A stretch of 38,507 nt of DNA from Candidatus Deferrimicrobiaceae bacterium. Lineage in GTDB: Bacteria; Chloroflexota; Limnocylindria; Limnocylindrales; CSP1-4. Made by a program: the position numbers and the translations under genes. The stretch covers positions 1 to 38,507 of the forward strand of contig DATHRO010000102.1 in NCBI GenBank assembly GCA_035465135.1, given 5' to 3'. The notes under the pieces are model-generated. The model was given only the letters and a program-made list of their open reading frames with translations, was not told where the DNA came from and did no database searches. Positions 1-38,507 of the stretch are shown here, in pieces; within the stretch, counting starts at the first letter, position 1, and the number at the start of each line of letters is the position of its first letter.

Positions 1-725
1 CGCGGGTCCTTCTCGACGAGGTGCTTGGCCAGCTGGACCGCACCGTTGGAGCCAAGGTGGCCCGGTGAATCGATGACCTCGGCCCCGAAGAGCGCCAGTA
101 GCTGGCGCCGCTCCATGGTGACGTTGTCCGGCAGCACGACCGCGACGCGGTAGCCCTTGCGACGGGCGATCATGGCCAGGCTGATGCCGGTGTTTCCGCT
201 CGTCGGCTCGATGATGATCGAGTCGGGCTTGAGCCGGCCCTCCCGCTCGAGCTCCTCGATGAGGTACTTGGCGACGCGGTCCTTGACCGAGCCGGTCGGG
301 TTGGCCGCCTCGAGCTTGGCCAGCAGCCGAACGGCCGAGCTCGGCGACAGGCGGCCGACCTCCACGATCGGGGTGCCGCCGATCGCGTCGTCGATGCCGT
401 CGAACCGACGCGCGGCGGCGACATCGGTCGCGGCCTGGCTGAGTGGCGCCACCGAGCCGCCGGCGATCGCCGGCAGCAGCCGGATCTCGTCGGTCGGGCC
501 GACCGGCGTCTCGAGGCCGGCGAGGTATCGGACGTCCTGGCCGTTGAGGTAGACGTTGACGAAGCGATGCAGGTCGCCATCGGGCGTCAGCAGCTGCGAG
601 GCGAGGCCCGGATGCAGATCGACGACGCCTCGGACGACGTCGCCGACGGTCCCGCCCTCGACGTCGATCGCCTTCTGGCCGTCGGCCTGCGCTCGCAGGA
701 CCGACGGCAGCCGGACGGTACTCAT
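1..725 (-). CDS. cysM: CysO-like ThiS/MoaD sulfur-carrier domain fused in frame to cysteine synthase (CysM-type, PLP-dependent). The 3' end is cut by the window edge.
   Basis: Absent from the ORF track because it runs off the window edge. The reverse-strand ATG at 725..723 overlaps the moeZ stop (ATGA). My translation is MSTVRLPSVLRAQADGQKAIDVEGG...DLHRFVNVYLNGQDVRYLAG...IRLLPAIAGG, with the GG codons at 461..456. It continues without a stop into SVAPLS...AIGGTPIVEV...KLEAANPTGSVKDR...IIEPTSGNTGISLAMIARRKGYRV...ERRQLL. The first 90 aa closely resemble mycobacterial CysO as I recall it (LHRFVN.Y.N..DVR, LP.AGG end). The remainder carries cysteine synthase PLP-fold motifs. Confidence 0.85.
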   Translation of the reverse strand, partial: MSTVRLPSVLRAQADGQKAIDVEGGTVGDVVRGVVDLHPGLASQLLTPDGDLHRFVNVYLNGQDVRYLAGLETPVGPTDEIRLLPAIAGGSVAPLSQAATDVAAARRFDGIDDAIGGTPIVEVGRLSPSSAVRLLAKLEAANPTGSVKDRVAKYLIEELEREGRLKPDSIIIEPTSGNTGISLAMIARRKGYRVAVVLPDNVTMERRQLLALFGAEVIDSPGHLGSNGAVQLAKHLVEKDP

Positions 726-1930
726 CGGGCCGCCCCGCCGGCGCCGAAGGCCCCGAGCGCGAACGGCTGGTCCGCCCCGACGACCGGTGCCGTGACGCGC
801 TCCCCGCGATCCCGCCGCGCTCGCGCGTCATCGGAGCAGATCGGGCACGCCGGGTCGCGTGCAAGGCGGAGCTCGCTGAACGAGCCGTCGAGGGCGTCGA
901 ACAGCAGCAGCCGCCCGACGAGCGGGTCGCCGATGCCGAGCAGGAGCTTGATGACCTCGTTGGCCTGGAGGAGGCCCATGATCCCGGGCACGACGCCGAG
1001 CACACCGGCAACCGAGCAGCCCGGCGCGAGCTCGGGCGGCGGCGGCGTCGGATAAAGGCAGCGATAGCACGGTCCGTCGTACGGCACGAATGTCGTCAGC
1101 TGGCCCTCGAACCGGAAGACCGACGCGTGGACCACCGGGATGCCGGCCGTGACGGCCGCGTCGTTGAGGAGGTAGCGGGTCTCGAACGTGTCGGTCCCGT
1201 CGAGGATGACGTCGTAGCCGGCGATCAGCCGCTCGACGTTGTCGGCGACGAGCATCTCGTCGTGGGCGACGACCTCCACGTCCGGGTTGAGTGCCTGGAT
1301 CGTCGTCCGCGCCGAATCGACCTTCTTCTCGCCCAGCCGCTCGGTCGAATGAATGACCTGGCGCTGGAGGTTCGACGCCTCGACGACGTCGAAGTCGACG
1401 ATGCCGAGCGTCCCGACGCCGGCCGCGGCGAGGTACAGCCCGGCCGGGCTGCCGAGACCGCCGGCGCCGATGAGCAGGACCTTTGACTCGAGCAGCTTCG
1501 CCTGGCCGGCCGAGCCGACCTCGGGGATCAGCAGGTGGCGGCTGTAGCGCTGCTGCTGGGCGGGGGTCAGCGTCGCCGGCGCCTCGATCGGCAGGCCCTC
1601 GCGATCCCAGGCCAGGATCCCGCCGGCCATGTTGACGACGTCGCGGTAGCCCATCTGCTCGAGCGTCTTGGTCGCATACGCGGAGCGCGCGCCGCTGCGG
1701 CAGTACACGACGATCGGCGTGCCGCGGTCCGGGATGGCGGCCTCGATCTGCTCCTCGAGGACGCCGCGCGGGATGAAGACCGCGCCGGGGATGTGGCCGG
1801 CGTCCCATTCGACCTGTTCGCGGACGTCCAGCAGGGTCGCGCCGGCCTTCCGGCGGTCGGCCGCCTCGGGCGCATCGACCTCGCGGATCGAGGCCTGGGT
1901 GCCTCGCAGGAGGTCGGAGGATGACTGCAT
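722..1930 (-). CDS. moeZ: MoeZ/MoeB/ThiF-type adenylyltransferase (E1-like) with an N-terminal rhodanese domain
   Basis: The N-terminus has a rhodanese active-site loop (VVYCRSGARS). It is followed by the ThiF Rossmann motif LLIGAGGLGSP and Zn-type CxxC pairs (CYRC, CPIC). The track start at 1945 is a TTG. An ATG at 1930 (MQSSSD...) has a GGAG about 9 nt upstream, so I prefer 1930. Confidence 0.85.
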   Translation of the reverse strand: MQSSSDLLRGTQASIREVDAPEAADRRKAGATLLDVREQVEWDAGHIPGAVFIPRGVLEEQIEAAIPDRGTPIVVYCRSGARSAYATKTLEQMGYRDVVNMAGGILAWDREGLPIEAPATLTPAQQQRYSRHLLIPEVGSAGQAKLLESKVLLIGAGGLGSPAGLYLAAAGVGTLGIVDFDVVEASNLQRQVIHSTERLGEKKVDSARTTIQALNPDVEVVAHDEMLVADNVERLIAGYDVILDGTDTFETRYLLNDAAVTAGIPVVHASVFRFEGQLTTFVPYDGPCYRCLYPTPPPPELAPGCSVAGVLGVVPGIMGLLQANEVIKLLLGIGDPLVGRLLLFDALDGSFSELRLARDPACPICSDDARARRDRGERVTAPVVGADQPFALGAFGAGGAAR

Positions 1931-2068
1931 CGGTGGGGACTCCAAGGTGAGAGCAGGGGACGATGATCGATCGCAGGCCCGGATCCGGATCGGGAGGCAG
2001 GGCCCGGGGCGCCGGCGGTCAGGCCGGCCGACGACACCTGCAGTGGCTCATGTCGAACATCGCGCGGC

Positions 2069-2491
2069 TCATCGACCGGGCTCGTCGGCGGCGACCGGCT
2101 TCGCGTCCGGAGCCTTGGCCTGTCCGTTCGCGCCCGCCAGCGCCCCCTGGAGCGTCTCGAGCGACAGCATCGCGCACTTCATCCGGGCCGGGCTGATCTC
2201 GATCCCGAGCAGGTCCAGGACATCCTGCGACGACATCCCGGCCGCCGTCGCGATCGGCTTGCCCTTGATCTCGTCGGTCAGCAGCGACGCAGAGGCCTGG
2301 CTGATCGCGCAGCCGCGACCCGTGAAGCCGACGCCGGCGACGACGCCGTCGGCCAGCCGCAGCTGGAGCGTGAGGCGGTCGCCGCAGAGAGGATTGGAAC
2401 CCTCCTGCGAGACCGTCGGGGCCTCGATGACCCCGAAGTTGTGGGGCCGCCGGTAGTGCTCAAGGATGTAGTCGCGGTAGAGATCGTCCAT
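2069..2491 (-). CDS. sufU: SufU/IscU-like Fe-S cluster sulfur-transfer and scaffold protein
   Basis: MDDLYRDYILEHYRRPHNFG...NPLCGD...GRGCAISQASASL...KCAMLS. This is the typical SufU three-Cys pattern, and the gene lies directly downstream of sufS. Confidence 0.85.
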   Translation of the reverse strand: MDDLYRDYILEHYRRPHNFGVIEAPTVSQEGSNPLCGDRLTLQLRLADGVVAGVGFTGRGCAISQASASLLTDEIKGKPIATAAGMSSQDVLDLLGIEISPARMKCAMLSLETLQGALAGANGQAKAPDAKPVAADEPGR

Positions 2492-2511
2492 GGCTGGCTC
2501 GGGGAGTGTAC

Positions 2512-3816
2512 TCAGTCGCCGAAGATTTGCTTGACCTCGCCGATCCCGGCGACGAGGGCATCGATGTCGGCCTCGTTCGTGTAGACGTTGAAGCTGGCGC
2601 GAGCGGTCGCCGGCACGTCGAGGCGCTCATGGAGCGGCATCGTGCAGTGATGGCCGGCCCGGACGGCAAGCCCGGAGGCGTCGAGGACCTGGGCCACGTC
2701 GTGCGGGTGGACGCCGGGGATCGTGAACGGGATGACGCCGCTCCGGACGTCGAGATCGCGCGGCCCGTATGTCACGACGTCGGGGTGGTCCCGATCGAGC
2801 GCGGCGAACGCGTACTCGAGCAGCCCGCGCTCGTGCTGATGCACGCGCTCCATGCCGAGCGTCATGAGGTACTCGGCGGCGGCGCCCAGCCCGATGGCCG
2901 CGCCGATGTCCGGGGTACCGGCCTCGAACTTCGTCGGGATCTCGTTGAACGTCGAGCGCCGGAGGTGGACCTCGCGGATCATCTCGCCGCCGGCCATGAA
3001 CGGCGGCATCGCCTCGAGCAGCTCGCGTCGAGCCCACAGCGCACCGGAGCCGGCTGGCGCCAGCATCTTGTGCCCCGAGAAGGCGTAGAAGTCGCAGCCG
3101 ATGGCCGCGATGTCGACCGCGACGTGCGGCACCGCCTGGGCACCATCGACGAGGACGAGCGCCCCGGCGTCGTGGGCCATCCGCGTCATCTCCGCGACGG
3201 GGTTGATCGTGCCGAGCGTGTTCGAGACGTGGGTGAAGGCGACCAGCTTCGGCTTCAGACGCAACAGGACCTCGAAGACGTCCTGGCGGAGGATGCCGTC
3301 GTCGGTGATCGGGATGAACTCGAGGTCGCCGTCCCTCTCCTGGGCCAGGAGCTGCCACGGCACCAGGTTCGCGTGGTGCTCCATCTCGGTCAGCACGATC
3401 GCGTCGCCCGGACCAATGTTGCGCCGACCCCAGGCGTAGGCCACGAGGTTGATTGCCTCGGTCGCGTTGCGAGTGAAGATGATCTCGTGGGCGTCGGACA
3501 CGTTGATGAACCGGGCCACCGACTCGCGCGCTGCCTCGTACGCGGCCGTGGCGCGCTCGCCGATCTCGTAGATGCCGCGGTGCACGTTGGCGCTGTACTC
3601 GCGGTAGTAGCCGTCCATCGCGTCGAGCACGGCCTGCGGCCGCAGGCTGGTCGCGGCCGAGTCGAGGTACACCAGCGGCCGGGTGCGTGCCCCGGCCGCG
3701 AGCATCGGGAAGTCGCGCCGGATGACGTCGGCGTCGAGACGGCCGTCTCGGATGCGACCGCCGAACTCGACCTGCCCGGCTGCGCCGGTCGCGGGGCGCC
3801 GCGTCGTGACCGTCAT
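2512..3816 (-). CDS. sufS: Cysteine desulfurase, SufS type (PLP, class V aminotransferase fold)
   Basis: Motifs HHANLVPWQ, FSGHKMLAPAGSGALW and RAGHHCTMPLH. I place the start at the ATG at 3816 (MTVTT...). It sits 16 nt after the sufC stop and is preceded by GGAGGAG. The track start at 3870 would overlap sufC. Confidence 0.9.
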   Translation of the reverse strand: MTVTTRRPATGAAGQVEFGGRIRDGRLDADVIRRDFPMLAAGARTRPLVYLDSAATSLRPQAVLDAMDGYYREYSANVHRGIYEIGERATAAYEAARESVARFINVSDAHEIIFTRNATEAINLVAYAWGRRNIGPGDAIVLTEMEHHANLVPWQLLAQERDGDLEFIPITDDGILRQDVFEVLLRLKPKLVAFTHVSNTLGTINPVAEMTRMAHDAGALVLVDGAQAVPHVAVDIAAIGCDFYAFSGHKMLAPAGSGALWARRELLEAMPPFMAGGEMIREVHLRRSTFNEIPTKFEAGTPDIGAAIGLGAAAEYLMTLGMERVHQHERGLLEYAFAALDRDHPDVVTYGPRDLDVRSGVIPFTIPGVHPHDVAQVLDASGLAVRAGHHCTMPLHERLDVPATARASFNVYTNEADIDALVAGIGEVKQIFGD

Positions 3817-3832
3817 CCTGCTCCTCCGCCCG

Positions 3833-4762
3833 TCAGCGGGCCGCCTCGACGCGCTCGCCGGCGCTGGCATCGGGCGTCATCTCGTCCGCCTCGTGGCCGT
3901 CGAGCTCGGGGCCCTGCGGCACGAACAGCGCCTCGTCGGGGAGGTCGATCGTCAGGCCGGCCTCGCGCATGATCGGGCCGTAGCCCTCCTCCTCCAGCCG
4001 CAGCGCCAGGTCCTTGCCGCCGCTCTTCACGATCCGGCCCTGGGCCAGGACGTGGACGACGTCCGGGGTGATGTAGTTCAGCAGCCGCTGGTAGTGGGTG
4101 ATCAGCAGGATCCCGAGCTCGGGGTTGCGCATCGCGTTCACGCCGTCGGCGACGATCCGGAGGGCGTCGATGTCGAGGCCCGAATCGGTTTCGTCGAGGA
4201 TCGCCATGGCCGGCTCGATCATCGCCATCTGGAGCATCTCGAGTCGCTTCTTCTCGCCGCCCGAGAAGCCCTCGTTGACGTAGCGCGTCGCGAAGCTCTC
4301 GTCCATCCGCAACAGCGCCAGCTTCTCGCGCATCTTGCGCCGGAAGTCGAGCATCGAGACGCCGCCGCGCATCGGGTCGGTCGGGTCGATGTCGGCCGAC
4401 TTGTCGATCCCCTGGAGCTTGGCGTTCATGGCGCTTCGAATGAACGAAGCGACGCTCAGGCCGGGGATCGCGGTCGGGTACTGGAAGGCCAGGAACATCC
4501 CGAGCCGGGCGCGCTTGTCGGGGCTGAGCTTCAGGACGTCGCGGCCCTGCCAGGTCACGTTGCCGGCCGTGACGACATACGCCGGGTGGCCCATCAGGGC
4601 GTAGGCGAGGGTCGTCTTGCCCGAGCCGTTGGGACCCATGATCGCGTGGACCTCGCCGGGCGCGACCTCGAGGTCGATGCCCTGCAGGATCTCCCGCTCG
4701 GGCGCGGCGGCTGGCGCGACGCGCAGGCCGCGAATGACGAGATTTCGATCGCTTCCGGTCAC
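3833..4762 (-). CDS. sufC: SufC Fe-S assembly ATPase (ABC-type) with a C-terminal extension of about 50 aa
   Basis: Walker A GPNGSGKTT, signature FSGGEKKR, Walker B ILDETDSGLD and H-loop ITHY. The GTG start overlaps the Rrf2 stop (GTGA at 4759-4762). Confidence 0.9.
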   Translation of the reverse strand: MTGSDRNLVIRGLRVAPAAAPEREILQGIDLEVAPGEVHAIMGPNGSGKTTLAYALMGHPAYVVTAGNVTWQGRDVLKLSPDKRARLGMFLAFQYPTAIPGLSVASFIRSAMNAKLQGIDKSADIDPTDPMRGGVSMLDFRRKMREKLALLRMDESFATRYVNEGFSGGEKKRLEMLQMAMIEPAMAILDETDSGLDIDALRIVADGVNAMRNPELGILLITHYQRLLNYITPDVVHVLAQGRIVKSGGKDLALRLEEEGYGPIMREAGLTIDLPDEALFVPQGPELDGHEADEMTPDASAGERVEAAR

Positions 4763-5283
4763 GGTGGGGTCAGGGCTCCTTCGAGCTGGGGGTCGGCCGG
4801 AGTCGCCGACCGCGCGACGCGGATCGGCGAGTCACGAGGCGGCACGAGGTCGGCCAGGGTCATCCCGTCGAGCGCGCCAGCCACGGCATCGCGCACCCGC
4901 AGCCACAGGAAGTTGACGGTGCACGACGAGGTGCGGCCGCACAGGTCGGCATGCTCGGGTGAATCGGTGGCGCAGATCATCGGCGCCAGCGGGCCCTCGA
5001 GCGCGCGCAGGATCTCGCTCATCGGGATCTCGGCGGGCGGCCGGGTCAGCTCATAGCCGCCGTGGGCGCCCCTGGTCGAGGCGACGAGGCCGGCATCACG
5101 CAGCACGAACGCGAGCTGCTCGAGGTAGGCCCGCGGCATGTCCTCGGCTGCGGCCATCTCCGCCAGCGAGGCCGGGCCCTGCCCGAAGTGTCGTCCGAGC
5201 TGAACCATCAGCCGGACGCCGTACTCGCCCTTCGTGCTGAAGGCAACGGCGCCGGTCCCGTGGAATGCGGGTCGCGTGGTCAC
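4759..5283 (-). CDS. Rrf2-family transcriptional regulator (IscR/SufR-like) with a three-Cys cluster
   Basis: The Rrf2 N-terminal wHTH region reads STKGEYGVRLMVQL...LAEMAAAEDMPRAYLEQLAFVLRDAGLVASTRGAHGGYEL. A Cys triad follows (CATDSPEHADLCGRTSSC). It is the first gene of the suf operon and starts with GTG. Confidence 0.85.
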   Translation of the reverse strand: MTTRPAFHGTGAVAFSTKGEYGVRLMVQLGRHFGQGPASLAEMAAAEDMPRAYLEQLAFVLRDAGLVASTRGAHGGYELTRPPAEIPMSEILRALEGPLAPMICATDSPEHADLCGRTSSCTVNFLWLRVRDAVAGALDGMTLADLVPPRDSPIRVARSATPADPQLEGALTPP

Positions 5284-5308
5284 AGCGGCGTGTGGCAGGG
5301 GTCAGATC

Positions 5309-5339
5309 CTCAATCCCGACTCAATCGGTCGGGATTGAG
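5309..5339. promoter_or_regulatory. Perfect 12-7-12 inverted repeat, a candidate Rrf2 operator in the divergent promoter region
   Basis: CTCAATCCCGAC-tcaatcg-GTCGGGATTGAG read directly from the sequence. It lies 26 nt upstream of the Rrf2 start, between divergent genes. A TACACT -10-like hexamer lies just upstream of it on the minus strand. Confidence 0.6.
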
Positions 5340-5422
5340 TGTACGGCGCACCGCGGAGGGGCGCAACGGTGCGTGGTCGCGGCGTTGATTCGAGCCCTTC
5401 GGCTCTCCACTCGCTATCCCTG

Positions 5423-6154
5423 ATGGTCGACGCTGGGGCCGTGACATCCGCCATCCTGTCCCACGCCGAGCCCTCGCCGCGCGCCGAGCCCTCGCCGCGC
5501 GCCGAGCCGTCGCGGCTGCCCTACTCGCCGCTCATGCAGCAGCTCATCAGGCCGCTGCAGCACGGCTTCCTGGTCCTGAACCGGTGGTTCATGGCACCGG
5601 CGCTACGGGCCGGGCTGGGGCGACTGATCGGCAATCCCCTCACCGGCCACCTCATGCTGCTGCGCACCCGCGGCCGGCGAAGCGGCCTGATCCGCGAGGC
5701 GCCGCTCGGCTACGTGATCCTCGACGGGGCCGTGTACTGCGTCGCGGGCTACGGCGTCAGAAGCCCCTGGCTGTTGAACCTCGAAGCGGATCCCAACGTG
5801 GAGGTCATCCTGCCCGGCCGAACGCTCCGCGGCCGGGCGGCGGTCGTCTCCGACGACGCCGAGTGGGTTCGGGCATACCGGGCGCTGATTGCGAGCTTCG
5901 GGTTCGTCGGGCCTATCTTCCATCGCGATCCTGCGAAGCTCGATGACGCGACGCTGCTGGCGACGCACGGCTCGCTGCCGGTAGTCCGGGTTGATCCGGT
6001 CGACGCACGCTCCCCGCTCGTGTCAGGCCAGTGGGATCCCGGCGGCCGGGGCTGGCTCGTGTCGCACCTCATCGCGATCGGGGCGACAGTGTCGGCGTTC
6101 ACGCTCGCTCGGCTGTTCCGAAGGCCACGGCCGGCCGGAAGACTCGGACCGTAG
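5423..6154 (+). CDS. Deazaflavin (F420)-dependent nitroreductase-family protein (DDN/DUF385-like) with a C-terminal TM helix
   Basis: LNRWFMAPALRAGLG...LLRTRGRRSGLIREAPLGYVILDGAVYCVAGYG..SPWLLNLEADPNVEV matches the DDN-family split beta-barrel pattern. The start is uncertain among 5339, 5423 and 5534. I chose 5423 (ATG) because third-position GC is high from there on. Confidence 0.65.
   Translation: MVDAGAVTSAILSHAEPSPRAEPSPRAEPSRLPYSPLMQQLIRPLQHGFLVLNRWFMAPALRAGLGRLIGNPLTGHLMLLRTRGRRSGLIREAPLGYVILDGAVYCVAGYGVRSPWLLNLEADPNVEVILPGRTLRGRAAVVSDDAEWVRAYRALIASFGFVGPIFHRDPAKLDDATLLATHGSLPVVRVDPVDARSPLVSGQWDPGGRGWLVSHLIAIGATVSAFTLARLFRRPRPAGRLGP
5465..5515 (+). repeat. 18-bp tandem repeat (about 2.8 copies) encoding AEPSPR hexapeptide repeats
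   Basis: GCCGAGCCCTCGCCGCGC occurs at 5465-5482 and again at 5483-5500. A diverged partial third copy follows. Confidence 0.85.
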
Positions 6155-6159
6155 GCCGT

Positions 6160-6984
6160 TCAGGCGCGATCCGAGAGCAGATCTCGGCGCCACGCCTCCG
6201 TGGGTTCGACGTTGTTGAACGTGTAGAGGTGGAGATCGACGACGTTCATGGCCGGACTGGCCAGCACGGGGGCCAGATCCTCGAGAAGCCCGGTTGCGCG
6301 GTAGACGCCGCCTGATCTGAGCAGCGCGGCCACGAAGCGCGTGTTCTTCAGCACGAACCTGCGAGCGTCCCGGACCCCGATCCGCGCGCTGATCGAGAGC
6401 AGCTTCGGGATCTCGGCCACGCCCGGCACGCCGAGCTTGACCGGCAGCGCGATGCCCTCCGCCCGTCGCTCGGCGAGGAACCGCTCGAGGGCCTTCGGGT
6501 CGAAGCACATCTGGGTCGTCATGTACGACGCAAACGGCGCCTTGTCGCGAAGCGCCTGGAGCAGGGCGTCGTCGGCGATCAGCGGGTGACCCTGCGGGTA
6601 ACAGCCGATTCCGATCTCGGCGGGCAGCCGGCCCATGTCGGCCATCGCCCGCAGCAGCGCGAGCGCGTCGCCGAACTCACCCGGCTCGGTCGGGTCACCG
6701 CCGATGACGAACGCCCGGTCGATGCCCCGGTCGGCCATCCGATCGAGGATCGAATGGAGCTCGCGCGTGTCGCGGATCAGTCGCGCCGCGAGATGCGGGA
6801 CCGCCCGGAACCCGTCGCGCTCCAGCTCGACCGCCAGGTCGACCGTGGCGGCCATGCCCTTCGCCGGCGAGGCCGTGACCGAGACGGTTGCGCCGGGCGG
6901 CAGGTGCGACGCCTGATCGAGGGCGTTCTTGAGCGGGATCAGCTCCCACGTCGGGGCCGCGAGCAGGCGCGCGAGGGCGTTCAC
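6160..6984 (-). CDS. Methylenetetrahydrofolate reductase-like protein (MetF/MTHFR fold)
   Basis: WELIPLKN...VSVTASP...AVPHLAARLIRD...AFVIGGDP...IGIGCYPQGHPLI...YMTTQMCFD is an MTHFR TIM-barrel-like pattern. The track start at 7080 would overlap the divergent neighbour. The GTG at 6984 (VNALARLL) is my preferred start, but this is uncertain. Confidence 0.6.
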   Translation of the reverse strand: MNALARLLAAPTWELIPLKNALDQASHLPPGATVSVTASPAKGMAATVDLAVELERDGFRAVPHLAARLIRDTRELHSILDRMADRGIDRAFVIGGDPTEPGEFGDALALLRAMADMGRLPAEIGIGCYPQGHPLIADDALLQALRDKAPFASYMTTQMCFDPKALERFLAERRAEGIALPVKLGVPGVAEIPKLLSISARIGVRDARRFVLKNTRFVAALLRSGGVYRATGLLEDLAPVLASPAMNVVDLHLYTFNNVEPTEAWRRDLLSDRA

Positions 6985-7078
6985 GGCGACATCATCGTCG
7001 TCCTCGGCGCGTTCCGCCGGCCCGCTAGGATCAACCTCGCCGGGGCCTGGACACGACGAGGGAGGAAGGCGTGACCAC

Positions 7079-8503
7079 ATGACGACCGCGCGTCAGGGGC
7101 TCCCGGTGGAGCTGCCAGAGGCCTCGCTGGCCGACCTCCGACGCCAGCTCGATGGAGAGATCGTGCTCCCGTCCGATCCGGCCTACGACGCGGGTCGGCG
7201 GCCTTGGAACGCCATGGTCGACAAGCGGCCGGCCATCATCCTGCGGCCGCGGGGCACGGCCGACATCGTGACCGGGATCCGCTTCGCGCGCGCCAACGCT
7301 CTTGAGATCGCCGTGCGCGGCGGCGGCCATGCCGCGTCCGGCCTGTCCGCGACCGAGGGCGGCCTGCTCCTCGACCTTTCGCTGATGCGCGCCGTACGGA
7401 TCGATCTCCACGCGCGGCGGGCGTGGGTCCAGGGCGGCTGTCTGCTTCGCGACCTCGACCGCGAGGCCCAGCTCCACGGCCTGGCAACCACGGGCGGCGT
7501 CGTCTCGCACACTGGCGTGGGCGGCCTGACGCTCGGCGGCGGCTACGGGTACCTCGCCCGACGGTTCGGCCTGGCCTGCGACAACATCCGTGCCGCCGAG
7601 CTCGTCACCGCCGACGGCGAGGTCCTGGCCGTCAGCGAGGAACATCATCCCGAGATCCTGTGGGGCCTCCGCGGCGGCGGCGGGAACCTCGGCGTCGTCA
7701 GCGCCTTCGAGTTCGAGCTCCATCCGTTCGGCCCCGACATGCTCACCGGCGACCTTGCCTATCCGCTCGAGACGGGGTTCGCGGCCATCCGTCGGCTGCT
7801 CGACCTGGCGGCGGACGCACCCGACGCGTTCATGGCCTCCGCCGCGGTCGTGACCGCGCGCCCGATGCCGATCCTGCCCGAGTCGATCCACGGTCGGCCG
7901 ATGGTCTGGGTGTCGTACACGTGGGCCGGGGAGGTCGAGGCTGGCAGGCGCTTCCTCCCGGAGCTCAAGCGCGCCGGCGAGCCGCTGTTCGAGGACCTCG
8001 ACGTGCTGCCCTACGTGCGGCTCCAGCGGCTCGGCGATGAATCGCAGCGCCACGGGCGGCGGCAGTATGCGCGCTCGCATTTCATCCGCTCGACGCCCGA
8101 TGCGTTCGTCGAGGCCTTCCTCGACCGTGCCGGGGCGGCGCCCGGCGTCGCCCCTTCCGGGAGCATCACCCAGCTCGGCGGGGCGATCGCCCGGGTCGCA
8201 GCCGCGGACAGCGCCTTCAGCGGCCGTGACGCGCTGTACGACTTCGTCGTCACCGCGACCTGGGACGATCCCTCCGAGGATGCCGACCGGATGGCCGCTG
8301 CTCGCGCCTACGCCGGCGCCATCGAACCGCACTCGACCGGGCGGTCGTACGTCAACGCCATCGAGGACGACCGGACCGCGGGCGTGCAGGCGGCCTTCGG
8401 CGGCGAGGTGTACGAGCGGCTGGTCCAGCTCAAGGATCGCCACGACCCGGACAACGTTTTCCACCTGAACCAGAACGTTCGACCGTCGGCCGCCAGTCAG
8501 TAG
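7079..8503 (+). CDS. FAD-binding oxidoreductase, VAO/BBE (berberine-bridge-like) family
   Basis: FAD_binding_4-like region RPAIILRPRGTADIVTGIRFARANALEIAVRGGGH. BBE-like C-terminus YERLVQLKDRHDPDNVFHLNQNV. Starts at the ATG at 7079 (MTTARQG). Confidence 0.8.
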   Translation: MTTARQGLPVELPEASLADLRRQLDGEIVLPSDPAYDAGRRPWNAMVDKRPAIILRPRGTADIVTGIRFARANALEIAVRGGGHAASGLSATEGGLLLDLSLMRAVRIDLHARRAWVQGGCLLRDLDREAQLHGLATTGGVVSHTGVGGLTLGGGYGYLARRFGLACDNIRAAELVTADGEVLAVSEEHHPEILWGLRGGGGNLGVVSAFEFELHPFGPDMLTGDLAYPLETGFAAIRRLLDLAADAPDAFMASAAVVTARPMPILPESIHGRPMVWVSYTWAGEVEAGRRFLPELKRAGEPLFEDLDVLPYVRLQRLGDESQRHGRRQYARSHFIRSTPDAFVEAFLDRAGAAPGVAPSGSITQLGGAIARVAAADSAFSGRDALYDFVVTATWDDPSEDADRMAAARAYAGAIEPHSTGRSYVNAIEDDRTAGVQAAFGGEVYERLVQLKDRHDPDNVFHLNQNVRPSAASQ

Positions 8504-9582
8504 CGGACGACGACCAGCCGATCGACGCCCGATTCGGCGCCCCAGGCCTCGCCGGGCCGGCCGAGCATCTGGCGGACGGCGGCGCCGTCGCGGTCCGACG
8601 GGAACGACAGGAAGGCCTCCGTCAGCGGGTCGAAGCGCAGGATCGCGTTCTGCCCGAAGTCGGTGACCCAGACGGCGTCGAGCTCGTCGACGTAGACCGA
8701 GTAGGCCTGGTTGCCGCCGCCCGGCAGATCCCACTCCTGCCACGACCCGTCGGCCGGGTCGTAGACGGCCAGCAGCCCGGCGTTCCAGTAGGTGATCCAC
8801 AGCCGGCCGCGCGAATCGGACCAGACGCGCCGGGTGCCGGCATTCGCCGTCGGTGGCTCGATGACCGTGATCTCGCCGCTCACGCGGTCCACCCGGCCGA
8901 GGTAGCTCGCCGCCAGGGAGACGAAGTAGACGTCGTTCGACGGGGTCACCGCGATGCCGTACGGGCCGCCGCCGCGCGGCGTCGGGAACGCCTCGATGTC
9001 GCCCGACGCCGGGTCGAGCCGCGCCACGATCCCGCGCTGGCCAGTGAACCACAGGATCCCGTCGTGGTCGAAGACCCCGGTGTGGGGTGCCATGCCGCGG
9101 GCGCCTGCCGGCATCGGGAAGACGGTCACCGCGAAGTCGCCGGTGGTCACCCGGACGATCGCATCGAGGCCCTGATCGGTGGCCCACGCTGCGCCGTCCG
9201 GCCCGGAGACCACGCCGTGCGGAGCCGCACCCTGTCCCAGCGGCACCTCATAGACTTCGCCGCTCGCCGGGTCGAGCCAGCCCAGCGTGCCGTTGTGCTG
9301 GCCCGTGTACCAGACCCCGCCATCGGCCGCCGGGGCGACGTCGTGCGGATGCGCGCCGCGAGGCACGCGGTACGCCTGGACGGCGAAGGTCAGCTCGGCG
9401 ACGGCCGTGGGGCCGGCCGTCGGATCGTCGGTCGGCAACGTGGCGCTGGCAGTGAGGCTCGGGGCTGCGGCCGTCGGCGACGGCGGGACGGCGGTCGGCG
9501 GGGCAGGCGAGGTGATCGACTCGCAGCCGGCAAGCAGCACGGCGGCGATGACGCCGGCGAGGGCCCGGGGACGCGCGGCCAT
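8497..9582 (-). CDS. Lipoprotein with a Vgb/SMP-30-like beta-propeller
   Basis: ATG at 9582 (MAARPRALAGVIAAVLLAGC, a lipobox). Blade-like segments recur: APHGVVSGPDGAAWATD, GVFDHDGILWFTG, GPYGIAVTPSNDVYFV, RGRLWITYW. Confidence 0.6.
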   Translation of the reverse strand: MAARPRALAGVIAAVLLAGCESITSPAPPTAVPPSPTAAAPSLTASATLPTDDPTAGPTAVAELTFAVQAYRVPRGAHPHDVAPAADGGVWYTGQHNGTLGWLDPASGEVYEVPLGQGAAPHGVVSGPDGAAWATDQGLDAIVRVTTGDFAVTVFPMPAGARGMAPHTGVFDHDGILWFTGQRGIVARLDPASGDIEAFPTPRGGGPYGIAVTPSNDVYFVSLAASYLGRVDRVSGEITVIEPPTANAGTRRVWSDSRGRLWITYWNAGLLAVYDPADGSWQEWDLPGGGNQAYSVYVDELDAVWVTDFGQNAILRFDPLTEAFLSFPSDRDGAAVRQMLGRPGEAWGAESGVDRLVVVRY

Positions 9583-9675
9583 GGCGACCACAGGGTACCG
9601 GCGATCCCCGCCGAGGCCGGCCCGCGGCGAGGTCGGCTTGCAGCGAGGTTCGCGCGCCGCCAAGATTCGCGCCAC

Positions 9676-10815
9676 GTGACCGCGATCCGCACGACGCTCC
9701 GCTGTGCCGCCATCGCGCTCATCGCGGCAGCCTGCAGCCAGGGCCCCGGCCCCAGCTCGACCACCGGTCCGGTCCTCCCCGACGCGTTCGTGCCCGACAC
9801 GGAGCTGCTCGCCGCGGCGGAGGCCGAGGGCGGCACCCTGACCACCATCGCGCTGCCCCGCGACTGGTGCAACTATGGGGCGCTCATCGATGCCTTCGAG
9901 GCTCACACCGGGCTCGCCGTCAACGAGCTTGCCCCGAACAGTGGCTCGAGCGACGAGATCGAGGCCATCCGGGCGAGCGAGGGCAACCCCGGCCCGGCCG
10001 CCCCGGACGTCGTCGACGTCAGCCTGCCGTTCGGCCCGTTCGCCGCGGACCAGGGCCTCCTGGCGCCCTACAAGGTCCGGGCCTGGGACGCCATCCCTGC
10101 TTCATCCAAGGATCCCGACGGCCGCTGGCACGGCGGCTACTTCGGCGTGACCTCGTTCGAGGTCAACACGGCCTTCGTCGATCGACCGCCGACCGACTGG
10201 CCCGACCTGCTGGCGTCCGAGTACGCCAACCAGCTCGCCCTGCCGGGCGATCCCCGACACTCGAACCAGGCGATGATGGCCGTGTACGCCGCTTCGCTGG
10301 GCAACGGCGGCTCGCTCGACGACGCCCGGCCGGGCCTCGATCTGTTCCGCCAGCTGGCCGAGAGCGGCAACCTCCTGCCGACGATCGCGACCGCGACGAG
10401 CTCGGCCTCGGGCGAGACGCCGATCACGATCCGGTGGACCCATCACTCCCTGCCCAGCCGGGATGCGACCGCGGCGGCCGAAGGCCCGCGCATCGAGATC
10501 GTCGTTCCGGCCAGCGGGCCGCTGGGGCAGCTGTCCGTGCAGGCGATCAGCGCCCACGCCCCTCACCCGAGCGCGGCGAAGCTGTGGATGGAGTTCCTCT
10601 ACTCGGACGAGGGCCAGCTGCTGTGGCTGGAGGGCTACTGCCACCCGGTTCGGTTCGAGCATCTCGTGGCAGAGGACAAGATTCCGGCCGGCCTGCTGGC
10701 CCGGCTCCCGGACGTCAGCGGCGTCCGGTTCCCGACGCTGGCGCAGCTCGACGCTGCCCGGGAGCTGATCGAGGGCCAGTGGGATGCGGTCGTCGGCGTC
10801 GACATCCGCCAGTAG
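9676..10815 (+). CDS. ABC-transporter-type extracellular solute-binding lipoprotein (family 1, PotD/AfuA-like). No permease or ATPase gene is adjacent.
   Basis: GTG at 9676 (VTAIRTTLRCAAIALIAAAC, a lipobox). Overall it resembles a periplasmic binding protein (TIALPRDWCNYG..., KLWMEFLYSDEGQ). Confidence 0.6.
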   Translation: MTAIRTTLRCAAIALIAAACSQGPGPSSTTGPVLPDAFVPDTELLAAAEAEGGTLTTIALPRDWCNYGALIDAFEAHTGLAVNELAPNSGSSDEIEAIRASEGNPGPAAPDVVDVSLPFGPFAADQGLLAPYKVRAWDAIPASSKDPDGRWHGGYFGVTSFEVNTAFVDRPPTDWPDLLASEYANQLALPGDPRHSNQAMMAVYAASLGNGGSLDDARPGLDLFRQLAESGNLLPTIATATSSASGETPITIRWTHHSLPSRDATAAAEGPRIEIVVPASGPLGQLSVQAISAHAPHPSAAKLWMEFLYSDEGQLLWLEGYCHPVRFEHLVAEDKIPAGLLARLPDVSGVRFPTLAQLDAARELIEGQWDAVVGVDIRQ

Positions 10816-10887
10816 CGGACGTGCTTCCGCCTCGCCGGAACGCGCGGCCCGTCCCGCCGCCGCCCGCCCTGCAGGCCTCGGCTTCGA

Positions 10888-11604
10888 TCAGCGCCGGTCG
10901 CCGAACAGCCGCAGCAGGAACAGGAAGAGGTTGACGAAGTCGAGGTAGAGGTGGAGCGCGCCGATCACGGCGGCCTTCTCGACCGAGCCCGTCATCGCCA
11001 CGAGCTGGCCCGACTGGATGCGCTGGACGTCCCATGCCGTCAGCGCCGTGAAGATCGCCACGCCCGCGAGCGAGATGATCCAGCCGATCGTGTCGCTGCC
11101 GAGGAAGATGTTCACGACCGAGGCGACGATCAGCCCGATCAGGGCCATGAACGCGATCGACCCGATGCCGGCCAGGTTCCGCTTCGTGACTGCGCCGTAC
11201 AGCGCCGCGCCGCCGAACATCGCCGAGGCCGACAGGAACGCCGCGGCGACCGAGGTCTGCGTGTAGGCCAGGACGATCAGCCCGATCGTCAGGCCGAGGC
11301 TGGCCGCGTAGACGAAGAACAAGCCCAGTGCCAGCGTGGCGTTGATGCGATTGATGCCGAAGCCGATCGCCAGGACCAGCCCGAGCTGGGCGATGATGAG
11401 GATCAGGAAGTTGCTCGCGGCGAACTCCACGAGCGACTCATTGAACTGGACGACCGTGGCGACCGCGGCCGACAGCAGCAGGCCGGCGAACATCCAGAAG
11501 AAGGCCTGGGTCAGGAACGAGCCCTGGACCGCGGCCGTCGCCGGCGCGGCTATCCCGCCCGGCTGGCCGTAGCCCCTGCCCTGCCCGAAGTTCCCGAAGC
11601 TCAC
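10888..11604 (-). CDS. Bax inhibitor-1/YccA-family membrane protein
   Basis: Seven hydrophobic segments and a typical C-terminus (ALHLYLDFVNLFLFLLRLFG). The GTG at 11604 has AAGGGAGA upstream and overlaps the pduO-type stop (GTGA). Confidence 0.8.
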   Translation of the reverse strand: MSFGNFGQGRGYGQPGGIAAPATAAVQGSFLTQAFFWMFAGLLLSAAVATVVQFNESLVEFAASNFLILIIAQLGLVLAIGFGINRINATLALGLFFVYAASLGLTIGLIVLAYTQTSVAAAFLSASAMFGGAALYGAVTKRNLAGIGSIAFMALIGLIVASVVNIFLGSDTIGWIISLAGVAIFTALTAWDVQRIQSGQLVAMTGSVEKAAVIGALHLYLDFVNLFLFLLRLFGDRR

Positions 11605-12248
11605 GTTGGCGTCTCCCTTCGATTGGTCGATCCCGGCCGCCGGGCCGGGGTCGCAGTTCGAGATTCTGCCTGTTCTGCCGCACGTGCCAGGACCCACACC
11701 AGGTCGGCGAGGCGGTTCAGGTACGGAATGAGATGGTCGCCCGGGACGAGCCCCTCGGCCCGCAGGGCCACCGCCCGGCGCTCGGCGCGCCGAAGGATCG
11801 TCCGGGTCAGCTCGAGGGCCGCGCTGGTCAGCGTCTCGCCGGGGACCACGAACTCGGTCGGCATGGCGACGTTGCGCTCGAGCTCGACGAGGTCGTGCTC
11901 GACGCCGCGGACCATCGCCTCCGACACGCGCGTCCGGCCGTCCTCGAGGCGGTCCCACGCGTCGGGGTTGCTGGCCAGCTCGGCGCCGACGACGAACAGC
12001 TCGCGCTGGTAGCGCAGGATGAGGTCGGACAGGCCACCGATACCGGCGCCGAGCGTCCCGATGCGGCGCTTCACGCCGAGGTTCGCTCGGGCCAGCCCGA
12101 ACGCGGCAATCGCCTCGTCGATGGTGCCGTACGCCTCGACCCGCGGATCATCCTTCGAGATGCGCGCGCCGCCGTAGAGCAGGCCGGTGGTGCCGTCGTC
12201 GCCGCGAGTCGTCGCGACGGCCGAATCGATCGGGCTTCGGGGGGTCAT
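11601..12248 (-). CDS. ATP:cob(I)alamin adenosyltransferase, PduO/MMAB type
   Basis: TTRGDDGTTGLLYGGARISKDDPRVEAYGTIDE...FVVPGET...RRAER...YLNRLADLVWVLAR are classic PduO-type motifs. Confidence 0.85.
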   Translation of the reverse strand: MTPRSPIDSAVATTRGDDGTTGLLYGGARISKDDPRVEAYGTIDEAIAAFGLARANLGVKRRIGTLGAGIGGLSDLILRYQRELFVVGAELASNPDAWDRLEDGRTRVSEAMVRGVEHDLVELERNVAMPTEFVVPGETLTSAALELTRTILRRAERRAVALRAEGLVPGDHLIPYLNRLADLVWVLARAAEQAESRTATPARRPGSTNRRETPT

Positions 12249-12282
12249 CGCAAGGGGATCGACGGACGAGGGGCCGCGGGCG

Positions 12283-12645
12283 TTACCACATCAGGCCCGC
12301 GTCACGCGGGTCCCATCGCTCCGCCAGGATCGTGACCTTGACGGGATGCTCGACGACCGATTCGGCGGCCTCCTTGACCTGTTGGATCATCGAGCCGGCG
12401 TACGGGCAGAACGGCGTGGTCAGGATCATCTTGACCTCGCTCTCGTCCTTCCCGAGCAGGACCTGCTTGATCAGGGCCAGCTCGACGACGTTCATCCCGA
12501 TCTCGGGATCGACGACGCTGCGCAGCGCGTCGAGGATCGCGAGCTCGGTCGCGCGGCGCTCCGCATCAAACAGCGGAGCCGCCTCGGCGGGCGCGCCGCT
12601 CGGCGCCGGTGGCGGTGTCGTTTCGGGGTTCGCGGTGTCGGTCAT
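12283..12645 (-). CDS. sufT: DUF59/SufT-like Fe-S assembly protein
   Basis: ILDALRSVVDPEIGMNVVELALI...ILTTPFCPYAG is the DUF59 (MIP18) signature, including the conserved Cys. Confidence 0.8.
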   Translation of the reverse strand: MTDTANPETTPPPAPSGAPAEAAPLFDAERRATELAILDALRSVVDPEIGMNVVELALIKQVLLGKDESEVKMILTTPFCPYAGSMIQQVKEAAESVVEHPVKVTILAERWDPRDAGLMW

Positions 12646-12697
12646 CGCGGCTGAGGGTACACCAGAGCGCGTCGATACCCACGCGCGCAGGTCGGGA

Positions 12698-13015
12698 TTA
12701 GGCCGGCTTGACCACCACGCCCGGGAGACGGTACTCCTCGGGCAGCTCGGCCGCCTCGGCCTCGCTGTAGCCGGGGCCGACGAGCGAACCGTCGGCCTCG
12801 AAGAACTCCGCGTAGCGATGCCGGTTGCGGGCCGCGTAGGCGAAGGCCGCGGCGACGCCCATCCGGCGCAGCTCCGGGTGATCTTTCTGCATCCGGGCGA
12901 GCGTGTATCCGGCGCGCCGAAGCTCGAGCACGTTCCTGACGGTGAGCCGCGTGCCGTAGCAGAACGGCTCGCCGTTCATCACGAGCGGGTCGCTGACGAC
13001 CCACTTGATCGTCAT
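12698..13015 (-). CDS. DUF433-domain protein (antitoxin-like HTH fold) with a C-terminal extension of about 40 aa
   Basis: VSDPLVMNGEPFCYGTRLTVRNVLELRRAGYTLARMQKDHPELRRMGVAAAFAYAARN matches the DUF433 pattern (..DP....G.P...GTR..V..). Confidence 0.75.
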   Translation of the reverse strand: MTIKWVVSDPLVMNGEPFCYGTRLTVRNVLELRRAGYTLARMQKDHPELRRMGVAAAFAYAARNRHRYAEFFEADGSLVGPGYSEAEAAELPEEYRLPGVVVKPA

Positions 13016-13022
13016 GCCGGTC

Positions 13023-13505
13023 TCACGCGCCCTTGTAGATGAAAGCCAGCAGCGGGTTCCGCTTCCGAGCGTCGCCTGCCAGGCGGCGGTGCCAGTGGAA
13101 GACCCGGATCGCCTCGTCGAGCGGCGGGTCCACGGCCGGTGCGACGTCCGACGGCAAGACCGCTTGGGTCGATCGTCGCAGGCCCTCGCACAGGGTCTTG
13201 ACGTCGTCCATCGGGATGGTCCGCTTCCGGTACCGGACCGCGACCATCTCGGCGAAGCCTCCCATCACGCCGGGATCCCCGGCGGCCACGGCGAGCGCGA
13301 GGCGGTCGACGAACGCCGACAGGTCGGCCAGCAGGCCTCGCAGGACGGTCTCGTCGTGGCGCTCGGCGATGGTGGGGTCCAGCTCGATCGCGATCTCGAG
13401 GCTGCGCCCGGCGAGTCGATGGCGCGCCGTGGTCAGCAGCGCCGCGGCGTCGGGGCGCCCGGCCGTGAGATCGCGCGGTGGGAGACCGAGGCTCGGGTGG
13501 CTCAC
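13023..13505 (-). CDS. Hypothetical protein, predicted all-helical
   Basis: A 160-aa ORF with high third-position GC that ends 7 nt before the DUF433 start. I recognise no motif. Confidence 0.55.
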   Translation of the reverse strand: MSHPSLGLPPRDLTAGRPDAAALLTTARHRLAGRSLEIAIELDPTIAERHDETVLRGLLADLSAFVDRLALAVAAGDPGVMGGFAEMVAVRYRKRTIPMDDVKTLCEGLRRSTQAVLPSDVAPAVDPPLDEAIRVFHWHRRLAGDARKRNPLLAFIYKGA

Positions 13506-13555
13506 GCCGGGAGTCTAGCGTGCGCCCGGGCGTGCCGCCGTTACGATGCAGCGCG

Positions 13556-14014
13556 ATGGCTGCCGGCCCACCCCATCGCGATTCGCCCGAGCGCGCCGCC
13601 GACGAGGTCCGCGGACCGCTCGCGCGCGCGACCGCGATCGGGCTCGTCGGCGCCACCGTCCTCGTGCTGGTCGGGGGCGTCCTCGCCTCGACCGCGGGCC
13701 TGCTGGTCGTCGCGGGTGCGACGGGCGCCGGCATCGGCCTCGCGCTGGCGCGGGCGGCGGTGGCGTCGCCGACCGGGGCGACCGAAGCCCCGCCGATGTC
13801 GCGCCGCTCGGCCGCTCGGTGGTCGATCGGGGCAGCCTCGATCGCGGTCCTGCTCGGGGCTGCGGGAACGTGGCTCGTCGCCCGGTCAGAGGGCGGGACG
13901 CTGGGCCTGTTCGAGTACGTCTGGACGACGTTCGGGTGGTTCGTGCCGGCCGAGCTCGTCGTGGCCGCATTGGCCGCCGCGTGGGGCGCGAGAGCGGGCC
14001 CGGTGGTCCGGTGA
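13556..14014 (+). CDS. Hypothetical membrane protein (about 4 TM)
   Basis: ATG at 13556 (MAAGPPHRD...) followed by Ala/Gly/Leu-rich hydrophobic segments. Its stop overlaps the next gene's start (GTGA at 14011-14014). Confidence 0.6.
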   Translation: MAAGPPHRDSPERAADEVRGPLARATAIGLVGATVLVLVGGVLASTAGLLVVAGATGAGIGLALARAAVASPTGATEAPPMSRRSAARWSIGAASIAVLLGAAGTWLVARSEGGTLGLFEYVWTTFGWFVPAELVVAALAAAWGARAGPVVR

Positions 14015-14517
14015 CGATGCCCCTCGACCTGCCTGGAATCCGCTTCCGCCGCCCGATCGAGGACGACTATCCGAGAATCGTCGGCGTCGTGGACGACTGG
14101 TGGGGCGGGCGGCGGATGGAGGTCTTGCTGCCGCGGCTGTGGCTCCAGCACTTCCGCGGCACGTCGTGGCTCGCCGAGACCGAGGACGGGCGGCTCGCTG
14201 GGTTCCTGGTCGGCTTCCACTCGCCCGACCAGCCGGAGGTCGCCTACTGCCACATGGTCGCCACGAGTCCCAACCTCCGCGGCCGGGGAGTCGGGCGAGC
14301 CCTCTACGAGCGCTTCTTCGCGGACGCCCGGGCGGCCGGTCGGACCCGCGTCGTCGCGATCACCTGGCCGGCGAATCGCATCTCGCTGGCCTTCCACCGG
14401 GCCCTTGGCTTCGAGCCGGAGCGGGGGTCGGGAGCCCGCAACCTGTACGGCGTCCCGGCGTACGACCGCTACGACTTCGATCGCGAGGATCGGGCGGTCC
14501 TCGTCCGGCGGCTGTGA
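14011..14517 (+). CDS. GNAT-family N-acetyltransferase
   Basis: Acetyl-CoA-binding motif VATSPNLRGRGVGRALYERF plus NRISLAFHRALGF. The start is either the GTG at 14011 or the ATG at 14017. Confidence 0.8.
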   Translation: MTMPLDLPGIRFRRPIEDDYPRIVGVVDDWWGGRRMEVLLPRLWLQHFRGTSWLAETEDGRLAGFLVGFHSPDQPEVAYCHMVATSPNLRGRGVGRALYERFFADARAAGRTRVVAITWPANRISLAFHRALGFEPERGSGARNLYGVPAYDRYDFDREDRAVLVRRL

Positions 14518-14972
14518 TGCCGCGGGCAACGAGCCGTGCCGCGTGGCCGCGCCGGCTCGTCGTGCTCGCGGCGGCCGTCGCCACGGCCGGGCTGGCGGGC
14601 TGCCAGACGGTCGGCCCGGCGGCGCTGGAGGTCGGCGATTGCCTCGACCCGCCGGCCTTCGTCGGCGACATCGCCGAGCTGCGACCGAAGCCCTGCTCCG
14701 AGCCGCACGGCGCCGAGGTGTTCCTCGTCGACGCGCTCCCGCCGGGATCGGCCTACCCGTCCGCGAACGAGCTCCGCGCGTTCATCACCGACCGCTGCAT
14801 CCCCGCCTACGAGACCTATACGGGCGTCGACCTGATGACCCAGGACGACATGGACGTCGGCTGGCTGCCGCCGACCGAGGAGGACTGGGCGGCCGGCCGC
14901 CGCCGCATCATCTGCTATGCCGTGCCGTACGAGCAGGGCCGCCAGACGACCGGCTCGATCCGCCGGCCGTGA
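14517..14972 (+). CDS. Septum-formation-family lipoprotein
   Basis: Lipobox LAGC, then GDCLDPP...KPCSEPHGAEVFLV...DRCIPAYETY...WLPPTEEDW..RRIICYAV (Septum_form-like Cys/His pattern). Its ATG shares one nt with the GNAT stop (TGATG). Confidence 0.65.
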   Translation: MPRATSRAAWPRRLVVLAAAVATAGLAGCQTVGPAALEVGDCLDPPAFVGDIAELRPKPCSEPHGAEVFLVDALPPGSAYPSANELRAFITDRCIPAYETYTGVDLMTQDDMDVGWLPPTEEDWAAGRRRIICYAVPYEQGRQTTGSIRRP

Positions 14973-14976
14973 CGGC

Positions 14977-15306
14977 CTAGTCGCGCGTCTCGCCGGTGAA
15001 CGGCATGCCGTGGCGGGTCAACGACTCGACGCTCATCCGGAGGACGGCCGTCTTCGCGGCGGCGACCTCGCGGACGTAGGCCGCCTCCTCGTCAGCCGTC
15101 ATCGGCCGTCCCCGGACGGCTTCGCGCGGCCGACCGACCTGCAGCCAGGCGAGGTGATAGCGATCCATCGCGCCCCACGCCGACGAGAGCAGGTCGTCGG
15201 TCAGCCCGAGCCACACGCGCAGCGCCGCGTGGCTCGGGTTGGCCTGCAGCCGCTCGCCCTCCTCGATGAGCTGTCGGGTCCGACGAACGAGCTCGTCGCG
15301 CCTCAT
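14977..15306 (-). CDS. Hypothetical protein (109 aa)
   Basis: The ATG at 15306 overlaps the pabC-like stop (ATGA). It is helical and charged, with no motif I recognise. Confidence 0.5.
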   Translation of the reverse strand: MRRDELVRRTRQLIEEGERLQANPSHAALRVWLGLTDDLLSSAWGAMDRYHLAWLQVGRPREAVRGRPMTADEEAAYVREVAAAKTAVLRMSVESLTRHGMPFTGETRD

Positions 15307-16247
15307 GCGCCGCCGCGGATGAAGGCCTCGCGGTCCTCGCGCGCCCGGGCCGTCCAGGACCCGGGTCGGCCCGATCCAATCGGGCGGCCGTCGAAGCGGG
15401 TGACCGGCAGGATCCCGGCGACGCTCGAGCAGATGAAGGCCTCGTCGGCCTCGGCCAGGGCGTGGGTCGTCAGGTACTCCTCGGCCGGCTGGAGACCCAC
15501 GCCGCCGGCCCAGGCGAGGATCCACGAGCGGGTCGTGCCGGGCAGGATCGCGCAGGCCAGGCTGGGCGTCTCGAGCCGAGGACCGCGGACCAGGAACAGG
15601 TTGGCGCTGGTTGCCTCCGAGAGATACCCGTCGGTCGTCAGGAACAGTGCGTCGTCAGCGCCGGCCTGGCGGGCCTCGAGCCGCGCGTGGACATAGTCGG
15701 CCCGGCTGGTCGTCTTGAGCGCGGCGAGCGGGTTGTCGGGATCCCGTCGCACCGAGCTGACCACGAGATGGAGCCCCCGCTCGAGGTGTGCCGCCGGCAC
15801 GGGCGGGATCGGCCAGGCCTGGACGACGACCGTCGGCGGGACCTCGTCGGTCGGCAGCAGCCCCCGCGACGCGCTCGCACCACGGCTGACGGTGATGCGT
15901 ACAGATGCATCCGCCTCGGGGCCGGCGAGGCCATCCGCGGCGAGCAGGGCGTCAAGCGCCCGTCCGATTCTGGCGTTCAGGTCGGCCGGCAGATCGATCG
16001 CGAGGCCGTCGGCCGAGCGCCGCAGCCGGGCCAGGTGCTCGGATAGCTCGACGATCCGGCCGGCGCGAGCGCGCAGGGTCTCGAACACCCCGTCGCCGAG
16101 CTGGAAGCCACGGTCGAACGCCGAGAGGTGGGCGACATCGGCCGCAACGAGGCGGCCGTCGCCCTGCCCGGGGACTGCGCCGGCTCCGACCGTCCCGGAG
16201 ATCCAGACGTGGCGGCCGGCGAGCCGGTCGGGTAGGTCGTCGGTCAT
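15303..16247 (-). CDS. pabC: Class IV aminotransferase-fold protein, probably aminodeoxychorismate lyase
   Basis: FDRGFQLGDGVFETLR...RITVSRG...LKTTSRADYVHARLEA...EATSANLFLV...ILPGTTR. Its ATG overlaps the pabB stop (ATGA at 16244-16247). Confidence 0.75.
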   Translation of the reverse strand: MTDDLPDRLAGRHVWISGTVGAGAVPGQGDGRLVAADVAHLSAFDRGFQLGDGVFETLRARAGRIVELSEHLARLRRSADGLAIDLPADLNARIGRALDALLAADGLAGPEADASVRITVSRGASASRGLLPTDEVPPTVVVQAWPIPPVPAAHLERGLHLVVSSVRRDPDNPLAALKTTSRADYVHARLEARQAGADDALFLTTDGYLSEATSANLFLVRGPRLETPSLACAILPGTTRSWILAWAGGVGLQPAEEYLTTHALAEADEAFICSSVAGILPVTRFDGRPIGSGRPGSWTARAREDREAFIRGGA

Positions 16248-17668
16248 GGACGCTCCACCGCCCCGACCGCGGACAGCGGCCCACGGGCCTTGGCGACCGT
16301 CTCGGCCCACTCCTCGGCCGGGTCGCTGCGCCAGGTGATGCCGCCGCCGACGTGGAGGCTGAGTCGGGCGCCGTCGGCGACGAAGGTCCGAATCAGGATG
16401 CTCGTCTGCATCGCGCCGTCCGCTCCGATCCAGCCGGCAGCGCCTGTGTAAGGGCCGCGCCGGACGGGCTCGAGGCGCTCGAGGATCTCCATCGCCCGAA
16501 TCTTCGGGGCGCCGGTGATCGAGCCGCCCGGGAAGCTCGCAGCGAGCAGGTCGAACGGACCGAGCTCCGTTCGCAAGCGGCCGGTGACGGTGCTGACGAG
16601 GTGCTGGACGGCCGCCGTCCGCTCGAGCCGGCACAGCCGCGGGACGCGGACGCTGCCCGGCACGCAGACCCGGCCGAGGTCGTTCCGCAGGACGTCAACG
16701 ATCATCACGTTCTCGGCCCGATCCTTGGCGCTCGCCAGGAGCTCACACGCGAGCCGCCGATCAGCCTCGCGATCCCGCCCACGCGGGCGGGTGCCCTTGA
16801 TCGGGTCCGTCGCGGCCCGGCCGTGGCGAGCGAGCCCCAGGAACGGCTCCGGCGAGGCCGAGATGATCGCCCGCGGCGCGCCCGTGGCAGCGCCACGGCC
16901 GAGATCGAGATACGCGGCGAAGAGGGCCGGATCGCCGGTTCGGAGCCGCCGGTAGAGCGGCCACGGGTCGTTGCGCCACGGCGTCTCCAGGCGACGCGTC
17001 AGGTTGGCCTGGTAGATCTCGCCGCGCGCGATCTCGGCGCGGACCGCCTCGACGCCCGCCTCGAACGCCGCGCGGTCCAACCCCGATCGCAGCGAAAGCG
17101 GCTCGCGACCCGAAGGCTCCGCTGCCGCCCCGTCCGTTGCCGCGGGCGCCAGCAGCCGCTCACGCGCCCAGGCCAGGCGGGCCTCGAGCGCGTCGATCCG
17201 ATCGTCGACGGCCCGCGCCGCCAGCCAGGCACGTCCGTGGCGCCGGTCCCAGGCAACCAGCCAATCGTGCAGGGCCAGCCGCAGCAGCGGCAGATCCTGG
17301 TCGACCGCCGCGACGGACGGCAACCGCTCGAGGCGCCGGCCGAGGTCGTACGACAGGTAGCCGATGAAGCCACCGCTGAACGGCGGCGCCGCGGGATCGG
17401 CGAATCTCGCCGCCGCCAGGCGGCGCAAGGCCCGGCGCGCCGTGGCGAACGCGTCCGGTCCCTCGGCCGGTGCGTCGACGACCGCGACGGGATCGGCCGA
17501 CAGGTACGACCAGCGCGCGTTCCGACCCGGGCGCGCGCTCTCGAGGAGGGCCAGGCCCGGCAGGTCGCGCAAGCGCTCGGCCGCGTCCATCGGCGCAACG
17601 GTGTCGAGCTCAGGGATGCGCACCGCGGCGGCCCCGGGGCGAGTGGAAACAAGGCGCTCGGTGGTCAC
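16244..17668 (-). CDS. pabB: Aminodeoxychorismate synthase component I (chorismate-binding enzyme)
   Basis: GEIYQANLTRR...SASPEPFL...PIKGTRPR...AKDRAENVMIVDVLRNDLGRV...FPGGSITGAPKIRAMEI...RGPYTGAAGW. No glutamine amidotransferase gene is adjacent. GTG start. Confidence 0.85.
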   Translation of the reverse strand: MTTERLVSTRPGAAAVRIPELDTVAPMDAAERLRDLPGLALLESARPGRNARWSYLSADPVAVVDAPAEGPDAFATARRALRRLAAARFADPAAPPFSGGFIGYLSYDLGRRLERLPSVAAVDQDLPLLRLALHDWLVAWDRRHGRAWLAARAVDDRIDALEARLAWARERLLAPAATDGAAAEPSGREPLSLRSGLDRAAFEAGVEAVRAEIARGEIYQANLTRRLETPWRNDPWPLYRRLRTGDPALFAAYLDLGRGAATGAPRAIISASPEPFLGLARHGRAATDPIKGTRPRGRDREADRRLACELLASAKDRAENVMIVDVLRNDLGRVCVPGSVRVPRLCRLERTAAVQHLVSTVTGRLRTELGPFDLLAASFPGGSITGAPKIRAMEILERLEPVRRGPYTGAAGWIGADGAMQTSILIRTFVADGARLSLHVGGGITWRSDPAEEWAETVAKARGPLSAVGAVERP

Positions 17669-17746
17669 GATGGAACGATCATAGGCGGGCTCGCGAACGT
17701 GCCGGCCAGACTCCGGATGGCGCCGGCCGGAAGCTGTCCGCGCCGG

Positions 17747-18109
17747 CTAGCCGCCGGCGGCGTGGTCCCGGCGACTGAACTCGACGAGCGCCTCGCGGCA
17801 CGCAGCAGCAGCGCGCTCGGCCTGCCGGACGATCCACGGATCGACGCGCGAGCTGTCCTCGATCGTGAGCGCCTCGACGCCGCCGTCCTCGTCCAGCACG
17901 ATCCCGCTCGTGTTCCGATAGTCGGCCATCCAGTTGGCCTGCAGCTGGAGCAGGACGTCGGCCACGACGCGAGCCTCGAACAGCCAGTCGAGGTGGGTCG
18001 CGTTCAATCGGTCCACCAGCGCCGCGATCGCCACCGGGCGGCCTCGCGGCAGCCGAGCCACGAGCTCGACGACCCGCAGGGTCGCGAACGGGTCGGCCGA
18101 TTCGGCCAC
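17747..18109 (-). CDS. Hypothetical protein (120 aa)
   Basis: An ORF between kamA and pabB on the same strand, with a GTG start and no clear RBS. I recognise no motif. Confidence 0.45.
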   Translation of the reverse strand: MAESADPFATLRVVELVARLPRGRPVAIAALVDRLNATHLDWLFEARVVADVLLQLQANWMADYRNTSGIVLDEDGGVEALTIEDSSRVDPWIVRQAERAAAACREALVEFSRRDHAAGG

Positions 18110-18186
18110 GACCGGCGGGCGCAGGGCGGTCGCGTCGGGCAGTCCGGGCGGGGCGGGTCGGAGGTCGTCCGGATCGAGCCCCTGCG

Positions 18187-19761
18187 TCAGAGCATCTCTC
18201 CGTGGGCCGAGCCGGTCGGCTCGCCCTCGCGCGGACGCGGCTCCTCGCCGGCGCCGTACTCGGGTGTGGCGGCCGCGGCGTCGCCCTCGGCGGCGTCGTC
18301 CTCGTCACCGGCCGCCAGGACCGGCAGTGGCCGTCCCGCCCGGCCCTCGATCGCGCCGACCCCGAACGGCACCCACTTCGACGGGTCCTGGAGGCGGTGG
18401 GCCTCGGTGTTGCCGCGGCTATGGATCTCCTCGAAACCCTTCGGCTCGATCCACATCTGCTCGCCCTCGAGCAGGCCGAGGACCCCGGACTGGCCGGGCT
18501 CCGGCCGCTCGTGCTGGCAGTAGGCGCAGGCCGCCTTGTCGTGGGCCGTGTACGCCGTCGGCTCCTCGTAGGTCGTGATGTAACCCTCGTAGTTCCGGAG
18601 CACGACCTTGTGGTCCGAGTAGCTGATCAGGTAGTTGGGCATGACCGGGATCTTGCCGCCGCCGCCGGGCGCGTCGATGACGTACGTCGGGATGGCATAG
18701 CCGGACGTGTGGCCTCGCAGGCCCTCCATGATCTCGAGGCCCTTGCCGACCGGTGTCCGGAAATGGCCGGAGCCCTCGACCAGGTCGCACTGGTACAGGT
18801 AGTACGGCCGGATCCGGTTCTCGACCATGCGATGGACCAGCGCCCGCTGGATGTGGACGCAGTCGTTGACGCCGGCCAGGAGGACGCTCTGGTTGCCGAG
18901 GGGGACGCCGGCCCGAGTCAGCTTGTCGGCCGCTCGAGCGACCTCGGGCGTGATCTCGTTGGGGTGGTTGAAGTGGAGGTTCATCCAGATCGGGTGGTAG
19001 CGGGCGAGCATCTCGCACAGCTCATCGTCGACTCGCTGCGGCAGGAACACCGGGACCCGCGTCCCGATCCGGATGATCTCGATGTGGGGGATCTCGCGAA
19101 GCCCGCGAATGATCGATTCGAGGAGCTTCGGCGCGAGCGTCAGGCCGTCACCGCCGGAGATCAGCACGTCGCGGACCTGAGGCGTCCGGCGCAGGTATTC
19201 CAGCTGGGCCTCGTGCTCGCGGCGGTTGAAGTTCTGGGTCGGGTCGCCCACGATCCGGCTGCGGGTGCAGTAACGGCAGTAGCTGGCGCACTGCGTGGTG
19301 ACCAGCATCAGGACGCGGTCCGGGTAGCGGTGCACCAGCCCCGGCACCGGCGAGTGGCGATCCTCGGCCAGCGAGTCCTCCATCATCGCCGTGAACGATT
19401 CCGCTTCGCGGCCGAGCGGGATGACCTGGCGCCGGATCGGGTCGGTCGGGTCGTCGGGGTCGATGAGGCTGGCGAAATACGGCGTGATGTCGACCCGGAA
19501 CTTGTCCTCGGCCGTGAGGCCGGCGCGTTCGTCTTCGGTCAGGTTGAGGACGGCCCCGACCTCGTCGACGGTGTTGATCCGGTGGCTGAGCTGCCAGCGC
19601 CAGTCGTCCCACTGCTCGTCGGGGACGTCGGCCCAGATCGGCGCGCGGCGGCTGCGAGCCGGCTTGCCGTCAGGCCCGAGGGCCTTGGCCGGATCGCGCG
19701 GATTGACCCACGGCTGCTCCGTCAGCGCGAGGTCGGAGTGGTGCTCGTCCTTGGCGGCCAT
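18187..19761 (-). CDS. kamA: Lysine 2,3-aminomutase (KamA-family radical SAM, PLP-dependent) with an acidic C-terminal tail
   Basis: Radical SAM CASYCRYCTRS. KamA-family blocks RQVIP, HRYPDRVL, DVLISGGDGL, IIRIGTRVPV, NHPNE, NQSVLL.GVND, YYLYQCD and GGGK. Confidence 0.9.
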   Translation of the reverse strand: MAAKDEHHSDLALTEQPWVNPRDPAKALGPDGKPARSRRAPIWADVPDEQWDDWRWQLSHRINTVDEVGAVLNLTEDERAGLTAEDKFRVDITPYFASLIDPDDPTDPIRRQVIPLGREAESFTAMMEDSLAEDRHSPVPGLVHRYPDRVLMLVTTQCASYCRYCTRSRIVGDPTQNFNRREHEAQLEYLRRTPQVRDVLISGGDGLTLAPKLLESIIRGLREIPHIEIIRIGTRVPVFLPQRVDDELCEMLARYHPIWMNLHFNHPNEITPEVARAADKLTRAGVPLGNQSVLLAGVNDCVHIQRALVHRMVENRIRPYYLYQCDLVEGSGHFRTPVGKGLEIMEGLRGHTSGYAIPTYVIDAPGGGGKIPVMPNYLISYSDHKVVLRNYEGYITTYEEPTAYTAHDKAACAYCQHERPEPGQSGVLGLLEGEQMWIEPKGFEEIHSRGNTEAHRLQDPSKWVPFGVGAIEGRAGRPLPVLAAGDEDDAAEGDAAAATPEYGAGEEPRPREGEPTGSAHGEML

Positions 19762-19918
19762 CGTGCTGTGTTTGTCTCCCGGCGGGGCCCGATGCCCGAT
19801 CGGACGCCGGCGCCCGAACGCATAAAGTCTATGCAGATTGCATGCCCGCGGATCATAGCCCGGGGGTCCCGCGGGGTCCAGCCGATCGGGCCCGCCAGGG
19901 CGGCCCTACCATCGCCGG

Positions 19919-20704
19919 ATGACCGACTCGACGCCGCTGCCAGAGCACGCCCGCGCGAATCGCGAGGTCTGGGACCGCTACGCCGCGGACTACATCGAGC
20001 CCGGCCGCCGCAACTGGGCGGCCGCCGAGCCGCACTGGGGCATCTGGCACGTCCCGGAGTCGGAGCTGCGGCTGCTGCCGGATGACCTCACCAACCGCGA
20101 CGCGATCGAGCTCGGCTGCGGCACGGCGTACGTCTCGGCCTGGCTGGCGCGGCGCGGCGCGAACCCGGTGGGCATCGACAACTCGCCGGCCCAGCTCGAG
20201 ACGGCCCGCCGGCTTCAGGACGAGTTCGACGTCCACTTCCCGCTCCATCTCGGGATCGCCGAGGACCTGCCGTTCGAGGATGGGACGTTCGACTTCGCGA
20301 TCAGCGAGTACGGCGCCGCCCTGTGGGCCGACCCGTTCCGCTGGGTCCCGGAGGCGGCCCGCGTGCTCCGCCCGGGCGGCCGGCTCGTGTTCTACACGAA
20401 CGGACCCTTGCTGCAGCTGACAATGCCGGAATCCGAGACCGAGGGGCCGGCCGGAGCGCGGTTGCTGCGCCCGTACTTCGGGCTGTACCGCACCGAGTGG
20501 CCGGACGACGGCTCCGTCGAGTTCCACCTGCCGCACGGCGAGTGGATCCGGCTGCTGCGCGAGACCGGCTTCGAGATCGAACGCCTCGTGGAGGTCCGAG
20601 CGCCCGAAGACGCGGTGAACGACCCGCGCTGGACCTACGTCACGCCGGAGTGGGCCCGCCAGTGGCCGTCAGAGGAGGCCTGGGTCGTCCGCAAGCCGGG
20701 TTGA
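19919..20704 (+). CDS. Class I SAM-dependent methyltransferase
   Basis: Motif I AIELGCGTAY, then GIDNSPAQL, FDFAIS and LRPGGRLVF. Confidence 0.8.
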   Translation: MTDSTPLPEHARANREVWDRYAADYIEPGRRNWAAAEPHWGIWHVPESELRLLPDDLTNRDAIELGCGTAYVSAWLARRGANPVGIDNSPAQLETARRLQDEFDVHFPLHLGIAEDLPFEDGTFDFAISEYGAALWADPFRWVPEAARVLRPGGRLVFYTNGPLLQLTMPESETEGPAGARLLRPYFGLYRTEWPDDGSVEFHLPHGEWIRLLRETGFEIERLVEVRAPEDAVNDPRWTYVTPEWARQWPSEEAWVVRKPG

Positions 20705-20726
20705 GCGTGCCGGCGCCGCCGGGCGG

Positions 20727-21089
20727 CTACTCGCCGATGACGCTCCAGAGGAAGCCCATCGAGATGAAGAAGCCGCTGAACAGGGCGATCAGCCCGAGAC
20801 CGCCGTAGGGCGAGTTGGCGCCGGTGTGCGGCACAAGCTGGAGGCCGATCCCGAACACCACGGCCCAGATCACGAACAGGATGCCGAACAGCCACTTGCC
20901 GTTCGGCCCCGTGATCCGCTTGACCCAGCGCGAGCGACCGTCCGATGACGACGCGGACTTGAGGAAGATGTAGACGAAGCCCGCCGCGACCCCGACCGAC
21001 ACGAACAGCGCCGGGAGGTTGTTCGGGAAGTTCTCGAACCACAGGGTGAAGATCGTCATCGCGGCGGATGCTAGCAGACCGACTAGCAT
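20727..21089 (-). CDS. Small hypothetical membrane protein (3-4 TM)
   Basis: MLVGLLASAAMTIFTLWFENF...FGILFVIWAVVFGIGLQLV...LGLIALFSGFFISMGFLW. The start is either the ATG at 21089 or the ATG at 21059. Confidence 0.55.
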   Translation of the reverse strand: MLVGLLASAAMTIFTLWFENFPNNLPALFVSVGVAAGFVYIFLKSASSSDGRSRWVKRITGPNGKWLFGILFVIWAVVFGIGLQLVPHTGANSPYGGLGLIALFSGFFISMGFLWSVIGE

Positions 21090-23400
21090 GGTCGAGCCGA
21101 TGAATCCACCCCCACGGGCTGCCCGCTCCGGTGGGCCCGCGAGCCGATTCGAGCGCCTCGGCCGGTGGTCCGCGAGACATCGACGAGCGGTCGTCGCCGC
21201 GTGGGCGCTGGTGATCGTCGCGGCCGTGCCGCTGGCCGTCCGGACGCCCGACGCGCTGCGCTCGGGCGGCTTCATTCGCGACGATCTCGAATCGGCGCGG
21301 GCCAAGGCGCTCCTGGAGGGCGAGATCGGCGTCCCCCAGGCGGCGCTTGCCGTGGTCTTCCACTCCGAGACGCTGCGAGCGGGCGAGCCGGCCTTCGAGG
21401 GGGCCGTCGCGGCGGCGATGGCCGGGGTCCGGGACGCGCCGTACGTCACCGGCGTGCTGTCGCACGCCCTGTCGCGGCGGCAGGTGTCGGCCGATGGGCG
21501 GACGGCCTACGACGTCGTGACCCTCGACCTGGCAGCCGACGAGTCGCCGCGCGCGCTGCCGGGCATCCGGGCGGCCCTGGCCGACGTGTCGACGATGGGC
21601 GTCGAGGTCGGCCTGGCCGGCGGCCCGGCGTTCTACGGCGACGTCCAGGATGTCTCGGAGAGCGACCTCCGGCGAAGCGAGCTGATCTCGCTGCCGCTGG
21701 CGGCGCTGGCCCTGCTGCTGGTGTTCGGATCGCTCGTCGCGGCCAGCCTGCCGCTGGCGATCGGCGGGGCCGCAGTGGTCGTCGCGCTGGCCGCCATCTT
21801 CGTGGTCGCGACTGCCGCCCCGATGAGCATCTTCGTGCTGAACCTGGCGACGCTGCTTGGCCTCGGGCTGGGCGTCGACTATTCGCTCCTGATGACAAGC
21901 CGCTTCCGCGAGGAACTGGCCAATCGGGGCTGGCGGGCCGAGGCGGTCGAGGATGCCGTGGGCGCGACGCTCCGGACGGCGGGCCGGGCCGTCTTCTTCT
22001 CCGGGCTGACCGTTCTCCTCGGGCTGTTCGGCCTCGTCCTGTTCGAGTTCATGATCCTCCGCTCGGTCGGGATCGCCGGGGCGGTCGTCGTCGGCCTCGC
22101 GGTGCTCGCCGCCCTGACACTGCTGCCGGCCCTGCTGGCGTTCGTCGGCGTCCGACTCGACGCGCTGCGCATCCGGCGTGTCAGCGCCACGCCGAGCGAG
22201 GACGGGCCGTGGGCCCGCCTCGCGGGCTGGGTCATGGCCCGACCGGTGGCGGTGCTCGTGCCGACACTGGCGGTCCTGCTGCTGCTCGGGGCGCCGTTCC
22301 TGCACGTCCGCTTCAACGCCCCGGACGCCCGGATCCTGCCGGAGCACGTGCCATCGCGGGCCGCCTTCGACCGTCTCGTCGCCGAGTTCGGGCCCGGCCC
22401 GTTCGCCCCGATCGTCCTCGCGATCAGGACTGACGGCGACGTGCTCCAGCCGGCGAACCTCGAGGCCCTGTTCGACTATTCGCGGCGCCTCGCTGCCGAC
22501 CCTCGGATCGAGCGCGTCGACGGTCTGGTCGACCTCGACCCGCGGTTGACCGTCGAGCAGTACGCCCTGCTGTACGGCAGCGGCAGGACGCCGCCCGATC
22601 GGTTCGCAATCGAGGCGCTCGCGGCGACGACCCGCGACGACCTGACAACCTTCACGCTGACGACGCCGTACGGCCCCAACGAGACGGCCGGCCTCGAGCT
22701 GGTCCGCGACCTGCGGCAGCCGGCGGGGCCGCTGGCGGCGCCGCCCGGCGCGACGGTCTTGGTCGGCGGCGGCGCGGCCGATGTCGAGGACGTGGTCACC
22801 GGCATCGCTATGGACTTCCCGCGGACAGCGGCGTTCATCGTCGTCACGACGTTCCTGGTGCTCCTGCTGCTGCTGCGCTCGGTCGTCCTGCCGCTCAAGG
22901 CGCTGGCGATGAACAGCCTGTCGATCGCCGCGTCGTTCGGCGCCCTCGTCTGGATCTTCCAGGATGGCAACCTTTCGGCGCTGCTCGGGACGAGGCCGCT
23001 GGGCTTCGTCGAGACGACCCAGCCGGTGATCCTGTTCTGCGTCCTGTTCGGCCTGTCGATGGACTACGAGGTCTTCCTGCTGACGCGGATGCGCGAGGCC
23101 TGGGATCGCGATCGCGATAACCGCGCGGCCGTCGCGCATGGTCTGGAGCGAAGCGGTCGGATCGTGACCTCCGCCGCGCTGATCGTTGTCGTCGTGGCCG
23201 GCTCGTTCACCTTCGCCGACATCGTCCTGATCAAGGCCCTCGGCCTCGGCATCGCGATCGCCGTCGCGCTCGACGCGACGGTCGTCCGGGCGCTGCTCGT
23301 GCCGGCCACGATGCGGCTCGTCGGCGACTGGAACTGGTGGCTACCGCGCTGGCTTGAGCGTCGTTTGCCGGCTCTCGAAGAGGACTCGGGGGCGGCATGA
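21088..23400 (+). CDS. MMPL-family (RND superfamily) membrane transporter
   Basis: Two 6-TM halves separated by soluble loops. It has the typical RFERLGRWSARHRRAVV N-terminus, and DYSLLMTSRFREE and DYEVFLLTRMREA in the two halves. The start is 21088 or 21100. Confidence 0.85.
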   Translation: MVEPMNPPPRAARSGGPASRFERLGRWSARHRRAVVAAWALVIVAAVPLAVRTPDALRSGGFIRDDLESARAKALLEGEIGVPQAALAVVFHSETLRAGEPAFEGAVAAAMAGVRDAPYVTGVLSHALSRRQVSADGRTAYDVVTLDLAADESPRALPGIRAALADVSTMGVEVGLAGGPAFYGDVQDVSESDLRRSELISLPLAALALLLVFGSLVAASLPLAIGGAAVVVALAAIFVVATAAPMSIFVLNLATLLGLGLGVDYSLLMTSRFREELANRGWRAEAVEDAVGATLRTAGRAVFFSGLTVLLGLFGLVLFEFMILRSVGIAGAVVVGLAVLAALTLLPALLAFVGVRLDALRIRRVSATPSEDGPWARLAGWVMARPVAVLVPTLAVLLLLGAPFLHVRFNAPDARILPEHVPSRAAFDRLVAEFGPGPFAPIVLAIRTDGDVLQPANLEALFDYSRRLAADPRIERVDGLVDLDPRLTVEQYALLYGSGRTPPDRFAIEALAATTRDDLTTFTLTTPYGPNETAGLELVRDLRQPAGPLAAPPGATVLVGGGAADVEDVVTGIAMDFPRTAAFIVVTTFLVLLLLLRSVVLPLKALAMNSLSIAASFGALVWIFQDGNLSALLGTRPLGFVETTQPVILFCVLFGLSMDYEVFLLTRMREAWDRDRDNRAAVAHGLERSGRIVTSAALIVVVVAGSFTFADIVLIKALGLGIAIAVALDATVVRALLVPATMRLVGDWNWWLPRWLERRLPALEEDSGAA

Positions 23401-24575
23401 TGAATCGCCGGCGCGACCCGTGGCTCGTGGCCGTCCTCGCGATCGCGCTGTCCGGCTGCACCGACGGTCCGATCCTCGCCAACCCGCCCCAGGTGTTCCC
23501 GACGCCGGTCCCGGCAACGCCGGCGCCGTCTCGGCCGGCCGATCCGAAGCCGGTCGTCCTGCCGCGCGACGACGGGCCTCACGATCGGCTGACCGAGTGG
23601 TGGTACTACACCGGCCACCTCGCGACGGCCGACGGGCGGCGCTTCGGGTTCGAGGCCGTGATCTTTCGGGCCGAGCGCGGCGACGTCCCCGTGACGTGGG
23701 CCTCGCACCTCGCGCTGACCGACGAGAACGGCCAGCGCTTCCTGTACGGCCAGCGGAGCGAGATCGGGCCGCAGGTCGACCGCTCGCCACGCGATGCCAC
23801 GGGCGCACCGACCGGCTTCGACCTCGCGGTCGGCGGGCCGACCTCGCCGGGCCTCGGTGGCGCGATCGACCCGGCCGCCGCGCCGTGGCGGCTGGCCGGG
23901 TCGAACGGCAGCGACCGCATCGAGGCCGCGCTGTCGCCGGCCGAGGCGGGCCTCGCGGGCGGGACGTTCGGCCTGCGGCTCGAGCTCGACTCGACGAAGC
24001 CGGCCGTGCTCCACGACGACGACGGCTGGGTCGAGTTCGGTCCCGCTGGTGGCTCGTACTACTACTCTCGGACGCGCCTCGCCGTGGACGGGGAGCTAAC
24101 GCTCGACGAGGTGACGCTCCCGGTCACGGGGATCGCGTGGTTCGACCACCAGTGGGGCGACTTCATCTCGGTCGGCGGGGGCGGCTGGGACTGGTTTGCC
24201 ATCAACCTCGCCGACGGCACGGATCTGACGATCTCGATCGTTCGCGATGCGTCCGGGGAGCCGGTGCTGCGCTACGGCACGCTCGTGGCGGCGGACGGCG
24301 GGATCCGCCACCTCGAGGCGAGCGATCTCAGCGTCGAGGCCGGCGCAACGTGGACGAGCCCCCGAACGGGGCGCAGCTACCCGATCGAGTGGCACATCGA
24401 CGCTGCGCTCGACGTCCCGCTCGTGCTCCACGCCACCCTGCCCGATCAGGAGCTCGACACGCGTGCCACGACGGGTGTCGTGTACTGGGAAGGCTCACAC
24501 TCGGTCAGCGGTCGTGGCGGACGGACCGGCGTTTCCGGCCAGGCCTATGTGGAGATCACCCGCTACGGCACTTGA
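23397..24575 (+). CDS. AttH/CrtC-like (hydroxyneurosporene synthase fold, lipocalin-like) lipoprotein
   Basis: Lipobox LSGC, then EWWYYTGHL, FGFEAVIFR, YYYSRTRL, AWFDHQWGDF, WDWFAINL and YWEG. Its ATG overlaps the MMPL stop (ATGA). Confidence 0.7.
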   Translation: MMNRRRDPWLVAVLAIALSGCTDGPILANPPQVFPTPVPATPAPSRPADPKPVVLPRDDGPHDRLTEWWYYTGHLATADGRRFGFEAVIFRAERGDVPVTWASHLALTDENGQRFLYGQRSEIGPQVDRSPRDATGAPTGFDLAVGGPTSPGLGGAIDPAAAPWRLAGSNGSDRIEAALSPAEAGLAGGTFGLRLELDSTKPAVLHDDDGWVEFGPAGGSYYYSRTRLAVDGELTLDEVTLPVTGIAWFDHQWGDFISVGGGGWDWFAINLADGTDLTISIVRDASGEPVLRYGTLVAADGGIRHLEASDLSVEAGATWTSPRTGRSYPIEWHIDAALDVPLVLHATLPDQELDTRATTGVVYWEGSHSVSGRGGRTGVSGQAYVEITRYGT

Positions 24576-24640
24576 GGGGCCGCCGCGCCCGGGCCGTTCG
24601 GCACTGTTGCGCGCCGCGCCCGATCCCGACCCTAGGAGCC

Positions 24641-25054
24641 ATGCGCGTGACCCTGTCGCTGCGGGGCGACTACGCCGTGCGAACGATGCTCGCTCTCGGC
24701 GAGCACCGGGATGACGGCCTGCTGAGCGCCGGGCGGATCGCCGAGCGGATGCAGATCCCGGTGCGCTTCGTGGCCCACGTCCTGGGTGACCTCGTGCGGG
24801 CCGGCCTCGTCAGCGGCCGACCCGGGCGCCACGGCGGCTATCAGCTCGCCCTACCGGCTCGGCAGATCGACCTGCTGCGGATCGTCGACGCCGCCGAGGA
24901 CCGCGGCGACGTCGCGCGCTGCGTGCTGCGCGGCGGGCCATGCGATCCGAGCGGCCGATGCGCGGTCCACGATGCCTTCGCCGCCGCCAACGAGGCGCTC
25001 CGCAGCGAGCTGGCGGCGAGGCGGCTCTCGGAGCTGGTCGACGGCGGTCGCTGA
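24641..25054 (+). CDS. Rrf2-family transcriptional regulator (NsrR-like by context) with a three-Cys motif
   Basis: AGGAG lies 3 nt upstream of the ATG. MRVTLSLRGDYAVRTMLAL...GRPGRHGGYQL..., with Cys triad CVLRGGPCDPSGRC. Confidence 0.85.
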   Translation: MRVTLSLRGDYAVRTMLALGEHRDDGLLSAGRIAERMQIPVRFVAHVLGDLVRAGLVSGRPGRHGGYQLALPARQIDLLRIVDAAEDRGDVARCVLRGGPCDPSGRCAVHDAFAAANEALRSELAARRLSELVDGGR

Positions 25055-25134
25055 CCCCGCTCCGACGGAGGGGTCGGGCCATTTGGCCCCCTGATCGGGA
25101 CCATTCGGCACGTCATCCAAAACACGTATCTCCC

Positions 25135-25148
25135 CGATATTCATATCG
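25135..25148. promoter_or_regulatory. Palindrome CGATAT-tc-ATATCG inside the only AT-rich patch upstream of nirK, a candidate operator or promoter element
   Basis: Read directly from the sequence. The surrounding bases (about 25117-25150, ccaaaacacgtatctccccgatattcatatcg) are conspicuously AT-rich for this genome. The site lies 80-110 nt upstream of the nirK start. Confidence 0.4.
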
Positions 25149-25227
25149 CGCAACTCACAGTTCGCGGCTACGGAATCGCGGCGCCGCAGGGGACCTTGGA
25201 CGCGGCGTCGATCGGGAGGTCTACGCC

Positions 25228-26748
25228 ATGATCAGGCTCCGCTTCATCGCCTTCGTCGTCGTCGCCGGGCTCGTGGCCGCCTGTGCCCCGACGGCCAGCG
25301 CACCCCACTGGACCTTCCCGCCCGGGAACGTCGTGGACGCCACGTCCCAGCCCAGCTCTGCCCCGACGGCGCCACCGGCCGGCCCGCCCACGACCGCCAC
25401 CAGCGTGGTGCCCGACCTGACGCCGATCGCCGAGCTCGCTACCGCGCCGGCCGATGAGCAGCACGTCGGCTATGCGCCGGGCACGGGCGGCGACCCCATC
25501 AGCCGCGACTACCAGGCTGCATACGAGGTCCGTCTCGAGGTCCTGGAGAATGTCTGCACGATCGACGCCGAGAAGGGCGTCCGCGTTTCGATGTGGGGCT
25601 ATCGCGTCGAAGGCGATGACCAGATCACCTGCGGCACGCCCGGGCCCGTGCTGCGAGGCCGGGTCGGGGACGCGGTCACGATCACGCTGACCAACCTTCC
25701 CGGCAACACCCACCCGCACAACATCGACTTCCATGCCGTGACCGGACAGGGCGGCGGCGCGGCCGACCTGACCGTCGCGCCCGGCGAGACGAAGTCGATC
25801 ATCGTCCGGCTGCTCTATCCCGGCGCGTTCATGTACCACTGCGCCTATGGCGACGTGCCGGTCCACATCATGCACGGCATGTACGGCATGTTCATTGTCG
25901 ATCCTGAGACGCCACTCCCGGCCGTCGCGCACGAGTGGGCGATCATGCAGTCGGAGTGGTACCTGACGACGCCGGACGCGACCGGGCTGGCCGACGTCGA
26001 CAAGGTCACCATGGCGGCCGAGGACCCGACGTACGTCGTCTTCAACGGGGTCATCGGCTCGCTCACCGGTGACAACACGCTCCGGATGGCCGTCGGCGAG
26101 CGGGCGCGAATCTACTTCGTCAACGAGGGCCTGAACCTCAACAGCAACTTCCATCCGATCGGGTCGCACTGGGACGCCGTCTACCCGGAGGCCGCGACGC
26201 TGCCCGGCAACCCGATCATCCGTGGCTCCCAGTCCACGCTCGTGGTCACCGGCGGCGGGACGGTCGTCGAGATCGTCGCGCAGGTGCCCCAGACGATCCT
26301 GTTGGTCGACCACGCCCTCACCCGGACGTTCTACAAGGGCGCCCTTGCCACGATCGTCGTCGACGGCTCGCCCAACCCGGAGATCTTCCAGGCGGCCGGG
26401 GTCGTGCAGCCACCGCCAGCGCAGACGCCGCCCCCGGCGGACGCCGCCCAGGTGACGATCACCAAGGACGGCTGGCTTGACCCGACCAGCGCCGAGAACG
26501 CGTTCGACCCGAACACGATCACGGTTCCCGTCGGCACGACGGTCACCTGGACCAACGGCGACACGACCCTGCACACGGTCACGTCGGGCACGTCGGCCAG
26601 CAACGTGGGCACGCCCGACGGGCGGTTCGACTCCGGCTTCATCGCCGAGGGCGCGACGTTCTCGTACACGTTCACCGAGGCCGGCGAGTTCCCGTACTTC
26701 TGCCTGCCGCATCCGTGGATGATCGGCCAGGTCGTCGTCACGCCCTGA
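25228..26748 (+). CDS. nirK: Copper-containing nitrite reductase (NirK) lipoprotein with a fused C-terminal type-1 cupredoxin domain
   Basis: GGGAGG lies 8 nt upstream of the ATG, and there is a lipobox (LVAAC). NirK ligand motifs are HPHNIDFHAVTG (T1 His, catalytic Asp, T2 His), YHCAYGDVPVHIMHGMYG (T2 His, then T1 Cys, His and Met) and FHPIGSHWD. After a Pro-rich linker (QPPPAQTPPPAD) comes a plastocyanin/amicyanin-like domain of about 100 aa with LHTVTS...YFCLPHPWM (His, Cys, His and Met ligands). Confidence 0.85.
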   Translation: MIRLRFIAFVVVAGLVAACAPTASAPHWTFPPGNVVDATSQPSSAPTAPPAGPPTTATSVVPDLTPIAELATAPADEQHVGYAPGTGGDPISRDYQAAYEVRLEVLENVCTIDAEKGVRVSMWGYRVEGDDQITCGTPGPVLRGRVGDAVTITLTNLPGNTHPHNIDFHAVTGQGGGAADLTVAPGETKSIIVRLLYPGAFMYHCAYGDVPVHIMHGMYGMFIVDPETPLPAVAHEWAIMQSEWYLTTPDATGLADVDKVTMAAEDPTYVVFNGVIGSLTGDNTLRMAVGERARIYFVNEGLNLNSNFHPIGSHWDAVYPEAATLPGNPIIRGSQSTLVVTGGGTVVEIVAQVPQTILLVDHALTRTFYKGALATIVVDGSPNPEIFQAAGVVQPPPAQTPPPADAAQVTITKDGWLDPTSAENAFDPNTITVPVGTTVTWTNGDTTLHTVTSGTSASNVGTPDGRFDSGFIAEGATFSYTFTEAGEFPYFCLPHPWMIGQVVVTP

Positions 26749-26788
26749 CGCCGCGGTTCCCGCGGCGTCGATCCCGCCTCTCCCGCCC

Positions 26789-26819
26789 GGCCGCGCCCGC
26801 TTCCCCTGCGGGCGCGGCC
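26789..26819 (+). terminator. GC-rich 12-bp stem hairpin between nirK and the downstream membrane gene. It is preceded by a second hairpin at 26748-26768.
   Basis: GGCCGCGCCCGC-ttcccct-GCGGGCGCGGCC, a perfect stem. The upstream hairpin is ACGCCGCGG-ttc-CCGCGGCGT. The downstream tail CCTTCATCCTTCT is pyrimidine-rich but is not a clean U-run. Confidence 0.5.
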
Positions 26820-26839
26820 CCTTCATCCTTCTGCTGCTG

Positions 26840-28159
26840 ATGGACTCCCGGTCACTCCCGCGCCTGCCGGTGGTCGAACGCCCGCCCACCCGGCTTGGCC
26901 CGGACCGCGGGACGGACCGGCGCCTGACCTTCGGCGGGCTCGTGGTGGCCATCGGCTTCCTGGCCGCGGCGCTCGTCTCGCTGCTGCTGCCGGCGGAGGT
27001 TCGCATGGGCTGGTGGCTGCCGCTCCACTTCGCGCTCGCAGGAGCCGCGGGGACGGCGATCGCGGCGATGCTGCCGTTCTTCGTCGCGGCCCTGACCGTC
27101 GCGCCGCCGGCCGCGCCGATCCTCCATGGCGCGGCGATCGGGCTGGTGGCCCACGGTGCAGCGCTGGCCGCGGTCGGTCGGGCCAGTGGCGCGGCGCTTC
27201 CCGACCCGCTCGCCGCCGTCGGCGCGGGAGCCTACGTCGCGGGCGCGGCCGCGGTCGGGCTCGCGGCCGCCATGACCCTGCGGCGCGCGACAGGCCCGCG
27301 GCGACCGGCGACCGAGCTGGCCTACGGGGTCGGGCTCGCGGCCGTCGGGATCGGCGCGGCGCTCGCGGCGCTCTACCTGCTCGGCGCCCCGGAGGTCGTC
27401 CGAGCGTGGCCGTCGCTCCGCGTCGCCCACGCCTGGCTAAACGCGTTCGGGTTCGTGGGCCTCGTCGTCGCGGGGACCCTGCTGCACTTCGCCCCGACTG
27501 TGGTCGGGGCGCGGATCCGGCGGCGGCGCAGCGGCCTCGTCGCCGTCGCCGGGCTGGCCGCCGGCCCGGCGGTGGTTGCGCTCGGCTACGCGGCCGGGGC
27601 GGACCTGGCCGCCCGGCTCGGCGCCCTGGCGACGATCGGGGGCGCAGCCGCCCTGGCGGTCCACGGCGCGCAGGCACAGCGCGACGCGGCGGGCTGGACG
27701 ACCGACTCCGCCTGGCACCGCTTCACGAGCGGCTCGCTCCTGGCCGCGCCAGCCTGGCTGGTCGTCGCGACCTTGGTCGCCGGCCTGCCCGTCGTCGCGG
27801 CCGGTGGGACGCCCATGGCGTGGCGCCTCGAGCCGGTCCTCGCGCCACTCGTGGCCGGCTTCGTCGTCCAGGTCCTGCTCGGCGCCCTGGCCCACCTCGT
27901 CCCGGCGATCGGGCCGGGCGGGCCGGAGCGGCACGCCGACGCACGGCGCATCCTCGGCCGGGACGCGACGCCACGGCTCGCGGCCTGGAACGTCGGGGTC
28001 GCGGCCCTCACGCTCGGCCTGCTAGCCGATCCCGCGAGCGTCGCCGGACCGGTGGCAACCGTCGCCGGCGGCCTGGTCGCGATCGGTGCGGCTTTGGCCG
28101 CGACGAGCCTCGTCGCGGCGCTCGTGCTGCTCGGGCTATGCCTCCGCGACCGTCGGTGA
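26840..28159 (+). CDS. 12-TM membrane protein with intramembrane His residues, possibly NnrS-like
   Basis: I count about 12 hydrophobic segments. His residues sit in TM-like segments: WWLPLHFALAG, HAWLNAFGFVGLVVAGTLLHFAPT, LLGALAHLVP. It lies immediately downstream of nirK. The NnrS assignment rests on topology and context only. Confidence 0.6.
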   Translation: MDSRSLPRLPVVERPPTRLGPDRGTDRRLTFGGLVVAIGFLAAALVSLLLPAEVRMGWWLPLHFALAGAAGTAIAAMLPFFVAALTVAPPAAPILHGAAIGLVAHGAALAAVGRASGAALPDPLAAVGAGAYVAGAAAVGLAAAMTLRRATGPRRPATELAYGVGLAAVGIGAALAALYLLGAPEVVRAWPSLRVAHAWLNAFGFVGLVVAGTLLHFAPTVVGARIRRRRSGLVAVAGLAAGPAVVALGYAAGADLAARLGALATIGGAAALAVHGAQAQRDAAGWTTDSAWHRFTSGSLLAAPAWLVVATLVAGLPVVAAGGTPMAWRLEPVLAPLVAGFVVQVLLGALAHLVPAIGPGGPERHADARRILGRDATPRLAAWNVGVAALTLGLLADPASVAGPVATVAGGLVAIGAALAATSLVAALVLLGLCLRDRR

Positions 28160-28600
28160 GCCGCGGACCCAGACGATCAGCGCGATGACGAATCGGGCGA
28201 TCAGGGACAGCCCGTAGCTCGTGCACCAGACGCACACCGCGCCGATGACGAAGAGCTGCAGGTACATGAAGTAGATCTCGAAGATCACGCCCGCGAGCGA
28301 CAGGCCGTAGTGGGCCAGGAGCAGGGCGTAGAGATCGGTCTTCCACCACGCCACGGCCAGTGACAGGAGCAGCAGCGAGAGGCCGACGCCGAAGACCGCG
28401 ACGGGAATGCCGGCGATCCGGCTGTACTCGCTGCGGGCGACTTCCTCGCAGCCGCCGATCGGGCCGCAGACCGGCACGCCGCCGCCGAGCTCGACAACCG
28501 ACAGATACGACGCGATCGCGAGGCCGACGACGTCGAGGACCGCCAGGATGATCCCCGGGTGGACGCCGAGGATGGGCCTGACGGTCGACCGCCGCATCAC
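28136..28600 (-). CDS. Vitamin K epoxide reductase (VKOR)-family membrane protein
   Basis: Loop Cys pair (PVCGPIGGCEEV) and TM CxxC (CVWC), with 4-5 TM segments. Its start overlaps the dsbA-like stop. Confidence 0.8.
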   Translation of the reverse strand: MMRRSTVRPILGVHPGIILAVLDVVGLAIASYLSVVELGGGVPVCGPIGGCEEVARSEYSRIAGIPVAVFGVGLSLLLLSLAVAWWKTDLYALLLAHYGLSLAGVIFEIYFMYLQLFVIGAVCVWCTSYGLSLIARFVIALIVWVRGSPTVAEA

Positions 28601-29403
28601 GGGTTCGGGCTGGGCGAGGCGGCCGGGGCGGGCGAGGCGAGCGCCTGGATCATGGCCGCGACGTCAGCATACGGCTGCACGCCACTCTGCAGCCGCTGGC
28701 CGTTGAGGACGAGCGTCGGGGTCGAGCCGATGCCGGACGAAAGGGCGGTGCTGGTCTGGCTGCGGATCGCGGCCGCGACGTCCTCGCGCGCGATACAGGC
28801 GTCCCATGCGGCGCGGTCCACGCCGGCGGCGTCGGCCACCCGGGCGATGAACGCCGCGTCGTGGTCACCCCGGTTCTCGCGACCCTGGTTGGCGAACACG
28901 ATGTCGTGGAATTGCCAATAGCGATCCTGCTCTGCGGCGCAGGCCGCGCCGACCGCCAGGCGCAGCGATTCCTCGGATCCGCCGCGATCGATGATCACGA
29001 TGTCACGGGCCTCGATCCGGAGCGTGCCCGGCTTGGCGAACTCGTTCACGAAGCCGGCCAGCTGGTTGGTCACGAACACCTTGCACGCCGGGCACTGGAA
29101 GTCGGAGTAGATCTCCATCACGACCGGGGCATCGGCCGGACCGACGGCCTCGCCGTCGGTCAAGTCCGCGGTGTACGGCATCGCCGGGATCACGAGCTCG
29201 CCCGGCGGCTCGTCGCGCGGCAGGCCGAACAGGATCACGACCACCCCGACGAGCACCGCGACGACCGTGATGATCGCCAGCGGCGACTGCCAGACCGGCC
29301 GGTCCTGGGGCCGTCGCGCCCGCGCTCGCGGGCCGCGGGGCTCGAGTCGCGCCGCGGCGCGCCGCTCGCGACGGGACGGTGGGGGGTTCTGGGAACGGGT
29401 CAC
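28597..29403 (-). CDS. DsbA-family thiol:disulfide oxidoreductase, membrane-anchored
   Basis: An N-terminal TM anchor and the thioredoxin-fold active site FQCPACK. The GTG at 29403 has AGAGG upstream. The longer track start at 29526 adds a stretch with poor third-position GC. Confidence 0.8.
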   Translation of the reverse strand: MTRSQNPPPSRRERRAAARLEPRGPRARARRPQDRPVWQSPLAIITVVAVLVGVVVILFGLPRDEPPGELVIPAMPYTADLTDGEAVGPADAPVVMEIYSDFQCPACKVFVTNQLAGFVNEFAKPGTLRIEARDIVIIDRGGSEESLRLAVGAACAAEQDRYWQFHDIVFANQGRENRGDHDAAFIARVADAAGVDRAAWDACIAREDVAAAIRSQTSTALSSGIGSTPTLVLNGQRLQSGVQPYADVAAMIQALASPAPAASPSPNP

Positions 29404-29811
29404 GGTGTGGCCTCTCAGCGGCAGGAGCGAACTGGGGCGCCGACGGCTTCGGGCCCTCCAAGACGAGCATCCGGGCCGGCCCGGCATCGACGATAGGGCC
29501 GAATCGCCCGCGGCACCCGGGACCATCGGAGGGCTGCGGCCGGGACGATCACCGCATCCGTCGGTGAAACCCGGGACGCGCAGGCTGCCTCACACGGGTA
29601 GTCGACCCGCAACGGTGAGGTCCTCGCATGCAGCACGCCGGCGCCGGGGGCGCGTCGCTGGCTCGCGCGCCGGTCTCTCTAGGATCTCTGCGGCTCGGGC
29701 TCCCGAGCCTCGTGGTCGTCGGTGCCCCGCCGCGCGGGCGATGACGTTCTGGGTCAGGACCGAGGCCGCCATCAGCGCGATCGGCTGACAGGAGCGCCCG
29801 GAAACGAGCGG

Positions 29812-30633
29812 CTACCCGCCAGTGACGAACTCGCCGCCGTCGACGCCGATGATGTCGCCGTTGATGAACTCGGTGGCCTCGCCCGACAGGGCCAGGATCG
29901 CGCTCGCGACGTCCTGCGGCGTCGTCATGCGTCCGGTCGGGTTGCGCTGCATCGTGATCTCGATCATCTGCTCCGCCTCGGGGATCTTGCGCAGCGCGGG
30001 CGTATCGGTCACGCCGGCGCGGATCGCGTTGACGGTGATGCCGGTGTCGCGTCGGGCGAGCTCCATGGCGAGCTGGCGAACGTGCGATTCAAGGGCCGCC
30101 TTGGCGCTCGACACGACACCGTACGACGGCACGACCCGGCTGGAGCCCTCGGAGGTCATCGCAAAGATCCTGGAGCCCCTGCCCAGGAAGCCGCCGCGGA
30201 CGAGGTCCTGGACCCAGTACACGAGGCTGTTGGCCATGACGTCCTGGGTCATCTCCATCTTCTTGCGATCGACGGCCGACTTGGGATCTTCGGCGATGAA
30301 CGGCACGAGGCTGCCGAACGCGAGCGAGTGCATCACGACCGCGACGAACGGCTCACGCCCGGCCGCACGGGCCGCGGCGAACCGCGCTCCGAGCTCCTCG
30401 AGCGCCGCGCCGCGCTTCTCGTCGTCGGCCGCGTTCATGTTGATGTAGAGGACCTCGACGCCCTCGGCCGCGAGCTCTGCCTTGAGCTCCTCCACGTGGG
30501 CCAACGCGGCCCTGAAATCGAGGTGGATCCCGCAGACGTTGAAGCCGGCTCGGGCCAGCGTCCGGGCCGTGGCCTCGCCCATCCCCGACGACGCGCCGAG
30601 GATCAGGGCCCAGCGCTCGCGGGAGTCGGGCAT
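29812..30633 (-). CDS. SDR-family oxidoreductase with Y-x6-K spacing (enoyl-ACP reductase FabL/FabI-like)
   Basis: LILGASSGMGEA (the NAD(P)-binding Gly motif) and SYGVVSSAKAAL (Y-x6-K). GGAGGGA precedes the ATG. Confidence 0.7.
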   Translation of the reverse strand: MPDSRERWALILGASSGMGEATARTLARAGFNVCGIHLDFRAALAHVEELKAELAAEGVEVLYINMNAADDEKRGAALEELGARFAAARAAGREPFVAVVMHSLAFGSLVPFIAEDPKSAVDRKKMEMTQDVMANSLVYWVQDLVRGGFLGRGSRIFAMTSEGSSRVVPSYGVVSSAKAALESHVRQLAMELARRDTGITVNAIRAGVTDTPALRKIPEAEQMIEITMQRNPTGRMTTPQDVASAILALSGEATEFINGDIIGVDGGEFVTGG

Positions 30634-30715
30634 GCGTCGTCCCTCCGATGCTCGTGGTCGTCGCGGGCGAGTCTAGCGGCCCCCGGCGGTCCCGGTCGGT
30701 GGGGACGGCCCGGCG

Positions 30716-31927
30716 TCAGATGACGCCCTCGGCTCGCAGGCGCGCAATCGCCGGGGCGTCGTAGCCGGCCTCGGCCAGGATCTCGTCGCTGTGCTCACCG
30801 ACGAGCGGTGGCGGCGTCCGAATTGCGGCCGGGGTCGCAGCCAGCCGGAACGGCGGCGCGACCTGATCGACCCGGCCGAGCTCAGGGTGGGCCAGCTCGA
30901 CGACGCTGCCAAGGGCGCGGGCCTGGGCCGAGTCGAGCGCCTCGCGGACGTCGCGGATGGGCGCGCACGGGACGGCGGCCTCGTCCAGCCGAGCGAGCCA
31001 GGTCGCGGTCGGCTCGGTCGCGAACCGTCGTGCCAACCGCGGGATCAGCTCGTCGCGATGTTCGACGCGATCGCCGTTTTTCGCGAATCTCGGTTCAGCG
31101 GCGAGCTCCGGCAGGCCGATCGCAGCGCAGAAGCGTGGCCACTGCCGCTCGCTGCCGACGCCGACCGCGATCTCGCCGTCGGCCGTGGCGAACGTCTCAT
31201 AGGGCACGATGCTCGGGTGGGCGTTGCCGCGACGAACGGGCCCGCGGCCGGTCACGATCGCGTTCTGGGCCTGGTTGACCAGCACGGCGAGGGTGCTCTC
31301 GAGGAGCGACACGTCGATCCGCTGGCCGGCGGCGGCACGACGGCCCCGGCCGACGAGCGCGGCCAGGACCGCGACCGCGCCGAAGGTGCCCGTGACGACG
31401 TCGCTGATCGCCACGCCGACCTTGAGCGGCCGCCCGCCGGGCTCGCCGGTGATCGACATCAGCCCGCCCCCGGCCTGGACGGTGAAGTCGTAGCCGGGCT
31501 TGGCCGCGTCAGGCCCGCTCGTCCCGAAGCCGCTGATCGCGAGGTGGACGAGGTCCGGGTTCAGCTCGGCCAGGGCGGCGTCGGAGAAGCCCAGCCGCTC
31601 GAAGCCCCCGACACGAAAGTTCTCGACGACGGCGTCCGCCCGCCGCAGCAGGGCCCGGAGGACATCGCGCCCGGCGTCGCGCGACAGATCGAGGCGCAGG
31701 CTGCGCTTGTTGCGGTTGACCGAGAGGTAGTACGCCGCGGTGCGCGTGCCCGCGGCCTCGTCACCGAGCCACGGCGGGCCCCAGCCCCGCGTCGCGTCGC
31801 CCGCCGGCGGCTCGACCTTCACGACGTCGGCCCCGAGATCCCCGAGCAGCATCGTGCAGTACGGACCGGCGAGGACCGTCGAGCAGTCGACGATGCGGAT
31901 CCCGGAGAGCGGGCCGAGTGGTGGCAT
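30716..31927 (-). CDS. Family III CoA-transferase (CaiB/BaiF/Frc family)
   Basis: LSGIRIVDCSTVLAGPYCTMLLGDLGADVVKVEPP.GD..R, and the Asp-containing ISDVVTG region. Confidence 0.9.
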   Translation of the reverse strand: MPPLGPLSGIRIVDCSTVLAGPYCTMLLGDLGADVVKVEPPAGDATRGWGPPWLGDEAAGTRTAAYYLSVNRNKRSLRLDLSRDAGRDVLRALLRRADAVVENFRVGGFERLGFSDAALAELNPDLVHLAISGFGTSGPDAAKPGYDFTVQAGGGLMSITGEPGGRPLKVGVAISDVVTGTFGAVAVLAALVGRGRRAAAGQRIDVSLLESTLAVLVNQAQNAIVTGRGPVRRGNAHPSIVPYETFATADGEIAVGVGSERQWPRFCAAIGLPELAAEPRFAKNGDRVEHRDELIPRLARRFATEPTATWLARLDEAAVPCAPIRDVREALDSAQARALGSVVELAHPELGRVDQVAPPFRLAATPAAIRTPPPLVGEHSDEILAEAGYDAPAIARLRAEGVI

Positions 31928-31951
31928 CGGCCGCGATGGTACGCGGGTGCG

Positions 31952-32560
31952 TCAGCCGGGCGGCAGGTCCCAGGAGCGGGCGTCGAGATCGCCCTCGCGC
32001 ACCCAGTCGAGCAGATCGCGGTTGACGACGACCGTCGACGCGGGTTCGCGAACGACGTCGTGGCCGGCGCGATAGAGGATCGCCGCATCGGTCAGCGGGA
32101 CCATCGAGCCCCGGGATCGGAGCGCGGCCAGCGGATCCTCGCCAGCCGGGCTGTGGAGACGGCCGGCGATCAGGTAGCGACCCGAGCGCATGACGAGCCC
32201 GTGTCGCTCGGTCGGGACCCGGCGGGCGCGATCACCGCGTGGGCCTCCGGCGTGGACGACGGCCAGCTCGTGGCGGCCGACCAGGATCTCCGGCACGACC
32301 ATCGAGCCGCCATCGGGCAGCCGCTCGGCCAGCGCATCGACGAGCACGAACTCGTCGTGGGCGTTGAGCATGTCGGTCAGGCGCGAGGCGTCGAGCCGCA
32401 CGCGGCCCGACAGGCGCTCGCCCGTCGAATAGGCGACGAAGTCGACCTCGGGCAGCACGTCGACGTCGTCGAACGGGCGCTCGCCGCCCGACCAGGACGT
32501 CGCACGGGGCGCGGGCTGTCGCAGGACCAGTCGGAGCCGGGCTCCGATCGAGCCGATCAC
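31952..32560 (-). CDS. Hypothetical protein with an apparent internal duplication
   Basis: A 202-aa ORF with a GTG start and no clear RBS. Two segments of about 65 aa share the same pattern (see findings). Confidence 0.5.
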   Translation of the reverse strand: MIGSIGARLRLVLRQPAPRATSWSGGERPFDDVDVLPEVDFVAYSTGERLSGRVRLDASRLTDMLNAHDEFVLVDALAERLPDGGSMVVPEILVGRHELAVVHAGGPRGDRARRVPTERHGLVMRSGRYLIAGRLHSPAGEDPLAALRSRGSMVPLTDAAILYRAGHDVVREPASTVVVNRDLLDWVREGDLDARSWDLPPG

Positions 32561-32626
32561 GCGCGCAGGATGCGCCGCCGCACGGCCGATCGTCCGCCCG
32601 ACGATGGTACGGGTCGCGCCGGGACC

Positions 32627-33220
32627 TCACGACGTGGGCGACGCCGGAGGCCCAGCGTCCGGGACGACGATCCACAGCGGCCAGGCCGCCCAGTCCGGGA
32701 CCCCGTCCGCGTCAAACAGTTGGTGATCGCCCCAGCCGAGCACCCGGACCGACCGCTCGAGGTCGTCGGCCCGCAGGAAGGCCAGCCGATCAGGCTGGCG
32801 GGCCAGATCGTCGATCAGGCTGGCGGCATCGCGGGCCAGCACCAGCCGGATCCCGGCTCTCGTCTCGGCGACGCCGATCGCCTCGAGGACGGCCGTCGCG
32901 TCGGCCGTGACGACCTCGAGGGCCCGATATCGATCGCTGGTGCCGGAGATCGCCGCCTCGGCCTCTGCCGGCCCGGTCGTCGTCCACGGCCCCCCGAGAC
33001 CGGTGACAGGCACGATTGCCACGAGCACGGTCGGGGTGATCGTGGCGCCGGAGGCCGGAGGCTCCGGGCCGATGGCCGACGCGCGCTCGGTCGGGGACGG
33101 CGCGGCGGTCGGGAGGGGCGCCGGCTCGCGGCCGAGGACGGCCAGAGCGACGACCCCGACGATGAGGGCCACGACGACGTAGGCCGAGCGCGGCGCGCCA
33201 CCGGCGACACGCCTGATCAC
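32627..33220 (-). CDS. Hypothetical membrane-anchored protein (N-terminal TM, Pro-rich linker, globular C-domain)
   Basis: AYVVVALIVGVVALAVL forms a TM helix, followed by a P/A/T-rich linker. I recognise no motif. Confidence 0.5.
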   Translation of the reverse strand: MIRRVAGGAPRSAYVVVALIVGVVALAVLGREPAPLPTAAPSPTERASAIGPEPPASGATITPTVLVAIVPVTGLGGPWTTTGPAEAEAAISGTSDRYRALEVVTADATAVLEAIGVAETRAGIRLVLARDAASLIDDLARQPDRLAFLRADDLERSVRVLGWGDHQLFDADGVPDWAAWPLWIVVPDAGPPASPTS

Positions 33221-33251
33221 GGCTCGACTGTAGTCCGGTCACGGGAAAGGT

Positions 33252-33283
33252 GACGCCCCGTCCGGGCGGGCGAACGGGGCGTC
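33252..33283 (-). terminator. Hairpin 3' of tRNA-Asp (10-bp stem)
   Basis: GACGCCCCGT-(12 nt)-ACGGGGCGTC. On the minus strand it is followed by ACCUUUCCC. Confidence 0.5.
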
Positions 33284-33306
33284 GGTCAATATGCAAATGA
33301 GGTGCG

Positions 33307-33383
33307 TGGCGGACCCGACCGGATTCGAACCGGCGATCTCCAGCGTGACAGGCTGGCATGTTGGGCCGCTACACCACGGGTCC
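33307..33383 (-). tRNA. tRNA-Asp (anticodon GUC), 77 nt with encoded CCA
   Basis: Folded by hand from the reverse complement GGACCCG-TG-GTGT-AGCGGCCCA-ACAT-G-CCAGC-CTGTCAC-GCTGG-AGATC-GCCGG-TTCGAAT-CCGGT-CGGGTCC-G-CCA. All four stems pair, with G-U pairs in the D and T stems. The T-loop is GTTCGAATC. Confidence 0.9.
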
Positions 33384-33461
33384 GTGCGGCGACGGGCAGG
33401 ATATCAGGTCGGGCCCGATTCGCCCCTCCGAGGGCAGGGGGCGGTATCCTCGCGCGGCCCA

Positions 33462-34604
33462 ATGCGAACGATCGACCTGCGCTCCGACACCGTCACGACG
33501 CCAACCCCGGAGATGCGCCGCGCGATGGCCGCGGCCGAGGTCGGCGACGACGTTTTCGGCGACGATCCCACGGTCATCGCCCTCGAGGAGCGCGCCGCCG
33601 AGCTGCTGGGCAAGGAGGCCGGCTTGTTCGTCGCCTCCGGGACGATGGGCAACCTGGTGTCGCTGATGGCCCACCTCGACCGCGGCCAGGAAGTCATCGC
33701 CGGTCGCCAGAGCCACCTCGTGCTCGACGAGGCCGCCGGGCACGCCGTCGTCGTCGGGGCGTCGGTCCGGGCGATCGATGAGCGCCCCGACGGGACACTC
33801 GATCCGGCGGCGGTCCGCGCGGCGTTCCGCGACCCGACCGATGAGCACCACCCGATCACCGGCCTCGTCACCGTTGAGAACGGCCACGCTCACACGATGA
33901 ACCAGCCGCTCACGCCGGCGTACACGGCCGAGATCGCGGCGGTCGCGCGTGCCGGCTTCGGGACCGCCCCCGGCGTGCCGCTGCACGTCGACGGCTCCCG
34001 GTTCTGGAACGCGGTCGTCGCCCTCGGCGTCAGCGCCCGCGAGCTCGCCGCGCCGGCCGACAGCCTGACGTTCTGCCTGTCGAAGGGCCTCGGCTGCCCG
34101 ATCGGCAGCGTCGTCGTCGGGAGCCGCGCGTTCATCTGGCGTACGCGGCGGGCCCGCAAGCTCCTGGGTGGCGGGATGCGCCAGGTCGGGGTCGTCGCCG
34201 CGGCCGGGCTCGTCGCGCTGCGTGACGGGCCGGCGGGCATGATCGAGCGCCTGGCCGACGATCACGCGAACGCCCGCCGCCTGGCGGAGGCCCTGGCCGA
34301 GCTGGACGGCGTGGTCTCGCCGGGGGACATCGCCCAGCCGGACGGCGAGCGCCTCGACCCGGGTCGCGTGCGGACGAACTTCGTCGTGTTCCGGGTCGAA
34401 CGCGACCGCGCGGCCTTCATCAAGGCGTTGGCCGCGCGCGGCGTGCTCCTCGACTGGTACCCGCATGAGCAGGTGCGCGCGGTGACTCACCAGGGCATCG
34501 AGCGCGACGACATCGAAACCGTGATCGTCGCGATCCGCGACGCGCTCGCCGAGACGAGCCCGCCGCCGGGCGGCCGGGCCGTCCACGCCGGGGCCACGGC
34601 CTGA
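33462..34604 (+). CDS. ltaE: Low-specificity L-threonine aldolase (PLP, beta-eliminating lyase family)
   Basis: [19 protein letters not shown]...[14 protein letters not shown]...GKEA.LFV.SGTMGNL...LSKGLG.P.GS. Confidence 0.85.
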
Positions 34605-34605
34605 G

Positions 34606-36357
34606 GTGAGCGACCGCCAATTCGCCGGCGTCGAGCTCACCCGACCCGGTCCCGCGCCCGACGAGGGCGCGTTCGACGAGGGCTTCTACGACCTCGTCGA
34701 ATCGCGCTTCCGCGCGGTCGTCGAGTCGGATCCGGCGCAGGCGACCTACCTCGGCATCCACGCCTGGGACGACCGCCTCGACGATCCGTCGCGCGAGCGA
34801 ATCCTGGGCGACATCGAGCGCGACCGGCGACACCTCGCCGCCGTCGCGGCGCTCGACCCGACGGGCCTCTCCGCGGAGGCCCGCTTCGAGCGCGAGCTCG
34901 AGCTCCATCATCTCCGGTTGGGCCTCTATCACACCGAGGTGATCCGAACGTGGGAGCGCCGCTCATCTGCCGTGTCCGACCTCGGTGACGCGCTGTTCCC
35001 GCTGTTCACCCGTGACTTCGCACCGCTGTCCGAGAGGCTGGCCTCGATCGCGGCGCGGCTCGAAGGAGCGCCCGAGTACTTCCTGGCCCACCGGACGCGG
35101 GCCGCGCAGCCCGAGGTCCGGCCGTGGCTCCAGGTCGAGATCAGCGCCGCGATGAACCTGCCGCCGTTCCTCGACGAGATCGTGGCCGCGGCGGATTCGC
35201 CTCCGGCCGGCGTGACCGTCGACGACGCCCTGCGGCGTCGACTTCGGCGGGCCGTCGACCAGGCTCGGCCGGCGGTCTTCGACCAGGTCGACTGGATCCA
35301 GACTCGCCTCGACGATGGCACCGACGAGTGGGCCCTCGGCGACGAGCGGTACGGCGAGCTACTGCGGCTCCGGGCGTTCGACGACCTCGACGCCGACGCG
35401 ATCCTCGAGATCGGGTACGAGCAGCTGGCCCGCAACCACGAGGCCCGCGTCGCGGCCGCCCGCGAGCTGGACCCGAGCTCGCCCGTCGAGACGGTCCTCG
35501 AACGCGTCAAGAGCGATCATCCGGCCACGTTCGAGGACGCCCTCGAGGCGTACCGCACGGCGATGCAGCGGGCTCGCGCCCACCTCATCGAGCACGGCCT
35601 CGTCACCGTCCCCGACGACGAGCGCGTCGACGTCGTCGCCACGCCGAGCTACCTCCGCGGCGTGCTGCCCTTCGCGGCCTACTTCCAGCCGGCTCGCTGG
35701 GATCCCAGCCCGGTCGGCGTGTACGTCGTGACCCCGGCAGTCGACGACCACCCCGGCGCGATGCGCGAGCACTACCTCGCCTCGATCAGCAACACCAGCA
35801 TCCACGAGGCGTATCCCGGGCATCACCTGCAGCTCGCCATTGCCGCCCGCCATCCGTCGCTGACCCGGGCCCAGGTCAATGCGCCGGAGTTCGAGGAGGG
35901 CTGGGGCATGTACAGCGAGCAGATGATGCGCGAGGAGGGCTTTGACGACGGGCCGGCGTTCCGGATCGCGCTGGCGACCGACGCGATCTGGCGAGCGGCG
36001 CGGATCATCCTCGACATCCGGATGCATCGGGGCGAGCTGTCGATCGACGAGGCCGCCGCGTTCCTCGTCGAACAGACCGGCTTCGAGGAGCCGAACGCCT
36101 TCGCCGAGGTCCGCCGCTACACCTCGACGCCGAGCTACAACCTGTCGTACCTGCTCGGGAAGGTCCTGATCCTCAGCCTGCGAGACGAGGAGCGGCGGCG
36201 CCTGGGCGAGCGCTTCTCGCTGCGGGCCTTCCACGACGCGCTGCTGTGGAACGGCTCGCTGCCGATCAGCTTCCAGCGCCGGGCGCTGCGGGGCGAGGGC
36301 CGGCCGGCGGACCCTCCCGCACCGAGCACGCCGGCCGGATCGTCCGCGTCCGCCTGA
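34606..36357 (+). CDS. DUF885-family protein (putative metallopeptidase-like)
   Basis: IHEAYPGHHLQ plus GWGMYSEQMM and the overall DUF885 layout. The GTG start lies 1 nt after the ltaE stop. Confidence 0.8.
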   Translation: MSDRQFAGVELTRPGPAPDEGAFDEGFYDLVESRFRAVVESDPAQATYLGIHAWDDRLDDPSRERILGDIERDRRHLAAVAALDPTGLSAEARFERELELHHLRLGLYHTEVIRTWERRSSAVSDLGDALFPLFTRDFAPLSERLASIAARLEGAPEYFLAHRTRAAQPEVRPWLQVEISAAMNLPPFLDEIVAAADSPPAGVTVDDALRRRLRRAVDQARPAVFDQVDWIQTRLDDGTDEWALGDERYGELLRLRAFDDLDADAILEIGYEQLARNHEARVAAARELDPSSPVETVLERVKSDHPATFEDALEAYRTAMQRARAHLIEHGLVTVPDDERVDVVATPSYLRGVLPFAAYFQPARWDPSPVGVYVVTPAVDDHPGAMREHYLASISNTSIHEAYPGHHLQLAIAARHPSLTRAQVNAPEFEEGWGMYSEQMMREEGFDDGPAFRIALATDAIWRAARIILDIRMHRGELSIDEAAAFLVEQTGFEEPNAFAEVRRYTSTPSYNLSYLLGKVLILSLRDEERRRLGERFSLRAFHDALLWNGSLPISFQRRALRGEGRPADPPAPSTPAGSSASA

Positions 36358-36365
36358 GTCGAGCG

Positions 36366-37067
36366 GTGCAGGTCATCCCCGCGATCGACGTCGAGGGCGG
36401 CCGCTCGCGGGTCGTCTTCTGGCCGGGCGTGTCGAGCGGCGTCGGTGCGCCGACCGACCGACCGGAGCAGATCGCCGAGCACTTCGTCGGGCTCGGCGCC
36501 CCGGTCATCCACCTCGTCGACTTCGACGGGGCGCGGCGTGGCTCCCCGGTGAACACGGCGACCCTCGGCGCGATCGCCTCCCTGGTTGCCACGCCGCTCC
36601 AGCTCGCCGGCGGCGTCGACGACCCCGATGCGATCCGGCTCGCGTTCGCGGCCGGCGCGACGCGGGTCGTCTGCAGCCTCGTCGTGGCTGACGATCCGCC
36701 GCGGCTGGACGGCTGCCTCGCGGTGGCCGGGGACTGGCTCGCCGTCGGCCTCGACGCGCGGGCAGACCGGCTGGCGACCTTCCCGTGGCGCCGCGGCACA
36801 GCACCGTCGCTGACCGAGCTGGTGTCCGAGCTCGCCGGTCGTGGCGTCCGGCGGTTCGTCCTCGGGCACGCCACCGGCGACCCCGAGATCGAGACCCTCG
36901 CGACGCTGGCGACGACGGTCGACGCCGACCTGCTCGTCGCGGGCGGCACGTCGGACGCAGCGGGCATCCGGCGCGTGCGCGACGCGGGCGCGGCGGGCAT
37001 CATCCTCGGCGAGGCGCTCCTGTCCGGGGCGATCGACTATCAGACCGCCCGAGAGGCCGCCGCATGA
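36366..37067 (+). CDS. HisA/HisF-family (beta/alpha)8 barrel protein, a solitary HisA-like paralogue
   Basis: VQVIPAIDVEGGRSRV..., LQLAGGV, AVGLDAR and LLVAGGTS resemble the HisA catalytic Asp and phosphate-binding motifs. No other his genes lie nearby. Confidence 0.65.
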   Translation: MQVIPAIDVEGGRSRVVFWPGVSSGVGAPTDRPEQIAEHFVGLGAPVIHLVDFDGARRGSPVNTATLGAIASLVATPLQLAGGVDDPDAIRLAFAAGATRVVCSLVVADDPPRLDGCLAVAGDWLAVGLDARADRLATFPWRRGTAPSLTELVSELAGRGVRRFVLGHATGDPEIETLATLATTVDADLLVAGGTSDAAGIRRVRDAGAAGIILGEALLSGAIDYQTAREAAA

Positions 37068-37867
37068 GCAAACGCCGTCGAGGCTCGTCGCGCTCGCACT
37101 CCGCATCCTCGCCGCCCTCTGCGGGCGCCGACCGTCCCGTGCCGCGCGGCGTGCGGCCCAAGGGCTCCGCGCGTCGCTCGCCCCCGGCGGCGCGGCGGGG
37201 CGGGCTCTCGGGAGGAGCCATCCTCGTGGTCCTGGTCGGCGGCATCGTCCTGGCCGGCCTCGGCTATGTCGCCGCGACGAGCTTCCTCGTCTCGCCGTCC
37301 CCGTCTCCGCTGCCGACCTTCGGCGGTGTCGGCGCCGACGGCTGCCCGACGATCCAGCCGCCGGCCCTGCCCGCCGGCGAGACGCGAACGGTGACGATCG
37401 AGACCGACCTTGGCAACATCGTCATCAAGGTCGACGGCTCGCTCTCGCCGATCGCCGCCGGGAACTTCGTGGCGCTGGCCGAGTGCGGCTACTACGAGGG
37501 GGTGGTGTTCCACCGGACGGCGACGATGCCGGACGGCACGCCGTTCGTCATCCAGGGCGGCGATCCGACCGGCAGCGGCAGCGGCGGGCCCGGCTACACG
37601 ATCCGGGACGAGCCGGTGACCGCCACCTACCAGCGTGGGACCGTCGCGATGGCCCGGTCGAGCCGGCCGGACAGCCAGGGCTCGCAGTTCTTCATCGTGC
37701 TGGACGACCGGGCGGTCGGACCGCTCGCCTCGGCGAACACGTACGCCATCTTCGGCGAGGTCACGTCCGGGATGGACGTTGCCGACGCGATCTATCAGGC
37801 GTCGGACGGCGTCCAGCTACCCAGCGATCCGATCGCCATGACCCGTGTCACCGTCGCCAACCCGTGA
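37064..37867 (+). CDS. Membrane-anchored cyclophilin-type peptidyl-prolyl isomerase
   Basis: Its ATG overlaps the HisA-like stop (ATGA). It has a basic N-terminus, a TM helix (ILVVLVGGIVLAGLGYVAA), then NFVALAECGYYEGVVFHR...IQGGDPTG.G.GGPGY...GTVAMAR...SQFFIV. Confidence 0.85.
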   Translation: MSKRRRGSSRSHSASSPPSAGADRPVPRGVRPKGSARRSPPAARRGGLSGGAILVVLVGGIVLAGLGYVAATSFLVSPSPSPLPTFGGVGADGCPTIQPPALPAGETRTVTIETDLGNIVIKVDGSLSPIAAGNFVALAECGYYEGVVFHRTATMPDGTPFVIQGGDPTGSGSGGPGYTIRDEPVTATYQRGTVAMARSSRPDSQGSQFFIVLDDRAVGPLASANTYAIFGEVTSGMDVADAIYQASDGVQLPSDPIAMTRVTVANP

Positions 37868-37886
37868 CCATCGAGAGGAGTTGCCC

Positions 37887-38378
37887 ATGACGAGCGCCAC
37901 GATCGAGACCGAGCTCGGCACCATCGAGCTCGACCTGTTCACTCGTGAGGCGCCGAAGGCGTCGCAGAACTTCGTCGACCTGGCTCGAAAGGGCTTCTAC
38001 GACGACGTGATCTTCCATCGCGTGATCCCGGGCTTCGTTGCCCAGGGCGGCGACGGCGAGTTCGGCAAGAAGTCGAGCCTCGATGCCGGCCGGGTCGGCA
38101 CGGGCGGCCCGGGCTACAAGTTCGAGGACGAGCCGGTCCGCGCCGATTACGTGCGGGGTGCCGTGGCGATGGCCAACGCCGGCCCGAACACCAACGGCAG
38201 CCAGTTCTTCATCTGCCACGCCGACCTGTCGGGCCGCTTGCCGAAGAACTACACGATCTTCGGCCAGGTGACCAAGGGCATGGACGTCGTCGACCAGATC
38301 GTCAACGCACCCCGCAACTCGCGTGACCTGCCAGACCAACCGGTCGCGATGACCAAGGTCACGATCCAGGACGACTGA
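37887..38378 (+). CDS. ppiA: Cytoplasmic cyclophilin-type peptidyl-prolyl isomerase
   Basis: GAGAGGAG lies 6 nt upstream of the ATG. NFVDLARKGFYDDVIFHRVIPGFVAQGGD...GGPGY.F.DE...RGAVAMANAGPNTNGSQFFI. Confidence 0.9.
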   Translation: MTSATIETELGTIELDLFTREAPKASQNFVDLARKGFYDDVIFHRVIPGFVAQGGDGEFGKKSSLDAGRVGTGGPGYKFEDEPVRADYVRGAVAMANAGPNTNGSQFFICHADLSGRLPKNYTIFGQVTKGMDVVDQIVNAPRNSRDLPDQPVAMTKVTIQDD

Positions 38379-38422
38379 AACGAACCGTTAAGGGATATTT
38401 ACGAAGTTCGTGTCGAAAACCC

Positions 38423-38451
38423 TTGGATTCGGCCCCAAGGTCGCCTAGACT
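38423..38451 (+). promoter_or_regulatory. Candidate sigma-70-type promoter (TTGGAT, 17 nt spacer, TAGACT)
   Basis: Read directly from a relatively AT-rich stretch after ppiA. It is followed by two short hairpins at the window edge. No downstream gene is visible. Confidence 0.3.
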
Positions 38452-38507
38452 TTGGGGTGCACTGCGGCGACGCAGCGTCCGCTGCCCCAGCGGCAAGGTC
38501 ATGGGTA

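Follow-up and report, generated by a model that had tools for sequence, protein, structure and literature searches.

A putative sulfur-carrier precursor in which a CysO-type protein is joined through Gly-Gly to a CysM-type cysteine synthase

In the cysteine pathway of Mycobacterium tuberculosis, a MoeZ-type E1 enzyme adenylates and thiocarboxylates the terminal glycine of the carrier CysO, CysM adds the O-phosphoserine-derived aminoacrylate to yield a CysO-cysteine adduct, and Mec+ hydrolyses the adduct (PMC3227635). Several carriers of the ThiS/MoaD fold are made with residues after their Gly-Gly. MoaX, the MoaD-MoaE fusion of M. tuberculosis, is cut at Gly82/Ser83 and is inactive when uncleaved (PMC4326299). 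DRJAMM of D. radiodurans cuts the MoaD-MoaE fusion DR2607, and archaeal JAMM enzymes cut linear SAMP fusions (PMC8832034). QbsD trims QbsE, and CxnF has been proposed to trim a decapeptide after the Gly-Gly of CxnE (PMC5925218). Iyer, Burroughs and Aravind (2006) described a type 4c neighbourhood that combines ThiS/MoaD, E1-rhodanese, JAB and cysteine synthase genes; the fusions given there are ThiS-ThiG, MoaD-MoaE and ThiS-sulfite reductase, and a ThiS-cysteine synthase fusion is absent (PMC1779556). A search of full-text literature, mostly from outside the subscription journals, found no description of a CysO-CysM fusion. The components, the chemistry and the logic of fusion plus cleavage are already known, and the CysO-CysM pairing is apparently undescribed.

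The window, by which we mean the whole stretch of DNA analysed, is an entire contig of 38,507 bp. Positions 725..3 of its minus strand form a single open frame of 241 sense codons without a stop (translation of 725..1), which runs off the contig end inside cysM; the deposited record of the product is a partial protein. The start codon ATG (725..723) shares the sequence ATGA with the TGA that ends the E1 gene upstream, and the E1 gene is translationally coupled to the fusion. A sequence-only reading of this DNA had described the first 90 codons as a CysO-like ThiS/MoaD carrier ending in LLPAIAGG, from which the frame runs on without a stop through GGC GGC TCG GTG GCG into a complete-looking cysteine synthase N-terminus. 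Domain and structure searches bear out this description in every detail that was checked. The features are collected in the table.

Table. Features of the fusion gene and of the gene cluster preceding it in the window
Feature	Coordinates	Strand	Evidence or remark
CysO-type ThiS/MoaD carrier domain, residues 1-90, end LLPAIAGG	456..725	-	Pfam ThiS, SAMP1 and CysO match
Gly89-Gly90 codons GGC GGC, would-be C-terminus of the mature carrier	456..461	-	Predicted cleavage Gly90/Ser91
Linker, about residues 91-106 (~16), SVAPLSQAATDVAAAR	408..455	-	In-frame GTG 452..450 inside
CysM-type cysteine synthase (O-phosphoserine sulfhydrylase-like), N-terminal 135 residues	3..407	-	Cut by contig end
PLP lysine K148 of the CysM part	284..282	-	Invariant in alignment A1
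E1-like activating enzyme, N-terminal rhodanese and ThiF adenylation domain	722..1945	-	Rhodanese E 6e-22, ThiF E 6e-83
SufU/NifU_N-type sulfur acceptor or scaffold	2069..2491	-	Pfam NifU_N E 2.6e-25
SufS-type cysteine desulfurase	2512..3870	-	Pfam Aminotran_5 E 5e-142
SufC-like ABC ATPase	3833..4762	-	Pfam ABC_tran E 7e-22
Rrf2-family regulator, head of the conserved cluster	4759..5283	-	Pfam Rrf2 E 1e-34

Residues 4-90 of the carrier match the entire Pfam ThiS profile (PF02597, positions 1-76 of 76, E 8.6e-11, 42.7 bits with a cut-off of 22.5), and the NCBIfam SAMP1 model (NF041918) scores 61.7 bits, over its cut-off of 60. The best match among solved structures is M. tuberculosis CysO (3DWG_C/3DWM, E 2e-19). 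Residues 3-90 align with CysO 4-93, so that Gly89-Gly90 fall on the final two residues of CysO. In the window this Gly-Gly is internal, followed by at least 151 in-frame residues, and a free C-terminal Gly-Gly would therefore be present only once proteolysis has occurred. A carrier domain whose Gly-Gly is internal has been solved in the 'MoaD related protein' of Thermus thermophilus (PDB 1V8C, 168 aa), which has the motif at residue 87 and about 80 residues after it.

The enzyme part matches positions 1-124 of the PALP profile (PF00291) over residues 111-239 (E 3e-35) and includes the PLP-binding lysine in an NPTGS(V/I)KDR motif. It gives a partial match of 153 bits to the NCBIfam cysKM model and matches CysM models too, the fragment being too short for the NCBIfam equivalog cut-offs. 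The full-length relative P0002 provides a view of the missing part. Its homologous alignment with CysM of M. tuberculosis reaches back to residue 3-5 of the latter, which indicates that the synthase N-terminus is complete and that the linker takes up only about 16 residues. P0002 scores 305 bits against M. tuberculosis CysM (3DKI/3DWG_A), compared with about 227 bits or less against CysK structures. Arg220 of M. tuberculosis CysM presumably has a role in the preference for O-phosphoserine; a GLR motif (G319 L320 R321), aligned to the ALR of M. tuberculosis, is invariant among the relatives in alignment A2, and the window stops before that region and the C-terminal tail. The AlphaFold2 model of P0002 (mean pLDDT 84) consists of two confident domains, and pLDDT falls below 50 only at residues 87-108, which comprise the Gly-Gly tail and the linker, and in one loop. 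An accessible cleavage site would be expected to show up in this way in such a model. We regard the frame in the window as a genuine CysO::CysM precursor gene.

The fusion recurs in other assemblies, which represent many uncultured bacteria. Both PF02597 and PF00291 are present in 43 of the best 120 database matches to the 241-residue query; these dual-domain proteins, which derive from assemblies of JGI, ENA, NCBI and Logan, mostly have lengths of 403-421 residues. Some have been named automatically 'cysteine synthase/molybdopterin converting factor small subunit', and annotation pipelines tag the fusions merely as PLP-dependent enzymes or cysteine synthases. Three matches that appear frameshifted (P0004, P0016, and P0029) were left aside from the fusion set. 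Across the 35 full-length fusions found in this survey, residues L84, P85, A86, A88, G89, and G90 are invariant in the alignment, and the linker that follows is 15-35 residues long and conserved neither in length nor in sequence (alignments A1 and A2). The two closest relatives, P0002 (78% identity) and P0003 (66%), have an identical in-frame junction with other nucleotide sequences and other linker lengths. The junction is shared by the window and by loci L001 (JGI) and L002 (ENA), which are independent assemblies. In P0022, a protein of 412 residues whose match spans 79% of the query, the annotated domains are ThiF (PF00899) and PALP; the entry represents either a further fusion in this system or a gene call affected by a frameshift.

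HMMs built from the fusions retrieved 80 loci from GTDB species-representative genomes, one of which is truly fused (L016, Gaiellales). Many others had looked like fusions, with matches covering residues 4-241, and were rejected when stop-to-stop ORF analysis resolved them into adjacent genes. A representative library clustered at 50% was uninformative for fusion counts, as nearly all its matches to the carrier are small proteins or fragments; it holds a few long ones, such as P0224 (472 aa). When 183 CysM domains are placed in a neighbour-joining tree, Fitch parsimony gives at least 11 changes between the fused and the unfused state, a figure that should be read as 'several' and not as a count because the tree is rough. 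Twelve separate clades of the tree consist of fused proteins only, and the largest of these has 12 distinct sequences.

The translation of the E1 gene that precedes the fusion contains a CRSGARS rhodanese loop, a GAGGLGS motif, and two CxxC motifs, and it scores 554.9 bits against NCBIfam PRK08762 (cut-off 449). L001, the closest full-length relative (78% identity), has the order Rrf2, SufC-like ATPase, SufS, SufU, Rhodanese-ThiF, fusion, and then a Prok-JAB gene, whose 173-residue product matches PF14464 (E 1e-22) and whose start overlaps the fusion stop by 7 nt. L002 shows the same arrangement, again with Prok-JAB directly downstream of the fusion. The gene order of L001, L002, L086, and L088 matches the cluster in the window, including the positions of SufU and the SufC-like ATPase. 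Loci L003, L004, and L016 have the order E1 - fusion - JAB, and L005 has the mycobacterial type of order, ClpS - DUF2017 - JAB - fusion. A JAB gene therefore adjoins the fusion in all six fused relatives with enough flanking sequence (L001-L005 and L016), and in L001, L003, and L004 it overlaps the fusion stop codon. The JAB proteins of fused relatives are related to desampylase and PfJAMM1, and their JAMM motif, E...HSH-x7-S-x2-D, is intact. Adjacency of JAB is common to fused and unfused loci alike, which makes it a property of the whole system and not a discriminator between the two states.

In the window itself, ORFs from all six frames were searched with HMMs without filtering, and the sequence was scanned for the JAMM motif. 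No JAMM gene was found, in agreement with the sequence-only reading, and no second CysO-like ORF is present in the 38.5 kb. A JAMM gene or second carrier hidden in the window was rejected on these grounds. The window lacks the JAB gene because the contig ends inside cysM. The earlier suggestion that the gene may lie past the left edge is supported by synteny with L001 and L002, according to which it should begin about 540 nt beyond the edge, immediately downstream of the fusion. No overlapping contig that would supply the left flank turned up when JGI metagenome contigs were searched for an exact match of 34 nt. In none of the fused loci is there another CysO-like gene within 4-10 kb of the fusion, and the E1 gene is retained.

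Unfused relatives place the fusion in context. Their CysM proteins match the CysM part of the window as closely as those of fused relatives do (84-85% identity). Loci L086-L088, which include the closest unfused relatives (L086 and L088), share the operon; there the carrier is a protein of its own, 91 residues long and ending in GGR-stop, and is accompanied by a CysM of 337-339 residues and a JAB gene. L086 has a SufU stop that overlaps the start of E1, and a single TAG separates its cysO and cysM, which share one frame; the N-terminal extension of its CysM and the linker in the L002 fusion are homologous. The same arrangement, with one stop between two genes in the same frame, was seen in 11 loci (L006, L008, L009, L011-L015, L017, L018, and L020). 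At such loci, a point mutation or readthrough of the stop codon would give the fusion. The fused state would appear to have been reached repeatedly, by loss of one stop codon. Residues beyond Gly-Gly are also common in free-standing carriers encoded next to or near a CysM (n = 59, L006-L082): 16 end at Gly-Gly, 35 have 1-4 extra residues, and 8 have 7-44, so that 43 of 59 carry a tail of 1-44 residues. Because of these tails, trimming after Gly-Gly looks routine and general in the CysO carrier family. By the same comparison, the fusion would be the extreme of a continuum in which most carriers are synthesised with additional residues behind their Gly-Gly.

The best explanation of these observations is that a CysO::CysM precursor is probably cut after Gly90 by the JAMM/JAB peptidase of the operon; we infer that cleavage occurs, that the JAB enzyme is the cutter, and that cysteine is the product. 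Cleavage after Gly-Gly is well supported by the invariance of the motif in the 35 fusions, the adjacency of JAB in all six relatives, and the characterised precedents. In the proposed mechanism, a single chain would be made that comprises the beta-grasp carrier, some 16 residues of disordered linker, and the PLP enzyme. A JAMM/Mec-type zinc peptidase, with its gene placed by synteny just past the contig end, would cut the Gly90-Ser91 bond. The Gly-Gly carboxylate thus exposed would be adenylated and thiocarboxylated by the adjacent rhodanese-ThiF enzyme. The freed CysM and CysO-COSH would then form the CysO-cysteine adduct, and the same peptidase would hydrolyse it. Such a fusion would guarantee co-production of carrier and enzyme at a ratio of 1:1. 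It would require no new enzyme, since the Gly-Xaa amide of the precursor and the bond in the CysO-Cys product do not differ in chemical kind, and the peptidase already cuts such an amide in its usual role. Adenylation of the ThiF type needs a free alpha-carboxylate, and the fused carrier must therefore be released. On this general chemical ground, we rejected a mechanism in cis without cleavage, which had been raised from the sequence as an alternative of unknown nature; it is not needed.

Other accounts of the locus can be weighed against the same evidence. That a lost stop codon or an indel in sequencing or assembly falsely joined adjacent genes is conceivable because many relatives have cysO and cysM in frame with a single stop between them, where one base error makes a fusion, and because the three database 'fusions' left aside do look frameshifted. 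The junction nevertheless recurs in three independent assemblies of the clade (66-78% identity) and in 12 all-fused clades, differences in linker length between fusions are always multiples of three, and the Gly-Gly is invariant in the 35 fusions. An assembly artefact was rejected for these reasons; it is very unlikely, indeed barely credible, and the fusion in the window is real and inherited. A genuine gene might instead give two products, the fusion and a separate CysM translated from the internal GTG, with the CysM part of the fusion dispensable. This codon is found where it had been reported from the sequence, two codons after Gly-Gly (codon 92), and also occurs there in L001 and L002. 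In the unfused L086, the CysM start is preceded by GGAGGC, the codons for Gly-Gly, which resemble a Shine-Dalgarno sequence. In the window, though, the glycine codons GGCGGC make a poor Shine-Dalgarno sequence just 4 nt from the GTG, and the valine after Gly-Gly is not conserved in other fusion clades. An internal start would moreover leave the need to free the C-terminus of the carrier, and we consider this account highly improbable.

The remaining alternatives concern whether the chain is cut, and by what. The beta-grasp domain could be a permanent N-terminal docking, stabilising, or regulatory module of a CysM that is never cleaved and that takes its sulfur from free sulfide or a carrier encoded elsewhere. 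M. tuberculosis CysM can also use sulfide in vitro, and the window is one contig of a genome that could encode a carrier elsewhere. Ubiquitin-like domains fused to ThiF, moreover, co-occur with a separate ThiS and probably have another role (Iyer et al., PMC1779556). An uncleaved protein would have no role for the Gly-Gly, and yet the motif is invariant in 35 of 35 fusions; E1 and JAB genes are kept beside the fusion, the neighbourhood has no further CysO-like gene, and the segment after Gly-Gly is variable and predicted to be disordered, which fits a cleavable linker and not a fixed connection between domains. A permanently fused protein is thus unlikely. Cleavage after Gly-Gly by a housekeeping protease or by self-processing, with JAB acting only on the CysO-cysteine adduct, seems a little more doubtful again. 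It gains some plausibility from MoaX, which is mis-processed in E. coli and whose cutting protease in mycobacteria had still not been identified in 2015 (PMC4326299). It is opposed by the demonstration that DRJAMM, HvJAMM1, and PfJAMM1 cut linear carrier fusions (PMC8832034), by the translational coupling of JAB to the fusion in L001, L003, and L004, and by the junction, a simple GG-S/A/T... sequence without an intein-like or autoprocessing motif. The locus could also be a zymogen-like switch, or part of a related cysteine-fed persulfide relay in which the CysM-like enzyme makes a product other than cysteine; we give this reading a small probability, similar to that of the uncleaved protein. 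As a switch, the tethered carrier without a free carboxylate would be inactive, and perhaps the synthase too, and the JAMM peptidase would license the pathway post-translationally, possibly under redox or metal-supply control. The relay is suggested by the Rrf2, SufC-like ATPase, SufS, and SufU genes, whose association with the locus is conserved. Processing of the precursor by the operon's JAMM peptidase remains our preferred reading.

The source of sulfur deserves separate comment. The CysO, CysM, and E1 genes are always preceded by Rrf2, SufC-like ATPase, SufS, and SufU genes, in the window (2069-5283, minus strand) as in L001, L002, and L086-L088. Neither the scanned ORFs nor the gene calls of the neighbourhood included a match to SufB or SufD. 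With SufS in the same operon, a desulfurase would feed cysteine synthesis, and this apparently circular flow of sulfur suggests that the true sulfur source or the end product may differ from that implied by the name of the pathway. Relatives of the operon belong, where named, to Actinomycetota or Chloroflexota MAGs. The window is labelled 'Candidatus Deferrimicrobiaceae', has a GC content of 72%, and carries genes for an F420H2-dependent quinone reductase, MMPL, a BBE-type oxidase, and a Vgb-lyase-like protein; its bin assignment may be wrong. Elsewhere in the window, close to one another and unrelated to the fusion, are a lysine-2,3-aminomutase-like radical SAM gene (18190-19905, minus strand) and a gene for anthranilate synthase component I (16247-17746, minus strand).

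Among the closest described systems is the CysO/CysM/MoeZ/Mec+ pathway of M. tuberculosis (Rv1335, Rv1336, Rv3206c, and Rv1334). The carrier in the window resembles CysO from end to end, the enzyme is closest to CysM, a rhodanese-containing E1 is encoded in the window, a JAMM peptidase is encoded in the relatives, and in L005 the genes even follow the order known from mycobacteria, ClpS - DUF2017 - Mec - CysO/CysM. Unlike in M. tuberculosis, carrier and synthase form one polypeptide with an internal Gly-Gly, and the cluster is linked to Rrf2, SufC-like ATPase, SufS, and SufU genes. The rhodanese domain of the operon-encoded E1 is N-terminal (PRK08762 type), whereas that of mycobacterial MoeZ is C-terminal. 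Compared with the type 4c neighbourhood, three of the four components are present in the window and the fourth, JAB, is present in the syntenic loci L001 and L002.

HcyS/HcyD is a pair in which a carrier with a C-terminal extension is accompanied by a JAMM peptidase. In QbsE and CxnE likewise, residues after Gly-Gly need to be removed before adenylation, and the respective clusters hold a JAMM gene (PMC5925218). Extensions of this type comprise 1-10 residues with no known function, whereas the 'extension' here amounts to an entire enzyme, about 330 residues in length. Tails after Gly-Gly on most of the free-standing CysO homologues examined matter for annotation and for recombinant expression of the carriers.

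MoaX and DR2607 share with the fusion an N-terminal ThiS/MoaD carrier joined through Gly-Gly and a flexible linker to its own partner enzyme, and the Gly/Ser junction of the window is that of MoaX. They differ in that the partner here is a PLP-dependent cysteine synthase in place of MoaE, and the CysO-CysM version is known from sequence only. So far, release of a beta-grasp carrier from a fusion precursor by a JAMM enzyme has been shown only for MoaD-MoaE. If cleavage were confirmed, the 'ubiquitin-style' precursor with JAMM release would extend to a thiocarboxylate-dependent cysteine pathway, and Mec-type peptidases would gain a natural linear substrate beside the CysO-cysteine adduct, the hydrolysis of which is the only activity characterised for them. 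The fusion overturns no mechanism. Since cleavage at Gly-Gly of a carrier fused to its partner is established for MoaD-MoaE, and extensions after Gly-Gly are common, it is best seen as a variant of a known pathway.

Follow-up and report, generated by a model that had tools for sequence, protein, structure and literature searches.

Escherichia coli IscR, a regulator of the Rrf2 fold with three cysteines, acts at a type-1 operator, a palindrome of 25 bp built around GAC...GTC; it autoregulates and, through several promoters, also governs the genes of Fe-S assembly. The SUF systems of Bacillus and Actinobacteria are laid out in single operons (sufCDSUB; sufR-sufBDCSU-sufT). Mycobacterium tuberculosis has the CysO pathway of cysteine synthesis, encoded by mec (Rv1334), cysO (Rv1335), cysM (Rv1336) and, elsewhere, MoeZR (Rv3206c). 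MoeZR serves both CysO and MoaD, and its physiological sulfur donor is still open (PMC3227635). Leader ORFs with Cys codons attenuate cysteine operons in mycobacteria, as was predicted earlier (PMC1262725) and later shown experimentally (bioRxiv 10.1101/834739), and for C-rich leaders of this kind a mechanism of the Rho type has been put forward. Finally, MoaX of M. tuberculosis is a fused MoaD-MoaE whose cleavage after Gly-Gly is required for function (PMC4326299).

Elements of all these systems meet in one operon of an uncultured soil/groundwater Chloroflexota of class Limnocylindria (genome 60% complete, 1.54 Mb). The operon is best read as part of one IscR-like regulon that would combine a split SUF system with a Mycobacterium-type CysO/CysM/Mec pathway. 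We put at roughly 70% the probability of the fuller proposal, in which the operon forms one transcription unit of this small, dedicated regulon, is under Rrf2 control and receives a further input from a leader. We found no published description of the operon or of its leader ORF; the arrangement of known parts is new, and the chemistry is not.

Gene content and order of the operon

The window, the whole 38,507-nt stretch of DNA that we analysed, carries Rrf2, sufC, sufS, sufU, rhodanese-E1 and CysO~CysM in this order in one operon, the last ORF being cut by the contig end. All window features given below lie on the minus strand, except the operator, which has no strand. The genes and junctions named in the first-pass annotation are real, and curated models back each gene. 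The Rrf2-family regulator (4759..5283; PF02082, 120 bits; TIGR00738, 109 bits against a cut-off of 73) overlaps sufC by GTGA at 4759-4762. The sufC gene (3833..4762), encoding an ABC ATPase, matches TIGR01978 with 324 bits (cut-off 213) and is followed after 16 nt by sufS (2512..3816), a type II cysteine desulfurase (TIGR01979, 552 against 475 bits) whose ribosome-binding site GGAGGAG stands 6 nt ahead of the ATG at 3816. Another 20 nt separate sufS from the sulfurtransferase gene sufU (2069..2491; TIGR01994, 112 against 92.5 bits). The E1 gene (722..1930), with GGAG 9 nt ahead of its ATG at 1930, in turn overlaps the CysO~CysM frame by ATGA at 722-725. The acidic tail previously remarked on in SufC does exist, extending about 47 aa past the SufC model, but it is not conserved: the tails of relatives are acidic or Pro-rich, vary from 15 to 50 aa and have no sequence conservation.

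Gene order is the same, Rrf2-sufC-sufS-sufU-E1-cysO-cysM(-mec), across the genus and in some of a sister family, with a JAB gene 3' of cysM in relatives. In all 51 of 51 genus genomes sufU and E1 share contig and strand; the link from sufS to sufU is interrupted or split in 32 of 49. About 20 of the 51 carry a 1-Cys peroxiredoxin between leader and E1, an insertion that fits an oxidative-stress theme.

The E1 adenylyltransferase (ThiF; NF006444, 555 against 449 bits) has a rhodanese domain at its N terminus (PF00581, residues 26-115) ahead of the ThiF domain (PF00899, residues 134-368). The label MoeZ used for it earlier is therefore not strictly right: both domains of the MoeZ type (ThiF followed by a C-terminal rhodanese) are there, in reversed order, and the MoeZ model NF005902 gives 382 of the 647 bits that its cut-off requires. 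Neither this genome nor either of two relatives of 90-94% completeness has a second ThiF-family gene (one each in G000, G002 and G023), so this E1 must serve MoaD too. The genome also encodes a MoaD~MoaE fusion (contig C128) and a further ThiS-fold gene.

The CysO-like ThiS-fold carrier domain (456..725; PF02597, 39.7 bits, with matches to SAMP1/MoaD models) ends in ...LLPAIAGG and runs on in frame through a linker (S-V-A-P...) into the N-terminal 136 aa of CysM (3..455; PF00291, 122 bits). The fused ORF spans 3-725 up to the contig end. Its CysM portion has PALP, cysKM and cysM matches, the latter two at residues 109-241, and retains the Lys of SVKDR. The first-pass reading of cysO and cysM as one frame holds on this contig and nowhere else in about 70 related loci, where CysO is a free-standing protein of 90-96 aa. 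Three bases past GG-Ser stands a GTG that lines up with the codon at which cysM starts in relatives. The CysO fold and AIAGG are present, but the frame continues into CysM, so a free Gly-Gly end would need cleavage. The JAB/Mec gene follows cysM in relatives (L017, PF14464) and occurs on contig C127 of the bin, which is not the continuation of this contig. The bin may mix populations, as C127 holds a second cysM-JAB fragment that is 79.5% identical over a 220-nt overlap.

A shared predicted operator and two SUF units

The operon itself contains neither sufB nor sufD, as the first-pass annotation had observed, and both are absent within 30 kb on this contig. A whole-genome search located both on contig C22, as sufB/sufD-type genes at 8948-10357 (TIGR01980, 700 bits) and 7514-8905 (SUFBD core domain match). 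These form a two-gene unit that stands alone with no sufC of its own. The sufC of the operon is the sole copy in this genome, and there is essentially one sufC per genome searched. Among relatives in which both were found, sufB and sufC never share a contig unless 250 kb lies between them, leaving aside L045, where sufB-sufD-Rrf2-sufC-sufS-sufU-E1 are contiguous. The SUF machinery is complete but split into two units, with sufBD and sufCSU on separate contigs here in place of the canonical single-operon layout.

A 25-bp palindrome resembling the IscR type-1 site, AATCCCGA-N9-TCGGGATT, links the two units as a putative operator (5312..5336). One base upstream of it lies a -10-like hexamer, TACACT (5338..5343), paired with a -35-like hexamer, TTGCGC (5361..5366), that is conserved in relatives. 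All 15 of 15 relatives that were aligned have the pattern TTGACG/TTGCGC-N17-TA(C/G)ACT ahead of Rrf2; in a generic promoter scan the operon promoter scores under threshold. Across the 1.54-Mb genome the palindrome occurs at exactly two sites with zero mismatches, before Rrf2 and before sufB on C22, and no copies with one or two mismatches were found. All 32 of 32 matches in related loci fall 26-141 nt upstream of Rrf2, sufB or sufU, the last wherever inserted genes part sufS from sufU. In each of five relatives the genome has two to three sites, and the pattern reversed as a control gave none.

The palindrome sits in three conserved promoter contexts. Before Rrf2 it overlaps the promoter start region; before sufB it overlaps the -10 box. 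In genomes with a split sufS-sufU junction, the copy before sufU covers the -35 region and not the -10, a position that could mean activation there. The earlier proposal that a single Rrf2-type regulator oversees the whole set is strongly backed by this shared predicted operator. The regulator has a conserved C-X8-10-C-X5-9-C triad, all three cysteines being invariant in 28 of 28 aligned orthologues. IscR models score below cut-off (TIGR02010, 79 against 208 bits; NF008110, 62 against 275), as does the best-matching equivalog model, CymR (118 against 195).

From these sites and the three-Cys, IscR-like character of the protein, we infer that Rrf2 binds the palindrome, and that the direction of regulation is repression. 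The regulator encoded at the operon head would most likely control the regulon, binding at its own promoter and at the identical palindrome over the -10 of the sufB-sufD operon. The shared operator would keep SufC, SufS and SufU in step with the SufB/SufD scaffold encoded elsewhere. The second half of the operon is predicted to supply every step of a protein-thiocarboxylate cysteine pathway of the Mycobacterium type: the rhodanese-E1 would adenylate and sulfurate the Gly-Gly end of CysO, CysM would join the CysO thiocarboxylate to activated serine, and the JAB/Mec protease, encoded after cysM in relatives, would free cysteine and trim CysO. In such a regulon an Fe-S-sensing switch would tie Fe-S assembly, the chief user of cysteine sulfur, to a route of cysteine supply that tolerates oxidation.

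The interval between sufU and the E1 gene

The stretch at 1931-2068, previously taken as a gap, holds a conserved ORF and a hairpin. The 17-codon mini-ORF (2019..2072), reading MSRAMFDMSHCRCRRPA before its stop, has an ATG that overlaps the sufU stop (ATGA), ends in C-x-C-x-x-P-A and terminates inside the hairpin GCCGGC-CTGACC-GCCGGC (2011..2028), which is unique in the genome and carries the stop in its loop. An untranslated, C-rich and G-poor spacer (1931..2010; C 46%, G 25%) leads on to E1. Its C/G ratio of 1.85 exceeds the 99th percentile of random 90-nt genome windows, and relatives range from 1.2 to 2.6. We found no terminator, promoter or Rfam match between sufU and E1; the first-pass annotation had named a terminator and an independent promoter there as the evidence that would separate the two halves of the operon. 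Nor did the interval contain a terminator-like U-run or a clear RBS-masking structure.

The sufU TGA shares bases with an ATG or GTG in each of 17 related loci. The frame that this codon opens is 10-33 codons long, in at least eight lengths, is always the same one and always ends in C-x-C-x-x-P-A(-x)-stop. One relative (L100) has a TAA stop with a 3-nt insert that still falls in the hairpin loop. The element is missing from L022 and L045, where E1 directly follows sufU, and from L097 and L102, which have no cysO/cysM. This mini-ORF is probably a cysteine-sensing leader peptide of the known kind. Coupled to sufU, and together with the hairpin and C-rich spacer, it would probably add a second input to the regulon, in which the supply of charged tRNA-Cys may set how far the genes of cysteine synthesis are read through or translated.

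The same element might instead sense nothing and act as an mRNA element for processing, stability or partial termination that adjusts how much SUF protein is made relative to cysteine-pathway protein, or encode a tiny C-x-C peptide that is functional in its own right. Several features point that way. Neither the string CTGCNNGTGT nor the two hairpin arms vary across relatives, which leaves the hairpin without covariation support, and no alternative antiterminator/terminator pair was found. The mini-ORF has just two Cys codons, which are non-adjacent; the second is always the rare TGT and never TGC, and this constancy may stem from a motif in the nucleotides and not from pressure on the encoded residue. 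A CC pair occurs only in L098 and L100. Against this stand the frame held over at least eight lengths, the overlap of the start with the stop of sufU in 17 loci, indels that come in threes in the stretch from the Cys codons to the stop, a third Cys codon in two relatives and the loss of the element where cysO/cysM are missing. We regard such a non-sensing role as unlikely, and retain the cysteine-sensing leader as the probable one.

Sulfur routing and comparison with known systems

A further alternative reads the linkage of SUF and E1 genes as a physical hand-off, in which persulfide would pass from SufS to SufU (or directly from SufS) to the rhodanese Cys of E1 and on to thiocarboxylated CysO or other carriers, with SufU as the branch point. 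SufU and E1 keep company in 51 of 51 genus genomes, whereas sufS-sufU is broken in 32 of 49. Downstream, sufU is translationally chained to E1, directly by ATGA (L022, L045) or elsewhere via the mini-ORF, and E1-JAB adjoins sufU even in the two relatives without cysO/cysM (L097, L102). G000, G002 and G023 have a single E1 each, and MoaD~MoaE and the ThiS-fold gene product need an E1 and cysteine-derived sulfur. Precedents exist in human NFS1, which passes sulfur to MOCS3, and in the E. coli route from IscS through YnjE to MoeB/MoaD; in E. coli CsdA-CsdE-TcdA, likewise, an enzyme resembling SufS and an acceptor resembling SufE are combined with an E1-like protein.

For cysteine synthesis, however, the relay would be futile because, by the established reactions of SufS and CysM, every cysteine gained would cost another; with the fused MoaD~MoaE as recipient it would be sensible because relatives carry one E1. 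Co-regulation explains the linkage equally well, since sufU bears its own operator and promoter in split genomes. In Ktedonobacteria and Solirubrobacterales, suf genes are missing from the surroundings of most E1-CysO-CysM loci, the genome has a further cysteine-desulfurase-like gene (TIGR01976, 463 bits), and SufU-to-rhodanese transfer was not found documented in the literature searched. We consider the hand-off improbable. Its fullest form strikes us as equally doubtful: the rhodanese-E1 would physiologically receive its persulfide from SufS-SufU, SufU would be the switch point between Fe-S clusters and thiocarboxylates (MoaD, CysO), and the Cys-codon leader would close or open the E1 branch according to cysteine supply. 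If true, it would name the long-sought in vivo sulfur donor of a MoeZ-type enzyme.

That SufC, SufS and SufU work without SufB and SufD and are dedicated to thiocarboxylates rather than Fe-S clusters, as the absence of sufB/sufD within 30 kb on the contig had seemed to suggest, is scarcely credible, being already contradicted by the sufBD unit on C22, which has no sufC of its own and shares the operator (likewise in relatives), by the unbroken sufB-to-E1 row of L045 and by sister-family genomes that lack both E1 and the ThiS-fold gene yet keep Rrf2-sufCSU.

The regulon reading, a split SUF system and a cysteine pathway under one Rrf2 regulator, sets the locus beside several described systems. 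The locus is predicted to share four functions with the M. tuberculosis CysO pathway: a Gly-Gly ThiS-fold carrier, a rhodanese E1, a PLP enzyme of the CysM type and a JAB protease, the last encoded in relatives and on C127. It differs in an E1 with an N-terminal rhodanese that falls under the MoeZ cut-off and is encoded within the operon, in the fusion of CysO to CysM and in the joining of the set to SUF genes behind an Rrf2 operator. The fusion recalls MoaX in attaching a ubiquitin-fold carrier through Gly-Gly-Ser to its partner enzyme, the junction here also being GG|S; the partner here is CysM, the fusion occurs on this contig only and cleavage is putative.

Like the mycobacterial polycysteine sORFs (Ms5788A, Rv2334A), the mini-ORF is very short and otherwise unconserved, has Cys codons near its stop and lies directly upstream of cysteine-metabolism genes with no classical terminator. 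Unlike them, it is not leaderless, lies inside an operon of a Chloroflexota genome, starts on the sufU stop, has separated (C-x-C) rather than consecutive Cys codons and ends in a conserved hairpin loop. The SUF parts are those of Bacillus and Actinobacteria, namely SufC, type II SufS with SufU in place of SufE, SufB and SufD, but sufBD and Rrf2-sufCS(U) occupy distant sites, the regulator is of the Rrf2 type rather than an ArsR-type SufR, and non-SUF genes follow sufU. Compared with IscR, the Rrf2 protein here scores below the equivalog cut-off (79 against 208 bits) and spaces its cysteines differently, and its regulon appears limited to SUF and the CysO pathway.

Operon content and gene order

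Six long minus-strand open reading frames (ORFs) fill positions 3-5283 of the window, which has a GC content of ~71% and is the entire contig C102 of a metagenome-assembled genome (1.54 Mb, 168 contigs, 60% complete); the contig end truncates the last gene. Curated protein models identified these ORFs, all on the minus strand, as an Rrf2 regulator (4759-5283), SufC (3833-4762), SufS (2512-3816), SufU (2069-2491), a ThiF-type E1 with an N-terminal rhodanese domain (722-1930) and a single frame that joins a ThiS-fold carrier ending AIAGG directly to a CysK/CysM PLP domain (3-725). The closest public loci belong to Chloroflexota, class Limnocylindria. This analysis confirmed the operon and gene set described in the first-pass annotation and supported its interpretation in part. 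Its junctions were also correct, namely a GTGA overlap between Rrf2 and sufC, 16 nt carrying GGAGGAG before sufS and an ATGA overlap between E1 and cysO; sufS and sufU are 20 nt apart. The E1, which passes model NF006444 (555 bits, cut-off 449), falls below the cut-off of the MoeZ model (382 bits against 647), so the earlier label ‘moeZ’ holds as a functional analogy and not as a family assignment. SufC of all relatives carries a variable acidic, proline-rich extension with no conserved motif; a functional domain in this tail was ruled out, as both its length and its sequence vary.

Comparison of neighbourhoods in relatives showed that the arrangement is conserved. The order Rrf2-sufC-sufS-sufU-E1-cysO-cysM was present in 11 of 11 Limnocylindria-like loci found with an E1, and further genomes, examined as loci excised around sufC, repeated this order, with a JAB/Mec protease gene added 3' of cysM. 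Some sister-family genomes carry Rrf2-sufCSU alone, and one of these (G025) is without any ThiF or ThiS-fold gene. Two loci, L097 (6684-8191) and L102 (6247-7808), place JAB directly after an E1 that still adjoins sufU, with no cysO or cysM. Another, L045, runs sufB-sufD-Rrf2-sufC-sufS-sufU-E1-cysO consecutively, and several Solirubrobacterales have the Rrf2-suf cluster divergent from E1-cysO.

In a junction census of 61 genus genomes, sufS and sufU adjoined closely in 17, were separated by 0.15-7.2 kb in 28 and lay on different contigs in 4. The sufS-sufU junction is a recurrent insertion point (L012 1763-8796, L100 2580-8175, L103 773-7938, and also L015, L019 and L105) for unrelated cargo: an FtsX-like permease (~1000 aa), RHS-repeat and BNR proteins. 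By comparison, sufU and E1 shared contig and strand in every genus genome where both were found (51/51).

The split SUF system and its operator

The first-pass annotation had noted that the operon has no sufB or sufD. A search of the whole genome found both on another contig, C22, and they are absent from the operon alone. There, sufB (TIGR01980, 700 bits) and sufD make up a two-gene unit that faces a penicillin amidase gene in convergent orientation and has no sufC next to it; the only sufC of the genome is the window's copy. The same separation held across 40 relatives, comprising genus members and a sister family with ~1.1-Mb genomes: sufB and sufC always lay apart, either on separate contigs or with 250 kb between them on a single one, and each genome had one sufC, with a single exception. 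The SUF system is thus split rather than reduced.

Both parts carry the same 25-bp palindrome, AATCCCGA-N9-TCGGGATT, upstream of Rrf2 (5312-5336) and upstream of sufB (C22 10394-10418). The whole genome holds exactly 2 matches at 0 mismatches and none at 1 or 2. Among related loci, 32 of 32 matches with up to 2 mismatches lay 26-141 nt upstream of Rrf2, sufB or sufU; sites at sufU belong to genomes in which sufS and sufU are parted by foreign genes, and in the genomes with these inserts sufU carries its own operator copy. Five relatives of 2.6-3.3 Mb had just two or three sites each, and a reversed control pattern gave 0. Promoter contexts are conserved at all three kinds of site. TTGACG/TTGCGC-N17-TA(C/G)ACT stands directly 5' of the Rrf2 palindrome (-35 at 5361-5366 and -10 at 5338-5343, minus strand), sufB has TTGACG-N17-GATAAT with the -10 within the palindrome, and sufU has TAGAAT after the palindrome, ~12 nt ahead of its ATG. 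A generic promoter/terminator scan of positions 1-5700 returned no match.

The cysteine triad noted earlier in the Rrf2 protein is kept in 28 of 28 aligned orthologues, and the protein scores under the equivalog cut-offs for both IscR and CymR. From the position and symmetry of the palindrome, and its likeness to the type-1 site of E. coli IscR, we infer that the Rrf2 protein would bind it. In Solirubrobacterales loci with Rrf2-suf divergent to E1-cysO, the operator had no match at up to 2 mismatches; these Rrf2-suf clusters may use another site.

The window contains a second Rrf2-like stretch (24635-24898, plus strand) with 35% identity to the operon's regulator over 88 aa. On contig C122, a different palindrome, ATGCCGA-N9-TCGGCAT (4698-4722), lies near a stand-alone rhodanese gene (5121-5681, minus strand). 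In some genus members the sufB match falls in two halves inside one open frame of 700-854 aa (G006:C7:46626-49043, G015:C41:4060-6486, G007:C164 and G013), which suggests an intein-like insert in SufB.

Carrier fusions and the proposed sulfur relay

The closest relative (84% identity over 5.3 kb) is among ~70 related loci that encode cysO and cysM in different frames; there cysO stands alone, with 90-96 codons and an AGG end followed by 0-8 residues. The window junction reads GGC GGC TCG GTG against the usual GGC GGC TGA N ATG, with the cysO stop lost and the cysM start codon in frame; the change is more than a simple one-base error. An assembly artefact is nevertheless possible, because the contig ends 450 nt beyond the junction and the bin contains a second, diverged cysM fragment. 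Contig C127 (locus L122) bears a second cysM 3' part (2-757) and a JAB protease gene (754-1245), with a Usp gene opposite. This fragment is 89% identical to relative L104 and just 79.5% identical to the window's cysM in a 220-nt overlap, on which C127 was rejected as the continuation of the window gene; it is a paralogue or else comes from a second population within the bin. The CysO~CysM fusion, if genuine, would plausibly be processed after Gly-Gly. In many relatives extra residues already have to be trimmed, and a JAB protease is part of the operon. Another ubiquitin-fold carrier in this genome is likewise joined to its partner: MoaD and MoaE share one 314-codon frame on contig C128 (locus L120; 2355-3299, minus strand), with the ThiS domain (residues 73-149) ending VSGG and MoaE following at residues 168-287. 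Open frames of about this length occupy the corresponding position in relatives. In mycobacteria, cleavage of the MoaX fusion takes place at GG|S (PMC4326299).

The first-pass annotation further proposed that SufS/SufU supply sulfur to the rhodanese-E1. The linkage of sufU and E1 in all 51 genomes, set against the often-broken sufS-sufU junction, speaks for such a relay, but co-regulation accounts for the linkage, and most E1-cysO-cysM loci of other lineages have no suf neighbours. The source genome and two relatives that are 90-94% complete each have one ThiF-type E1, and MoaD~MoaE and a further ThiS-fold protein must also depend on this sole E1; against the relay, the genome encodes a second desulfurase-like gene. 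In cysteine synthesis, moreover, each cysteine made through the relay would cost another. We consider the relay unlikely overall; molybdopterin synthesis is a more credible use of it than cysteine synthesis. Desulfurase-to-rhodanese-E1 precedents are published, and the in vivo sulfur supplier of MoeZ-type E1 proteins, including the MoeZR donor, is a stated open question (PMC3227635), for which the tight sufU-E1 linkage offers a concrete candidate donor.

A cysteine-codon mini-ORF between sufU and E1

What had been annotated as a gap between sufU and E1 contains a conserved block, and alignment showed this block to be the end of an in-frame mini-ORF. In the window it encodes MSRAMFDMSHCRCRRPA followed by a stop (2019-2072, minus strand), its ATG overlapping the sufU stop as ATGA. 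Across 17 related loci, the sufU TGA is overlapped by the ATG or GTG of a mini-ORF of 10-33 codons, with the frame kept over at least 8 different lengths and no conservation of the sequence ahead of the Cys codons. The peptide always ends C-x-C-x-x-P-A, with one extra residue in four loci (L013, L014 and L100 among them) and a third Cys in two. The stop (TGA, once TAA) lies in the loop of a GCCGGC/GCCGGC hairpin, both arms of which are invariant, making covariation uninformative.

The element occurs once in the genome and keeps its place after sufU. The sufU-E1 distance is bimodal, with a long form of 770-944 nt in 20 genus genomes; in long-gap genomes the element stays after sufU, not at E1. 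The long form matches in size the gap of L012, the one locus in which its content was verified: there, the Cys-codon mini-ORF is followed by a 1-Cys peroxiredoxin gene (9357-10010), the stop of which overlaps the start of E1. This gene has no counterpart in the window and, judged by size, would also be present in ~20 of the 51 genus genomes. L022 and L045, in which the E1 start falls directly on the sufU stop, lack the element, as do L097 and L102, which have no cysO or cysM. Beyond the hairpin, the spacer is rich in C and poor in G (C/G 1.85 in the window, >99th percentile of random windows). A single-sequence fold of the gap was no better than shuffles (z = +0.8), an Rfam search of positions 1-6500 at E<=1 gave a chance microRNA match alone, and the promoter/terminator scan, Rfam and folding found no terminator, antiterminator pair or Rfam family at the gap.

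Literature searches on CysO with SufU, SufU/SufBD with Chloroflexi, and CysO/MoeZ with desulfurase found no description of this arrangement. All its parts are known; the wiring is new. One IscR-like operator holds a split SUF system together, a Mycobacterium-type thiocarboxylate cysteine pathway sits in the SUF regulon, and a candidate Cys-codon leader lies within the operon, where it separates the genes consuming cysteine sulfur from those for cysteine production. If true, an abundant, uncultured lineage of soil and groundwater would offer a clear natural example of a sulfur economy controlled in two layers, one sensing Fe-S status and the other tRNA-Cys charging.

Cys-codon leader ORFs were predicted earlier, with Rho-dependent termination suggested (PMC1262725), and Cys-codon short ORFs have been shown to attenuate cysteine operons in mycobacteria (bioRxiv 10.1101/834739). 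Given these precedents, we read the mini-ORF as a candidate cysteine-sensing leader peptide of a known kind. It differs from the mycobacterial leaders in its unusual place, inside the operon and coupled to the upstream gene.

What the first reader, a model, noticed from the sequence alone, without database searches (positions are those of the whole stretch)
25228..26748. NirK with a C-terminally tethered type-1 cupredoxin domain
The core has all the NirK T1 and T2 copper ligands and the catalytic Asp and His context (HNIDFH, HC..., FHPIGSHWD). The Cys-to-His spacing in the T1 loop is one residue shorter than in the classical AxNiR-type sequence as I recall it. After a Pro-rich linker comes an extra plastocyanin/amicyanin-like domain with its own His, Cys, His and Met ligand set (LHTVTS...FCLPHPWM). 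The tethered-donor NirKs I know of have an N-terminal cupredoxin (Hyphomicrobium type) or a C-terminal cytochrome c (Ralstonia and Pseudoalteromonas type). A C-terminal cupredoxin would be a self-contained donor-enzyme fusion with a different topology. The protein is also a predicted lipoprotein.
Basis: partly seen in the sequence, partly recalled or inferred. Interest (0 to 1): 0.6.

Follow-up and report, generated by a model that had tools for sequence, protein, structure and literature searches.

The report
NirK with tethered C-terminal cupredoxin
This gene encodes a membrane-anchored copper nitrite reductase with an extra blue-copper electron-carrier domain fused to its tail; the fusion is real and common in uncultured soil and water bacteria, but one of the same layout was solved in Thermus in 2019, so it is a variant of a known design.

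Summary
ORF 25228-26748 (+) encodes a 506-aa protein made of a lipobox signal peptide, a Pro/Thr tether, a two-domain NirK core, a Pro-rich linker and an amicyanin-like type-1 copper domain. All copper ligands, the catalytic Asp and the catalytic His are invariant in 38 homologues, apart from the core axial Met, which is Leu in one.

The claim of a new topology does not hold. A C-terminal cupredoxin-tethered CuNiR has a crystal structure (TsNirK, PDB 6HBE, 2019). So does a two-domain multicopper oxidase with the same pendant domain (Nmar_1354, PDB 9CCK). This scan also reached the same verdict on another genome.

Three things differ from TsNirK.
- The core is AniA-like (class II), with canonical Met, AspCAT and HisCAT. 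TsNirK has Gln and Ser at those positions.
- On a core tree the family is a well-supported clade far from the Thermus enzyme. An AU test does not exclude a single origin (p = 0.135).
- Inside the clade, near-identical cores carry a cytochrome c domain instead, or no third domain.

The family occurs in at least 521 species genomes, mostly Acidimicrobiia and Chloroflexota MAGs. NCBI names it only as a "plastocyanin/azurin family" protein. An Rrf2 regulator often lies just upstream. No nor, nar or nos gene was found in this 60%-complete genome.

The parts
24641..25054 (+). Rrf2-family regulator with three Cys (C-x6-C-x5-C), directly upstream on the same strand; candidate NO/nitrite-responsive repressor
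   Evidence: Pfam Rrf2 2.9e-30. NCBIfam rrf2_super passes its cutoff; the IscR, RirA and NsrR equivalogs are all below theirs. A homologue lies within 4 kb of nirK, mostly directly upstream, in 34 of 91 family loci.
25135..25148 (.). AT-rich inverted repeat CGATAT-TC-ATATCG about 80 nt upstream of the start codon; candidate Rrf2 operator
   Evidence: Sequence. The GATATT core is invariant in the three syntenic relatives, in an otherwise poorly conserved spacer. Function is inferred.
25214..25219 (+). Ribosome-binding site GGGAGG, 8 nt before the ATG
   Evidence: GGGAGG is kept in L014 and L015.
25228..25284 (+). Sec-type lipoprotein signal peptide ending in lipobox V-A-A-C19
   Evidence: Translation. 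AF2 models a helix at residues 2-19. The lipobox Cys is kept in the closest homologues, while other family members have an uncleaved TM anchor instead.
25285..25410 (+). Pro/Thr/Ser/Ala-rich flexible N-terminal tether (residues 20-61)
   Evidence: pLDDT below 50 for residues 20-49. This region varies in length and sequence in A1.
25411..26394 (+). Two-domain NirK catalytic core (residues 62-389): T1Cu H164/C205/H213/M218; T2Cu H169/H204/H362; AspCAT D167; HisCAT H309; family-specific invariant Cys pair C110/C135
   Evidence: Foldseek gives AniA a TM-score (target) of 0.87 at 41% identity.
26395..26448 (+). Pro-rich inter-domain linker (residues 390-407, AGVVQPPPAQTPPPADAA)
   Evidence: pLDDT dips at residues 391-394. 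The T2-His to C-terminal T1-His spacing is 87 residues here, against 86-130 (median 90) in 72 relatives. The cytochrome c variants diverge exactly at this point.
26449..26745 (+). C-terminal amicyanin/plastocyanin-like type-1 copper domain (residues 408-506): H449, C492, H495, M498
   Evidence: PF00127 7e-16. PDB matches: 9CCK 2.6e-21, 5FC9 1e-13, amicyanins about 1e-11, 6HBE 9e-10. pLDDT is 92-98. The ligands are invariant.

Best explanation
The gene encodes a functional NO-forming copper nitrite reductase, probably homotrimeric. It is lipid-anchored through Cys19 and a flexible tether to the outer face of the cytoplasmic membrane.

The core is a class II (AniA-type) NirK and works in the canonical way. 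Nitrite binds T2Cu at the subunit interface. D167 and H309 supply protons. An electron arrives from the core T1Cu through the Cys205-His204 bridge.

The C-terminal amicyanin-like domain is a covalently tethered electron-entry module. It would take an electron from a membrane-associated donor and pass it on as T1Cu(C) -> T1Cu(core) -> T2Cu. The short Pro-rich linker keeps it within reach.

Expression is probably controlled by the adjacent Fe-S-type Rrf2 regulator through the conserved AT-rich palindrome.

Shown: the domain anatomy, ligand conservation, recurrence of the fusion, modular exchange of the third domain and the Rrf2 linkage. Inferred: trimer formation, the electron path, the identity of the upstream donor and the regulatory logic.
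For: - Complete and invariant NirK ligand and catalytic set, with an AniA-like fold.
- The sequence after the T1 Cys is H-C-A, not the H-C-H of multicopper oxidases, so there is no trinuclear site.
- Complete and invariant His/Cys/His/Met set in a confidently folded C-terminal cupredoxin.
- The fusion is in frame in 76 loci of a clade with 100/100 support.
- Within that clade five members carry a class I cytochrome c domain (Pfam PF13442/PF00034) after the same junction. Their cores are 63-70% identical to this one. A few members have no third domain. This is the pattern expected of an interchangeable electron-donor module.
- The two solved proteins with this layout place the pendant T1Cu 14.1 Å (TsNirK) and 13.5 Å (Nmar_1354) from the core T1Cu, with linkers of 26 and 15 residues. 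These bracket the roughly 18 residues here.
- An Rrf2 gene lies upstream in 34 of 91 loci, and the palindrome is conserved.
Against: - There are no biochemical data for any member of this family.
- The AF2 monomer model does not place the third domain reliably (pTM 0.65). Alignments to 6HBE and 9CCK span all three domains but at rmsd 22-26 Å, so reachability is inferred from linker length only.
- In HdNiR a tethered cupredoxin sits about 24 Å from the core T1Cu, and its role in electron transfer is disputed.
- Tethered CuNiRs are reported to be slower than two-domain enzymes.
- TIGR02376 scores 248 bits, below its 296-bit cutoff.
- No nor, nar or nos gene was found in the genome, though it is only 60% complete. 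The physiological role (respiration, detoxification or NO production) is therefore open.
Confidence: 0.75

Rival explanations
1. The enzyme is a genuine NirK, but the C-terminal cupredoxin is not on the productive electron path. It would instead serve a regulatory, protective or oligomerisation role. Examples are gating substrate access, protecting against reductive inactivation, or docking trimers together, as proposed for the N-terminal cupredoxin of HdNiR.
For: In HdNiR the tethered T1Cu is about 24 Å from the core and its role is disputed. [quoted passage not shown] Two-domain members nested in the clade show that the core can do without the domain.
Against: All four copper ligands of the extra domain are invariant. 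Replacement by a cytochrome c at the same junction points to redox function as the selected property. The two solved C-terminal cases place the pendant T1Cu 13.5-14.1 Å from the core T1Cu.
Confidence: 0.12
2. The protein does not mainly reduce nitrite in vivo. It would run a different nitrogen-oxide reaction, such as NO or hydroxylamine oxidation, passing electrons outward through the pendant cupredoxin. This has been discussed for nitrifier NirK homologues and shown for NH2OH oxidation by Nmar_1354.
For: The extra domain's best PDB match is the pendant cupredoxin of Nmar_1354. The partial genome shows one cytochrome oxidase subunit I and no nor, nar or nos gene. Pold et al. 2024 report that the NirK clade holding most Actinobacteriota sequences rarely co-occurs with the rest of denitrification; whether this family belongs to that clade was not tested.
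Against: The core has the mononuclear T2Cu site with AspCAT and HisCAT of nitrite reductases, not the trinuclear cluster of Nmar_1354. Its nearest characterised relatives (AniA, RpNiR, haloarchaeal NirK, 40-46% identity) are nitrite reductases. The genome is only 60% complete.
Confidence: 0.08
3. The fusion is an artefact: an assembly chimera, or a missed stop or frameshift that joins nirK to a separate cupredoxin gene.
For: The window comes from a fragmented MAG (168 contigs). One relative (L008) does show a frameshift in the linker.
Against: The frame is open across the junction. The same fusion occurs in 76 loci from many independent assemblies, including contigs over 1 Mb and complete chromosomes. 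All of the top 120 protein hits carry PF00127 at the C-terminus.
Confidence: 0.01

Closest known systems
[quoted passage not shown] 2019, PMC6400189)
   Same: Same domain order: a two-domain NirK core, a linker and a C-terminal His/Cys/His/Met type-1 copper cupredoxin, giving three Cu per monomer. The proposed path is T1CuC -> T1CuN -> T2Cu.
   Different: Only 30% identity with 18% gaps to a T. thermophilus orthologue. In TsNirK the core T1Cu has an axial Gln and AspCAT is replaced by Ser; here they are canonical Met218 and Asp167. The Thermus inter-domain segment is longer. TsNirK sits beside nirS in a denitrification cluster. On the core tree it lies outside AniA, RpNiR, haloarchaeal and class I NirKs, though one clade with this family is not rejected (AU p = 0.135). 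It has no lipobox.
AniA, the class II lipoprotein NirK of Neisseria gonorrhoeae (PDB 1KBV, 5TB7, 5UE6)
   Same: Best sequence match (5e-70, about 42% identity) and best structural match (TM 0.87) to the core. It has the same C-x7-H T1 loop spacing, and is a lipoprotein with a flexible N-terminal tether.
   Different: AniA is a two-domain enzyme with no tethered donor and is anchored in the outer membrane of a diderm. This family has an extra loop carrying the invariant C110/C135 pair.
RpNiR and PhNiR, C-terminal cytochrome c-tethered CuNiRs (PDB 3ZIY, 2ZOO)
   Same: Second-best core matches (about 1e-60, 38-39% identity). They have a canonical Met/AspCAT/HisCAT core with a C-terminally tethered donor. 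Five members of this very family carry a cytochrome c domain instead of the cupredoxin.
   Different: Their donor is a haem c domain, not a copper domain, and the linker is 36 residues in RpNiR.
Nmar_1354 (MCO4), a two-domain multicopper oxidase with a 'dangling' C-terminal cupredoxin from Nitrosopumilus maritimus (PDB 9CCK; PMC11761707)
   Same: Best PDB match of the C-terminal domain (2.6e-21), including the shared DxW...TVTWTN.D...HTVT...HPWM pattern. It also has a short unstructured linker (15 aa).
   Different: Its core has a T2/T3 trinuclear cluster and oxidises hydroxylamine with O2. The core here is a mononuclear-T2 NirK (H-C-A, not H-C-H).
HdNiR, the N-terminal cupredoxin-tethered CuNiR of Hyphomicrobium denitrificans (PDB 2DV6, 6TFD)
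   Same: A NirK core plus one extra T1Cu cupredoxin.
   Different: The extra domain is N-terminal, the enzyme is a hexamer, and the extra T1Cu is about 24 Å from the core T1Cu.

Membership tests
Copper-containing nitrite reductase (NirK / CuNiR) | Type-1 Cu ligands His-Cys-His-Met in domain I | tested here: met
   H164, C205, H213 and M218 align with the AniA ligands. H164, C205 and H213 are invariant and M218 is nearly invariant in A1. The axial residue is Met in 90 of 90 loci.
Copper-containing nitrite reductase (NirK / CuNiR) | Type-2 Cu ligands (three His, one from the adjacent subunit's domain II) and the Cys-His bridge | tested here: met
   H169, H204 (adjacent to C205) and H362 are invariant.
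Copper-containing nitrite reductase (NirK / CuNiR) | Catalytic AspCAT and HisCAT (plus the Ile gate) | tested here: met
   D167 in HNIDFH, and H309 and I311 in NFHPIG, are invariant. The H-N-x-D-x-H motif is present in 90 of 90 loci.
Copper-containing nitrite reductase (NirK / CuNiR) | Score above the curated cutoff of the equivalog model TIGR02376 | tested here: not met
   248.4 bits against a cutoff of 296.3. This explains NCBI's generic names for the family. It reflects model calibration and does not mean a feature is missing.
Copper-containing nitrite reductase (NirK / CuNiR) | Homotrimer with T2Cu at subunit interfaces; nitrite to NO activity | not testable with these tools
   Only a monomer model could be made. 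No assay was possible.
Class II / clade II NirK (AniA type) | Shortened T1 loop (C-x7-H) and clade II-type motif around HisCAT (SSFHV/I/P and variants such as SNFHP) | tested here: met
   CAYGDVPVH is C-x7-H, against C-x8-H in S. meliloti class I. The motif here is SNFHP; Decleyre et al. list SNFHV/I/P among clade II motifs. The best structure is AniA.
C-terminal cupredoxin-tethered CuNiR (TsNirK type) | Third domain is a C-terminal cupredoxin with its own T1Cu ligand set | tested here: met
   PF00127 at residues 424-504, with H449, C492, H495 and M498 invariant.
C-terminal cupredoxin-tethered CuNiR (TsNirK type) | Gln axial ligand at the core T1Cu and Ser in place of AspCAT (the 'unique sensing loop') | tested here: not met
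   Met218 and Asp167 here. The Thermus orthologue has Q and S at the aligned positions.
C-terminal cupredoxin-tethered CuNiR (TsNirK type) | Common descent with the TsNirK cluster (one fusion event) | tested here: inconclusive
   The free tree separates them by branches with 100/98 and 100/100 support. Forcing one clade costs 13.2 lnL units, with AU p = 0.135, so it is not rejected. The Thermus row is a very long branch.
Plastocyanin/amicyanin-type cupredoxin (Pfam PF00127) | Domain match above cutoff, plus His ... Cys-x2-His-x2-Met ligands | tested here: met
   58.9 bits against a cutoff of 21.2. FCLPHPWM resembles the amicyanin CTPHPFM motif. The amicyanin and plastocyanin equivalog models are below their cutoffs, so this is not an orthologue of either.
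Two-domain multicopper oxidase with pendant cupredoxin (MCO4 / Nmar_1354) | T2/T3 trinuclear copper cluster (H-C-H after the T1 Cys, four HxH motifs) | tested here: not met
   The sequence is Y-H-C-A, with no H-C-H. The 9CCK match is driven by the C-terminal domain (best stretch residues 404-504).
Bacterial lipoprotein (Sec/SPII) | n-region, h-region and lipobox [LVI][ASTVI][GAS]C | tested here: met
   MIRLR-FIAFVVVAGL-VAAC19. The Cys is kept in the nearest homologues. Cleavage and acylation cannot be tested here, and no SignalP-type tool was available.

The most novel reading that the evidence does not exclude
This Acidimicrobiia/Chloroflexota family is an independent invention of C-terminal cupredoxin tethering on a canonical AniA-type core. 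It is also a natural module-swap series: cupredoxin, cytochrome c or no third domain, on cores 60-70% identical and joined at one junction. The hosts are largely aerobic organisms without the rest of denitrification. If so, tethering evolved repeatedly as a general way to wire NirK to different respiratory chains. The enzyme's in vivo role in these abundant soil and freshwater lineages might then be NO generation or nitrite detoxification, not respiration.
Probability: 0.3. Interest if true: 0.5.

Novelty: new variant of a known kind. Interest (0 to 1): 0.35.

Why it matters
The role of tethered donor domains in CuNiRs is still debated. The 2026 RpNiR paper asks whether they are functional partners at all. 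The only characterised C-terminal cupredoxin example, TsNirK, has an atypical active site.

This family offers the same tethering on a textbook catalytic core, with natural cytochrome c-swapped and untethered siblings. That makes it a clean comparative system.

There is also a practical point for nitrogen-cycle surveys. The family is present in at least 521 species-level genomes of abundant uncultured Acidimicrobiia and Chloroflexota. It falls below the NCBIfam NirK cutoff and is named only 'plastocyanin/azurin family copper-binding protein' by NCBI. Annotation-based nirK counts may therefore miss it.

Tried and rejected
- **Third-domain geometry.** I tried to judge whether the third domain docks as in TsNirK, using the AF2 model. 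Only a monomer could be modelled (pTM 0.65). Foldseek alignments to 6HBE and 9CCK cover all three domains at rmsd 22-26 Å, so nothing can be concluded about geometry.
- **Independent origin from TsNirK.** The tree favours it, but the AU test does not reject a single clade (p = 0.135). I do not claim it as shown.
- **Downstream 12-TM protein as NnrS.** There was no Pfam or NCBIfam hit, and PF05940 gives no match in the genome even at E <= 1. The gene follows nirK in only 3 of 91 loci. It is not treated as part of the system.
- **Denitrification partners in the genome.** I found one COX1-type oxidase and no narG or Sec-type nosZ. This is absence in a 60%-complete MAG, so it is weak evidence.
- **Plasmid collection.** No record covers at least 80% of the query, so there was no annotated full-length homologue to borrow a name from.
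- **Literature.** Searches for this specific family (NirK + Acidimicrobiia + cupredoxin) returned nothing. The library lacks most subscription journals, so this is not proof that the family is undescribed.
Full report
**The object.** The window is 70-75% G+C. ORF 25228-26748 (+) starts at an ATG 8 nt after GGGAGG and encodes 506 residues. From the N-terminus it contains:
- a Sec-type lipoprotein signal (MIRLR, a hydrophobic helix, lipobox VAAC19);
- a disordered Pro/Thr/Ser-rich tether (pLDDT below 50 for residues 20-49);
- a two-domain cupredoxin core (residues about 62-389);
- a Pro-rich linker (390-407);
- a roughly 100-residue cupredoxin (408-506).

**Domain and ligand check.**
- Pfam finds multicopper-oxidase domains at residues 136-227 and PF00127 at 424-504.
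- NCBIfam TIGR02376 (Cu nitrite reductase) matches residues 89-389 at 1e-73, but at 248 bits it is below its 296-bit cutoff.
- The best solved relatives of the core are AniA (5e-70), then the cytochrome c-tethered RpNiR and PhNiR (about 1e-60).
- Foldseek on an AlphaFold2 model (mean pLDDT 80.7) ranks AniA first (TM 0.87, 41% identity).
- In a 38-sequence alignment of homologues at 57-81% identity, every functional residue but one is invariant: core T1Cu H164/C205/H213, T2Cu H169/H204/H362, AspCAT D167, HisCAT H309, and C-terminal T1Cu H449/C492/H495/M498. The exception is the core axial ligand M218, which is Leu in one sequence.
- In 90 family loci the core axial ligand is always Met and H-N-x-D-x-H is always present.
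- The sequence after the T1 Cys is H-C-A, not H-C-H, so there is no trinuclear oxidase site.
The Ralstonia cyt c-fused and haloarchaeal NirKs share it, and so does AniA. It is the ordinary class II state.

**Is the architecture new? No.**
- The PDB holds TsNirK (6HBE), a NirK with a C-terminal T1Cu cupredoxin 14.1 Å from the core T1Cu.
- Later papers list it as the C-terminal cupredoxin class.
- The best PDB match of the extra domain (2.6e-21) is the pendant C-terminal cupredoxin of Nmar_1354 (9CCK). That protein is a two-domain multicopper oxidase with a 15-residue linker and a 13.5 Å T1-T1 distance.
- This scan had already followed up the same kind of protein in another genome and reached the same verdict (e1-5098819). 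I reached mine independently before seeing that note.

**How common is it?**
- The protein search returned 1423 hits at E <= 1e-10. The top 120 (58-91% identity, about 450-540 aa) all carry PF00127 at the C-terminus. JGI names them 'nitrite reductase (NO-forming)', while NCBI names them 'plastocyanin/azurin family copper-binding protein' or 'cupredoxin domain-containing protein'.
- A scan of one genome per GTDB species found 521 relatives. The best 80 are all MAGs: mostly Acidimicrobiia, plus Chloroflexota/Thermomicrobiales and Nitriliruptoraceae.
- The nearest relatives (76-81% identity) are three MAGs titled Chloroflexi/Chloroflexia. They share the window's synteny: MMPL, CrtC-like lipoprotein, Rrf2, nirK, (12-TM), VKOR, DsbA.
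- Within the window's own class the gene is patchy. About 13 of 300 sampled genomes have a strong match, and none of the nine other sampled species of its genus does.

**What is different from TsNirK.** I obtained a Thermus thermophilus plasmid orthologue of TsNirK (L108:2932-4308, annotated 'hypothetical protein', next to nirS). It shows the published TsNirK hallmarks: an axial Gln, no AspCAT and a C-terminal CSIHPYM motif. It is 30% identical to the window protein with 18% gaps. Ser and Gln align with D167 and M218.

On a core-only maximum-likelihood tree the window's family is a 100/100 clade. It groups with AniA, a Ralstonia cyt c-NirK, a haloarchaeal NirK, a class I NirK and two-domain NirKs from the same class. 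The Thermus protein lies outside all of these. This favours an independent fusion. However, the Thermus row is a very long branch, and the AU test does not reject a single clade (delta lnL 13.2, p = 0.135). I report independence as likely, not shown.

**Modularity inside the family.** I scored the architecture of 104 loci holding family members and outgroup proteins:
- 76 have the in-frame cupredoxin, and one more has it after a frameshift.
- 5 have a C-terminal cytochrome c instead (CxxCH; Pfam PF13442/PF00034).
- 18 are two-domain. Four of these lie within the family; the rest are outgroup proteins from the same class.
- The remaining 4 are truncated by contig ends or could not be classified.

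The cupredoxin form occurs in both basal branches of the clade. The cytochrome c and two-domain forms are nested among cupredoxin forms. One cytochrome c sibling is 63% identical to the window protein up to the end of the core ('PEIF') and unrelated after it. The simplest reading is an ancestral cupredoxin tether with later replacement or loss, although the trees cannot by themselves tell gain from loss. Exchange of one redox carrier for another at a fixed junction is what a tethered electron-donor module predicts.

**Linker.** The spacing between the T2 His of domain II and the first His of the C-terminal T1 site is 87 residues here. It ranges from 86 to 130 (median 90) in 72 relatives. The linker is therefore short here but variable and low-complexity across the family. 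That suggests a flexible tether, not a fixed packed segment. At about 18 residues it lies between the linkers of the two solved examples (15 and 26), so reach is plausible. Geometry could not be tested.

**Context and physiology.**
- An Rrf2 regulator with three Cys lies directly upstream. A homologue lies within 4 kb of nirK, mostly directly upstream, in 34 of 91 loci.
- An AT-rich inverted repeat (25135-25148) is conserved in the three syntenic relatives.
- The downstream 12-TM protein has no family match and is rarely linked to nirK.
- The 60%-complete genome shows one COX1-type oxidase and no narG or nosZ.
- Pold et al. 2024 report that the NirK clade holding most Actinobacteriota sequences seldom co-occurs with Nor or NosZ. 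Whether this family belongs to that clade was not tested.
- Whether the enzyme serves respiration, nitrite detoxification or NO production is open.

**Verdict.** This is a canonical-core, lipoprotein variant of the known C-terminal cupredoxin-tethered CuNiR class. It belongs to a large, uncharacterised, poorly annotated family with natural cytochrome c and untethered siblings. Interest is moderate to low.

Noticed in passing
L082:3824-5311, L089:3878-5308, L079, L083, L084 (Acidimicrobiia MAGs): Members of the same NirK clade, with cores 63-70% identical to the window's, carry a C-terminal class I cytochrome c domain in place of the cupredoxin. It is joined at the same point after the core.
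   Followed up: yes
window 26840-28159 (+): A 439-aa multi-pass membrane protein directly downstream of nirK. It has no Pfam or NCBIfam match and no NnrS similarity. A homologue follows nirK in only 3 of 91 loci (L014, L004, L007).
   Followed up: partly
window 25135-25148: The AT-rich inverted repeat CGATAT-TC-ATATCG upstream of nirK is conserved (GATATT invariant) in the three syntenic Chloroflexi-labelled MAGs. The rest of the spacer is not conserved. It is a candidate Rrf2 operator.
   Followed up: partly
window 25555-25557 and 25630-25632 (C110, C135); 28136-29589 (-): Two Cys in a family-specific loop of NirK domain I are invariant in 38 homologues and are probably a disulfide. The neighbouring genes on the other strand are VKOR and a DsbA-like thioredoxin, that is, disulfide-forming machinery. 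The pairing is syntenic in the closest relatives.
   Followed up: no
L108:2932-4308 (Thermus thermophilus TF19 plasmid pTF19b, AP031324.1): A clear orthologue of the structurally solved TsNirK (axial Gln, no AspCAT, C-terminal CSIHPYM) lies next to nirS. It is annotated only as 'hypothetical protein'.
   Followed up: partly
L109:1929-3088 (Halorussus vallis plasmid NZ_CP100002.1): A NirK-like core split by a frameshift (frames 2 and 1) runs into a region annotated as 'halocyanin domain-containing protein' that holds a C-x2-H-x2-M motif. This may be a decayed or mis-sequenced haloarchaeal NirK-cupredoxin fusion.
   Followed up: no
L067 (Ca. Azotimanducaceae, Pseudomonadota) and L092 (Ca. Spechtbacterales, Minisyncoccota): Family members sit in MAGs with unexpected taxonomic labels. 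L067 is nearly identical to an Ilumatobacter copy (L063). This points to mis-binning or very recent transfer.
   Followed up: no
P0001 against NCBIfam TIGR02376: The family scores below the curated NirK equivalog cutoff (248 against 296 bits). NCBI therefore names it as a generic plastocyanin/azurin-family protein, and annotation-based nirK counts may miss it.
   Followed up: partly
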